In this document: one piece after another, positions 1 through 64,000 of the stretch | Numbering within the stretch: the stretch's first letter is position 1 | Layout: each line of letters begins with the position of its first letter | NCBI GenBank assembly: GCA_964106645.2 | Contig: OZ067043.1 | Strand: one strand, 5' to 3' | Length of the DNA: 64,000 nucleotides | Source of the DNA: Podarcis pityusensis | Lineage: Eukaryota | Position numbers and translations under genes: made by a program | Notes under the pieces: generated by a model | Database searches by the model: none | What the model was told of the DNA's origin: nothing | The model's input: only the letters and a program-made list of their open reading frames with translations

Positions 1-126
1 GCAGTTGGCTACAGTAACCATGTGACCTTAGCTTACTGTTTATAGAGCCTTAAGAGGCATCCTGAGGAGGAATTCCCTGCCAGTCTCTGATCTTACTGTA
101 ACGCGGGGCATTTGCCAAGTATTGCC

Positions 127-363
127 ATGATGTGTGAGGTAATGCCTACCATCAGCGAGAGTGACCCCTTGGGGTCACAGCCGGGCTCTGATTCTGATGC
201 CAACTTTGAACAGCTGATGGTGAATATGCTTGATGAGAGAGACAAGCTGCTAGAGACTCTTCGGGAAACACGTGAGACTCTGTCTGTGACTCAGGGCCGG
301 CTACAGGAGACCGTGCATGAGAGAGACCAGCTGCAGAGGCAACTGAACTCTGCTTTACCTCAG
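127..363 (+). CDS. PPFIA4: liprin-alpha-4 coding exon 1 (MMCEVMPTIS...SALPQ)
   Basis: GCCATGATG start, liprin MCEVMPTI N-terminus, donor CAG|GTAAGA. A probable acceptor at 44-45 would put the exon start at 46. Confidence 0.95.
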
Positions 364-1724
364 GTAAGATAAATACACAGATTTTGTGGAAACTAAAAGA
401 TGGCAACAGCAGGAAAAGTCATGGGCATGCCAGGACAGAGGGCATGGCTTTCTTAGTCTAATTTGAGAGGATGCGGCTAAAGTTGGACATGAATGTAATG
501 CATAATGCATTGGTTTCTCATCACTGTAGGCACTTGCCAGGGATGGAGTTTTGAAACCTTTTCTTATTTCCTTCTAAATTAACTGCATAGCTGCTTATAG
601 CGGGTACTATATAATACGGCATTTTCTGCTTTAGCAAGGTGTTGGACTAGGTGATCTTTGAGGCCCCTTCCAGCTCTAATTGCAGCAATCACTTTCTCAG
701 TGTTAATACTTTCTTGTTCGCAATATTTCAATAGCATTGACAACAGTGTCTTTCTGGACTGACTGGTACAACTCTGCAGTGGTTTTGCTCTGACTAGGAG
801 ATAGTGCTAGAAGACCACCAGTTGGCTCCACTGAAATTCATCTTGTTGGATGTAATAAGAGTCCAATCCTGCCTTCTAAGAAATGTAACATCCATATGAA
901 ACTTGTGGGTAAGAACATAAGGGAACCAGAGGTGACATATCAGTGATGCCTAACTCTTTTTATCCTTGTCCTCGGATCCAGGTGTGTCTGGATTCTCTGA
1001 GCTGATGTTTGAAGTTGGTGGTGGGCTAGATGAGGTAGAAAAAGCTTAAGTGTAATTAAGATATGATGGGAGCTGATAATGGATGAGCCAGTCAGCCTAG
1101 GAGCAGGTGGGTTGCCTCTTCTGGAGGGGGTTGCAGTTCCCTGTGAATGAGTAGGTTTACAATTTGGAAGTGCTCAATACAGCAATACAGCTATTTTTCC
1201 AGCTGATCGTTTGCTGGAGAAAAACTAGACATTGCTATACATGCTGTAGTAACTTTATGTATACAGTCATAACTTCATATGTCTATCTATCATGATTGCA
1301 GGCAGTTCCAAGCAGGATTTGTGGGGCTCAGGAATTATAGGCCTAGGTCACAAATGGCCATAACTGCACCCATGTCTGATTACGATGGAGCTTAATCTCT
1401 TCACATGTCCAGGAAGGCTGTTCTGAAAGCTTGTGTAAGGAACATAAAATCTGGTTCTTGGGGAATTGGCCAGCTGCCACATGTAAAATACTACATTTAG
1501 CAACTGAATGTTGGTCTTTTTTGTAGCTATTTATTTAAAACTAGAGACTGCCTCAGTGCCCCAGGCTAAATTCCAAGGAAAAAAACTGTTCAGTCATAAT
1601 TGTTTGCAGTTTTATTTCCAGAGTTGTTCTAATTAATTTCTAACACCTTAACTAGTAGTGTGCCAATAACAGATTTCCTCTGATCTTCATAGTTCTTTTA
1701 ATTCTGGTTCTCATTTCTTCCTAA

Positions 1725-1865
1725 GTCAGCTTGTATAGCTCAGTTGTTTAGAGCGTTATGCTGATAATGCCAAGGTTGCAGGTTCAATCCCTGTTTGGGA
1801 CAGCTGCATAGTCCTGCATTGCAGGGGGTTCGACTAAATGATCCAACTCTACAATTCTGTGATTC
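1725..1865 (+). mobile_element. tRNA(Ile)-like-headed SINE with CR1-type 3' tail
   Basis: A box TAGCTCAGTTG, B box GGTTCAATCC, tRNA-Ile-like GCTGATAATGCCAAGGT, tail CCAACTCTACAATTCTGTGATTC. Confidence 0.85.
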
Positions 1866-1978
1866 CCTCCTGACTCAGCTTTCATGGAATTTGATGCAGC
1901 AGTGTGCTACCTGTTGGATGGGGCATGATGTGTATGTACATGTAGTGAAGGTTACTCTGTAACTAATTAAATGAAGCA

Positions 1979-3857
1979 CAGGTAACTTGCATCTTATGCT
2001 TATTATACTGTACTTGAGTACAGCTTTATGCTGAACACCATTAAATGCATGAGGGGTGGGGAGGCAGAGTGAGGAAAAAATGGCCAGCAATCCGTCAGTC
2101 TTTGGGAGAGTGGTTGAGAGAGTAATTGGAGTGTGGAGAGAGAGTGGAGGAGGTGGTTGAAGAGGTTGAAGAGAGATTGGAGGAGGCCAGAGAGACTTGT
2201 GGAGGAGTTTGGAAAGACATTGGGGTAGGTTGGAGTGTGGAGGAGGTACTTGGAGAGAGTTGCAGACTGCAGAACAGCCCCCAAACACAAGGTATCATTG
2301 TCATCAGCTACTGAGAAACCAAAGAAGCAGAGGGTGGCTCCCATGCTGGAAGAGAAAGTGGTTGTGCTGGACTATTTGAAGGATGGCATGCCTATGTGTG
2401 CTGCGGCATGCAAATATGGACAGAACAAGTCCAGCCCCTGTGCCATCAAGGTGTGTGAGAAGGAGATTTGTGGGGAGATTTGTGGCAGCAAGCACACCAC
2501 TAACTGCAAAGGTGAGGAGCCAAGTGTGGGACAAGGCCTTGGTGAAGATGGAGAAGGCATTGAAGCTGTTGCTGGAAGACATGAACTGTAAATGTGTTCC
2601 TGTGGAGGGCAGCATCTTGCTGCAAAAGGCTCTCAGTCTCTATGACCACTTCAAACCTTCCACCACAGTTGTGGAAAGCCAGCCCAGTTTGGCATAACAG
2701 CTTTAAGATCCACTTCAACCTCATGAATGTCCAAATGACAGGGGAAACTTCATCTGCAGACAAGAGGCTACAAAAACATACCACATGCAACTAAAGATGC
2801 TTGCTGTACAGGTCTCCTTCCTGTGGTTTGGCAATCCAACAAAAAGGCCTGGGTGACTTTTCCATAATTTCTGGACTGGAAGGAACTGAGAGAGTCTCAC
2901 CTGGAATTTAAAGTGATGCTGCTTGTGGATACTGCTTCTGGGTAGCCCAAGCCCCTCTGCTTTGCACATAGTGCCCAATACGACTTCCCTCATCGAGCGT
3001 CTGGATCATGGTGTGATTCACTGCTTCAAGGTTGCTTACATGAAGCTCACCTTCTCTTGGATGATCAATGTGATGGATGCTGGAAGTCCTTCAATATTGC
3101 CCATTGCGTCACCTACATCAAACAGACAGTGAATGCAATCAGGGCTGAAACAGTGAATGCATACAGACAGAACATGTATGTGCATGATTTTGAGGGATTT
3201 CCAAGCATTGCCACTGAGCTTGAGGACATTGTGCAGATGGCCAGGCAAGTGGGTGGTGGTAGCTTTGTTGACCATATTTAGGGGAAAAGCTAATTGGAGG
3301 CCAACAGGTATTGACTGTTGAAGAGCTTGAGGAACTGGTCAGATCAAGTTCAGAATGTGAGGATGAGGATGGTGAGCATGAGACAGCAAGCTGGAAGCTG
3401 CATAACTTCTTATAAACTCTTTCAAGAAACAAAGCATGCAAATGATCTGATTCCAGAGTTTGATGCCTCCATGGAATGCAGCCTCAATATCATCCGTGAC
3501 ATTACAGCACTAGGAGACCATAAAAGGAAATGCCTGACAAACCCAAGAAACAACAGTGGCAGTTGCCAATCACCATGTTCCTGATGAAGAAACTACCAGT
3601 AGCAGCATTAGATGAGCCCACACAATCCACTTGTGGTTCTAAACCACAGTCAAGTACTTTTTCTTGTTCGCACTTAATCCCCCAAAGCATCAATCAGCAA
3701 AGAAGAGGAGGAGGGAAACTAAGAGCTGCATTTGTTCCTCATTGGTAAGTGCAGCAATGTTTTTTGAGGTTTCAAGAGGTTGCTCTGGCTTTACACAATT
3801 TTGCTTATACACTAAATGACCAGGAGCATAACCCTTGTGTAAGATGCGAGTTACCTG
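1979..3857 (+). mobile_element. Tigger/pogo-family DNA transposon fossil with disrupted transposase
   Basis: TIRs CAGGTAACTTGCATCTTA / TAAGATGCGAGTTACCTG, TA at the right flank (CA at the left). Frameshifted HTH (KQRVAPMLEEKVVVLDYL), CENP-B-type HTH (KMEKALKLLLED...ILLQKALSLY) and DDE segment (PNTTSLIERLDHGVIHCFK). Confidence 0.88.
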
Positions 3858-4947
3858 TATTACTACCTTTTACGTGAGGGAGAGCCAAATGTGAAGTTCT
3901 AAGCTAGCACATAGCACTGTAGGATATGAAGAATTTACCATCTTTTTGCAGTATGTTTATAAACAGATTGTCAAAAGCAGTGCTACAAACTCTTCCCAGC
4001 ATGGACTTTGTGTGTGCCCTTAGCACAAGTACCTAAACTCATGAAAGTTTTAATAAACCTTTTTGACACAATAATTGTATTCTGTGCAAATTCATAATTA
4101 GCATTTTTTCTACAGGTACTCTAACATTAATACTGTGATGCTATAGAGTGTTTATTCTCATGAAAATCCATCCCTGATAACTGAGGGGAAGCTGAACAGG
4201 TTTGGTACAGTGTTGTGGCGTGGTAGTACCAGCAGGTGGTGCTGAAATCTAGGGAAGACCCATAGCTGGTGCCCAGGGTAATGTTTTATTTATGCTAGCT
4301 TCCACCCCCCCCCCCCGATTCAGGTGGAATCGGAGGTGTTCATTTACAATGCTGCAGGAACTGCTTAATCATGCCTTTGCCTGTTTATTTTCTCCCAAAC
4401 TGTTCCATTCTGTTATGCGTTTTAATAAGTTAGGTACACGCATAATAACATACTATGTGTGTTCTTCGTTTATAAGAGAACTTGGATGCCTCCAGTCACA
4501 ATTCCAAGTATGAGCATTGTATCTTATCAACATCATTCATTGCTTCTTTTGTGCATTCTTTTCAAACCCAAACATTTATTCCTTGCTCACACCATTTACA
4601 GTTGATTCATATTATATCAAGGGCATTAAATACAGATTTACACTTGGAAGACAGTTTATATAGGGAAAAGATACAGTGTTTATACTTGGAAGCTTGACAG
4701 AAGGCATTCAAGTTCTCTTTCAAAGGAACAACATACATACATATGACAATATTTGTCATAGGGAAAAATATGTGTAATAGAGTTCCATGGTGTGGTTAAT
4801 GCCTCTGTCTTAAAGATGGCCTCCCTGGATCAAGAGGTCTTAGAAAATTACTGTCCCCTCTCTAGTATTCCTTTCCTGAGCAAGGTGATTGAGATGGTGG
4901 TGGCAAGCCAGCTGCAGGTACACCTAAAGGAAGCAGATTATCTAAAC

Positions 4948-5216
4948 CAGGGGTTGGCAACCTAAGGCCCATGGGCCACAAGCAGCCCACGGGGGTTGTT
5001 TTACCAGTTCACGAGCTGCCCCTGAACCAAGCCGCCCGCTCAACGAGTCCCCGCGCATTGCACTAAACCGGCACAGTGCAGTGCCACAAATCGCATTGAC
5101 AAGACGCTGGAAAACACGTCTGCGCAGATGCTGGAAATTGTGGGCGTGGGTGCTCATGTGCACCCATGATCCGGACCATGGAGGGATGAGGCCAGAGAAA
5201 ATAGTTTGCTCAATCC
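4948..5216. mobile_element. probable hAT-type non-autonomous element
   Basis: Starts CAGGGGTTGGCAACCT, CpG-rich interior, degenerate right end. Confidence 0.5.
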
Positions 5217-6432
5217 AGCTTCACACGGTACTTAAAAGGTAAGAGAAGACAGAAAGCCCTGTCCTTAATACCTTGTTTTATGATAAATCTTGCAGACTTC
5301 TAGGCTGCGGAAATACTCCAATAATGGGTAACTATTGTGCTATTACATCATCTAGCACAGTAATTTTCGATGTTTACTGTAACAGCCTAGGAAAAGGCAT
5401 ACCTTACCCAACCAAAGATGCTGTGGGTGGAACACATTTTTTATGCTGACAAAGTCCCACTCAGTTTATACTCGATTGAGGGTCCCTGTCGGCAGCTGTC
5501 GGTGGCTGTCAGTGGAGGAGGAGGAACAAGCAGCCTGAAAGCAGCCCTTTTGGGCTGCTCCTTCCTCCTCCTCCTCCACCTTTGCCGCTGTCGGCAGTGG
5601 AGGAAGACTGTATTCTGTCAAACAGGTGGAGGTTGTGAAATTCACCTCAGAGAGGCAGATCTTGCACAGAGCAGGTCTCTGGGGCCATGGCCTTTTCATT
5701 GCCTACCCCATTAGCTGGTAGTTGAAATCCGGGCACCATAATGGGTGTCTCCCATATATTTATTATTTAAACTTCAGTGCTTAGAAGACTTCAAAGGGGA
5801 TATATTTGGTCTACTTCCCATGTTACTCCTCCTGGAGCTGAATCTAGAAGTCATTCATACAAAATCAGAAAGTGGAATTTTTTTTGCAAGTATTTGAGTC
5901 ATACAATGGTGTACTAAGCTGCTCCTGAATTCTGGGCACACCACTATCTGTCTCTCAATGAGATGTGAGTAAGTATTCTACCCTTCCCCACACACATTAT
6001 AATTTTACTCAAAGGATGCATAAAATCCAAGCCAAAGTTTGACATTGGCTTGAATCAAAAGTAATCCATATACCTAGGTTTATTTATGTTTGTTTATTTC
6101 ACAGCTAGATTGCAATAAAACCTCCAAGTGGTTTACAGTAAGAATTATCAGTAAAGAAAATAGTTAAAAACAACTATTTAAAACATTAAAAAAAATTAAA
6201 TTCAATTACGGTATATGCTTAAAAGCCAGGTTAAAGTGCATGTCAACATTTTACATATTGGATAGGTTTGCCTAAACGAAAATGTTTTTAGCAGGCACCA
6301 AAAAGAGTGCAGTGAAGGTTCCTTGCCACTAGGAACAGCTGCAGTTTTAAAGCATTACAAAGATTTTGCACAAAGTCCAGCATTAACTGACGTGGACTTT
6401 TATTGTCTAAAGCAAGTGCAGACAATGTGATA

Positions 6433-6549
6433 CCCTCCTGAAGTTGTTCAACTAGAATTCCCATCAGTCCCAGTCAGCATGGCCAGTGGTGAGGGTTGAT
6501 GAGTGTTGTAGTCCATCAACATCTGGAGAGCATTGTGTTTGGCTACCTG
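6433..6549. mobile_element. palindromic MITE (CCCTCC...CCCATCA...TGATGGGAGTTGTAGTCC...CATCTGGAGGG family)
   Basis: Imperfect hairpin. Related copies at ~14215-14460, ~36770-36880, ~39040-39320 and ~41935-42038. Confidence 0.6.
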
Positions 6550-6680
6550 TGGTCTTAGCATTCTTACTGAAGAAAATTGGTAGGCATGACACTGTAGCAC
6601 TTGGCAGCTTCCAGGCAGGAGGATAATAAGCCAATCCTAAATGTAGTTGTCACTGTCTCCTTGTTTCATGCAGATGATTG

Positions 6681-6683
<3 letters not shown>

Positions 6684-6723
<40 letters not shown>
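6684..6723. repeat. (GT)n microsatellite
   Basis: pure GT run, ~20 units. Confidence 0.97.
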
Positions 6724-6725
<2 letters not shown>

Positions 6726-7099
6726 TGGGGATGGTTGAGTTTACCTTCAGTGAAATGCAGACAAGATTATTTGAAAACAGTGTGAGTGGCTGTTACTAAT
6801 ATTGTGTGTCCAAGGCTCTGAGTCTCATGTGCATATCTCTCAGAACAGAAGAGAGCCCAGGGTTGGGATTAACCTTGGCAGCCATGTTCTGAGGTGATTA
6901 TTTAGCAGGTCAACCATGAACCCCAAACTGAGATGCTAGGCCCTGCAGCATCCTCAGAGGCTAGCAAAGGGTATGACAGCTCACTTTCTGGCTTGTAGTG
7001 AGAAGGGGGAGGACCTGTATTTTTAGAAGGGGGAAAGAAACTAAAATATTTCTTGCATTATAGTACTACCAACCCCAGGGTACTTCACATTCAGCTGAG

Positions 7100-8029
7100 C
7101 AGCGACAGCAGTCTGCAAGAGCTTGGCAAGGGAGGGAGAGCTAAGCACTCAGCCAGACAGGCTGCTTACAAGCCCAGTATGAGCACCTTCTGGCCTTGAC
7201 ACATTTTGGTCTTTCTGCTTCCTCACTGAGCTGAGTGACCTTCTGCCCTTGGCAAATTTCCAGTTGGGTCAGCCAGATCCAATAAATTCCAAGCTGGTCA
7301 AAAGGTACCATGGCCCTAAATGGGCTCTGCCGTAGCTGATTTTCAGGCACACGCCCCTTTGTGGCCTCACATGCTCAGTGCCCACGTCTTGGATTGAGAG
7401 CCACAGCTCTGGTGTCTGCACTCATCCATGTTGAGCAGCTGGGCAGAGAGCATGCCAGGTCAGCCAAGGGAGGGTTACGCCTCTCGGGCTCTGCAGCCGC
7501 TTGGATTAAGGGGCTATGCGGATTTACTCTCTGCTCTTGCTTCAATTCCTCTCCCTCCGACGTTCTGTATAGGGAACATGCAAGCAATGCAGAGCAAACT
7601 AGGTCATTGCAAAGGGACTTTGTGCATCTGTGAGATCCTCTGGGGGAGGCTGCTGGCTCTCCCGGCTCCCAGCTTCTGCTTGTAGCATTTTTGCCTCCCT
7701 TACCAAGTCGCACTGCTGCCTCCCCTGGATCTTGAAAAGGGATGTGATTAGCACAGGCAGCAGATGGGGAATTTCCGTGAGCTCCAAATGGCTCCTCTTG
7801 ACAAGGGCTTCGCTGACACTATTCCAGTGCCCAGTTCTCCTCCTCCTCCCGGACAGACAGATTCTGCAAGAAGCAACTTCCTGCTGGTTTGAACCTCAGG
7901 CACCAGGGTCTGCAGCAGGACATGGAACTTAGGCTGCCTCTACCCTTCATCTCTGGATTTAGTTGCTGTTCTCCCCTCGGCCTGGCAGAGCCATGGATTT
8001 ACAGATCAAGCTGGCTATGATTCCCCAGC
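7100..8029 (+). promoter_or_regulatory. candidate internal promoter / 5'UTR of the alternative first exon
   Basis: GC-richer segment with no repeat that I recognise and some retained CpGs. Contains CCAAT (~7279), a CACACGCCCC KLF/SP-like box (~7348), CAGCTG and GGATTA motifs, directly upstream of the candidate exon. Confidence 0.45.
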
Positions 8030-8101
8030 ATGAATACAGGGAACAAATCCATAACCAGCCATCTGTCCAATGGCATTAATTTCAGCATGTACATGTATCA
8101 G
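8030..8101 (+). CDS. PPFIA4: putative alternative first coding exon (MNTGNKSITSHLSNGINFSMYMYQ), in frame with exon 2
   Basis: ATG to a strong phase-0 donor CAG|GTAAGC, 72 nt. Resembles an alternative PPFIA2 N-terminus recalled from memory. Confidence 0.7.
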
Positions 8102-8362
8102 GTAAGCAGGATACCCCTTGCAGTGTCTGCCCACCATAGCTTTTCACCTTTTCTTGGTAGATGGAAATACTCCAGGCTCTTAAAGCAAGTGTTGAGGCCT
8201 GTCCAAACCTCCACAAGCAGCTGCTTTTCTTCTAGTTCTACTTCTTTCAGGAGTTGTGTTGGCTATAGGCATGAACTTCTGTTCATATTTGTTTCTGTTA
8301 AGAAATGGAGTATCAGTGCCATAGGCTACTCCAAATGTCTTGAGGGGTAGAGGGGGAAAGAG

Positions 8363-8507
8363 CAGTTTTTTCCCCTTTAAAAATGTTTAGGGGTACTCTC
8401 ACTTTCCTATTCATATAGAAATACTGCTCCTCAATAAGGCCAAACTTAGATTCACAAAATGTTTAGGGGTATGTGTCCCCCCATGTCCCCCCAGAAAAGA
8501 AGCACTG
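8363..8507. mobile_element. hAT-type MITE
   Basis: Perfect 8-bp TSD GGAAAGAG on both sides, termini CAGT...ACTG. Confidence 0.8.
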
Positions 8508-9524
8508 GGAAAGAGTATTGGGCACAGTTAGTGCTGTCAGGTGATTCCCCTGACAGATAAGACAAAGAATATTTCCTAGAGAGTTGCGTGGAGCAGAGAT
8601 TTCCTACCAAGCTGAACCCTTATATGAAAAGTTCATTGAGTACAAACAAAAGAGCAGTTGACCTTTGGGAGCTTCTGATTTATAGTGATCTGTTTACCGT
8701 AACATGCTTGAACAACAGAGACCTGCAGGTTTGGAACTTAGAAGTGGGAAACGCCTAAGTATGAACATATAGCCTGTTGGTTTTCCCCTGCTGTTTGAAG
8801 CTACTTTGTGAGCTGCCCACTGTACATCATGGTAAAATGGCTAGTTCTTTGCTCTATTTTGAAGGGTCCATGCGAACTAAGGTCATACTTTCAAAGGGCT
8901 GAAGTTTTTCCTTCCTGGTGGACCATAGGTGATTTACCTTTTTGGGAACTAATTGCCATAGCCCCAAAGGCACTTCCCCAAGCACACTATGAGGGCTGAG
9001 AAATTCCCAGGGAGTCTATAGTCACCAGACTCCTAGAATTTTGATTGGTAGCACCATGGAACTGGACAAAACACATGGCATGCATGTGGGACTGATACCT
9101 AAAAATTCACGCCTATCAAAAAATGTGTGAAATTTTGTTTTCCACCCTCAAACCTGCCTACTCCTTCCTTTCATTTCTGTCTTTATGTATGCATACCTCT
9201 CAGGCAGCCTGTGAACAGACAATACATTTTCCTTCAGGAGCACGACCAGTGTTGCTGCTGCAACGTATTTGTATTTATTTTCCTGTGACCACCCTGGGCA
9301 TCTATTGGATATGCCCAAGAGAAATAATAAAGTCTCTTTACCTGCTCTATATGCTTGACTAGTTTTGGAATTAGGCTGTGATTAGCATCATGGATTGTAC
9401 CTGGCAGTCTCATTTTTATTCTCCCCTGATATCTCTCAGAAAGGTGACTGCATAATGGTCTACCTTACATCTTGTCATTTTCTAGCCCGACCTAGCGGCT
9501 TTCCCCCTGACAGTGGGATTGTAG

Positions 9525-9775
9525 GATTGTAGGAAAAACCAATCTTTTAAAAGGGAATTAGACCAATTCATTTACAATAAAGCTACTAGTCATAGCGGCT
9601 ACAAGCAGCCTTCACAGAGCCAGCAGACATCTGAATACCAGTTGCTGGGGACTAACCATGGAAAAGAACTATTGCCCTTATGTCCTGCTTGTGGTCTTCC
9701 CCTGAGTATCTGGCTGCATAATGTGGGAAGCACAATGCTGGACTAGATAGGCCTTTGGTCTGATCCATCAGGAGA
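9525..9775 (+). mobile_element. old CR1-like LINE 3' fragment
   Basis: AAAAGGGAATTAGACCAATTCAT ... GCTGGACTAGATAGGCCTTTGGTCTGATCCA resembles the end of CR1 ORF2 and its 3'UTR. Confidence 0.5.
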
Positions 9776-10844
9776 TGGGTTCCTTAAGTCCAATACTGAT
9801 TCATTTGGACATTCTTTTTTCTTCTTTAAAATTCTCCTATGTGCACACTGGACTAATTATTATCTGTGATGCAGTTAATAACACTGATTGCTTCTGTATC
9901 TGTTTTGATCCACTATGCCTGGCACAAACAGTTATTCCAATTAGATGCCAAAAATGTGACTTACATCCTAAATGGACCCAATTCATTCTTTGAACTCTGA
10001 GGCAAATCAGTAGGGAAAAGAAGAATTGTCCTTGTATCTGAAAAAAATGTTCCACATTCTCAGTCATTGCTGTGTTTGGCTTTTCCGATATTAAGAAAAT
10101 CACTTTACATAATTGATATGCTCTTAACATTTAAAATCACAAGTTCTTTTGTTTTTGCTCAAACAGTTGAGGTGTGACAGATACCCCTTAGGGTAGCCTG
10201 TGCCATATCCACTTGGGCTTTAAAATTAAACTTGATACCTTCAGCTACACCGGGAAGCAAACGAGAAGCAAGTATAGGTTTTAAATCTCTGATATAAAAT
10301 GCGTCCAAAAATTCATTGCTTTCGAATACTTGAACAATCACATTTGGTGTCTTCTGACGTTTCTCAGTAGTCTTAAGTTTTTAAGAGTTCTTAATTGAGC
10401 CAAGATTAGGCATCCGTGTTTCACTTTCTAATCCATTTATAGGTGTCCCTGCCTAATCTGGAAAGCTTATGGCTATGCAATTTACCATCCAAGGGTTGAG
10501 AGAAAAGGTCTGGTAAGGTCTAATCTAAAATGTCTGTTGGAAAAAGTATAAGCTTATAAGGGATTTCAGTAACTTGAGGATGAAGGACTTGTTAAACTTG
10601 TCCACAAGACAACCATCTTCTAACGTGGTTCCAAAGTGACTAGGCAGCATAGGACTGAAAGGTAGTATTTAGCTTAACATTAGAATTAGAATAAATCTCC
10701 CAAATCTTCATCTAATTGAATGAAAGCTCATGCCATAATAAACCAGTTAATCTCTAAAAGCTGCAGCCTTTTTGTTTTCTTGTTTCTGTGCTAGGCGATT
10801 AGAACATCCTGCCTGAGGATACTGTAGAGACATTCTTCCTCAGT

Positions 10845-12350
10845 GGGATCATTCCATATCAAGTGATCCAACTTTTAAATCTCATGTCATCTAATTTTCT
10901 TAATATTTTGTACATTTGTTGAATGATCAAATCTAAGTTAAAATCTAAAATTTTAATTTTTTATCTCATCCTGTTTTTGAGTTATGAAGGTTTGAAATTT
11001 CAGAAATTTGACAATTTTGGCCTTCCCAGACCTACACAAAAACCTTAAAAGTTTAGCCCAAGATTGAGATATTTCAAGACCTAAAAAACGAATCTTTCAG
11101 AACTTCATGAGCCTAAATATATGTCATATGATGAACTCACTCTAAAATTTAAATTTAAGTTACAAAATTTTAAAGTGATGAAAAAAATTAATATGATTTT
11201 AAAATTCCAAAAAACTTGTACAGTACTGATCATTTAATATTTCTAAGAGCTACCTGCAGAATTTCATCCTGGGATCTCAATGGGATCACGTTACAAAAAA
11301 TAAAATAAAAAATTGTTAATACACGTCTGCCTTATTGGGTTCTATTTAGGATAAATGGGTCTTCTCAAAGAAATATATAACAGAATAAACAAGGCCACAA
11401 CCATAATATTAGTTGCTTCAGGCATTTCATCATAAAGTTATTTAATTAAAAAGTGTCTGAAAAGCTAGTCAGGCTTTTCTTTTAAAAATGTGTTCCAAAG
11501 CTGAGTGATAGCTTGCTATTGCATGATAGAATTAACACTTTGAAAGAATTATTGTTAGTAGTTTATTTCATGAAGCACAACAAAATACATATCAAGCAAA
11601 ATTATGACACAGCTGGAACTGTTTAACTGGTGCTGAGATAACATCTCTTCTATCCAGTTCTTATTTTCAACAAATGAGGAGTACAGAAAAGAAGAAATGT
11701 TCCTGAAAGACGCTTTGAAAGAGTGAAAGTGATCAGGGGAACACAAGGATTTCATTGCTACATTTCATCCAACAGAAATTGTGACCAATGTGTACTCCTT
11801 TAGCAATGAGAGTGAGAAGTTTGACAGTGAAGGAGGTATAAAATCTCTGGATATGACTGAGATAACTGGGTATGTGACCTGTGAATACAATAAAACACGT
11901 TGCTTAACTTAGATGCTGTTGGTGGACTATGAAAGTGAAGAAGCAACTGTGACCTCCTTACACCTGCCAGGGCCAGCATCATCATTTGTTTACCCATCTA
12001 GTCAGGATGTACTTTAGGTAGGGCGAGCACAAGTTCCAACAAGCGTTGAACCAAGGACTGCAACTGGCCGCACTCACACTTTGACAAAAAATGAACGTGC
12101 AACCAATGCTCTTGAAAAGTGTTTGGTGTAAAGTATAAATAATGTTTTCAGCCCCATTTAATATGTAAGAGTCCCTCCCTCTAATTTTGTTTGATATGCA
12201 TTTTGTTGTAGCTCTTATAAACATTAATTAATACATTTTTAAAAATTATATTAATTTTAAAAATCGCCTTCTAAATTTTTAAATTTTGTAACTTACATTT
12301 TATATTTTGAGTAATTCCACCATGTGACAAATCATATTAAGGTCCTAATT
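10845..12350 (+). mobile_element. AT-rich DNA transposon fossil, Sola2-like, with C-terminal transposase remnant at ~11598-12131
   Basis: Left end GGGATCATTCCA. Long inverted repeat ~11110-11210 vs ~12235-12345. Broken peptide ...ELFNWC*DNISSIQF...RFERVKVIRGTQGFHCYI...GYVTCEY...LHLPGPASSFVYP...PRTATGRTHTL. Confidence 0.65.
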
Positions 12351-12641
12351 CAACGCTTTAACCACTTTAAGCACATAGCTCATTTTCAGGCATGAAGGCA
12401 ATCAGTAGCAAGCAACATTCCTATAGGTGGCGGTGCAGTCTCTTGAACCTAAAGATAAATGCAACTGAATTTAAGGAAATGCTTATTTAACTTAAAAAAA
12501 CAAAGTTATTAGCCAAAAAGTAAAGTACAAGTCAGATGCTCTACATGCACTAGTGTCTGATCACAGGGTTGATGATTAGGGCAATTTTCATTTTGGCTAC
12601 AGGAAATTTTTCATGAACAACTCTTTGACGGTTTAAACATA

Positions 12642-12928
12642 CAGTGGTGCCCCGCAAGACGAATGCCTCGCAAGACGAAAAACTCGCTAGACGAAAGAGT
12701 TTTCCGTTTTTTGAGTCGTTCCACAAGACGAATTTCCCTATGGGCTTGCTTCGCAAGATGAAACGTCTTGCGAGTTTGTTTCCTTTTTCTTAAAGCCGCT
12801 AAGCCGTTAATAGCCGCTAAGCCGTTAATAGCCGCTAAGCCGCTAATAGCCGTGCTTCGCAAGACGAAAAAACCGCAAGACGAAGAGACTCGCGGACTGG
12901 ATTAATTTCGTCTTGCGAGGCACCACTG
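12642..12928. mobile_element. Tc1/mariner-superfamily (Tigger-like) MITE, young
   Basis: TA TSD, TIR CAGTGGTGCC(C/T)CGCAAGACGAA, intact CpGs, internal 18-bp tandem GCCGCTAAGCCGTTAATA x~3. Confidence 0.92.
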
Positions 12929-14241
12929 TACAAGTTGCACAGTCTCTCTGTTGCCATGCAAGGCCCAGAGAAAGAGTTTGAAGTAAAATTTGTCACTTGC
13001 CTTAATCCCTTTGTATATACATCCTTACCAAATTTGGACTTCAGAAAAAAGGTGTGAAAACATTTTTCTTTCTTTCTCCTCTTCCCCCTCCCAGTTCACA
13101 AGGAGACTTCACATTCCCAGAAATTAAGATGATACAAGATGGGATATTGATCAGTTAGGGGACATGTTTGTCTGTTAGACTAAATCTTAAAAGCAAGCAT
13201 GCAACATTCCATCACACTTAGGGTAAAGAAACAGAAACCAGGATATGGTTATGCAGGAAGGAGTATGGTTTATATACAGTATGTGTGGTGTCACTAGGGA
13301 GGAAATGTAAAGCACTGCATTTGAGTGGGGAGGGAAGATTAGAGCACCAACACATTGCTGGAGAAGAGAAGGGATTCAAGGGAATAGTTGGGGTAGTGTT
13401 CAGGGGAGAAAGCCAAGGGTGGTGGTGGGAGTGCCAGAGAGATGCAACAAAAGGGCAGGGGATAAAGAGAATGAGAACCAGGATGTATTGGATGGGCATA
13501 AAGAAGAGAGTCCTGGTAAGAGTTCTAGGTTGTGTTGAGGACAGGATAGAGCTGAGTTGAAGGGATGGGGAGAATGATGGAGGATGCAGCTAAAATCTCT
13601 CCCTTCCCCCCATGACATTTCACAGTCATTTGCTAGCTGGCAAAACACAGGGCATTTTTAATTTAGATCCATAACATCACAGATCTAGCTCCATCAACAA
13701 CTATTCTAGGGATGTTTCTGCAGTTGCCATTATATGCAATCAAGAAAAGAGACTTAGCATTTCAAAAGGATTCTAAAATGTCTCAAAATACCTGCTACTC
13801 CTAGATTTGTCAAGACTTGGATGCAAGCTTTTCCTGTGCCATGGATTCCTCAAGATGGCATTGGGAAAACAGTTACAGGGACATGAGAAGAGCCTTACAG
13901 AATCAGAACAAAGGCCTGCTAGTCCTTTAATGCTGTATATGGTTTAGGATGCAGATATTTGAAGTATTACAAGGTGAAGTTTACTAAATGGCATTGAACA
14001 GAAGTGTTAGTGGTAAAGAATGTATAGTTCATTGCCATCACCATTGCAAGGTACCTTTACATAGGTTTGTGGTTGGTCAGATTTGTCATGGGTTTTTCTC
14101 CGTTTGTGTTCATATTGTCTTCCCAACTGACTCATCACTACCAGCTAGTGAGATGACGTGTGTGAGTAACCATGTCTTCAGCATGAGATACTCCAGATTT
14201 TAAAGATCCACTACAGGAGCCTTCTTCCCAATGTTCTAGAT

Positions 14242-14353
14242 CAGGCATGTACAACAGGTCGATCGCAACTCTGGGCAATGACACTGGGTAGATCACTGTC
14301 AGTTTTTTTATACTGGGAGTAGATCGCAGTCTCTTGGGAGTTGGATATGCCTG
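14242..14353. mobile_element. 112-bp hAT MITE nested in a palindromic MITE
   Basis: Perfect TSD TTCTAGAT, TIR CAGGCATGTACAAC / GTTGGATATGCCTG. Confidence 0.88.
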
Positions 14354-14670
14354 TTCTAGATAACAATTCATATCATTCCTGACCATTGGTTGCTCTGGCC
14401 GGGGCTGTTTAGAGTTGGAGTCCAACAACAGCTGGAGGGCACCAGGTTGGGAAAGGCTGCTTTCACAGAACTTCCAGCCATGTTAGCTAGTAAGTCCTCC
14501 AGAGTTATCAGAAAATGATCAAGATCCATCAAAATCCAGTGTTTTATTTATCAATACCTTGATGGGAAACCACTGGAAATGTAATGAAAGCTGTTTGGGC
14601 AGCAGTTCACTTGTTTAAGAAATGCACATGAATAACATTGGAGAAGGGGCTGAAAATGTACCCTGCTTCT

Positions 14671-15049
14671 CAGTGGCATGCGGTGAACTCTTTTCATAGG
14701 GGACAGTTAGGGCCAGAAGCACCAGTATGTGAGGCCGATTCAGGGGGTCAATGTCCTGATGTGTGGGCATCACACCTTCCTCCTTAATCTGGGCAGAAGC
14801 TTCCTGGGCTTTGGAAAGGAAGCACCAGGCCTCTGACAGGATGCTGGAGCCCTGCTGCCTCATTCCCAAAGCTGGACAGGCTTTGAGAAGGTGGCTGGAG
14901 GGCCCTGCACCTCATCCGAGAATCACACCTCCCTCCCTAAGCTGGGCAGAAGCTTCCTGGACTTTGGGAAGGAGGCACTAGGCTTTAATAGTCTAATATA
15001 CCAAGAACATTTAGCCTAGTCCCCCTAGTCCATTGACCACACACCACTG
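14671..15049. mobile_element. hAT non-autonomous element with an internal ~60-bp direct repeat
   Basis: Perfect TSD CTGCTTCT, TIR CAGTGGCATGCGGTGAA / TTGACCACACACCACTG. Confidence 0.85.
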
Positions 15050-17029
15050 CTGCTTCTACTGACCCAGCGTTGAGAAGCAAGTCTGCTCCTGTATCTAGCC
15101 CAGTGCCTTCGTTTATATAGTTTCTTTCTGGATTCTGTTTCTTGGTCACTCTAAACATCTGCTGGAATGTTGTGAATTGGATTTTCTGCATATGCAGATG
15201 ATGAAATCTGAGACTAATTTCTACTCTTGAAAGTCAGGAATATTAAAATTAACATGAAGCTTATTGGATCCTTTCCGATTAACTTGTCTGAATCCTTTTA
15301 CAGACTGCCACATCTAATATGCATGTATTCAAGCTAGGCCTCTAGTGTCTCAGTGAAAAATCAACATGCACACAGGAATTTTTCTCCTACTACTACAGTA
15401 TCTTAATTTGTATGCCAAACTACAAAGCAGTGATAATTCAGGATGACTGCATAAATGCTGTTCTCTTGTTTGCATTCTGAAGCTCAGGAAACATAGCGAC
15501 AGGCCCACTCGGTTCCCTTCAAGCTATTTCAAATGCTTCATCAAGTGGGTGGGTGGGCTCCCGGCACAGTTCTTATTTTGGTTGCCTGTTTTGAACTCTA
15601 CTTGGTTCAGCCTTGCCCTTTCAGAAGTAATCCCTGCAGCTGTTAGAATTTACCAATTGGAATTTACTTTTGTAAGACCTCCAGTTTAGAGAAGGGACAA
15701 TGAGGAAGGGCTGGCTGGCTGGGAAGTGTCTGCTGTTATTTTAATTTCCCTAGCCGCCTGCCTTAACTACCTGCTTTGTTGTGCATATCTTTGTGTTGCC
15801 AGGGAGGTTCTACACCCCTAGCACAGACATAATCACTGCAGCTTCTGTAACAAATGAGTCCATGTATGTCCCTGTTGTTATAAAAAGCAAAACAGTAGTT
15901 ATTGAATACTGTTGTGGGAAACATACTTCAGGCTCATTGTGAAGATTGCATTGACGGGCACCTTTGACGTTGCTCTCTGGCTGAGACAACAATACTTTGA
16001 CTTACTTCCGTTTTTTTAGATGTGTAGCCTGCCTCATACCAAATGCTCAGGGCAAATAACAGTATTTGTGTTTTAAATAGTTCAGATATTGTTACTTGCT
16101 AGAATTATTTCTACAAGGCATTGGGTATAGCAGAAAAAGTGAAGAAAATCTATTGAACACAGTGGTAGACAAGTGATAACCTGCCTCACTGCCCTACTTC
16201 ATCCTGTCTTAGGGTATTTTGAGACAGGTTTAGCCTTTCATTGGTTCTAATTAATGCAAGGCTCATTGGTGTGTGACCCACACCAGTTCCTTAGGGATGC
16301 TGCATGGAGTATGTGTGTATCAGAAGTATCAATAATCTATAAAGAAACATTGACTAAGAAATTATCTGATGCTGAATGCATAGATCTTTAGAGGGCCAAG
16401 ATAAACAAGGAATTCTCCTTTACACAAACACCTTCATGACTGAGATAGTTTGTATTAAAACTATTTTACCCTACCTAAAGACCCCCCCAAGCTTACGACT
16501 CTTGGAAGCTGAAATTATTTCAGGAAAAGTCCAAAATGGAAGCAAAAGCTAATCTGAAAGGAAACAGTAAGAAGTGCCTGCAAATTTCTTTGTTGTGTTT
16601 AGTTTTATGATGTCTGAGTTCCACTGCTAAAAAAGTAGATGCCCACATTGCTTATTTTTAAAGAGGGTATTCTGAATTTTGCTGGATGTGGGAGAAAAAC
16701 AAAACAAAAAACTGTATATCTGCACTACTGTGATTCACATATGGCAGCAGCTGGCATGTAAGTCTCAAGCTGTTTTCTGTCCAGAAGATACACTTGATTG
16801 CTGGCATGTTGCACTGCCTTAACTGATTGGAATGAAATGCTTTACCTGCTGTTTCTACTTTCTTTAATTGGTACCAAGGGGAGTAGGTGAGAATCTCTTA
16901 CCCAGGGGAGAACTTCTGGTGGAACCAGTACTGCCTTATTAGAATGCATTGGGGTGGCAGTTTTGATATTGGCTTTGCAGATACATAAGCTGGCTGGGTG
17001 ACAGATTAGTCTGAATATCATTTATTATA

Positions 17030-17256
17030 CAGTGGTACCTTGGGTTACAAAGGCTTTGGGTTACAAACCCTTCGGGTTACAAACTCCACTAACCTGGAAG
17101 TAGTACCTCGGGTTGCAAACTTTGCCCCAGGATGAGAACGGAAATCGTGTGGCAGCAGGAGGCCCCATTAGCGAAAGCGCGCCTCAGGTTAAAAATGGTT
17201 TTGGGTTAAGAACGGACCTCCGGAATGAATTAAGTTTGTAACCCGAGGTACCACTG
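17030..17256. mobile_element. Tigger-like MITE (CAGTGGTACCTCGGGTTAC family)
   Basis: TA TSD and TIRs. Same family as 22277-22537. Confidence 0.92.
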
Positions 17257-17576
17257 TATTTCAAAGTACTGTAATTCACTAAACAGAACCTTTGCTTACC
17301 TTTGAAGTGTCACAAAAACCCACCAAGGAGTCCCAGAATGAAAAGTTGTAATACTTTTCTGTTGTTGTTAATTCTGATGGTTGTTTTGATGACTTTCATC
17401 CTCTTTTGTGTGACAGCCCATTTTTGGTAATACAAGTGGATCCTCTTGGGTGCATGTGATGCAACCATGTTTTTTCATGCAGATGCTTCTTTTTCTTCAT
17501 AAAAAAGCTAACTTAAAGCTGGGGAATCTGAGGAAACCTGGCTCCGCATGATTGTAAAAATGTGATTGCTTTGCAG

Positions 17577-17678
17577 GAATTTGCAACACTGACTAGGGAA
17601 CTCAATGCATGCCGAGAGCAGCTGTTGGAAAGGGAAGAGGAAATATCTGAACTGAAAGCAGAGCGTAATAATACAAGG
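17577..17678 (+). CDS. PPFIA4: coding exon 2 (EFATLTRE...NNTR)
   Basis: ttgcag| ... AGG|gtgagt, 102 nt. Confidence 0.96.
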
Positions 17679-18487
17679 GTGAGTAGAGAAGCCCAGTTGG
17701 CTGCCTGGTTTGAAAGAAACACCCCCTCCACCTTCAAAGGGAGCATTTTTTAAAACAATCAAGCTGTGTATAAATTTTATGAAACAAACACAAATAGATA
17801 AAAATACTTGGTTTGACCTAGGCTCAAGGTATGCCAGTTCAAGTTGTCAAGTTGTATCCAGTTTGCCCTCTCAATAAGGTTTAACAGGATAGAAGGCTTT
17901 TTTTATGGAATTTCCCACCCAGTGAATAGAGTTTGATAGGAGACTTGTATTCTTGATTGAATGGGGAGGGTTTAGCATAATCTCTGTAAAATCCAATTTA
18001 ATTTCTATAGAATGTTGCTGTTTTTTTATTCTTATTCCAGTACAGCTTATGTTTATGCCTGCAGAGACCATTCAGTCCTCTGTCACAACTATCTTTGCCC
18101 TACATCTCAACAATCCTGAGCCTCCAGGTGTGCTAAGAAACCTCAACCTGCAGCATCCCCATTACTAGTGTGCAGATTTAAACTTGCCCCTTCTAGGGAA
18201 ATAGCTTTGTGTACACTTCCAGAATTTGCCTGTTACTGGACCATTTCTGCATAGCACCCACCCTTTACTGTTCAGATGCTTTTTCTGGCATGCTCTTGAA
18301 CTGCTGCAGAAATCAAGTTTTGTGATAGCCCTAGGTCTGGGATTATAAGGGAAGGGCAAATCCTTGACTGGCAAAAAGCCCCTGCTGATTGCTATATTCG
18401 ACTATTTTTGCCTGCTGAACCCACATCTCACTGCATCACCTTTTTTTTTTGGAACAAATGTGAACATCACTGATTAGATTCTTGAAG

Positions 18488-18512
18488 CAGGTAGGTAGCC
18501 GTGTTGGTCTGA

Positions 18513-18548
<36 letters not shown>

Positions 18549-18646
18549 GTCCAGTAGCACTTTAGAGACCAACTAAGTTTGTTCTTGGGAAAGTGTGCAT
18601 GCACTCGAAAGCTTATACCAAGTTGGTCTCTAAGGTGCTACTGGCC
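18488..18646. mobile_element. short palindromic repeat fragment, possibly Penelope-like, containing a (TA)n tract at 18516-18545
   Basis: CCAGTAGCACTTTAGAGACCAACT ... AGTTGGTCTCTAAGGTGCTACTGG inverted arms. Family assignment is from memory. Confidence 0.5.
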
Positions 18647-18652
18647 TATACA

Positions 18653-18653
<1 letters not shown>

Positions 18654-18684
<31 letters not shown>
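18654..18684. repeat. (AC)n microsatellite
   Basis: pure AC run. Confidence 0.95.
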
Positions 18685-18685
<1 letters not shown>

Positions 18686-19288
18686 TCTTGAAAGAAGAAG
18701 TTGGTTATCTGTAAGCCAGTAGGTATTGTATGCATCTACCACATAACATTTATTAATTTAGCTGTAGTAATCCAAGACATGGAATCTTACTCATCGGACA
18801 CTGGCAGAAATAATGTTTTGTTACTTAACAAAGTGATCTATGTAACATATTTTGTATGCTGATATTCTTTAATGACATACATCACACTTGTTCCGAATGT
18901 ACATCATTAGTTTAGTTTAAAGCAGCTTGCTGCTGATGTTAGCAGGAGATAGCTGTTTTTAAGAGAAATGAAAATGACTTGAGAATGCATTGCTTCCTAT
19001 GATGTGTACATACATATTTTGGTTCAACTTTTGCTTGTGGTACAACAGGGTGTTTTTTATTATTATTACAAAAACCTGATTATCTGAGGCAAAAGTGACA
19101 AGGGAGTCTCTTTCAAAATGCTTTCAGCTCTGAAAAAAAAAGTCATTTGTGTCATCATAGTTTTGTTTGAGCAATGTGTTTATGAGTGCTTTTTGTTAGA
19201 GATCCTGGCAAAGTTATTTCAAGTCATGCTCATGGCAGAAATTGCCTGCTAGTAAAACTTGGCTACTTTTTTTTGGGTTACACTCTAA

Positions 19289-19588
<300 letters not shown>

Positions 19589-20245
19589 TAGCTTCAGCAA
19601 AACCAGCTATTTATAACCCACGACCTTTAAGTTCCTGGTCTCTAATGGCCCAAAGTATTGCTTTTGGTCAGTGCTATCCTGCAGATCTCTCATCAACTTT
19701 CTGGTTATGAGTAATTTCCAGCCTGAGCCAATCATTTGCCCTTTGAAGAATGGTCCCAAAAATTACTGTTTTGTATCCTAGAAATATGTTAGCAGGATTG
19801 AATCTGTGCCAGTGCTCCTTTGAAGGAGTATTCCGGCCTTCCACTCTCCCAACCCCAGTTCAGCTCTACACCCAGTGATATTGTTATATGGTGTTAGTGT
19901 AGTAGCTCTTCCAGGTCAGGCAGATCTCTGCTGAGATCCTTTTACGTTTATTCTAATTGGCAGGTTAACTCAAGATTCCAGGCTTTAGCCCGCTTCATCA
20001 TACCTAGTGTTTCTTGTTGCTTGCAAATCTAGCTGAGATGCCGGGCTTCTGGAGCCATGTACTGTTCTTTTGTGTCCTTTCTCATGATGAGGGGAGTGTG
20101 GCTTAATTGAATTATCTGTGTTATGAACTAGATTTCCTGATGGTTGGGAGCAGGGGTGGTGGTGGTAGGCTACGAAGCTGCCTGAAGCATCCCTAAGGGC
20201 TATGTGTCAACTCTGCCTTTGAAAATATATATATTTTCCTTTCAG

Positions 20246-20320
20246 GTGAGAGAGCGCTTACGGGCAGCACTGGAACGAGTAGCTACACTAGAAGAACAGC
20301 TTTCTAGTGCTCACCAACAG
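20246..20320 (+). CDS. PPFIA4: coding exon 4 (VRERLRAALERVATLEEQLSSAHQQ)
   Basis: ttcag| ... CAG|gtaaat, 75 nt. Confidence 0.95.
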
Positions 20321-21233
20321 GTAAATATTGGGTTTTAGATTGTACTGTGGATTTCACTGAGGTTAAATCAAAGAAACTAAGACTGTTGATTGCAGAAAAA
20401 AATGTATCTGCAGCACTATGTGACATGCAATCTTTATATTTTTGTTTCAGTTGTTGGACTTGTGACACAAACTCCTGTATATTTCTCTTATTTTCTTTAG
20501 ACAAGAATCCCTTTTTAAATACTCCTCTAAAGCTATTTTATACTGATCTAAGGAATTTTGGTAACAACCAAGGTAAACTTGAAGCTATTGTTATGAGAGA
20601 TAATTAAAATAATTGTGGAAAGCTACCCAGGCTACATGGGGTTTCATAAATGGAAAAAAACAAAAAATGTACAGGAAGGGAGAGGAAGGACCAGTTGCTA
20701 AGAAGCACACATTGCAGCAGCAAACTTATGTCAAGAGAATATTGCAAAGGGAGAGAAAAAACCAGAATAATTGCGGTAATGTGACTAGGTAGCAAAAAGA
20801 AAAAAATATGTTACAAAATTAAAGGTGAAAGGAAGATACAGGATACACCCCTGCATGTCACAGACCTGATCAGCTCATACCTCACGGCTTCTACTTGAAA
20901 AACAATAATTGGACACATTAAATGTATTCATGCTTTTACAATATTGTGTGGTTGGGCCCTTACTTTCCAGGCTGGTCTTACACAAAAAGAAGTCAAATTA
21001 CCTGTTAAAGTGCCAGTTACCTATGCTCCCACACTAAGTTATTGAATCACTTTGCATAGTAAAAATCCTGGCTTTTACAGAACTCTCCTTCATAAGCGTG
21101 TGCAATGACAGCTTCTTAACAGTGACAGCAACAATAGAAGGTGGACAAGAAGCTCTCTGCATGTTCTGCATTCTTATTTTTCACACTTAAGGAAACCTTA
21201 AGTACAAGTGTATATTTAAAATGTATTTTGCAG

Positions 21234-21335
21234 GTAAGTGCTCTTCAGCAAGGCCCCTCCCAGAGGGAAGCACCTGTAGGAGAAGATGATAAAAGGACTG
21301 AGGGAAAAGAATCTGGGCAGAAGCTACTTTGGAAG
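21234..21335 (+). CDS. PPFIA4: coding exon 5 (VSALQQG...KLLWK)
   Basis: ttgcag| ... AAG|gtgaga, 102 nt. Matches the recalled human VSALQQG...RLWK. Confidence 0.9.
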
Positions 21336-21739
21336 GTGAGAGTCATCTTTCTTGGAAGTGGAGAGTATCTAATATAATATTGAAGTACTATGTGTTTACA
21401 GCTGTGGGTCATTCAATCGAAGGTACAAAATGGGAACCCTTTGCTTACTGATAAATTTTATCTTCCCTTACTATTTTTAAACTCTGCAATAATAGGCCTG
21501 TTGAATAAATGTCCAGTGGCACGTTACAGCTACCTCAAAATGCCTCCTTTTCAGAAAAGACCAGTGTTACAGTAGCAATCTAGCATCTCTTGCATACTGT
21601 TAGAAAGAAGAAAAACTGATAGTTCATTTGGTGAGCTAATTTATTGAAATGTCGCTCAGCGGCATTTGTTTGGTATTGTGCTTGACTGGGTAGTTCATAT
21701 TCCTTGGAAACATAGTTCTTTGTTATATGACTTTCACAG

Positions 21740-21961
21740 AGACTTCCTAATGGCTCTATACATCCAGATGATGAGGCAAGCCGGACTGTGGAACTGCAGG
21801 AACTTCTAGAGAAGCAAAACTTTGAGGTAGCGCAAGCTAAAGAACGAATAGCTGCTTTGGCTGCCAGTGTTGCTGAGCTAGAAGAAGATCTAAGTACAGC
21901 CAGGAGGGACCTAATCAAATCAGAAGAAATGAGCGGCAAGTACCAGAGGGACCTAAGAGAG
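21740..21961 (+). CDS. PPFIA4: coding exon 6 (RLPNGSIH...QRDLRE)
   Basis: tcacag| ... GAG|gtgaga, 222 nt. Confidence 0.92.
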
Positions 21962-22276
21962 GTGAGAGAGTTCTGTTCCAGCAGCATAAACTATGTTACC
22001 GAGAGAATCTCTGAAGCAACTTTAAAAGCCATCTTATTTTTTCCAGGTGTAGCAAAAATAAAATAGTCTGAGCATCTGCTTGCAGAAAGTTATTGCTGTT
22101 TCTAGCAGTGAGCTTAGTTATTCAGTGTCAAAGTAAGAAAAAATTGATCATAACAAGAGATTTGCAACCCTGCCTCCTCTCAGTTTGCCCAGATAAATAA
22201 TTGGGCTTTCAGAGTTCTAGTAGAATACTTTGGGGTGGGGTGGGGACACCAGTTTTTCAGGTGTTCCCTGTGAGTA

Positions 22277-22537
22277 CAGTGGTACCTCGGGTTACATACG
22301 CTTCAGGTTACAGACTCTGCTAACCCAGAAATAATACCTCGAGTTAAGAACTTTGCTTCAGGATGAGAACAGAAATCGTGCGGCGGCGGCAGCGGCGCAG
22401 CAGCAGCAGCAGCAGCAGCAGGAGGCCCCATTAGCTAAAGTGGTGCTTCAGGTTAAGAACAGTTTCAGGTTAAGAACAGTTTCAGGTTAAGAAAGGACCT
22501 CCGGAACGAATTAAGTATGTAACCAGAGGTACCACTG
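22277..22537. mobile_element. Tigger-like MITE with internal (GCA)n
   Basis: TA TSD, TIR CAGTGGTACCTC(G/T)GGTTACATAC. Confidence 0.92.
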
Positions 22538-23063
22538 TACTCTAAAAGTACAGTTACCATTTTCCTGCCACTTTCCCTTCCCTGCCAGCTCTCTACTTCA
22601 TCAAGCCAAAAACCCTGGGGAAGAGAAAGACATGACAGTGAGAGGGTTCTCAACAACACAGGAAAGGCCTTGTGGCTGCAAATGGTGCATAGAGCATTAT
22701 TTCTTGCAATCATGAGGTTTGACTGTGGTGGGAGCCTCCACCACCATTTGCCTTGTCTTGTCCCTCAAGTTATGGTTGTTTTGAGGGGCAAAGATGGATG
22801 AGGCTGTTGGGCAGGGCTGGAGAGTGGTGGAGGCAAGTGTGAGCCCAACTTTCATTTGGAATCAGCTTAAATGGTTCCAATACAACCTTTCAAAATGGGG
22901 CCAGCTTATTAATGCGGAGAGAGTTTGCATTTTGAGCTTCAGTGTAGTACCTCAATAGGCATAACAAGCCCTTCTCATGCTGTGGTTCAGGCATATTTTT
23001 CTATCATCATGAGGGCCATACAACCACAAAGTTCGTGACTTTCTTCATGGCTCATCCTACCAG

Positions 23064-23210
23064 GCTTTGGCACAGAAAGAAGACATGGAGGAGAGGATCA
23101 CCACCTTGGAGAAGCGCTATTTGGCAGCCCAAAGAGAAGCCACCTCTATTCATGACCTCAATGATAAACTAGAGAATGAGCTGGCCAATAAAGAGTCTCT
23201 CCATCGCCAG
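23064..23210 (+). CDS. PPFIA4: coding exon 7 ([10 protein letters not shown]...SLHRQ)
   Basis: accag| ... CAG|gtaaca, 147 nt. Confidence 0.96.
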
Positions 23211-23479
23211 GTAACAGGCACTAATGGCATGCCATCCGAAAAGCCAGCTTCCTTCCTCTGAGTCAAGGGCATGTGTGGCTACAGTCATAGGTACTTCAAG
23301 ACCCTCCTTTGACACTCTTGAACTTATATATATAAGTTTTAATTTTTTGATGATTTTAACACTGATCAACCACAAGTAGGTATCAGCATGGTGTACAGTA
23401 TAAGGCCAAAAAGGTCATACAACCAAAAGTGCAACCATGAAATGAAAAACAATAAAATACAGTCAAAATACACAAATAA

Positions 23480-23945
23480 AATGCCTGGGGAAACAGAAAC
23501 GTTTTCACTTGACACCAATAAGTTTGCACCAGTTGTATCTCTGTGTTGAGGGTGCCACAGTTGGGGTGCCATGATGGAAAAGGCTTAGCTTGGTTGACAC
23601 ACTTGTGTGTAGAAAGTACTTTAAGAAGATCTTAAGATACAGGCAAGCTATATAGGAAGAAATAGTCAAGCTACCCAGCTTCCAATCCTTTTAAAGTTTT
23701 AAAGATTAAAACCAACACATTTATTTGAGGCAAGAAGCAAATAGGCAGCCCAAGTTGTTCTCTTGGAATTGGTGCAATAGCATCCCCTTAGTCAATGCCC
23801 ATTAACATTCTGGCAAGCACATTCTGCACTAGTTGAAGCTTTGGTCATCTTTAAGGACAGCCCCCATGTACAACTTGTTACAGTAAGCCTGTGAGTAACT
23901 TACTAGAGTATGGACTACTGTAACCAGACTATTCCTGTCCAGGAA
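23480..23945 (-). mobile_element. old L2-like LINE fragment
   Basis: Degenerate similarity to the L2-like copies at 51.6 and 61 kb. Confidence 0.45.
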
Positions 23946-24013
23946 CGGATGGTGGCTGAAGCTGTGTTTGGTCACCCCCTTTTTCATGACTGCCATTCTG
24001 CATTGTTCTACAG

Positions 24014-24148
24014 TGTGAGGAGAAAGCACGACATCTCCAGGAGCTTCTTGAACTGGCAGAGCAGAAACTGCAGCAGACAATGAGGAAAGCTGAGACACTG
24101 CCTGAGGTGGAAGCTGAGCTGGCCCAAAGGATAGCAGCACTCACCAAG
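24014..24148 (+). CDS. PPFIA4: coding exon 8 (CEEKARH...AALTK)
   Basis: ctacag| ... AAG|gtaagt, 135 nt. Confidence 0.96.
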
Positions 24149-25072
24149 GTAAGTACACAGCCAGAAGCTGGCTTCAAAGCCCAGGGTACAGAAAGAGTTT
24201 AGTGTTTCTCCAGAATTTTAGAACTTTCCTGGAATGGAGGAGAAAGGTGGAAGAAAGAGGAGCTTTTTAATTCATGTTACAAGTATTACTTTTTCCTTTC
24301 TGCTCTGTATTGTCTCTTCTGCAGTAGCTGGCTATCATGAGCCACCTCTTTGGATGGTGACCTCTCCTAAGGAGGGTTTTGTTTGTTTGTTTTTAAATGA
24401 TGCTCTAGCAGGTCATGCTGCATTTTTCATAGGTATGTTTTAGGCACCCAGAATCTGAAGGCAGGGCTTGCTTCTCAAGAATGACCTAAAGTGCATTCTT
24501 TTCAACCAAGAAGCCAAGCACTGCATTGGGCTAGGCAAGCTTGGAACAAGGGTTTGAGGTCCATTTACCATTCCTGAGTCTTTTACCTCAGATATTTCTA
24601 CCTTCATACAGGCATTAAAAAAATGGGACAGGAGCACAAATCTCTGTTAAACTAATTGTGCAGCTGTTTAATGAAATAGGCATTGCGAGGAGTGAGATGG
24701 ACCAGGAAGTTGCTGTGACGTTTGTACAGCCAGATTCAGAAGGCCCATATGGCACTTCCTCAAGCTTAGCTTGATGCAAGGTTATTTTAGAGCTGAGCTC
24801 ATTAAGAATCTCCAGTGTATTAATGTGCTAGTGCCTGAGAGAGACCTTTCCCAGAATCCCTCAGCTTATGTTTAACACCCACCCAAATATCTCATGAGAA
24901 CAAATCCACCATGGTCACATTCCTATATTTTTGGGTAGTACTGCGCTCTGCCTGATTGCTGTGTCAGTATGTTCTTATGTAAGAACAGGTATCTCTTATC
25001 CCCGCTCCCTATCCTAATTCCCAGAGCTTGTAAGAATTGCTCATTCCTTTGAGACTGTCTTGGTCTGTGTAG

Positions 25073-25156
25073 GCAGAAGAAAGGCATGGCAGTATTGAAG
25101 AGCGACTGCGGCAGCTGGAGACTCAGTTGGAGGAGAAGAACCAAGAACTAGCAAGG
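25073..25156 (+). CDS. PPFIA4: coding exon 9 (AEERHGS...QELAR)
   Basis: gtgtag| ... AGG|gtaggt, 84 nt. Confidence 0.95.
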
Positions 25157-26027
25157 GTAGGTTGACTTCTGTAGAGTATATAGCACTGCTTTTTATCATT
25201 TTTAACACCTTATTTACAGCACCACAGTTTAGGTCAGGATCCTGTTGTGGGAGGGAGAAAGATGATTTGGAGTTAGCTTCTACATTTGCTACTAGAATTT
25301 CAATGTCTTATTCACAAGTGTTGCATCACATGGTTGCTGCAAGTCTTTGACCACGCTGTTACAGCCTGCTTCTTTAAGGCTGAGTTTTAATGGCGTGGTT
25401 AAGTTGTGTCACCCAGGCACACAGGAAACTCCTTTATAATTCCGCTCTGCGTAGTGGAACAATTGTATCACAGATGGTGGTCAGCACTTCTGAATTCAAT
25501 CCAAGTTCTGAAATAAAATGGGACTTCTTATAATTTCACTCCTACCAAAATCTATTCATCTTCCTTCCTGATAGCCCTTTAATGTATAATAACAAAACAT
25601 TTATTTTGTTTTGGGTTGCCATTTCAAAGACTTTTAATACTAATTTCAGTAAGCAGTTTCACAATAGTAAAATAGTTGCAAGGAAAGGTTTTTTTGTCAT
25701 TGTACACAAGAATAAATCTGTACCACTGAATGATATAAAATCACTTCTTAATTTGCAGTGTAAATAATATTCATAGGAACTGGGCTCCCCACTGGTATAA
25801 GCTGATGTAGTGGAACTAATAAAAGTTTGGAAAGTGGATTCTCAAATCTTCCAATCAACGTGGTGGACATAGTATGCTTGTGAAAACTTTACTACATTAG
25901 GTTGTTAGAAAGAAGGTTATTTTGGAGGAGATTCTTCAATGATTAGGGCTAATTTTACAGCAATTTCAAGGCAAATCTGCTTTGAATTACTTGGTTGATC
26001 ATGATTCCCCCCTCAACTCCCAAACAG

Positions 26028-26159
26028 GCCCGTCAGAGGGAGAAAATGAATGAGGAACACAACAAGCGGCTGTCTGATACTGTGGATAGACTGCTGAGTG
26101 AGTCCAATGAGCGGCTTCAACTTCATTTGAAAGAACGGATGGCAGCCCTTGAAGAGAAG
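26028..26159 (+). CDS. PPFIA4: coding exon 10 (ARQREKM...ALEEK)
   Basis: aaacag| ... AAG|gtatgt, 132 nt. Confidence 0.96.
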
Positions 26160-27363
26160 GTATGTATGTATTAGACACCTCATAAAATTAGCTCTATGGG
26201 TGTCATACACAACTGGCTTTTTTGCCATGCTATGTTTAAGATTGAAAAGATAATTTTGCTGACAGTCAGGATTTGACTGGAATGTTGGGGCCATCCTAAA
26301 AAGAAACTGAGATCATAGCTATTATTGATCAATTAATTCCAACTATTGAGTCAGGCCCAAGATTCTTTTTAAAATGAATGTTAGCAAAATACTTTTGCCT
26401 ATAGAGTAGAGCAGTGGTTCCCAATTGGTGGTTGCTGACCCCAAGGGGTCCGCATAACCCATCCAGAGGGTCTGTGACACTACTCATGTGTAACAAAAAC
26501 TAGCATAGAGATAACAAAAATTTCCTAAGTAGGGGGTCCATGGGTTGGCTTGGCTTAGCAACTGGAAGCCATAAGTAGAGGATCTTACAGACTGATTTTG
26601 CAGAGAAGGCCTCTTTTGCTGCCTTGGGCTCTGCTGGTCCCTTTGCATCTTCCTTTGGGCTTAGTGTATTCTAACTAATTCTAAGGGATAGAGGATTGCA
26701 CTGATGGCTTCTTGAATGATTTGTTGGTACAATTTAACTGGCTGCTGCAATAAATGTGGAACAAAATTTTGGCTTTTAGGATGCTCTTGTGTGAGATCAA
26801 GTCTCAGCTACCTACATCTTCATGTATTGGCATCTAAGTATTTGTAGTGGTATCAAAAAGCCATTGTTCATTGAGGATGGATGGATAATTGGTTGGATGG
26901 GTGGGAAGATTTTTAAAATGTTTTTGTTGCTTTACTGTGCCAAATTATTAGCTCATGTGCATGGTTTTGAAGGGGCAGTCTAGCCTGTACTTTTGAGATC
27001 AGTACTGCTGTAATGGCAAAGGGTCTATAAATATTTGTTAGTAATTTAGATGGCACAGATATTGATTCACTTCCTACCTCATACCTCAACTGAACCGTCT
27101 TAAGTGTCCCTACCACTTTCTTTTCCTTCTGCTAGTGTGTAGCAATTGTAATATCTATACTGTGTGAAGTTGGATCTTCACTGGGCCAACTTCAATGAGA
27201 ATAAGCTCCGTAAGAATCAATCACTCCATTCTCTTCTAATTATTATCATGTAGTTAGAGTGCAATGATGATCAGCTGCATTGCACATGTCAAAAATGTAA
27301 TAAAAAGAATGTCATAAAGAAAATAATCTTCGTTTGGTCTGTTGAGCTCTGATTGTGTTAGGC

Positions 27364-27871
27364 CAGGGGCTGCAAACCTTTTTGTACCCACAGGCACATT
27401 AAGAATTTTGAGAGTGTTCTGGGGGCACCAGACAAAACTTGCCTTCTGTGTGTGGTGCGGCATAATGCAAAATGGATGCCATGAGGAGGGGCATAACAGA
27501 GACAGCCACTCTGGACAACCTTATGCTTATCATAGAAAGTCAGCTCTGTAGTATTGGTTTTGATTGTGGAGTTCACACAATATTTATTTCATATGCGCAT
27601 ACGCTGATGCTGTTGCTGTCTGATAGCAACAAGGAGCAATTCTCAGTACTAGAAAAATACAGAAGATAGCAACACCACTCTCATTTCACAGAGTTCACTT
27701 TGTGGGTACCTGCACATTTTGCCCCATAACTTTCTGTCCAGGAGGGGTTGATACTTACCTAAAAATGAATAAATAAATAAAAGCTCAGAATGTGGGGCAC
27801 CTGTCCAGGAGCACCAGCAAAATTGTTTCCAGATGCTACGGTGCCTGCAGGTGCTGGGTTGATGACCCCTG
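27364..27871. mobile_element. hAT non-autonomous element
   Basis: TIR CAGGGGCTGCAAACC / GGTTGATGACCCCTG, TSD TGTTAGGC / TGTTAGTC (7/8). Confidence 0.8.
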
Positions 27872-28284
27872 TGTTAGTCATTCCATCTCAAAGGGTGGTT
27901 TGTTTTTTTTAAATGACTGTTGTGCTGGATATTCAGACATTAGTGACTTTGACAAGCTCTCCTCAAGGTCTATAGAAAGTATTCCTTGCTGCATTTACAA
28001 TTCATGGACCTGATTAGAACACCTATGCATTTTGAATGCTAACTTCAATTGTCTCAGTTCTTCTGTAACTAGAGTTGTTTAGCTCTTGGGGTGTGACAGG
28101 TTCCAAATTGCACAAAAGGGAGCCATAACAGCAGTCAGTGAGGCACAATTGCCTGGCTGAAATCTGCTAGGGAAAGACAGGGACTTCTTCAGTACAGTAC
28201 ATTTTCAGGGGTGGAATGCATTTTTGAAGCCTACCCATTTTCAGCTCTAGCTCTGCTTTGTTGCCAGTATGATAGAGACCTGAC

Positions 28285-28723
28285 CAGGGCCGTCTTTAGC
28301 AGATGCGGTGCCGGGGTGCAAATATCCGCTTAGCGCCCCCAAATTAACCATTGATAGTGGGGAAGGGTGCGAAGCTGCGCATTGCCAGCCATGGGAGGGA
28401 TGCGCAACTCTCTCCCATGCCGCTGCGGGAGAGCAATCCCCGCAGAGGCTTGGGAGGGAAGCTGCGCGGCTGCCAGCAATATAGTTAGCGGGGCGCAGCT
28501 TCCATCCTAAGCCTCTGCAGGGATCGCTCTCCTCCCGCGGAGGCTTGGGAGGCAAGCTGCACGCCCACCAGCCATATGGTTGACGGGACGCAGTTGGCGG
28601 GCGTGAAGGGAAAGGGGAGGCTGCCGGCAAAGCTGCACAGCTCCCCCACTGACTGGGGTGCCCCTGAGAGGCCGGCACCGTGGCACCATGCACCACTAAG
28701 CTGTATGGGGAAAGACGGCTCTG
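28285..28723. mobile_element. young GC-rich hAT element
   Basis: Perfect TSD GACCTGAC, TIR CAG(G/A)GCCGTCTTT, many intact CpGs. Confidence 0.9.
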
Positions 28724-30126
28724 GACCTGACTCACACCTCTTCATATTTTTTTAAGAATACACTTATTCTCTTTCTCCCCTCCCCCCCAGCATGGAAAAG
28801 GGAACAGAGGAAACTCCCATACAAGCAGTTAGGTGTATGGTCAGGTAACACACAAAACAACCATTAGGCTGAGCTCATCTCCTCTCTGAATTGCAAAAAG
28901 GTCCACCATGTAGGGATCTGCTCTATGGGAGGCAGCTTTTCTTCCTATCAACAAGGATAGCACTCAGTGCCATTTATAGCAAATTCTTCCTCTGTAGCTA
29001 ATGAGCCCAGAATTTAGGGCACCAGTGGGTCATTACCTCTTCCATTATCTCATTTATACTGGTGATTTTATGTGAGTTTAGGGAGTAATGCTGTGGGCTG
29101 AAATCCTAATTGTTTGACCATCTGGGAACCCCTCCTGTTCTACTGGTCTCAAGTTTAGAAACTTGGCATAAAGAACTTTCATTGGCTCAGATTTGTCACT
29201 GTCACATCTAAGTAGCCTTGAAGGTTCCCCAATACCATTTGCCTTTATTAATGCTAATAAAAATATTAAGTGCTTAATTTGTTTGTAAATTGGCACATTG
29301 CTGCCTTTGGAAATGCACAACAATTTTTAGGTTAGACTGGTATTATGTGCAGTATTACTGTACAGGAGTTTGTTTATTTTTTAAAAGACAGATTTCTGAT
29401 CTATTATCACATCAGATGGAATTCAGAATTAAGGTCAAACTGGCCATCAAATTTGGCACATAGACTTGGCATGCAATACTTTGGCATGCAAATTGTTCAT
29501 GCCATACTCCAGATCTGGCTCACCCCACCCCCAATTCTATTTTTTGAAAAACCTTGCTTGCTTTGCCTATCCACTTGACAAATATTGCATCTAGTTTAGC
29601 CTTCAGAGGCAGTTTTACTCCAAGGTAGCTCCTATCCATGTCTAACATTCTTTTTAGTGATTAGCAGTTAATTTTGGGCAGCCTCCCTAGAGGCTTATGT
29701 GAACACTTGTGGAGGGATCACTTCTACAATTATCTTTTGGACAATGCAGATGTCTGTTCTGATATATAGCTTTCAATCTCAATACTCAGAGTTCTCCAGA
29801 AAGCCAGTTGAACAGCTTTACTTAGAGACCCATATAGTCTCTTTGGTCCCTTGCTAAATGAGCATTCAGCCTGATTGGTTTGTGGAGAGATGAGACCACG
29901 TTGGTTTCTTAATGAGTGTTCAGTCTGATTTGTTTGTGGGGAGATTAGATGAATTGCATCAAGAAAGTGTTAACACACACTTTCCAGTGCATTTTTCTGT
30001 CATATTCCTTAACGCAAAAAGTTTGATCATTTGGGGAAGTGGATTTGTTTTCCAAGAGCTCCAATTTTAAATCAAATTTGAAACACCCTTTCTCTCTCTT
30101 GTAATTACTCACCTTTGCTTTTTAAG

Positions 30127-30189
30127 AACACATTATTACAAGAACTGGAAAATACCCAAAAACAAATAGAGGAGCAGCAGCATGACAAG
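30127..30189 (+). CDS. PPFIA4: coding exon 11 (NTLLQELENTQKQIEEQQHDK)
   Basis: ttttaag| ... AAG|gtaaat, 63 nt, AAG acceptor. Confidence 0.92.
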
Positions 30190-31099
30190 GTAAATGCCAC
30201 TCCGGGGAACTGTGGAAGGAGTGGCAAATATATTTGTTAAGTGCATTTTCGTTGCCTTGAAATTGCATGATCAGAAACTGTCAAATGGTTGTATCATGAT
30301 CACTATAAATAGTTTTATAGATCACTATAAATAGTTTTTTGCTTCCCTGCTGGGTCCTCTTTTAGAAGAGAAGCTGATCAAACTCTGTTCATTTCCAGTG
30401 AGCAGGATGTCCTCATAGAGGACTGAAGTGGTTCTGTTCTGCCCACAAACACTGCATTTTGGGCAGAATTTTAGTAGGGATAGGATCTTAGCTAAAAGGT
30501 AGTAAAGTAAACTGCAAATAACTCCCTTTGGAGTCCTCTCTAGTGTCATCTCAACATTTTAACTGGAAACCTTTCCGACCCCATTGCCCTTGCCAAAGTT
30601 CTTGTGCAGGCTTTGCTGGCAGGGCGCATTAATTGACTCCCACCCTTTGTATGGATGTAGCAGGACTACTTCACTCCCCTACCTTTAATAAGTGGACAAA
30701 AATTGCACTATATTGCATGATATTCTTGTTTATGGTATTGAGGCTTTCATTCAATGATTTTTAGGATAAGCCTTGGCTTTTTGGTCACTTCTGTTTACAG
30801 CTATAAATTTCTCACTGTTTACTAGCATGACCAAATACATTCTCTGAGCAACAACAGGAATACAATTAGTGTCCAAGTAGCATTCACTTGCTGCATGTAA
30901 CAGCCAACAACCAATAAGTGCCTGCTTTTCCCACACCCTTTTGTCTGCCTCTATGTCCCCTTATTCTCCCCTGCTTTCCCTTCAGCATGATAATCTACAA
31001 TTGCTGCATGACTTTTGACTTCACAGATGGTATGAAATGTGTGTGTTACCATAGTTGTACTGGCTATAGAGAAACTATTTCTTATTTTGTTGTGAACAG

Positions 31100-31191
31100 A
31101 GAAGGCTGTCAGATGAAATTGACAAATTGAGATTAGAAATTGACCAGTTAAAGACGAGAAGTGGATCTTTTCTTGACAGTGTACATACAAG
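31100..31191 (+). CDS. PPFIA4: coding exon 12 (RRLSDEIDKL...SVHTR)
   Basis: gaacag| ... AAG|gtgaga, 92 nt, ends in phase 2. Confidence 0.92.
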
Positions 31192-31721
31192 GTGAGAATA
31201 TTATTTATTTTTCATGGCAAATACCTCTGTGACAATTTGTTGTTGTTGTTATCATCATCATCATCCTAATCATTTATTAAATTTGTATACCTCCCTTCAT
31301 CTGAAGATCCCAGGCCAGTTCATAACAGAAAAATACAAAATAAAACAAACACAAACCAATGACCCCACATACTGATGGGAGGGGGGTTGTCTCTCTGAAC
31401 CAATGCCTCAGCTTGTGTTGCTGTATCTACAGACTTTTCATTGATGTTTCTCACATCCCAGAGTTCTTCACATTGAGGCAGAATGTGCAATCAGGTGGGC
31501 TGCATTTATTGAAACTTGTAAAAATGTTCTTGGCAAAATTTTAGTTTTGGCCTCTGTAACTTTGATAGATGCTGCTGAAATTGAAGGGCTACCAGAGCCC
31601 AAGTGGCTGTGTCACAAATTGTTTTCATCTTAATGACAACTAAAACATAGGTCTTCTGCATACCTGACAGTTGTATCATAGCCTGATTTCTGGTGGTCCA
31701 GCTGGGTTTTAGCTGCACAGT

Positions 31722-31846
31722 TCATAGAATAGAATTGTAGAATTGGATGGGACCCTGAGGGTATCTAGTACAACTGCCTGCAATGCAGGAATCTTTTGCC
31801 TGACATCTGGCTCGAACCTACAATCTGAGATTAAAAGTCTGATGCT
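31722..31846 (-). mobile_element. tRNA(Lys)-like-headed SINE with CR1-type tail, 5' truncated
   Basis: Reverse complement reads AGCATCAGACTTTTAATCTCAG...GGTTCGAGCC...ATTCCTGCATTGCAGG...TCTACAATTCTATTCTATGA. Confidence 0.8.
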
Positions 31847-32355
31847 GTTGGGGATCCTGGACATCTGAACAGGAACACTGCAGACTGCTATGTTTTGTTG
31901 CAAGTCCTTCTTGCAAATAACGCAAAAGAAGCTTTCCCATTCTCTCCTGCCTCTTCAAATGCTAAACTGGCCTAATAAAATTTATCTGAAAGCAAAATCT
32001 GACTCTTTGCTATCACTGTGTGATCCAGTAGAGGGTGCAATTACACAACAGGCCAGTAAAATAGATAAGACAGCAAGCACCTGCAGTGCTCTAGCTACCA
32101 GTGTTTTGCTTTTGTTTTGGAGCCTCACTGGTAAATAGGAAGAATGACCTCTCCAATGGGCATCTGTTCTCTTCGCACATTACATGTTTCATATCTTGAT
32201 AGTACTTCAGTTTATAAAACAGGGTGAAATTCAAACCTGTATTTTTAACAGGGAACTTTGGTGTGTTTCATTTTGTACCTGATTATCTTGCTAAAGTTTA
32301 TTTAGTCAGTACACTGTGGTCTTAAATGTTACCTGTCTTAAACCTCTGTAATTTA

Positions 32356-32973
32356 CCGTATTTTTCACACCATAGGACGCACCGGACAATAGGACGCACT
32401 TTGTTTTAGAGGGGGGAGAACAAGAAAAAAAAATTCTCCCCCTCTCTGCCCAGCGCCCCTTCAGTGAAGTGGCAGGAGGCGCTGTGCAGAGAGGGGGAGA
32501 ACTTTCCCCCTCTTGTTTTCCTGCTCTAAAACAAGGTGCCGTTTAAGGTGCGTTCAGACGGCTACCTTGGAAGCCTGGAGAGCGAGAGGTGTCGGTGTGC
32601 ACTGACCCCTCTCGCTCTCCAGGCTTCAGGTTCCTTTCGACCTGCTCTTTGGGGCTGACGGGGGGAAGCCCACCACCAGCCCCAAAGAGCAGGTCAGGGA
32701 GCAGCGGAAAGGCGCAGCGGAGAGGCTCCTGCCATAGCCGCGCGTCACCTCTCCAGCCGGGAGAGGGTCGCGGGGGGCTGCTTTAGCCCCACGAGTGCTC
32801 TCCCGGCTGGAGAGGTGACGCGCGGCTATAGAGGCTCCTGCCATAGCCGCGCGTCACCTCTCCAGCCGGGAGAGGGTCGCGGGGCTATGGCGTCTTCGCT
32901 CCATAGGACGCACACACATTTCCCCTTCATTTTTGAAGGGGAAAAAGTGCGTCATATAGAGCGAAAAATACGG
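32356..32973. mobile_element. Tc2/pogo-like MITE with multi-hairpin interior
   Basis: TA TSD, TIR CCGTATTTTTC(A/G)C...GACGCAC, GC-rich with intact CpGs. Confidence 0.9.
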
Positions 32974-33861
32974 TAATCTAAAATAAATATTGATCCTCAG
33001 GTATTGTCTTTTGATTGCAACCTTTAATAGGTTTAGTGGACACAGTAACCTTTAGTAGGTTGTCTACGCCATTGTGCTAATCCTGCTCTTAGTGGACACT
33101 CTGCACCTTTTGTGGTGGCCCATGGCTCCTTCAATCCTTGGCATGTCCAATTAAAGATTCTCCAATAAGCAAGCTGTTGAGAGAACTCTTCCTGTGATGC
33201 TGAAGATAAAGTAGTATTGGGCTAGATGGACTATTGGTATGATTTGGAATAATGCAGCTCTGAATGGAATTTGTGTTGTCTTTGACAGTCATGTGATTGC
33301 TACAGTGAACACATTGTTGCAGTTCAGCCCGCATTTACCCTGTATGTATGTAACCCATTTTTAAAGTAACTTCACTGTGGAATTATCAAATCAGCATTAC
33401 TGCTGCGAGTGCTGTGTTTAACCATGACTATTCATGCAAATTGACTTACAAGCCAGGAAAAAAGGGATGATGGTGAGAAAAGAAAGTTGAAGCTGTATTG
33501 TAAAGGAAAGCCATTGGAACTGTCGTGCCGAGTCTTGCTAACCCTTGTAATCCGTAATCTGTGAAACTGTAATCTTCAGAGAAAAACCACAAGCCCTGTA
33601 ATGTGCTGTGTTGTCTGATCACAGTTTCTGGTAATAAGAGGCATACAGACATAGTTGAATATGTGGCTGTTATGTTCATATATAACAACATGTTCTGCTT
33701 TTTTATGAGATAAGGAAGAAAAGTAAGATGAAATATGAAATCATGTCACTTCACTCCTAATCCATCACTGGTGGCAGTCTCTTCATTGGCAGAAAAGAGA
33801 TGATATCCCTTCCATGTACACTTATCATTGCTTGTTCAAACAGCCTACTGACAGATCCCCG

Positions 33862-33955
33862 ACAGCCTAATCCTTTGCATATCTGTTCAGAAGTAAGCCC
33901 CACTGAGGTAATTGGGGCTTGCTTCCAGGTAAATATTGTGTAGGATTGCAGCCTG
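33862..33955. mobile_element. short palindromic MITE-like repeat
   Basis: CAGCCTAATCCT...AGGATTGCAGCC arms. Related copy at ~48065-48148. Confidence 0.5.
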
Positions 33956-35867
33956 AATTCTCTACACTGTTCAGCCATTATGGATTGAATTCAGCCTCTT
34001 TTGTCTGAATCATGCCTAGTTTAAGGAACACCTGGCACGTTTTTCTTTCCCCTGCTTTGCAGAGGTGGATACTATGTCCCCTTACTGCTTTCTCCAAGCA
34101 GAACAAAATACTGGAGTTTGAAGGAGGAAAGTGAAACACTATTGTCTTTCACCTTCTCACATCAATTACTCTTGAATATGTTCCTACTAATGGTCCGTTT
34201 TTGTGTCCAGGTTCCATACACTCTGTAAATTATTCATTTAGCCACAGGAGTGTGCAGTCTTACATTACATGTATTGTACTATGAGGGGATTTTACAATGA
34301 TTTCTCTCCCCCCCCCATGGTTTCTCACAGGCCCCTAACTTCTTCAAACACCATTGTTTGAATACCTGGGGTTTCAATGATGATTTTCATATTCTGCTAT
34401 TAACCTTAGCAATCTAGAATAACTTCTTGTTTAGGGATATGCTGCAAAATAAACCATAGCAGTCTTTTTGAGCCAAAGGGTGAATGGAAGGGTAGATGGG
34501 ACTGAAACTGGCTCTGTAGCTTTTGCTACAGGATGTGTCCTTGTATTTCAGAGGCAGATAATTGTGTTGGATTCTCCCTCACCCCCCAATATCCTGGAAC
34601 ACTGGAGTGCTCAAATGATAGGGCTGGAAAGTACTGCACCCACTGGGGATCTCAGCTGTCACTTTCACTTTGATCTCCTTCTCTCCAGACTGAAATGAGG
34701 CTCTTAGGCTCAGCCAGTGTGATGAGAGATGGCTTGGTAGCCTGTATGTGAGCCTGGTGTGGCATGTGATAAGCTTGGCATATAACATTTAAAATATTAC
34801 TTGAGTATGATTTTAAATTTCAAAAGTGTGTGTGTGTGCACTGTCACACACATGTACTTTAATAAGAGACCCTGCATTTAAAGCTTGCTTCTAAAGAACT
34901 GAAACTTAATACCCTTTCAATTGACCTGGTGGGCTTGCATTAAACTTTAAGTAGAAAATTATGAGCTGCTTATTACTTGCTAATCAACGGAATGCTTCTT
35001 TCATATTCAGGGTCAAGTTCTTCAAAGTTTGGATTGTCACATCCTGCACTCTCTTAAGTGCTTGTTTAGCTATATATATTGGCCTCTGTCCAACAAGAAG
35101 GGACATTGAAATGGGTGTTGCACATGTGTTTCCCAGCAATGAAGAGATTGTGGAGCAAGATCTTGAATACCACTCATCATCTATTTGGAGGAAATGGAGG
35201 TTTCCTTCCTTGACTGATGATTGGCAGCACTCTAACTCCAACTTAGTGATTGCTATTTAAAGTCTGTTGTGGCATTTGTTTTAAGCTTCTTGTGACTACT
35301 TTAAATTATTTTGTTATAGAGTAAAAAGCATTGTAAAAAAATGAACTCCTGGAATGTTCTTTTCACCCTTGGGAATCAGGGCGCTACCGAATAGCTTGCT
35401 TTCCTGATTTTACTGAGGGAAGGTCACTGGTTTTCTTTAAAAGTAGAACTAAATTCAAGGTGTTTTATTTACCAAGGGATGGACCTGTGTTGACCAGAAC
35501 TGTACCCTGTTCCCCACCCAGTTTGGATTTCCCTGGTACTGGCTATGGACCCACATTGCTGTCTGAATATCAGTTATCCAAAACTACATTCACTGTTCAT
35601 CCTTGTATGGACTTCCTGTTTTTCCAGACTTATGATTAGTTGAATATTTTGGCTGTGAGACAATGATAGCATACTGTGTTTCTCAGTGTGTGTTGCGTTA
35701 TACTGTTAGTATCTGAAATTACACTCTATTTTTAGACTGGTGGTTAAAAAGACAAGTAAAAAATATTAAAACTATTTATTACATATTATCCCCATTAAAC
35801 AAAACTAAATGATGCTATTTTTATTTACTTAGGACTTTTCTCCTCTCCCCCTCTTTTTTTTTTGTAG

Positions 35868-36009
35868 GTCGCTTGTTGGAAGTACTCCAGACCTCAGGTA
35901 TCCCCTGAGTACTATTGTCCATGCACCAGCCGAGCCCTTTGGAGCACCCTCCAGTCTTCACCGGGCACCAAAGAGCCGATTTACAACTCTGCGGGAAGAC
36001 CCCTCCAAG
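35868..36009 (+). CDS. PPFIA4: coding exon 13 (SLVGSTPDLRY...REDPSK)
   Basis: long polypyrimidine tract + gtag| ... AAG|gtaaag, 142 nt, restores phase 0. Confidence 0.92.
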
Positions 36010-37681
36010 GTAAAGCTCCTGATGTTTGCCTTGCTCCAGCTAATCTTTAGCGGGCAGCTCCAGTTACGCCTGTATCTTGGAGCATATCACAAAATCTTTG
36101 TGATGGCAGCAGCTGCAGCAGCTGTCCTGCGCCTTTAAACGAGGGGCTTTGGCCTTTCACTCGGCAGTAACAGCTGCAGACCTAAACCCCTTCTGAAGGA
36201 AAGAGACTCCCTGTTGTGTAGAAAGGCCACTGGATGGTGGCCAGGATAGTACTTATTTGATGGGCTTCTGCAGAGGATGGTGAGATGAAGTTTCAAAGGT
36301 CTTTGCTATGCTGTGAAATCTGGGCAAGAAAGAAGCCTTATGCCTTACTGCTTAGTTGGAGCGTATACTTGTATTGTTATACAGTAATTACTCTTAGAAG
36401 CCACAGGACTTGCTTGAATACTATAGATGTAGCTACATGTTGAGAAGAAAGAGAATGTGTTGCATATCATCCCTTTAAGGACCACTTTCAAGCTTGAATG
36501 CACCTTGAATTCACTTAAGTTTTGTTTTAGTGGACGTGGCTCAATTCAGTCCATTTAAAACAGGCAAAAGTCAAAGTGTGAACACCTTGGTGAATTTTGT
36601 TTGTTTGTTTCAAGGGTGGATAGATGTAGTATCTGCCTTTTTCCCATCAGGAAACTCAAGTTAGTGAGTGTATTATTGGAAGAGTTCAAAGGACCAATTA
36701 CCATAGTTGCAGAGTATAGGGAACAAGGATTTTCTTGTTAAGCTCTAGTGAATCTAGTGTTAAGTTCCTCAACTTTGGATCTCTAGATGTTCAATTTCAA
36801 CCCCAGCCCAGTATGTCCAATGGTCAGAGATGATGGGAGTTGTAGTCCTACATCAAATAGTAAACCAAATATGGGAAGACTACTCTAGTGTAATGAATTT
36901 ACAGCTCTGTATGGAGCTCACAAATACAGTTAGAGAATGGGCAACTATGAAATTAATAGCAGAGACATGGATACTGTAGAAAAATTAGTTGCTTATTCTT
37001 TTGGGAGCAAACTGTCATATTTATGCTGAGATTTAAATAGTAGACTGTTATGTGTACTGTATATCAAAATGTTTTATTGACACTTAAAACCATGTTTTGC
37101 ATGATGTTCTGGCAGACTATAAATTGTGTTTTTGTTCTTTAACAATATGTGGTCCAGACAAAGCAACATACCAGTACTGCTTGCTTACTTTGAGATGGTT
37201 TAGTAAGCCTACGGAACGTCTTTCTACACAGTTATTTAAAGGCATGCTGCTGACCTGTATCAAATATGGCAACTCCAACGCTATAGCAAGCCATTCCCAG
37301 ACTGCATTAAACAAAAGAAACTATGTTTCTCTTAGCCATTTCTCTGGCCTTCCATTTACACTTTGCTCTATTGTAGCCAAGTGAATGCCAATGAAGGCTG
37401 CTTAATCCACTAAATAATTTCCTTAAGTCCTCCTGATGCTGCTATACCTTTCAAAAGTTGGAGCTTTTCAGAGGAACAAATCCAAACTCCCGTAAGTTCT
37501 AGTCTCAGCATAGTTTTGTCAAGGTTGGCTAGGTGAAATCACCCATAGCCCAGGATAAATGGAAGGTCCTTCATTTCAGAGTACAGCTATGGGAAATGGC
37601 ATTCTTCCTTTTGGCTCCTTCTTATTGGAGTTTTAACATGGTGGTGGTTGCATGAGTTATTTTGTGGTTTTATGTATTCAG

Positions 37682-37887
37682 GATTGGGACCTTGCTCAGC
37701 CAGGTGGGGTCCTTGCCGCTACATCTCACACCTTTGACAGTGACCCAGAGATCTCTGATGTTGATGAGGATGATCGGGAGACTGTGTTTAGTTCCATGGA
37801 CATGCTGTCTCCAAGCGGTCACTCTGATGCCCAGACCCTTGCTATGATGCTGCAGGAACAGCTTGATGCCATCAATGAGGAGATCAG
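37682..37887 (+). CDS. PPFIA4: coding exon 14 (DWDLAQ...AINEEIR)
   Basis: ttcag| ... CAG|gtatgg, 206 nt. Confidence 0.95.
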
Positions 37888-38595
37888 GTATGGAATGGAG
37901 CAGTCTATTTCATGATATTGACTTGAATCTATATTTTCACAGTGACTGAAAAAAAATCTACATAATTTTGTTTGGACTACCTCTCAGAAAAAGTGAACTG
38001 CTTTCAGTCATCTCTAATCTCAACCTTCTGAAGATCTCAAAGCATAATATAGATGAAATTAAAAAAAGATACAGTAGTCTGCATAATCCATAAAGCCTGA
38101 AGAAACACCTTGTAGCATTCTCTCTGGAAACCTTAACAAAATAAGATGGGTGGAAGAGCTGAACCTGGGAGGGAGATGAAGACTTGAAACAACCAATTTT
38201 GGTTGCTGCAGAGTAACCTAGCCACATAAAGGCACATGATTAGTTGCTAATGTTGTCTCAGCACTGGTTTGAATGTAGTACTAAATAGAAGCATATTCTC
38301 ATTCAGTGCTCCCATGCTCTAAGAAAACTCAACATTGCTATATTAATTAAAGAAAAATGAGTAATCTTCCATCTGTCCCAAACTCAACATCATAGTTGCA
38401 AGTCCAAAGAAAACATTTTGTTGTGATTCTAATGCCTTCAAGTGAAACTGTGAAGTTTTTTGTTTATTTTTTAAGGTTGAGGAAACTAATGTGCAGGAAG
38501 CTTGGTGATTTCCATCAAATCTTTTCCTAGATTCTGCAAAGTGATAAAATAGGAACAGCGTGGCTTCTAGTTCCTGCTTTAATTTTCTAATTTAA

Positions 38596-38805
38596 GGGAA
38601 GAATTCAACATTGAGCTATGTTTGCCAGACAGAACACGCCCTCCCTCCACTCTTCCCACATGCACTGTTCTGGGGGTTCTCACAACTCCACTCCAAAAGC
38701 CAGGGTGTGTGCTAAGGGAGGAGAGGAGGGGACAGCTCTCTTGCACAAACAGAAGTCTTCATGCAGGACTTCTACTGATGGAACTTGTTAGGTGAATCCT
38801 ACCCC
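38596..38805. mobile_element. MITE with GGG-starting termini (PIF/Harbinger-like, inferred)
   Basis: GGGAAGAATTCAAC ... GTGAATCCTACCC. Related copy at ~59969-60157. Confidence 0.5.
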
Positions 38806-39079
38806 AAGTTACCTTGCATTTATCATTTGTCAATAAATATGCCAAAGGAGCTTATGGAGCATAGGGAGGCCAAGCTTAACTTTTAATAAAAATATTAGTT
38901 TGTTAGCCCTATGGATTTTGAAAGTATTACAAATGTGATCCATATGTAAGTTTACAGAGTATGAGCTTGAGAGCCTGGCAAAACAGTTCTTAGGAAATAG
39001 AGTCCTTCAGTGAAATATCAGAAGCTGTGTTCTAGCTCAGAGTTCTTCAGCCTTGGGTACCCAAGGTCATACTGCAGCT

Positions 39080-39222
39080 CAGTACTTTTCTTCTAGATAA
39101 AAGGTGACAGTACTCAGTATGAAGTTGTTACAGTAAGTGCCACACCTTTAACCAGTGTTTTTCTTCCAGAAAAAAGGTGTAGGTGCTGCGTATCTTTGAG
39201 TACCCTCAGAAAAAAAGCACTT
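39080..39222. mobile_element. hAT MITE nested in a palindromic MITE
   Basis: TSD CTGCAGCT / CTGCAACT, termini similar to 8363-8507. Confidence 0.7.
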
Positions 39223-39584
39223 CTGCAACTCCCATAATTCCTATCCATTGGCTAAGATGGTGGGAGATGACTGGAGTTGTAGTTCAGCAACATCTGGGGA
39301 TCCCAGGTTGAATAACTGCTATAGCTTGTTGAGTCATGTAGATGCATAAACCATGGAGTAAGTCTTGAGGAGGCCCTTGGGGAGATGGAGGTAACTAACA
39401 CATTAAGGAGAAGTGGGGTAGATTGCTGCCCTCTGGGTGACATGGTTCTGAGTTGGAGCCATTGAATACCTTTATATTTTTCTGCATAATACGAGTAAGC
39501 AGATAAGAATTCCAAGTGGTGTTTGTCTAAATAAATGTTTTAAAATGCATTGCAAGCGGAGCTGAAATGCCTGTTTCCCTTTAG

Positions 39585-39825
39585 AATGATCCAGGAGGAG
39601 AAAGAATCAACTGAGCTGCGGGCTGAGCAGTTGGAGAGCCGTGTCACCAGTGGTAGCATGGAGGCCCTGAATCTAACACAGCTACGCAAAAGAGCATCTA
39701 TCCCCACCTCCCTTACTGCCTTATCCTTGGCTAGCTCATCTCCTCCTGTCAGTGGGCGCTCTACTCCCAAGCTCACCTCTCGCAGCGCAGCTCAGGATCT
39801 TGATCGGATATGCAGCATGACCCTG
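39585..39825 (+). CDS. PPFIA4: coding exon 15 (MIQEEKES...CSMTL)
   Basis: ctttag| ... CTG|gtaagc, 241 nt. Confidence 0.96.
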
Positions 39826-40200
39826 GTAAGCAGGGCAAGAGGAGGGGTGATAATGCAGATAGACAGGTCGGCTGTTTGATTATATATGCTCTCCTTAGAA
39901 TTGTCTTGTTGCTTTCTTGTTGCTTCCGAATATCGTTTGTGCAGACTGCAGGACTTCTGGTCTTTAGCATTTTCACTTGGGTTCTATTTATCGTGCATAG
40001 GCATTTACTTCAATGACAAAATTATATGCTGTTTTGTTTGTTTTCAGGAGGCCTTGTCTGTCCTGGTTGATGCCCACAATCTCTTGATGTTCTCTTCAGT
40101 CCAAGTTGTAGCAGGCCTTTTACAGCATCAACAGTTTGCTTTCTCCTTCATACTGTTATTTTAAACTAATTTCTCTACTCTTGTGTCTTGTTTTTCGCAG

Positions 40201-40236
40201 CCCAGTGACTTGAGGAAACACAGGAGGAAGCTACTT
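40201..40236 (+). CDS. PPFIA4: coding exon 16, 36 nt (PSDLRKHRRKLL)
   Basis: ttcgcag| ... CTT|gtgagt, symmetric phase 0. Confidence 0.93.
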
Positions 40237-40490
40237 GTGAGTCTATTGGTTTATTTTCTCTTTTATGTGTATTCTTGTTCCACTTCTGTAACCTCGTTGC
40301 CCTTCTGCTCCCTCGTTAACCCTGTCATAACTATTGTCAAGCAGGTCTAGTGCACTAACATAGTGGAGCTGGCTTTATTCTGGGAAACCTCTGTATGCTG
40401 AAAAGAGAAGTGGTGGAGGTTGCAAAATATTGTGTTGTTTTAGGTAGGACTCTTAACTTGCTTATACTACCTTCATTGCTTCCACAAAAT

Positions 40491-40806
40491 GTTGTTAGCA
40501 TCTGTCTCAGGAGACAATGAAGGAATGCGCCTTTGGGGGTGAAGTCAAACCATTGAAGAGTTACAGCGCCTGCTGTGGGAGAGACCTATTTTGTTGCAGC
40601 TGAGGCAGATGAAGGCATCCAGTTTTGCTGCTGTGCTGCAGATGCACCATAGTGTTTCTTCTCTCTGCGCTCCTCACAGCACTCATTCTCCTTCTGGCCA
40701 CTGCTGTGGCTACATGACATAATAACCTGTCTCCAGGCACTGTGGTCTTCTGCAAGGGATTCCCACACAGCAGGGTTGATGTTGATAGCCTTCATGTTAC
40801 GTTTGC
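40491..40806 (-). mobile_element. RTE-clade LINE 3' fragment
   Basis: Minus-strand peptide VCKRNMKAININPAVWESLAEDHSAWRQ typical of an RTE ORF C-terminus, (AAC)-like tail, CACAAAA on both flanks. Confidence 0.8.
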
Positions 40807-43800
40807 ACACAAAAATCAGAGAATTGGCTAAATTCTTCCTTAGGGCTCCTAAGTTGCAACCTGGAGAATCTGATTTCACTTTTGTCTTCTGTATACCTTC
40901 TTCCTTTGTGTGCTGTAATGGAATATCACAATCTTCTGCAACAGGAAGATCAGAGGAGGAATCGTCAGAAGCAGGGCTGCAGGACAGTTTCCCTCTGCTA
41001 ATGCTGTTAATGATAAATGTAAAATCAATTTTTTTAGATTGCAACCTAGCAACTGTATTCATCTGTAAAAGATAGTTACACTGAAAATGTTGTTGTTATA
41101 GTTGGCTTAAGGTGAGACATTCAAGATGCTGATGAAAGTTTATCCTGTAGCTGTAGTCACAGGTACTATTTGGTTCTCCATGTAAATGCTATATAGATAA
41201 TTGTATGTCAAGCAGTAAATACACTGCTATTACTGAGTTGGTTGCTGAGGATCCAGTGGTCTTTAACCAAGATACCCTGCACTCAAACCAAGATCTATTG
41301 AATGTGCTTTTCTGCTGGAACATATATTGCAGTTTATAGAGTGGTGTAGCTATGCAAATATTATTGTAGATTCATATTGGTCAGTGTCTGTAACATCACT
41401 GACAAACATAACTCTACCCACCATGACTGTGCCATTATTTATTTTAAAAATAAAGTGCATAAGAGGACCTTAATCTATGATAAGTCACTATGCTGTGCTA
41501 CGCATACATTGCTAATGTAGTTTTCTCAAGTCTGTGCATCTCCTCAAAGTACATAATGGTTAACATATGATAGATTAAAAATGTGATCTCTGGGCTGTGC
41601 ACAGGCAACAGCTTCAGTGAGAAAGGAAGAAAACCTTGCCATCTTTTAATTACAGTGGATACAAACATTTTCATTCAAGCTTTGTTGCCATTTCCCCAAT
41701 ACCTAAATTTGGCACTTCAGACAGTTCCCTGAAACTGCTGTGCTGGTTGTATGGCTGTCAGAAGCACTAGATTAGAGATTGTCAGGTTGAGGCTAGAACT
41801 GGTTTGTGGCCATAACTAAACCTGGAGAATGTATTCTCTTGCTCAGGGGTCCCAGACATCAGTAGTCTGAGAAGAAGAAGAAGAGAATTGAAGCCTGAGG
41901 TGCAGTAAATGGAATATACTATTTTGTTCAAGCAAAGGCAGAAGTCCTCCCATCATCCCTAGCTAACAGGACCAGTGGTCAGGGATGATGCGAATTGTAG
42001 TCTCAAAACATCTGGAGGGCCGAGTTTGCCTATGCCTGATCTATGCCATGCCTGGGCAGAGACTGATGCACACCCCTGTTTCCCTCTGTAGCCTTAGCAC
42101 AACCCATGGAACTTCACTGGACCAGTCTCCAGCCTTGTACCCTGAAGCTCCCAATTCTAAACCTCATAATCCTTAGTATACAGTAGCTATGGCATTATTG
42201 ATGACAAGGAACTTGTGGGGGAATGTGTGTTGAATTTAGTTCTTTAAAAATAATTCTTCTCAGGAAGCACTTCTTCACTGCAGTGTTGCAGTCCTTGTGT
42301 AGAGCTTAAAACATGGAGAACCAAGAAAAAAGAACCAATTCTCCATCAAGTAAAAAACGTTTTGGTGGGAGAAATCTACAAACCCATTTTATTTTGGCAG
42401 GATGTGCTTGCCCTGTTTAACCTTTTTAAATGGTGGCAAAGTGGCTCTTCCCCATAGTGACCCCTCCACACCCATCTAGTTTGGCCAATTATTTTCCACT
42501 ATTGGTGCAGGATTGGGGCTCTATCTATGAGTGCCCTTAACACAAGGAAGTGTTCCTTTTGCTTCTGAAAAATTACCTCCATACAGAGTTTTAGGATTCT
42601 AAAAAAAAACCAAAACAAAACCCTACCAATTTTGCATTCAAAACCCACTCTACATGATGAATAGCATAATTGCAGCCTGGCTGGCTATGGTAGTGTGCAG
42701 CAGCATACCCCTACCATTCCCTGCATGCTTCCGCCCGCTTCTTCATTTTTAACTGTCTTTGTGTTCAGCTTCAGTGCCTGCCTGTGATTTGTTCAGTGCA
42801 AATGAGTTTGGAGATGACTCCTGTTTAAACAGTAACGTGTATTCTCTCCACCTACCTCCTGTCCCAGTGGCTATGCCTTATGTCTCTAGAAGCATGTTTA
42901 CTTCCTCTGTTTGGGTGCTTAGATCTTGCTTGTAGTGTCAGATTTTATTTACTTTAAGGAGAATGCTTTGGGGAAGCCAAAGCAGTTTCCCTTGACTTCC
43001 TGTTTATAGTTCAGCATGACAGAAATGGAAGTCCTAAGATAATCATAACACTGAGAATCGTGTCATATTTATAAGAGACCGTAAGAGGCTCTTGTCTGTG
43101 AGAACAATACATTATTTTGGCACATGCTTAGCTTATGTTTACCACTTTTCTCTCACCTTGACTTAGTGCATGCAGTGCTCTTTAAGCCTGCCCCTTCAAT
43201 TGCTGTTGCAAAGGAGGCAGAAGCAGGGTACATGTTCACCCTCCTGTCAATCTTTGGATAGTGCTGATTGAGGATTGTTCCTGGGCTTAGGCAGTAAATT
43301 GCCTGCTCCCAGTTGTGGACAACATACTATGGAAGGATACTTCAAGGATGACCCTTATAACAGTGGGAAGCTACTTTGGACCTGATGGTACCAAATGGAA
43401 ATATGCTCATCTAAATGATGACAACACTTACCTTCTTCAGAGATCTGTGCAGTTTGAATGGTCAGACTCAAAAGCAGCTCTGTATATGTGTTGCTTCTAA
43501 GTTAGAGCATAGGCCTTGGGAAGGCAGAGGCTGCTTTCCTTGTTGCTATGATGGTGATGGGTCGCAACCTGTCTCCTCCTTCCTGCTGTTATTGGGCTCC
43601 ATTCCCTCCCATTAGGGCTACATCACTCCAAGTGACACTGATAATTGTCACTCAGTCATCCAGGCCTTTGGATTAGGGCATGCAGTGAGCAGCAGCCCCC
43701 GAAAATGCATGTGACCCTGTTCCACCTTCTCCTTTAATTGAACTGGCAGGTGAGCTATGCTGATGGTGAGTGAGATAGAGATGGGAGGGAGGTGCTTGGA

Positions 43801-43837
43801 CAGGGATCTGCACTCTGACCTCCCCTTATTTGTTCAG

Positions 43838-43971
43838 TCACCAGCTGGTCGAGATGAGAGTCGAGAAGATAAAACCACCATAAAATGTGAGACTTCTCCT
43901 CCTTCCTCACCCAGGACACTGCGGCTGGAGAAGCTTGGACATCCTGCTCTGAGCCAGGAGGAAGGCAAGAG
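43838..43971 (+). CDS. PPFIA4: coding exon 17 (SPAGRDES...EEGK)
   Basis: gttcag| ... GAG|gtatag, 134 nt. Confidence 0.94.
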
Positions 43972-44129
43972 GTATAGGGGGCTGACAAGAGAGGGGAGGA
44001 GGGGCTCCGCCTACTGTAGGTAGCCAGTAGCGTACTGTATGTTCAGTTACATTGACAGGTGGATCAGAGGTTATGGAAAAGTAATCTGAAATCTTTTCCA
44101 ATTCAGTTAGGAGAGTGTCACATTGGTGT

Positions 44130-44215
44130 TGCAGAATAAAGTACATACTTGATCAACATCTACAAAAGTTTCCTGCAGAATAAAGTACTTGATCAAAATC
44201 TACAAAAGTTTCCTG
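44130..44215. repeat. ~42-bp tandem duplication
   Basis: GCAGAATAAAGTAC(ATAC)TTGATCAA(C/A)ATCTACAAAAGTTTCCT x2. Confidence 0.9.
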
Positions 44216-44443
44216 TGTCTAAAGCTGATTTTGTGTCCCAATTCTGATGAGAAAGGTACCAGAATTAAATGTGTACTGCAGTCTGCAACTAGCTGTTAGA
44301 AACCCAAGCATGCACTTTTCATTCCTTTGAGCTCCTTCAAAGATAGATGGCAATAGCTCTTCAGAATGTCCTGTAGATGATCTGACCTTTCCTTTGTGGA
44401 GAAAACTCCTAGTAAAGGATTGATGAGGCATAATTGGAACATT

Positions 44444-44617
44444 GAGGGCACAAGGAGAAGGGGACGACAGAGGACGAGATGGTTGGACAGTGTTCTCGAA
44501 GCTACCAACATGGGTTTGACCAAATTGTGGGAGGCAGTGGAAGACAGGAGTGCCTGGAGTGCTCTGGTCCATGGGGTCACGAAGAGTCGGACACGACTAA
44601 ACGGCTAAACAACAACA
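44444..44617 (+). mobile_element. BovB-family (RTE) LINE 3' end, 5' truncated
   Basis: Peptide EGTRRRGRQRTRWLDSV...WSALVHGVTKSRTRLNG, (AAC)n tail, 12-bp TSD AATTGGAACATT. Confidence 0.92.
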
Positions 44618-45891
44618 AATTGGAACATTACATCTAATCACTGAAATGTCCATTAAATGACAGGAATGGTCATGAAAATGTGGCTATAACATCAGCTGTA
44701 GTTGAGTGGTTGGGTCAGTGATGTATCTCACCCTTATATGCCCACAACTTTGTTCATGGCCCTTTGCTTTCTGGCCTGTAAGTATGGCATTCTTTGCTCC
44801 TTGATTGCATGGCATGCAAATAGGTGTGAATTTGAGATGTGTGTGGAGATTGTTTTAATGACTGCGGATGTCACAAAGGCAATGAGACTCCCTAAGGCAG
44901 TAAGAGTCTCTGTTTAATTCCTAAGAAGGGTGGGGATCTCTGCCAGGTGATAGGTTGGCTCTTCTCCAGACTGTTGGCTGTTATCTTCTCATTGTTCCTC
45001 TTAACTTTCTAACAGTACCTCTCCTTCCCATGAAGGCAAAGTTGTTCGGAAATGGAAGACTGATGTTTTCTAAGACTTGTCCATAGGGAATTTCTAGGGT
45101 CTTTCTGATAACTATCATTCCCTGTATTTGAAAGAATAACACATCCCTTTACACTAGGGATGGGGGACTGGATCCAACTAGTGAGCCAGATTCCTAATTC
45201 TCATACCCGTGCAGACCAACTTTGACAGTTGGACATAATGATGTCTGGTGGTTGACAGCTGTCAGTGTTCAGAGGAGGATGCTGTAGCCGGCAGATTCTG
45301 GAAGCCCCGTCTGGAGGAAGCAGAGGAAAAAATGCTATATTTGGAGGAAGCAATTTGAATGAAAACTGTTTCCTCCCTTGGTTATGCTAGGGAATTTCCA
45401 ATAGGGAACTCTCTAGTGTAGCCAACCTAACAGGGCTCCCTGTCAGAGCCGTTCAGCCCTGATTGCAGAGGAACAGTTGGGAGCTCACTTTAAATTTCTG
45501 ATACTTCTTTTGTAGGCATGTCTACATCCTACCCACACCTGATGTCACATACAATATCAGGTGTGGGGTAAGTGGCCATGGGGAATGGCTTCATGGCCAA
45601 ATAGGGACATGTGTCAGGCTTAATTAGGTCCATGGAGGTTCACCACCCTTCCATAGACAGAACTCCATTTTCTGTCTTTCTCCCGTTTTCTTATCCCCAG
45701 TCATTTGGCACATGTGGATGCTGACTGCTGTCCTCCTAAACAGGGAGTGATTGAACAGTTCACTGTGAAATGTATTAGGGATGTTTTTTGTAAAAAGAAG
45801 AAATGGGACTGACTCCAAGAGGGCAATGGCATTTACTTCATTGTAGATGCTGACAGACTGAATATCTTGCTGTTTCTTTCACACCCTTTAG

Positions 45892-46058
45892 CTTTTTAGA
45901 GGACCAAGCAAGTAATCCCAGCAGCAGTAACAGCAGCCAGGATTCTCTGCACAAAGGTTCCAAAAGGAAAGGCATCAAATCTTCTATTGGGCGCTTGTTT
46001 GGAAAGAAAGAGAAAGGACGCTTGATCCAGCTCAGCAGAGAAGGCGCTACTGGGCAAG
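45892..46058 (+). CDS. PPFIA4: coding exon 18 (FLEDQASNP...KSSIGRLFGKKEK...GATGQ)
   Basis: ctttag| ... AAG|gtcttt, 167 nt. The donor is weak and was placed by phase and homology. Confidence 0.9.
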
Positions 46059-46167
46059 GTCTTTGACTCTCTTCACTCGTTCTAAAGAAAGGTTTCTGGG
46101 GCAGCTGACCATTTTGGATAGGGTCCTTTTTTCACTCACCCACCCTTAGTAAAAAGGAAAAATAAAT

Positions 46168-46323
46168 GTCAGCCTGGATAGCTCAGTAGGTTAGAGTGCA
46201 GTGCTGATAACACCAAGGTTGCAGGTTTGATCCCCATATGGGATAGCTACATATTCCTGCATTGCATAGACTAGATGATTCTCAGCATCCCTTCCAACTC
46301 TACAATTCTATGATTCCATGATT
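46168..46323 (+). mobile_element. tRNA(Ile)-like-headed SINE with CR1-type tail
   Basis: Second copy of 1725-1865, tail ATTCTATGATTCCATG. Confidence 0.88.
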
Positions 46324-46883
46324 TTAAGTGATAAGATCAGGACGCTATGCCAGTTATACCTTTTCCCTGAATTATTGTAAGACTCAGATTTAATTTCCCT
46401 TTAGTACTGGTGTGGATCATCTTTATATGGTGCCCATGTAAGTAAGTAGCACAGTGCAAATAAGGGAGGAAATAAGGACAGGGGAATCAGTGGGGATGAG
46501 GAGCAGGTAGCACAAAAACTGTGGAGATCCATACAAGGCACTAAAAGCAAACACTGCAGCCTATCTGAATTTGGGCTGCTTAAAGCATATGGAAATCAGC
46601 GTGATTTTAGCAGTACAACTGTGTGTAGGTTTGTAGCCAAAGTGGATTCTGGAGATGCAGAGCAGATAATACAGTTGATGGCTTGATGATCAGTTGAAAC
46701 TGCCTGTATTCACATGTAACACTAAGTCATAGTTAAGTTCTTGGTAGCAAAGGAAATGCAACAACTGGGAAAATGATGCAAAATATTTGTTGGGTAGATA
46801 AATTAGCTTATTTTTAGTTTTTGGGGGCCCTAGCACTTGTGAGTCACAATCTAATCTAATTCTTTATCTATTGTGTTTCTCAG

Positions 46884-46977
46884 TTATGTTGACAGATTCA
46901 GAGATAAACATACAGGACTCTCTTGGTCTTGGCAAACTAGGAGCTCAAGCAGAAAAAGACCGACGGCTCAAAAAAAA
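46884..46977 (+). CDS. PPFIA4: coding exon 19 (VMLTDSE...DRRLKK)
   Basis: tctcag| ... AAA|gtgaga, 94 nt. Confidence 0.93.
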
Positions 46978-47580
46978 GTGAGAACGCCTGCTTTAGTATT
47001 CCCTTCAGATATGTTAAACATACTACCTTCAGAGAACATTTATTTGGCTGCCAAATAAAATGTACCTTTTGTACATTGAACACAGAATCTTTGTGTGGTG
47101 CAGAGGATTCTGGGAGGTATGCCAGGGTAAATTCTTATGTGGGGCACCAGCCAGCCCTATTAGAACTATCACACTTGGTCTGTAAGTGACTCTAGTTACT
47201 TTCTTGCAGCTACACTCTGCAAGAGAGTATTGTTTATCTTTTTAAATCTATGGTTTATTATGGTAGCTCATGGAATTCTCTCCCAAGGGAGGTGAAACTA
47301 GCCCCATTCCAGGTGGCATTTAAATGGGCAGTGAACACACACTACGTGGTTTCTAATGGTGTCTAATATATGACTGGAGGTTTTCCTTCTCGTTTTTATT
47401 TCAAGGTTTTAGCTTTATTGTTTGCTACTTGATTTTTTAAAAAAACATAAACCACTTGTTAGGACTGAAAACAGTATAATTTTTTAATATCAGTTTATAA
47501 ATTACTGGCTGTGAACTGTTGAGTGCACAGCTAGCTAGTAAGGAAATGGTTGTATTACTGCTTACTGCTTCTCCTTCTAG

Positions 47581-47662
47581 ACATGAACTTTTGGAAGATG
47601 CTCGAAGAAGGGGCATTCCCTTTGCTCAGTGGGATGGCCCAACTGTAGTCTCCTGGTTGGAG
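47581..47662 (+). CDS. PPFIA4: coding exon 20 (HELLEDARR...VSWLE), start of SAM1
   Basis: ttctag| ... GAG|gtaagc, 82 nt. Confidence 0.96.
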
Positions 47663-48640
47663 GTAAGCCTGCCTCTAGCTTCAGATGATTAATGGTATCT
47701 AGTAGATGACTTTGGCTCTTTGTAGACAGGTTATTTACCATTTATTTCAATTATTTGACTTAGTGTTTTTTCAAACAACCAGACTCTCTACCACACATTG
47801 AAATTAATTCTCGCATCTTCTTTAAAATTGTGTCCCTAAATTAGAATATATTTTTAGCTAACCTATTTGAAGTTGCATATCAATGGTACAGTATTGTGTT
47901 GTTAATTTAAAGCAGCTGCCTTTTAATTTCCCACCAGGAGATAAATTGCAGCCTGGTTCCTATCTTCAATAATGGCTTCAGCCTCCCAATTATTCATCTA
48001 TTTATTTGTTGTATTTGCCTCTGCCAGTTTCAGCAGGTGTGTTGCTGAGAAAATTTTAATTAGATTTGCAATGCATTCTTAAACATGTCTATGCAGAATT
48101 CCCAATGAGAGCTTGCTCCTAAGTAAGTTGGTATAGGATTGCAGCCTTATTGTATTTGTTCTTCAAAACAAGTGAACAATTTAATGCTACCATGTGTCAC
48201 AAGTCAGGGCTGTAGATCTTTTCTAGACATAGAAAGTCCATTTGTTTCATGAAAGCATAGATGTATAGTCTATTAAAACAGAAAAAGCACCTGAAGTTCA
48301 CTCTAGAGTGGTGAAATTGACTAGACCAGAAACTGCTTGAGTCAATTTCATCACTTTGTTTGTATTGAACTAGGAAAAGCAGCCACAATTAGAAAGATGG
48401 AATGGAAAACTTTTTTTTTCTCTTGCAGAAAATCTGCCCTTCCCTCTTTCTCTATTTTGTTTATTAAGCTACCAATACTGGACCAAGGCTACTGTCACAA
48501 TAGTGAGAAATCATTCCTATTGCTCCCTATCAATACTCTCAGACTAACAAAGTGGTTTAACAATAATTCTGCTGTGGGGAAGGATGAGTATCTGAGTAGA
48601 GATGTAAACATAAGCTCACCTGTGACCTTCTGTGTTGTAG

Positions 48641-48883
<243 letters not shown>

Positions 48884-50171
48884 TAGAAAACTGCAGTTGC
48901 TCATTCTGCAGCAAACGTAAAGGGATAAAACCCAAGCCTAAAGCCTTTTAGTGAGAGGCAGAGTAGTGCAGGCTGTTGCTAGCACATTGTATTCTGGTAA
49001 CTTTTGTCGTCAGCGTTTGGTAAATCTTGTGCCTCAGGTGTAACTGGTAAAATTGATCGAAGAGGGCTTGGCCCTTACTTCACCTTGTGAGAGCCAGTGG
49101 CTTTCACTAGGGGTTCATTTAACTTAACATACTTATTTGCTGGCTGTAGTGGGAGCCTGTAGCCTTTCTGTCAAGATGGCAGGTAAAATTGCTCAAAGGT
49201 ATTGTACCTTGCCCACCTGTTTTCTCATTGCCAGTAGACAGTTCAAAACAACCTTATCTCTGGCTTGTAGCTGTTCTAGGGCTAGGTGTGCTAGACTTGT
49301 CCCTGTAATTAGTGACTGTAACCTGTTCCTGTTCACCCGGGTTTTGGAGGGCTGAAGAATACTAAAACTTATTGTTTTTGGCAACCTTTGAAATATTAGT
49401 TGTGATTATTTTAGGTTCTGTTTAAAAATATTAAAATCGACTTTTTTATTTTGTTGTTTGTTGCCCTGAGCTCCTTTTGGAAGGAAGGGCCAGATAAAAA
49501 AAAATCTAATAAACAAACAAACATTATTCCCAGGGCACTAGCTGGATTGGTTGTATTTGAAGAGTGCTTGGCTCTCTCAGAAACTCAATCATATTCTTGC
49601 TTTGAGTTCCCTGCTTACTGGGTTGGAAGTAGCAATAGGTAGAAATATAAAGACTAATTAACATATGCTGAGAGATCTCGCCTTCCCCCTTTTTTTTTCC
49701 TGAAGAAGCAAAGGGCATGGTGACTTAATGCAAGAATTTGGCAGAAGCGGGGGAGTCGGAAGGAAATGGGGCAGAGCAAATAGTAAGTGGGGCAGTGAGG
49801 CACAGGAAATACAGGGCTGCAATTACAGGTCTTCTAATATGGTTGAAAATTTTAAAGAGAACTGCATATTCATTCAGATGGCTTGGTACAATGTCTACCA
49901 TTTGGGAAGAAAGGAGGTCTTGTTCTTTAAAAGCCTCAAATATTTTTCTGATTGAACTTAATGTACAAAAAAATCAGGATCTTTTTCTTTAATGTAAATT
50001 GAGCGTGATTTTTCATAGCATTATTGTCATTTCCACAGCCACTGAAAACTATCTTCACCCATACATTAGCCATGGTTTAATTTAAGATTAAACTTCAGAT
50101 TAAAATGCTTTACTGACATGATCACAGTTGTTCCTTCCCCTCTCATTAATTTATTTCATCTTTCTCCCTAG

Positions 50172-50234
50172 TCATCTGGAAATGTTTGGGTGACACACGA
50201 AGAGATGGAAACTATGGCAACTTCAACCAAAACG
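50172..50234 (+). CDS. PPFIA4: coding exon 22 (SSGNVWVTHEEMETMATSTKT)
   Basis: ccctag| ... ACG|gtaagt, 63 nt. Confidence 0.95.
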
Positions 50235-50398
50235 GTAAGTTTCTTCTGTGTGATAGTTTCCTTTGTATAATTTGTCCTTCAGTGTCTGAGATCCCAGCCA
50301 TCTCATCCTCATAAAAACAGGCAGGGAAATAATTTTGCATCTAATCAAAATGTAAGGCTTTTTCAGGACTAATACTACAGTATACCTATTTCAGCATA

Positions 50399-50671
50399 CA
50401 GTCATACCTCTTCTTGCAAACACTTCATGTTGTGTTTTTTCGGCTTAAGAACGCGGCAAACCTGGAAGGGTTTACTTCCGGGTTTCACTGCACGCGCAGA
50501 AGCGTTCTACATGGTTTGCACATCCGCAGAAGCATTCTGCATAGTTTGTGCATGCGCAGAAGCGCTCTATCGTGCTTCGCACATGCGCAGAAGTGCTGCT
50601 CTGGTTGCAGACTTTTCAGGGTGCGAATGGCACCCTGGAATGGATCGTGTCCGCAACCAGAGGTACCACTG
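50399..50671. mobile_element. Tigger-like MITE with ~30-bp internal tandem repeat
   Basis: TA TSD, TIR CAGTCATACCTC / GAGGTACCACTG, GCATGCGCAGAAGC-type unit x4. Confidence 0.85.
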
Positions 50672-51599
50672 TACTTTACTCATGATGAGAAGTTGGTTCA
50701 ATTTTGGCCAGGTGATTCACTTCTTTGATAAAAATACAAAATGTATTGTTGTTCAGGGTTGTTCATATTGTTGAGGGTTCAACAATCTTTGAGCCATCTT
50801 TGGTGTTTACTCCATTGGAAACGTGAGCTATAACTAAATATATTATTCTTTTCTATCAGGTAAACATGACCCACAATATTTAGGAACCCCCTCAGTATGC
50901 ATGATAACTGACTTATTCTAGTTAACTGTAACTTTTAAGAACATATGCTTAAGCTTGATTATTTTTCTTCCCTCCCATTCCCTTTCTCTTGTGTGTCATG
51001 TCTTTTTAGATAGTGAGCCTGAGGGCAGGGACCATCTTAGAACTAATTTTTGAAAGTTGCTTTGAGAGCCTTTTTGGTTTGGCAGGTTATGAATCCTGTA
51101 GATTAATAATAAATAACAGTAAAGGGTCTCTTTTGAGATGTATCTATAAAAGGTGGCTGGCAGCTGTACCTTTGCCCAGACAATATTTATGTAATGTGAC
51201 TGGCACGTTTCTTGCTCTTAATTAAGCAGATACAAGTGTAATGTATGTGGGTTATGCCTAACAAGAAGCACATATATCTGCCTCATGTAGTTGGCAACTT
51301 GCTATTCACCTATTTGTGTGGTGACCACAGCCATTGGTAGCTAGCAGTTGTTCACAGGTACATGTCAGCATCATTTCCTTTTTTGTATTTACTGCTTGAG
51401 AACAGAAGATGAAAGGTATACATTTATCAGGAAAACAAATTAATTTGTGGCTATTGACATATTGTGGCTACTGTTCACCCACGTCAGCCTGGGAGAAGGA
51501 GATTTTTTGTCTGGCACCTAAAGATATATAACGAATGTGTGAGGCCAACCTCCCTGTGGAGAGCATTCCAGAAATGGGGAGCCATCCCAGAAAAGGCCC

Positions 51600-52170
51600 A
51601 TTTTTGTGCTGCCACCCTCTAGACCTCTTGTGGAAGGGAGCACATGAAGGAGGAACTCAGATGATGATTGCAGGGATGGTGTCAGTTAATATGGAGAGAG
51701 GTGGTCCTAAGGTATTTTGGTCCCAAGCCTTTTAAAGGTCAAAACTAGCACTTTGAATTGGACCAGGAAACTAATTGGCAGTCAGTGCAGTCAGACCAGG
51801 ATTGGTATTACATTCTCAAACCCTCTTGCCCTGGTGAGCAACCTGGCTGCAGAAATTTGTACCAGATGAAGTTTCTGAGCTCTCTTCAAAGGCAGCCTCA
51901 CATAACATGCATTGCAGTAATTTAACCTAGAGGTTACCAGAGCATAGACAATAGAAGTTAGGTTATCCCTTCCCAGACAGGGGTGCAGCTGGGCCAGGAG
52001 CCAAAGCTGATGGAAGGCACTCCATGCCACTGAGGCCACCTGAGCATCAAGTGACAATGGATCCAGAAGTACCATTGACCTGCGTACCCACTATTTTAGA
52101 GGGAGTGTAGCTTCATCAAGAACAGGCCACCACCTCTCCATCCAGTTTAGGGAACCATCTACTAACAGTG
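51600..52170 (-). mobile_element. L2-clade LINE fragment
   Basis: Minus-strand peptide ALVTSRLNYCNACY..LPLK..QKLHLVQISAARLLT, characteristic of the L2 ORF2 C-terminus. Confidence 0.85.
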
Positions 52171-52605
52171 CTTATGTTCACACTGCCCATTTTAATAAGT
52201 CTTTTAAGAATGGATGTTAATGTTTTTGTTACTATGCAGTGCATTTTTGTGTTTTTATTTTGTAAACTGCCCTGTGTGAATGGTGATATAAAAATTTAAT
52301 AAACAATCAATCCATCAATCTCCAGGAAGTTTCATCTGCTCCTTCCTTTAGTGCAGCATCTGTTATTTATCTCTTGAGCTTTGAATATGCCTCTCTGTTT
52401 GAGTCATGTAACATTATGGTGGCATGTGTAGTATAATATGACTCTTTTGCTCATTATTGAGAGATTCAAAATTTTGCCTACAGTGAGATCCCTCATGTTA
52501 TGCATGCTGAAGAATGAGAGCTGGAAAGTGAAATCATATTTGTGCTTGTGCCATGTGTGTGGTCTGTGTGTGAAAGTATCCTGATTATTTTGTTTTACAC
52601 TCATT

Positions 52606-52830
52606 GGAGAACCACTGTGGTGTAATGGTTGGAGTGTTGGATTATGACCTGGGAGACCAGAGTTCAAATCCCCACCCACCGGGCTAACCTTGGATCCGTC
52701 ACTTTCTCTCAGGGTACCCTACCTCACAAAGTTGTGAGGTTAAAATGGAAAGGGAACAAGCATGTACTGCACCTTGAGCTTTTTGGAGGAAAAGGTGGTA
52801 TGTAAATGTAGTAAATAAAAATAAAATAAA
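52606..52830 (+). mobile_element. MIR-like tRNA-derived SINE with L2-type tail
   Basis: A box TGGTGTAATGG, B box GAGTTCAAATCC, CCTACCTCACA..GTTGTGAGG core, (TAAAA)n tail. A degenerate minus-strand relative lies at ~60310-60490. Confidence 0.8.
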
Positions 52831-52926
52831 GGAGTCTCTGCTTGTATCTTAAATATTGTCAGCCCCCATATGGTGATAACTTACTTTGCCTGTTGTTTTG
52901 TTGACATGCTGCATTGTTACATTTAG

Positions 52927-52953
52927 GACACTGAGGAGGGCAGTTGGGCACAG
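52927..52953 (+). CDS. PPFIA4: coding exon 23, 27-nt microexon (DTEEGSWAQ)
   Basis: atttag|GACACTGAGGAGGGCAGTTGGGCACAG|gtgaga. Matches the recalled liprin-alpha DSEEGSWAQ insert. Confidence 0.93.
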
Positions 52954-53076
52954 GTGAGACTTGTATATTATCTTGCCTTTTTCCACTGTGCTTAGACACA
53001 CAGAATTATGTGAATGGTCAGAACACATCAAAATTGATTCCGCAATAACACTTACAATCTGATTATATCACCTTGC

Positions 53077-53139
53077 TTTTGTTTTGTTTTGTTTTGTTTT
53101 GTTTTGTTTTGTTTTGTTTTGTTTTGTTTTGTTTTGTTT
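53077..53139. repeat. (TTTTG)n pentanucleotide repeat
   Basis: ~12 perfect units. Confidence 0.97.
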
Positions 53140-54145
53140 CAATAAGATGGGAAGACTTTTCTCAGTGAAGACAGATGCAGAATGCTCTTAACCCTGCTTA
53201 CACTTTCTGATTACTAATGCTATACAGTTTTCTCCAAACAGAAAAAAGTTTCCATAATATAAGAGAGCTCTCATTTCTCACCCCCTCACCTAGTTCCATT
53301 ACAGCTATAGTTTTGCAAACCATACAGATCTACTCTATTGATTTATTGCTGTTTCCCACATTAATTTTAGTATTCCTTGTTCTCAGCCAGATTTGGAACA
53401 CCTCTAAATTCCTATGCAAAGGGAGCGAATCCCTGTGGCCTTTTGCTTCCTTACCAGATGTGTCCTCATTTTGCCAATAGAAGGCAGACATAATAAAATT
53501 CTGGCATGCATGACTAGGCCATCACTGCTTCCTTTCTTTTCAAATGTTTCTTCCCAATCACTGGAAAGTCTGAAAGTAGATATAGGGTAGAGATAGATTC
53601 AAACCCTTCAGTTTATCCAAACCCTTCAGTGAGAACGGCTTATCTTTACTGGCTTCAGTGGGAAGCATGTATAATAGAGCCCACTGCCCTAGGTCTTTAG
53701 ACTTAATAGCAGGATCCAGAAGCCACTGCATCCAAATGAGCTTGTAAGGAAGGATCCCTGCACAGTACTTTGCAGCTTTGTTCCTTATATTTTGTGGTAT
53801 ATTTCTGCCCAAGGGGCTGAAAATGGAGCACAGATTATGTATGTTTTATTCATGATTAAGGTTTTCAAGATATGCAATATTTAGGACACTGGTTGATCCA
53901 AACAACTTGCCAATGTGGTATCACCAACAATATGAGAATCTTTCATCTCTGTGATAATCATTATCACACACAATAGTGTATATATATTATCAAGACATCA
54001 GTAAACAAACAAGATAAATCCAAGACATGAGATTACTGTACCTTTATTAAATTATTCTAAATTACATTTCTGAGACTTCCCAATAGGATTCTGTTAATGC
54101 TTCTGAGGGACCTGCTCTTACATTATTCTTTTTTTACTTTCAAAG

Positions 54146-54321
54146 ACATTGGCTTATGGGGACATGAATCATGAGTGGATAGGGAATGAATGGCTTCCTA
54201 GTCTGGGTCTCCCACAATATCGCAGCTATTTCATGGAGTGTCTTGTGGATGCACGAATGCTGGATCATCTGACTAAGAAAGATCTTCGAGTGCACCTCAA
54301 GATGGTGGACAGTTTCCACCG
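54146..54321 (+). CDS. PPFIA4: coding exon 24 ([11 protein letters not shown]...DSFHR), SAM2
   Basis: tttcaaag| ... CCG|gtaagc, 176 nt. Confidence 0.96.
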
Positions 54322-55271
54322 GTAAGCAAATTCTTGGAGGGTTATTGTTTCATCCCAGGAAACTAGAATTTCTTGCAACCAATTTAAGAGATGTTTAATG
54401 TGCTCATTTCCCACCCTGTCCCCATCTGAACGTATCTCACCTAAAGTCTTTCAGTCAGTTTATTCTTTTGGAGTGAAGCACACTGATGAAGTTGAGATTG
54501 GTTTGTGTGTTTACTATATGTATTAGAAATTGCATGTTATAATATACTTAAAGCAAAAGAGGAGATGAGTGCAGTGGTTATCATTTGCAATGAAACTACA
54601 ATATAGTGCTATGCATATTTGCCACAGACTTAAAAAACAGCAACAAAACCTTTGGAAATAGATGTGAAGAGTTTCCCCTGTTAGCATAAGTAATTGGGGG
54701 GGACAGGACAGAAACACATTTTGGGTTGTGTGGTTTATACAGCGATCTGGGATGGTTACAGTGCATTCTCAAGCCTTATTTGTGTGGAATTAGATGGCAC
54801 AGTTCGGATTAGCCCTGCTGAACAGTCCGGAGCACTGTCTTAGGCTTCCTTTTATTTCTTAGGATTTGGGGTTGCCACCCTCCTGAAACCTGTCAGGCTT
54901 TTGGAAATCTGCAACACTCACACAGAAGGAGCTACTCTCTTCTTTGCCTGTCTATGCCTGACTGTGCTCTTAATAGGGCCAGATGCTGTGGGGCTTCCCC
55001 TGCAGCTGCTTTTTTCCTCCTTCCTTCCTTTCCCCCTCAATTCCACACCTCTCCCTCAACAGTTGTGCTTTATCTCTGTCCACTGGGAGAGGAGACAGAC
55101 CTTGTTTAGCACTGGTTGAGCCTTCAAGGACTCACAGAGGCATGGCACAAGTGCTGCAACCTCCTCACAGTGTGTTATAATTGCTGCAATTAAATATAAT
55201 AAATGATGTTTCAAATAGTAAGATTTTGGTTTGAAATGCATTGAAGTAAGTGCTGCATTGTATCATTGCAG

Positions 55272-55369
55272 CACAAGCCTGCAGTATGGTATCATGTGCC
55301 TGAAAAGACTAAACTATGATAGAAAAGAGCTGGAGAGGAGGCGGGAGGAAAGTCAGCATGAAATCAAAG
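55272..55369 (+). CDS. PPFIA4: coding exon 25 (TSLQYGIM...QHEIK)
   Basis: ttgcag| ... AAG|gtaggt, 98 nt. Confidence 0.96.
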
Positions 55370-55974
55370 GTAGGTAACAATGAAGAGATCTGCTTGTGGC
55401 AGGCTTCAAAGGAACAAGACAATGAGACTGAGCTCTTGATGCCATTTTGCTTTCCCCTTCTTGAGGCATCATCAGTGCTGTTTTACAAACTCAACATTTG
55501 TCAGTTGCAGGGGAAGCTGGCATCTCTTCTACTTCTATTACTTCTAGAGGCTTTTCAGCCACTGAAAAACTGTTTCTGTCAGATGGTACCTGCATTTGTT
55601 CATTATAATTTTCTGTGGATTTCTCTTTATTGGTTGGCTCATGTTTACTACGTGGTTGGGGCACCAGCCTTCTATGTTCTGCATTTTAATTTTGTCCTCC
55701 TGGGATTTCTTCCTTCAATGCTAGAGCTCTGACCATTCTGTTTTGGGTGTATGATAATGTGAACAAATGAGACTGCTACACTTTGGGCAATGTGACTGAT
55801 AGGTGCAAGCTTAGGAAAATGCTATAACCTGCCTGTTTTTAATCTTGTGGCTTCCATTGCAAATTTTAAACAATATATCAGTCATTGTGCTTTTTCTATT
55901 TTTTCTTAACCAACTTATGTGGACTTAAATATTGTTGTGTTTTGTCCTGAATGTATGGCTTCACTTCCTTCTAG

Positions 55975-56150
55975 ATGTGTTGGTTTGGACCAATGATCAA
56001 GTAATTCACTGGATTCAGTCTATTGGGCTTAGAGAGTATGCAAACAATATTGTTGAGAGTGGAGTCCATGGAGCCCTCATAGCATTGGATGAAAATTTTG
56101 ATTATAATAGTCTGGCACTTGTGTTACAAATACCCACTCAGAATACTCAG
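55975..56150 (+). CDS. PPFIA4: coding exon 26 (DVLVWTNDQ...TQNTQ), SAM3
   Basis: ttctag| ... CAG|gtagga, 176 nt. Confidence 0.97.
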
Positions 56151-56877
56151 GTAGGAAACTGATGTTTTTAGGATGACCATTATATGTTTCTTTTTAAAGA
56201 GATCTGAGTTGGATGTGTTTTTATTAGTGGCAGCTGGCATCTCCAAAAAATAAGGAGCCTACAAGTTTCCCTGCTAAGTTACTTGCCCTACGTGCCTCAT
56301 TTGGTTGATTCTCCCCAACACTGTTCCTACTGACTTCACCTATGGAAGACCCTGGTCACCCAGCTTATTGGCCAGGCAGAATGACATAGTGCTGTTGTCT
56401 TCATTCCCTGTTTATAAGCTTCCCAAAGGCATTTGTCAGGGCACTGTTAAAAACAAATTTCTGGAATAGACGGAGACAAGTGATTTGTCCTAGGTCACAA
56501 ACTAAGTTACAGAGCTGGAATTGAAGTAGCAAACATCAACCACTTGTTTGGCCCTACAATTGTTCAGCAGCACAACATCTATTTCACTGAAGGCAAACTA
56601 GTGAAGCTGAGAAATGAATGACTTGCCCCAAAGTGCATACTGCATACTGCATACAAGGCAGAAAGTCTATCTTGTCCACCATCCTTTTCCCCACAGTGGT
56701 TAACCAGCTGCTTTGGGAAGACTACAAACAGGACATAAAGGCAATAGTCCTTTCCATGGAGAGAAAGCAACTTTCAAGAAATATTTCATTTACTATGACT
56801 GGAAATTTGGCAGCACTGTTAGTGCTGTTTTTGTTTTGATAGACAACTATTGTTGGCTTATCTAATGTTTTTTGCAG

Positions 56878-56946
56878 GCACGACAAGTGATGGAGAGAGA
56901 ATTCAACAATCTGCTTGCCTTGGGCACTGATAGGAGGCTTGACGAT
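56878..56946 (+). CDS. PPFIA4: coding exon 27 ([23 protein letters not shown])
   Basis: ttgcag| ... GAT|gtgagt, 69 nt. Confidence 0.96.
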
Positions 56947-59900
56947 GTGAGTACAAAGTACTATCCTCTGACTAAAACATGCTGGGAATTTGAGAAATTT
57001 TGGGCCCATACTGTTGGCTAAGAAACTGATGAAGCAAGAGAAGTGTTGCAAGTAGGACTGGCAGTGCAGTTATCTTCTGTGAAGGAACATTGTAAGTGCT
57101 GAAATTCTGTTCATGAAGAGAGCAAGTGCATTTGGTAAGCCAGAGAGATTTCAACTTGCAGACAGGTATAGGATCCCCTGTTATGAAATTGTCTGCTGTG
57201 AGAAGAGCTGGAACCCAGGCTGCCTTCTCACTTCTTATGTGAGAAAGGATTGGTGTTAGTAGAGCCTATGCTGCTTCCTTTTTTTTTTTTTGTAAATCTG
57301 CAAGGAAATTCTGCTTGCCATTCACTTGTGCATTGGCTCCAACAAACCTGCTCTTCTTTCCTTTAGGAAATGTAATACCATCCACGCATGAATGTTCCTA
57401 TTTTAGTTTCCCATAAACCATTTTCTGTTGAATAGGACTATAAACTAAAATCTGAGCAGCAACATGGTTGCATACATTTTAAATCCATCCCACTAGTCAA
57501 AATGATGTAAGTATGTTGATAGACAAAAGCTCAGTCTGTGGACTATCTGAAATCTACTCCCCTAAGTAGTAGGAATCATTGTTTTCATACTGCTCTGGAC
57601 AAAGCTCTGAAGACCAGTGATGTTGAAAACACTCCTACCTTCAGCTGGGACCTCCTAGCCCTCCTTTGTCATAACTTCTTGTGAACCAAACCCCATGAGG
57701 CGAGGAGCTGCTCTCTCTGTCAACAGCATGATCTCGTACTATTGTAACAGAAGTGAGTTTACACAGACACACTGCTCTGTGGAGTACAACCTTTTTGTAT
57801 GCTTTGTGAATCACTGTCACACTGCTTGGTGTACCAAAGTTATCTGTATTGGTCAGTCAATAAATTATAAACACTGGACTGGAAATATATTGAAGGGTTT
57901 CTTTAAACTTGGGGATCTGGGAACATCTTGATGTAGTTGACAGTTCTGGCTGAGCCTTTTAAATAATCATTATAAGATCGTATCAACACACATCTTGCAG
58001 ACATAGTTGAGGGAGGGATATGGGAGGGAGGATGGAGTATCTCCTGGAATGCTTAGTGCAACAATAGAAGACACTAACTGTTCCCTCAGTGATCCTAGCG
58101 CAAAGCTGTAGGTGACAGTAGCGCATCCTAACACAGGTCATGCCAAATTCTTCTAAAGCAAAGGGCAGTATGGGGAGTTTTAAAGTGCAGCATGGGGAGG
58201 CAGGAGGGAGAGCGAAACACTTACTTGCCCTCCCCTAACATCTTCTCCCCAGCAGTTTTTCTACCAAGAGGAGTTACTTTTGGCCGGAAATTAGCTATTT
58301 CATGGGGAAAGTAGTGCACGTGTATACTTCTTACGGAACTTTGGTTGATTACAGCTGCTTGTTGAGTGTAAGCCTGAGGGTTTCCTCAGTGTAATGCATG
58401 AAATGATCCATTCATGAGAAGAAACTCTGAAGTGAAGCATTATTCAAGGACAAGGGTAAGGTATGGATTTCGCCAGCAATCTGTTGCATTTTCAGGAAGG
58501 GAATGTATGAAGTGAAAAGAACTGGCACACACCTGAGCATTGCATGTGCATTTACCTCACTGAAATGTTGGCTGTATAGGAATACTATTATAGATAAACA
58601 TACAAACATCTGGGGACCCAAGGTTGAAGACCACCTGTTTAGATGATGAATATTACCACCTAAAATTTCAAAGTGAAATAGAAATTATTCAAATGGTTCC
58701 CCATAGCTGAAAACTCTATTCTCTGTTCAAGAAGAAAAATCTGGTATATATACGTACTGGTTACCTATCTGGTTTCTCTTGATGGTGCATCCTTCTTATC
58801 CATAACTACATTCGGCTGCTTTAGGATAAAATCTGTGGTACGCTCAGTTGTCTTTATGTGAGTTAGGCAATATATCCTTTTGTGACTTAGTCCTCATAAA
58901 AAACAGTAGCAACAGCTGACAGTGTACCACTTCCTGCATGGGCTGAATATTCTGGAGTACTTTGGAGTTATTTTTCAAGTGGTTCTGTTATTCCACTTCA
59001 ACATTTACACTCATAAGATTTTGCAAGCTATTCTACTTTCTCATGTAGAGTCATCTTGACACTAAGATTATCACATAGACTATCCATAAAACATGCCCTG
59101 AGGAATGTGTATGTATTTTTGATGCTTCTAAAGCACTCATAATGTACAAATTGTAGGTCAAAAATAAAAACCCTTGTGAGGATCTACTCATTCTAAAGGG
59201 GTTATCCACTGTTTACAGAGTGAAGAAATACCAGTGGCTTAATCTTTAAAGCAACATTTTTCTACAGAGAGATAATCTCTGTGCAGGTAATATTTACACC
59301 ATGTACACCACAATTTTGGAAGGCAATAGCTTTATTTTGTCACAGTTACTCGTGATGGAAACTGGTGTACAGATCAGATTCAATGTTCATGTAACTGAAG
59401 CAAAATCAAATACTGTGCCATTTTCAGACATCATTACTATGCACACTTTTATTTTCACCAAAGTGTTGGTTTTGAAGGCAGAAAATCCAAACTTCCTCCA
59501 GTGGGTAAATGTATAATAAACTATATCATCAAAAATTTACAACCATTTAATGAAATTGCACAATCTACTACCTGAGGTTGGCTGCAGCCTAATGGTAGGG
59601 CAGCTGATGATAAGCAGATCATAAAGTAAGAAGCAACATTCTCTAGGAGAGGAGAGGACACATAGGATGGTATGTTCAGCTTTCCACAATATAGGGAAGG
59701 TTCTGTCAATCAGATGCAATGGATTCTGTACCTTCAAATCTTTGGAGATGGAGGAAGTTTCTAAGTGATATACAGGTAAGCACACAGATCTCTGTGAGCT
59801 TCAGTACTGGTAAGTATGTTGCAAATTACTGTATAGAGACCCATAATCTCCACTTCAGAAATGAAATCAAATAATCTGGCTATCACAGCATAACTAATAC

Positions 59901-60959
59901 ATTTTAGCCCAGAATAGGAGCATGTGCTTTGTATGCACTATTTGTAGCCCAGCCCAAATTTTGCAATTGGGAGGAATTCAATATCACAGTATTACGAACT
60001 TTCTGTCTATGCAAGTGTTTCGGTTTGCCAAATGGAACAATAGCCCCTTCCCTCCCACGCTGTTTCAGAGGTTCTCTTGACTGCCCTCCAGAACCAATTT
60101 GGGGGGGGGGGAGTATGGAGGAAAAGCCCCTTGCACATGGTTAGGTGAACTCCACCCATTACCTTTTTGGCCCCAGAAGGAAGTTTAAAATAAAATAAAA
60201 TCCCAGGGTTTTAAATGTATTGTTAGTTTAGTATGCTGTCACTTTGATCTTGCATTTTATCTCATTTTTGTCATTGAGCATCATTGCTGAAGGGTGGTGT
60301 ATAAACCAACAAGCCTTCCCCCAGTGTCTCAGACAGCATATATGGGAATTATCCCACTTTATCTCTTTGCAGTGGATTAGATAGAGGATGTGTGACTGGT
60401 TCAAAGTTACTCTGTGGTTTTTGTAGCTGAGCTAGAATTTGAACCCAGGTCTGACCACATCACATCCAACATTCAATCCTCTGTGCTACAATGGGAATGG
60501 GCTAGAGGGGAGAAATCCCCCAGATACTCTGATCTCCATGTACCCAATTTCTACTATCTGAGGTGGAGTGATAGTTACAGGCCAAAGGCCGGGTTATAGA
60601 GGTTTTGCCTGGTACTTAAAGGTAGATAATGATGGTGCCAGGTGAACCTCCATGAGGAAAGCATTCCACAAATGAAGAACCACAGAAAAAGCCTATTTTT
60701 GTGTTGCCACCCTCTGGACCTCTGGTGGAGGTGGCACATGAAGATCATGATCACAGGGTCCCCATCAGTTCATATTCAACAAGGTTTATACACCATTCAA
60801 TTAAACATTAAATAAATCTCTCAGAGGTTTGCATCAAATAGTATAAAATACTCATAAGAAACTGCTGAAAATATCAGCAGACTTTAAAAACAAGTAGACA
60901 TAATAAAATGATCAAATTATATAAATAAGATCTGAGTTCACATAATGAAAATACATGAC

Positions 60960-61920
60960 TGGGTAGGCTTTCCTAAAGAAAAAGGTTTTTAGCTTGTCTT
61001 GAAAACAGTACCAGCAAGTTGCTTGCCTGATATTAATAAGCAGTCAGTTCCAGAGCTTAGGTACTGCCTCAGTAAAAGACTAATTCATCGCAAGTGTGGA
61101 ACAGACATTATATAGCACATATAAAAGTTGGGTGGTCAAATGGGCACAAATGGGGTAAGGTGATCCTTCAAGCAAACTGGTCCTAAGCTGTTGGCAGCTT
61201 GATATATTGCCAGTAATATCTTGAATTTGTTCTGCTAACAAATTGGCAGCCAATGCAGATCTTTGACCAGTGTTCTAATATACTGATAAGGTCTCCTGTC
61301 AGTAATCATGCTGCAACATTCTTTGCTAACTGTGGCTTCCAAATTCAAGGACAAAGGAAGCCCCATGTAGAGTGCATTGCAGTCATCCAGTCTTGAAATT
61401 ACCAGTGCCTGGACAACTGTGGTCAAGCTATCCCAGTCCCTCAATGGCAACAGCTGTTGTACCAGCTGGAGCTGATAAAAGGTGCACCGAGGCTGCCTAC
61501 GCCTCTAGTGACAAAGCTTAGATCCCCATTAGACTACGTAGTTTCAGAGTGCAACCCTCTCTACAGCAGGCAGCTGACTAGTTTCTCAGAAACTGGGACC
61601 ACGTGCCCAGAGCCCCTTCATCTTTCTGGGACTCAAATTCAGTTTATTTTCCACAGCTAGCCCACAGCAGCATTCAGGCACAGAATCCCCTAATTCTGAA
61701 ATGAAGAAACTGTGCTGAGTATCATCAGCATGCTGATAGCATCATGCTCCACATTGCCTCATCCTCTAGTATTAGAGCTAGAATAGTACCCTGCAGCACT
61801 CCTTAGCATAACTGCCTGGTGTCTAAAAAGAACTCTTCCAATGCTGGTCTTGTAGATAGCGCTGGAGCCATTGTAACACTGTGCCCCAATTCTCACCCCA
61901 CAGAGCTCATCCAGTAGCAT
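60960..61920 (-). mobile_element. L2-clade LINE fragment
   Basis: Minus-strand peptide TTVVQALVISRLDDCNALYMGLPL...LVKDLHWLPIC. Confidence 0.8.
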
Positions 61921-62249
61921 GTATATGTCCTACTTTGGAGGAATAAAACCCCTGCTCTAGCCCACTTAGCACAGTGCTATATTGTGTTTCCTTCTCAAGG
62001 GCATACCTAGGAGACTCTGCTGGCACGGAATAGTTCTCTCTTTTGCAGCACTGGAGCTGCAGACTACTCTGCTCATCCATAAAGAACTCTGCCTAGGCAG
62101 TAAATGTCCCTCATCTGTCTTCAAAATCAAGTTACTAACCTTGTGGCTTCCTAAGGCACTAATGCTTCTCTCCACAACTCTTGACCGAACTGTCTGTCTG
62201 GGGAGAAGAAATGTATTATGTACCTTGAGGGGCATTTATTAATCTACTT

Positions 62250-62528
62250 AAGGGATGGGCAAACTCTTTTCTGTCAGAAGCTGCATTCACATGGGGATAA
62301 TTTGGGGGGACTGCATGCTGACTCTCTGGGCAGGGCTAAAGCCCGTGATGAGTGAGACCAGAGCCAAAAGTGGACAAGGCCACCCTTTTTCTCTTTTTCT
62401 GACACACACTCCTCTCTCCCCTTTCTACTCAGTAGGCTGCTGGGGAGAGACAGATCACACTTTCCAGAGGCCTGAACAAGTCACTTGCACAGGGCTTTTG
62501 AAATTAGGCCTATGACTGCCCACTTCTG
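62250..62528. mobile_element. hAT non-autonomous element
   Basis: Perfect TSD ATCTACTT, degenerate TIR AAGGGATGGGCA / TGCCCACTTCTG. Confidence 0.75.
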
Positions 62529-64000
62529 ATCTACTTCAAGGTTTTTTAAAGTGTAGAACATGAGTTCTACCATATTCAAAGCTGAGCACCCATAATTTAA
62601 AGGAATAATTTAGTGAAGGAGTGGGCATTGCATTTTGTTTGGTCAAGCCACCCAGAAAGCTGTTCTGCTGTTGCCATTTTGAATACAGCTGAAAAAAAAT
62701 GAGCATGGAAGTTTTGAAGGGAGTATGGCAATGCCATATACAGAGTTTGGTTTAAAGTTTTTAAGTGTTTTTAAATAAGTAGCTAGAGAGAGTACATTAC
62801 GGGGACTTCCTCCCTTTTGGAAGAGGGAGAGAATGTATCTCGCGTAATATTGCATCTCATAGTACTAGTCCATTCCATAATAACAACCAATTTCGTGGTA
62901 TTTTCAACTGGAGATGAATTTAAATTTTAAAACATTTATTCTAAGGCAACTAACTAAAATAAGAATACACACGCAGTAAAAAAAGTTACAAATACAATGA
63001 AAACATGGAATGAATGCATTGTTATTAACTAGAAAAGCAGCCAATGATGAGCTGGTAAAACCATAAGAATGACCACTGAAATTAGTAAAACAGGTTTCAT
63101 TTAAGCCACTAAAGATATAAGAAAGAAGGCTTTCACACTGCGGTGGAAGGCTATCAAAGAAGCAATGAGGCAGACTTACCTGGGCAGGGAATGTCAGAGC
63201 CTGGATTCAGCCACTGACAAAGTCCACTCCCTCCTCACAGAGAGCAGAAGGGCCTCTGTTGATGACCATAATACTCAAGGACACTTGTATTGGGAAAGGC
63301 AGGTCTTTGATTTTCAGCAAATAAAGAATGATAAGGAAATGGTAATTTTGCTCTGAACTTGTGAAGACCCTGGCCTGTATTTATTTATTTAAGCTATTAT
63401 ATACTTGGCTTTTCTGGTTAAGTTTCCCAAAGCTACTTACAGGAATAGAATATTAAAAATCAAATAAAACACTAAGAATACCCAGTAGCTTTAAGAACCA
63501 ACAGAAGGCAATAAAAATAGAGTGCCTTCTAGAATAAACATGTTCTTGTGCCTTAAAAAAATGGGAACACCTCTGATCTCTCTAGAGGGAGAATTCCACA
63601 GGTGTGGCATCACCATTGGTATTCACCAGTCAGAAACTGGCTAGTGACAGGCCAGAGAGAATAGCTCTAGATGCTGAACTGTGAAACCTGTCCAATTTAT
63701 GTGAGTGAATTGGTCATGATTGCTAAGATTTCACCAGCTTAACATTATTGGCTTCTATTGTAAAAATGCATTTTGGGAGCCATCAATGCAAACACGGAAC
63801 TAGTGTCATGTGCTTGGAGTCTAGAGAGGCTAGCAGTCTGTTTCCTAGGCTCTAAATGATTTTAGAAATGGACTAATTCAAAGCCCAGTTATTGGCCCCA
63901 TCCCATTAGGATGAAGAGATTTTTAGGCAGAAATGACTGGCAGAATCTGAGACCAGGGAGAAGAGTCGGTGGAAGAAGATTGGAAGAAATTTAAAGACTA

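Follow-up and report, generated by a model that had tools for sequence, protein, structure and literature searches.

Does the first intron of this lizard gene hold an alternative first exon that would give a liprin-alpha protein a different N-terminus and, if so, what would the resulting isoform lose? The window, i.e. the whole 64 kb stretch of DNA analysed here, carries, on its plus strand, a liprin-alpha gene whose exons map from 127 to ~57,000 along the whole of a fish liprin-alpha-3. Exon 2 starts with the residues T-L-T-R and contains R-E-E-E, as in the named liprin-alpha-4-like protein P0142, whereas A-L-T-K and K-E-E-E stand at these sites in named alpha-2 proteins. Because exon 2 resembles the named liprin-alpha-4-like protein and not the named alpha-2 proteins, we assign the gene to PPFIA4. 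Its canonical first coding exon (127..363, plus strand) has 79 codons in phase 0, is 85% identical to duck at the amino acid level and encodes an N-terminal motif and one long helix (H1). The shared exon 2 (17577..17678, plus strand) is preceded by AG, is in phase 0 and encodes the start of helix H2 (7D2G, 7D2H).

The alternative exon in intron 1 and its conservation in birds

The coding part of the alternative exon (8030..8101, plus strand) begins with an ATG, spans 24 codons with extra in-frame methionines at residues 20 and 22, and runs in phase 0 into the splice donor at 8102..8107 on the same strand (CAG/GTAAGC at 8101/8102), just as a preliminary description of the locus had read it. By a simple consensus score, this donor ranks fifth among the 3,611 plus-strand GT sites of the window, and its GTAAG is kept in both bird loci discussed below. 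The upstream sequence had also been described as GC-richer and repeat-free, and this holds: GC is 0.53 at 7001-8000 against ~0.42 for the window, and a repeat-type pile-up of reads or contigs was not found in 7039-8102. In the lizard this GC-richer kilobase is without CpG-island character (observed/expected 0.24). Just downstream of the donor, a high-copy repeat fragment occupies 8366-8507, where hundreds of unrelated reads and contigs stack.

We observed orthologues of the exon in two bird loci. The duck-like locus (L004), whose exon-1 protein clusters with Anas zonorhyncha, carries the orthologous exon at 4520-4594, with exon 1 before it and exon 2 after it. The orthologous exon is also found in a metagenome contig (L014) that is 75% identical to duck at the amino acid level and that we take, from its sequence, for a second bird. 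A search in birds had been proposed as a check, and its outcome was positive in that neither locus has lost the ATG, the open frame or the donor, with 58-62% amino acid identity to the lizard peptide, and the sole indel in the lizard-bird alignment of the exon is a frame-preserving one of 3 nt. The blastn matches (E 4e-8 for duck, 2e-12 for L014) cover little more or less than the stretch between the ATG region and the donor. Throughout the 17 kb of intron 1, the significant lizard-duck matches are this exon, the blocks 7503-7546 and 7738-7771 and an element at 10395-10460. Since both bird loci contain the orthologue together with collinear upstream blocks, the exon, judging from these alignments, dates back at least to the common ancestor of lizards and birds. 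Two fish loci taken for ppfia4 by sequence (L011, L013) contained no homologue in the ~10 kb upstream, which is part of the intron.

Searches at the protein level, each made with a single exon, returned no candidate for the exon peptide among proteins of 58-185 aa, a search that is uninformative for full-length isoforms. Searches with exon 2 returned nearly exclusively genomic read-through ORFs, with the alternative N-terminus in none, and Pfam, Rfam and atlas searches gave no match for the alternative exon.

Splicing of the exon and its place in the transcript

Fourteen sequencing runs, guessed to be RNA, contained a small share of the window, and four of them were compared with 6800-8600. 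In run X11, from a related species, a contig of 1,478 nt (depth ~9) aligns to 7923-8102 with 7 differences in 180 nt. Past 8102, 28 of the 30 letters that follow are the same as in exon 2 (from 17578), the next-best site in the window reaching 19 of 30. This contig is the predicted junction of the alternative exon with exon 2 in the related species, the 8101 to 17577 junction that the preliminary description had proposed to search for, and was seen in one contig from one run labelled RNA by guess. The joining is in frame, as had been claimed, with a phase-0 donor meeting a phase-0 exon 2. The first letter of the contig, 7923, sets the minimum 5' untranslated part of the exon (7923..8029, plus strand). 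A second X11 piece covers 7665-7835, and runs X1 and X8 contribute low-depth pieces between 7039 and 7998, which do not count as independent support because both runs were chosen for containing words of the window. The raw-read run X23 has just 260 aligned bases here and the junction is absent from it. We considered these bases as junction reads and rejected this, as the per-bin counts (36+122+102 = 2 x 130 bases) fit one unspliced fragment better; they are best read as both mates of a single unspliced fragment at ~8002-8131 that crosses the donor. The alternative exon is thus near-silent in the X23 sample.

Could the open frame have arisen by chance, next to a cryptic donor, with the junction being a product of rare mis-splicing? 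In 15% of simulated introns matched in dinucleotide make-up (n=60), a donor of comparable strength was preceded by an in-frame ATG at a distance of 10-40 codons; therefore, the pattern of ATG and donor proves little when taken alone, and the single junction contig and the near-silence in X23 point the same way. The orthologues in two birds, whose matches stop almost precisely where the predicted exon does, largely refute this explanation, and together with the junction contig they set the exon apart from a chance pattern, so that we consider mis-splicing very improbable. PPFIA4 intron 1 holds a real, conserved alternative exon. Whether it opens the transcript is a separate matter. It might instead be an internal exon, with an upstream acceptor that joins it to a further non-coding exon, such as a mini-exon, or to exon 1, and in that case the conserved blocks upstream would be an intronic enhancer and not a promoter. 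Candidate acceptors, i.e. AG sites with pyrimidine tracts, occur at several positions in 7264-7989, and the coverage upstream of 7923 comes in separate pieces. Against an internal position, the X11 contig is collinear from 7923 through the candidates at 7963 and 7989, the 50 nt before the ATG have no pyrimidine tract in common with birds, and an in-frame stop at -12 would terminate a frame arriving from exon 1. Among the joints and loose ends listed, none lies 5' of the exon, although contigs cannot show where a transcript starts. Given that no upstream joint is listed, that the contig crosses the nearest candidate acceptors and that the stop at -12 blocks the upstream frame, the alternative exon is likely a first exon, and we regard an internal position as improbable.

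The reading that we favour, at a probability of roughly 70%, is that an internal promoter starts a transcript whose first exon would end at 8101 and splice to exon 2, as does the junction from the related species, and which would encode a liprin-alpha-4 lacking H1, its translation probably being dampened by an upstream ORF.

Putative promoter and coding signal

The preliminary description had proposed an ancient internal promoter. What we found are promoter-like blocks conserved in lizard and birds; the promoter itself we infer from them. Four blocks upstream of the exon, all given on the plus strand, are collinear in both birds. Block 1 (7443..7465), weak alone (E 0.5), has an AGGTCA nuclear-receptor half-site at 7457. 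Block 2 (7494..7546; 80-84% identity, E 3e-6 and 4e-7) contains an OTX/CRX-type GGATTA at 7503-7508. Block 3 (7592..7618) carries at 7596-7606 the only match to the RORE consensus in the 64 kb window, intact in duck and with one mismatch in L014. Block 4 (7738..7795; E 0.02-0.06), which may be promoter-proximal or part of the 5' UTR, holds a TGATTAG as well as a GGGAATTTCC site; L014 matches the two exactly, and in duck they are degraded. The names of these motifs (half-site, OTX/CRX, RORE) follow consensus sites and denote predicted binding sites. Further into the intron, a second conserved non-coding element (10395..10460, plus strand; 79% to duck, E 6e-11) has TAATC motifs and a conserved TTTATA and is also present in L001. 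Conservation does not extend to a lizard donor close by, at 10513, and the element is a possible enhancer or further promoter.

The internal promoter would thus lie at ~7440-7800 and would be at least as old as the exon, and an OTX/CRX-class homeodomain factor and a ROR-class nuclear receptor would be its most likely drivers. These predicted motifs point to a neural cell type, possibly retinal, pineal or cerebellar, and expression in the retina, pineal or cerebellum is a tentative prediction from the motifs alone. CRX and RORB motifs are known to form strong photoreceptor elements (PMC10473580), liprin-alpha4 has been proposed to belong to the ribbon (PMC8998116), and its expression is strongest in cerebellum, with expression in muscle and testis too (PMC8602034). 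In those parts of the supplements of retinal and pineal isoform studies that were checked, Ppfia4 and Ppfia2 were not found.

The coding signal of the exon differs from that of its canonical neighbours. Lizard and L014 are identical at 71/75/71% of codon positions 1/2/3 in the alternative exon, and the corresponding values against duck are 86/96/49% for exon 1 and 91/97/44% for exon 2. As the third position is no more variable than the first two, the exon has no protein-type signature and appears constrained as nucleotide sequence and weakly as protein. An overlapping out-of-frame ORF (8017..8079, plus strand) starts with an ATG at -13 in the lizard and both birds, spans the predicted start and ends inside the exon; in the lizard it has an alternative start in the same frame at 7993 (-37), in strong context. 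In all three species the ATG at -13 reads ATGA and thereby places an in-frame stop at -12 just before the start, which leaves 8030 as the earliest in-frame start that could be used. Shortly after the out-of-frame ORF ends, the conserved codons Met 20 and Met 22 supply additional starts in frame. Translation from the exon frame is plausible, and would proceed from the ATG at 8030 or from the methionines at residues 20 and 22, giving a short peptide instead of the 79 N-terminal residues; the conserved overlapping ORF probably dampens it.

These features would also fit a real alternative first exon with a mainly regulatory role, as promoter, splice signals and upstream ORF, in which the ORF takes most ribosomes and little protein lacking H1 is made. 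The equal conservation of all codon positions agrees with this, as do the out-of-frame ATG at -13, which each of the three species has with a purine at -3, the lizard's ATG at -37 with its strong context and several more upstream ATGs. Nevertheless, lizard and birds agree in start, frame, phase and donor, and the sole indel is in frame; moreover, Met 20 and Met 22 provide starts downstream of the ORF. Weak protein constraint is also frequent in the evolution of short N-terminal peptides. We consider a mainly regulatory exon unlikely and favour the reading in which an isoform lacking H1 would be made.

In L014, a palindromic double GGATTA/TAATCC site lies at 2981-2992, inside the bird exon, and weaker versions are present in duck and lizard; it may have to do with the exon being constrained as nucleotide sequence.

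The predicted isoform and its relatives

The isoform had been described as lacking the first 79 residues, including part of the coiled coil involved in self-assembly. The 79 residues would indeed be replaced, but the assembly helices would stay. CC1 of liprin-alpha consists of three helices, and its self-assembly is explained by crystal structures of H2 and H3, which form tetramers (PMC8044993). Exon 2 matches the H2 structures 7D2G and 7D2H from their first residues, which places the boundary between exons 1 and 2 at about the loop between H1 and H2, and exon 3 matches solved H2/H3 fragments of liprin-alpha-2. For exon 1, with its predicted helix H1 at residues 22-76, a match to a solved structure was not found. 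In comparison with the known CC1 module (7D2G, 7D2H, 7D2E; PMC8044993), exons 2 and 3 therefore correspond to the solved H2 and H3 fragments, whereas H1 is modelled there and a natural form lacking it is not described; the exon found here would replace H1. The predicted isoform would lose the N-terminal motif, which is nearly invariant as far as wasp, together with H1, and would keep H2, H3, CC2 with its RIM and ELKS sites, and the SAM domains; any effect of the loss of H1 on assembly is an extrapolation from this.

The preliminary description also placed the exon before the separation of PPFIA2 and PPFIA4. Human PPFIA2 has tissue-specific variable first exons, with five FLJ cDNAs, four from brain and one from testis (PMC2780955, Table 3), and is thus a liprin-alpha gene with alternative first exons used in a tissue-specific way. 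It is a paralog, and neither the sequence nor the position of its first exons is given there, so the likeness is one of kind only. In fish ppfia2 (L010) there was no homologous exon in the 55 kb upstream of the exon (3 kb of it N), nor was there one in 13.8 kb of finch PPFIA2 (L012), the upstream canonical exon being reached in neither; no contig taken for human was among the loci compared. Against the human PPFIA2 isoform peptide quoted in the preliminary description, the L014 peptide would agree a little more closely than the lizard one in the region of the H..NG motif, and the putative extra N-terminal Met of the human peptide would fall close to the conserved ATG at -13, which is a lead at most. 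An extended reading, in which exon and promoter predate the alpha2/alpha4 duplication and OTX/CRX and ROR factors drive a cell-type-specific liprin-alpha lacking H1, e.g. at ribbon synapses, with altered assembly or autoinhibition and tuning by the upstream ORF, is doubtful as a whole. If it were true, it would offer a natural test of the roles of H1 and of the invariant N-terminal motif.

Alternative first exons are a common feature of genes. To our knowledge, studies of liprin-alpha have relied on engineered fragments or on the full-length proteins. An isoform that occurs naturally, is conserved and has neither the N-terminal motif nor H1 would be a ready test of the stretch that is least characterised within the most conserved region, and could account for differences in liprin-alpha-4 between cell types. 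On a practical matter, the alternative exon corrects the gene model of PPFIA4. A description of such an exon for PPFIA4 was not found in the papers searched, and public predicted isoform sets may already contain it. N-terminal truncation from an internal promoter is known for RBM20, which has an intronic start site (PMC13198548), and photoreceptor-specific alternative start sites have been described (PMC5480877); in contrast to these, the PPFIA4 exon has its own in-frame ATG and peptide.

Two side observations concern repeats in the window and relatives of the gene. A dispersed repeat, probably a tRNA-derived SINE, has its tRNA-like head at 1725-1823 and 46168-46266, with an Rfam match to tRNA at 1729-1802, and the region at ~2230-3750 contains broken reading frames that may be a pogo/Tigger-type transposase fossil. 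Sheep, goats and their relatives have many partial, diverged liprin-alpha-1-like copies (P0121, P0214-P0264), some of them predicted beside TNF-receptor or Frizzled domains, which are a lineage-specific expansion unrelated to the PPFIA4 window.

Follow-up and report, generated by a model that had tools for sequence, protein, structure and literature searches.

Coding exons 4 and 5 of PPFIA4 (liprin-alpha-4) in Podarcis pityusensis both start with bases that rebuild a 5′ splice site once the exon is joined to its predecessor. The best explanation, to which we give a probability of about 0.8, is that both are ordinary coding exons whose donor-like starts follow from the encoded residues and from neutral choice among codons and are probably silenced by the exon junction complex (EJC). 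They would be two putative recursive-splicing exons (RS-exons), likely silent, and new members of a large known class. The direct observations behind this reading are the motifs themselves, the joins running from exon 3 through 4 and 5 to 6, the lack of conservation of the exon 5 motif, and the freedom of codon choice at the Val-Arg start of exon 4.

The locus and its rebuilt donors

The window, the whole 64,000-nt stretch of P. pityusensis DNA that was analysed, contains the PPFIA4 gene on the + strand with 27 coding exons. Exon numbers here are those of coding exons, and the mapping covers translated exons. The exon chain (127-56946) gives 1156 residues, with four differences from model P0002; exon 6 is 100% identical to that of Podarcis muralis liprin-alpha-4, from which there is no difference of kind at the protein level. 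The features around the two exons are as follows.

19397..19561, + strand: coding exon 3, 165 nt, phase 0-0, ending ...KALDEK with AAG|gtaagg (from sequence and contig joints)
19562..20245, + strand: intron 3, 684 nt, GT..AG, a 684-nt gap in 7/7 assemblies
20246..20320, + strand: coding exon 4, putative RS-exon, 75 nt, phase 0-0, second half of helix H3 of CC1
20246..20251, + strand: GTGAGA at the exon 4 start, rebuilding AAG|GTGAGA after the 3-4 splice, 6.5/9, codons Val-Arg
20318..20326, + strand: native donor of exon 4, CAG|GTAAAT, 8/9, above its rebuilt competitor
20321..21233, + strand: intron 4, 913 nt
21234..21335, + strand: coding exon 5, putative RS-exon, 102 nt, phase 0-0, the end of the H3 construct and then poorly conserved linker
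21234..21239, + strand: GTAAGT at the exon 5 start, rebuilding CAG|GTAAGT after the 4-5 splice, 9/9, codons Val-Ser
21333..21341, + strand: native donor of exon 5, AAG|GTGAGA, 6.5/9
21336..21739, + strand: intron 5, 404 nt, shorter than intron 4
21740..21961, + strand: coding exon 6, 222 nt, start of the Pfam PF25526 match and the acceptor for any re-splice

The motifs reported in an earlier note on this sequence are exact, by the sequence and by spliced contigs: exon 4 starts GTGAGA and exon 5 starts GTAAGT, and the rebuilt 9-mers are AAG|GTGAGA (3/4), CAG|GTAAGT (4/5) and AAG|GTAAGT (3/5). Donor scores are counts of matches to the donor consensus out of 9, a crude measure. By this count the rebuilt donor of exon 5 does beat the exon's own donor (9/9 against 6.5/9). 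In exon 4 the native donor scores above the rebuilt one (8/9 against 6.5/9), and the competitive arrangement is found in exon 5 only. Exons 5 and 12 of PPFIA4 both have AAG|GTGAGA as their native donor, so this 9-mer does function as a donor here. Both exons are phase-0 symmetric, as had been noted, at 75 and 102 nt; all ten exons 2-11 are phase 0-0, hence this is nothing special.

The sequence definition of a putative RS-exon fits both exons. The human threshold given in PMC6224609 is a MaxEntScan score of 5.52, the level passed by 90% of real donors. By proxy both rebuilt sites lie above such a level, CAG|GTAAGT being the full consensus and AAG|GTGAGA being native elsewhere, and each exon is a real exon spliced to the preceding one (joints 3-4 and 4-5 in 7/7 assemblies).

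The class is large. According to Blazquez 2018 (PMC6224609), 3.6% of human exons (6,837) are putative RS-exons, 93.8% of these are constitutive, 21.7% of genes have them, and their share is similar in the deuterostomes examined there. GT[AG]AG is rebuilt at 2/26 PPFIA4 junctions, and 3/26 exon starts have GT. At the human rate of 3.6% the probability of two or more among 26 is 0.24, while an adjacent pair within PPFIA4 has a probability of 0.03; given Val-Arg and Val-Ser and the codon use of the gene, both starts would be GT[AG]AG with probability 0.087. Were exons independent of one another, a set the size of the human one would contain some 250 adjacent pairs by chance (55-456 across the thresholds of PMC6224609). 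The motif pair exceeds chance expectation only mildly. As it stands it matters little, with about one-fifth of human genes holding a putative RS-exon and adjacent pairs expected in hundreds.

Transcripts, gene models and conservation

Seven of 18 RNA-like runs were chosen for alignment, from six studies with four organism labels, all as assembled contigs. We treat them as transcripts because they show spliced GT..AG joints. The joints 3-4, 4-5 and 5-6, with GT..AG ends, occur in 7/7 assemblies, and a single unbroken contig crosses exons 3-6 in 5/7. The skip joints 3-5, 4-6 and 3-6, which the earlier note had proposed to look for, are absent among the joints listed for the seven contig assemblies, the joint table being complete for four runs and short of one weakly supported row for X1, X3 and X10. 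Contigs drop rare variants and give no inclusion levels, so this excludes only a major skipped isoform; among the major forms of the seven assemblies there is no skipped isoform of the kind that marks a physiologically alternative RS-exon in normal tissue.

In run X3, two contigs with depth < 3 extend from exon 4 into intron 4 (20295-20667), which would be unspliced or retained intron 4, or DNA. Cover of intron 5 in run X2 was set aside when it failed to recur on repeat alignment; short matches of other contigs explain such cover. The exon 5 pieces of runs X18 and X4 carry two differences and one, at positions unlisted.

Searches for alpha-4 gave 163 proteins for examination, 20 without anchors and 143 anchored. 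Both exons are present in 129 of the anchored models, 10 are aberrant, three have no exon 5 (Podarcis muralis P0001, gecko P0007 and fish P0278) and one has neither exon (bird P0042); exon 4 alone is missing in 0/143. A query made of the 4-6 junction had two near-exact matches out of 33, P0001 and P0007, both automated models. We rejected P0001, P0007, P0278 and P0042 as evidence of skipping and read them as annotation gaps. P0001, coming from P. muralis itself, speaks for the proposal of the earlier note, but further variable exons are missing from this model too and parts of it run into introns. Models without exon 5 are discounted more generally because the alpha-2 models P0143 and P0198 drop the matching exon, which starts with ATT and is unable to re-splice.

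The start of exon 5 varies. Its first residues in the 129 alpha-4 models are VA in 78 (birds), VN in 16 (mostly snakes), VS in 10, IN in 10, IS in eight and VT in seven. An exon with an Ile start (18/129; geckos, Anolis, Pogona) cannot begin with GT, and Val-Ala or Val-Thr cannot give GTNAG, so the motif is not conserved; the expected conservation of the GTA AGT codons fails with the residues themselves. Orthologue DNA was compared for close relatives, and farther orthologues were compared at the protein level. In the three paralogues of this genome exon 5 opens with ATTCTA (alpha-2), TTAATG and TCTCTT, none of them donor-like; the latter two we take to be alpha-1 and alpha-3. The two-exon pattern is therefore limited to some alpha-4 genes.

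Exon 4 is a different case. Its junction, Lys|Val-Arg, is invariant, with an intron at the same position in 14/39 animal loci, and its GT is there because the invariant Val after the junction forces it. The 22 animal loci with Val-Arg between them use every codon available for Val (four) and for Arg (six), and GT[AG]AG occurs in 4/22. The exon 4 starts of the four paralogues in this genome are GTAAGG (alpha-1), GTAAGG (alpha-2), GTGAGA (alpha-4) and GTTCGA (alpha-3), giving GT[AG]AG in 3/4, at a chance of ~0.32 each and with shared ancestry. A selected recursive site should be conserved beyond protein constraint; neither exon shows this in the sequences compared, the residues differing at exon 5 and the motif being limited at exon 4 to 4/22 outgroup loci and 3/4 paralogues. 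Free variation among relatives, which the earlier note named beside a lack of skipping after EJC depletion as what would count against its proposal, is what these comparisons gave. An apparent avoidance of GT[AG]AG where the Lys|Val intron is present (0/13 distinct against 4/8, Fisher p 0.012) was rejected, because four of the eight look like cDNA, leaving 1/4, and the loci are related and too few.

The two exons had been described as linker between the coiled coils. That holds for most of exon 5, which starts at the end of the H3 construct and is mostly linker, variable in length and sequence. It does not hold for exon 4, which lies wholly inside the match to PDB 7D2E (query residues 2-58, E 5e-24). 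In PMC8044993 this structure is the H3 segment of CC1 of liprin-alpha-2, and H2 and H3 switch between an H23 dimer and tetramers. Exon 4 makes up half of helix H3, so its loss would cut a conserved assembly helix and not a linker.

Silencing and the case for re-splicing

If the two exons are ordinary and silent, as we favour, the EJC deposited upstream of each new junction would block the spliceosome on the rebuilt donor, and the native donor would be used. The analogy is with human experiments, in which the EJC blocks the rebuilt donor after splicing (PMC6224609). Exon 4 would be further protected by a native donor that matches better than the rebuilt one. At exon 5 the short downstream intron may go first, and the rebuilt site may then never meet an acceptor; intron 5 (404 nt) is less than half the length of intron 4 (913 nt).

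The same source gives skipping up in 26.8% of RS-exons on eIF4A3 knockdown. It also describes EJC-sensitive RS-exons as tending to lose their upstream intron before the downstream one and to combine a weaker donor with a stronger acceptor (PMC6224609). Exon 5 fits this trend in its weak donor and goes against it in its acceptor (10/18 pyrimidines, second lowest of 26) and its longer upstream intron; exon 4, with its strong native donor, goes against it. By our estimate, skipping of exon 5 on EJC depletion would have somewhat less than an even chance, and skipping of exon 4 would be rather unlikely. Either would be a failure mode and not an evolved switch. Counting against the silent reading are the models that lack exon 5 or both exons, the GT[AG]AG start of exon 4 in three of four paralogues, and the perfect rebuilt donor of exon 5, which outranks the native one, an arrangement that favours re-splicing in reporters (PMC6224609).

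This perfect rebuilt donor is also the starting point for the alternative that survives best, in which lacertids have a single leaky RS-exon, exon 5, whose partial escape from the EJC gives a minor in-frame isoform without 34 linker residues. A rebuilt site of 9/9 over a native 6.5, a frame that is kept and a variable region all suit it, as does the 4-6 join in the P. muralis model P0001, and incomplete repression leads to physiological skipping of several human RS-exons (PMC6224609). However, the seven assemblies have no 4-6 joint among those listed, P0001 is short of further exons of low conservation as well and runs on into introns, P0143 and P0198 lose PPFIA2 exon 5 with an ATT start that is incapable of re-splicing, and a weak acceptor and a shorter downstream intron oppose upstream-first splicing. 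We judge a leaky exon 5 unlikely.

Another alternative holds that selection maintains a latent donor at the Lys|Val-Arg junction throughout the vertebrate liprin-alpha family, one that PPFIA2 uses and that is only a vestige in PPFIA4. The GTAAGG starts of alpha-1 and alpha-2 exon 4, beside GTGAGA in alpha-4, speak for it, and gene models of alpha-2 add to this. Of 187 alpha-2 proteins from our searches 18 had no anchors, and in 9/169 anchored models, from seven species, exactly exon 4 is missing: Thamnophis elegans, Pseudonaja textilis, Vipera latastei, Varanus komodoensis, Rhynchonycteris naso, Saccopteryx leptura and S. bilineata. The exon in this genome is the following.

G000:C10:41632209-41632283 (L011:210-284): PPFIA2 exon 4, starting GTAAGG and rebuilding AAG|GTAAGG

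Here the rebuilt AAG|GTAAGG and the native GAG|GTAAAT have equal counts (7 and 7), and the exon lies between introns of 3.2 kb before and 12.0 kb after; its loss removes half of helix H3. From its sequence, PPFIA2 exon 4 fits re-splicing better than anything in alpha-4 and is the best candidate in the family for physiological re-splicing. It is also the more testable lead, and existing annotation across amniotes includes an isoform that skips it. Against a selected donor throughout the family stand the GTTCGA of alpha-3, the chance of ~0.32 for each start together with the common ancestry of the paralogues, the presence of the exon in all lacertid alpha-2 models (0/42 without it), and the fact that ordinary cassette skipping gives the same product, the skipping species having been compared as protein models. 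We consider such a donor quite improbable.

A broader form would make the ancient Lys|Val-Arg junction a vertebrate recursive switch, by which the exon for half of H3 is removed from PPFIA2 in snakes, monitors and bats; lacertid PPFIA4 would have gained a further site, a perfect one, so that low EJC deletes one or both exons in frame. This is decidedly improbable; if true, EJC dosage would tune the assembly of the active-zone scaffold, with H3-H2 pairing setting the oligomer state.

The regulated cascade put forward in the earlier note, with exons 4 and 5 serially re-spliced out under EJC control and the protein between the coiled coils thereby tuned, has in its favour that each junction (3/4, 4/5, 3/5) rebuilds a donor and that all products are in frame, yet it needs both exons to be EJC-sensitive, in order, and we hold it to be very improbable indeed given no 3-5 or 3-6 joint among those listed for seven assemblies, no anchored alpha-4 model of 143 without exon 4 alone and only one without both, a pair that is absent from all three paralogues and impossible in orthologues whose unconserved exon 5 starts with Ile, an exon 4 that is part of helix H3, and, in PMC12758388, human EJC-dependent multi-exon skipping with hardly any enrichment of recursive sites (5.2% against 2.9%). 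The same study gives 16.1% for EJC-dependent single exons, and its authors assign exon blocks a different mechanism. Were the cascade true, it would be a serial re-splicing of coding exons, none of which we found described for liprin genes, and would make the assembly of the presynaptic scaffold depend on EJC dosage.

Related systems and other observations at the locus and in the family

The preferred reading of the two exons as silent places them closest to the RS-exons of Blazquez (PMC6224609), exons annotated as coding that recreate, with their first bases, a donor at the junction upstream; exons 4 and 5 are included like 93.8% of that class. Unlike those, they are two adjacent exons (the word 'consecutive' is absent from the text of PMC6224609), and their EJC sensitivity is only putative. 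For the EJC-dependent exon blocks of Bergfort 2026 (PMC12758388) the likeness is that joint loss of two neighbours would give the same 3-6 product; in those blocks, however, the introns on either side are long and leave later than the internal one, and recursive sites show hardly any enrichment. In PPFIA4 the internal intron is the longest of the three, at 913 nt against 684 and 404 nt. Some very long introns contain cryptic RS-exons and ratchet points (Sibley 2015 and Duff 2015, as reported in PMC6224609). These share the AG|GT juxtaposition, and CAG|GTAAGT at 21231-21239 resembles a ratchet point, but here the exons are conserved coding exons retained in the mRNA between introns of less than 1 kb (684, 913 and 404 nt).

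Literature searches linking PPFIA2 or PPFIA4 with recursive splicing, or liprin with the exon junction complex and exon skipping, found nothing relevant in the library searched. The cell lines of the studies that we searched for PPFIA names may not express these neuronal genes. For that reason it is a weak negative that no such name occurs in the text or five supplementary files of PMC6224609, nor in four supplements of PMC10156609.

Some further features of the window and of the family were observed on the way. The first coding intron of PPFIA4 (363-17577) is 17.2 kb, and every later intron is below 4.7 kb. Two short in-frame exons, at 40201-40236 (36 nt) and 52927-52953 (27 nt), are both absent from model P0001 and are candidates for neural alternative exons; a microexon paper names PPFIA4 once.

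In the probable PPFIA1 gene (G000:C1:58708000-58729000; L014, L016, L017), exons 2-4 appear twice, 10,953 bases apart. The copies share 99.7% identity along 9 kb and are separated by a gap of 200 N; the repeat probably arose by false duplication at this scaffold gap.

A short element occurs in two copies in the window, at 17027-17259 and 22272-22542, with terminal inverted repeats of 25-28 nt that include TA at each end. It is presumably a non-autonomous transposon of Tc1/mariner type. The copy at 22272-22542 lies under very deep contig cover.
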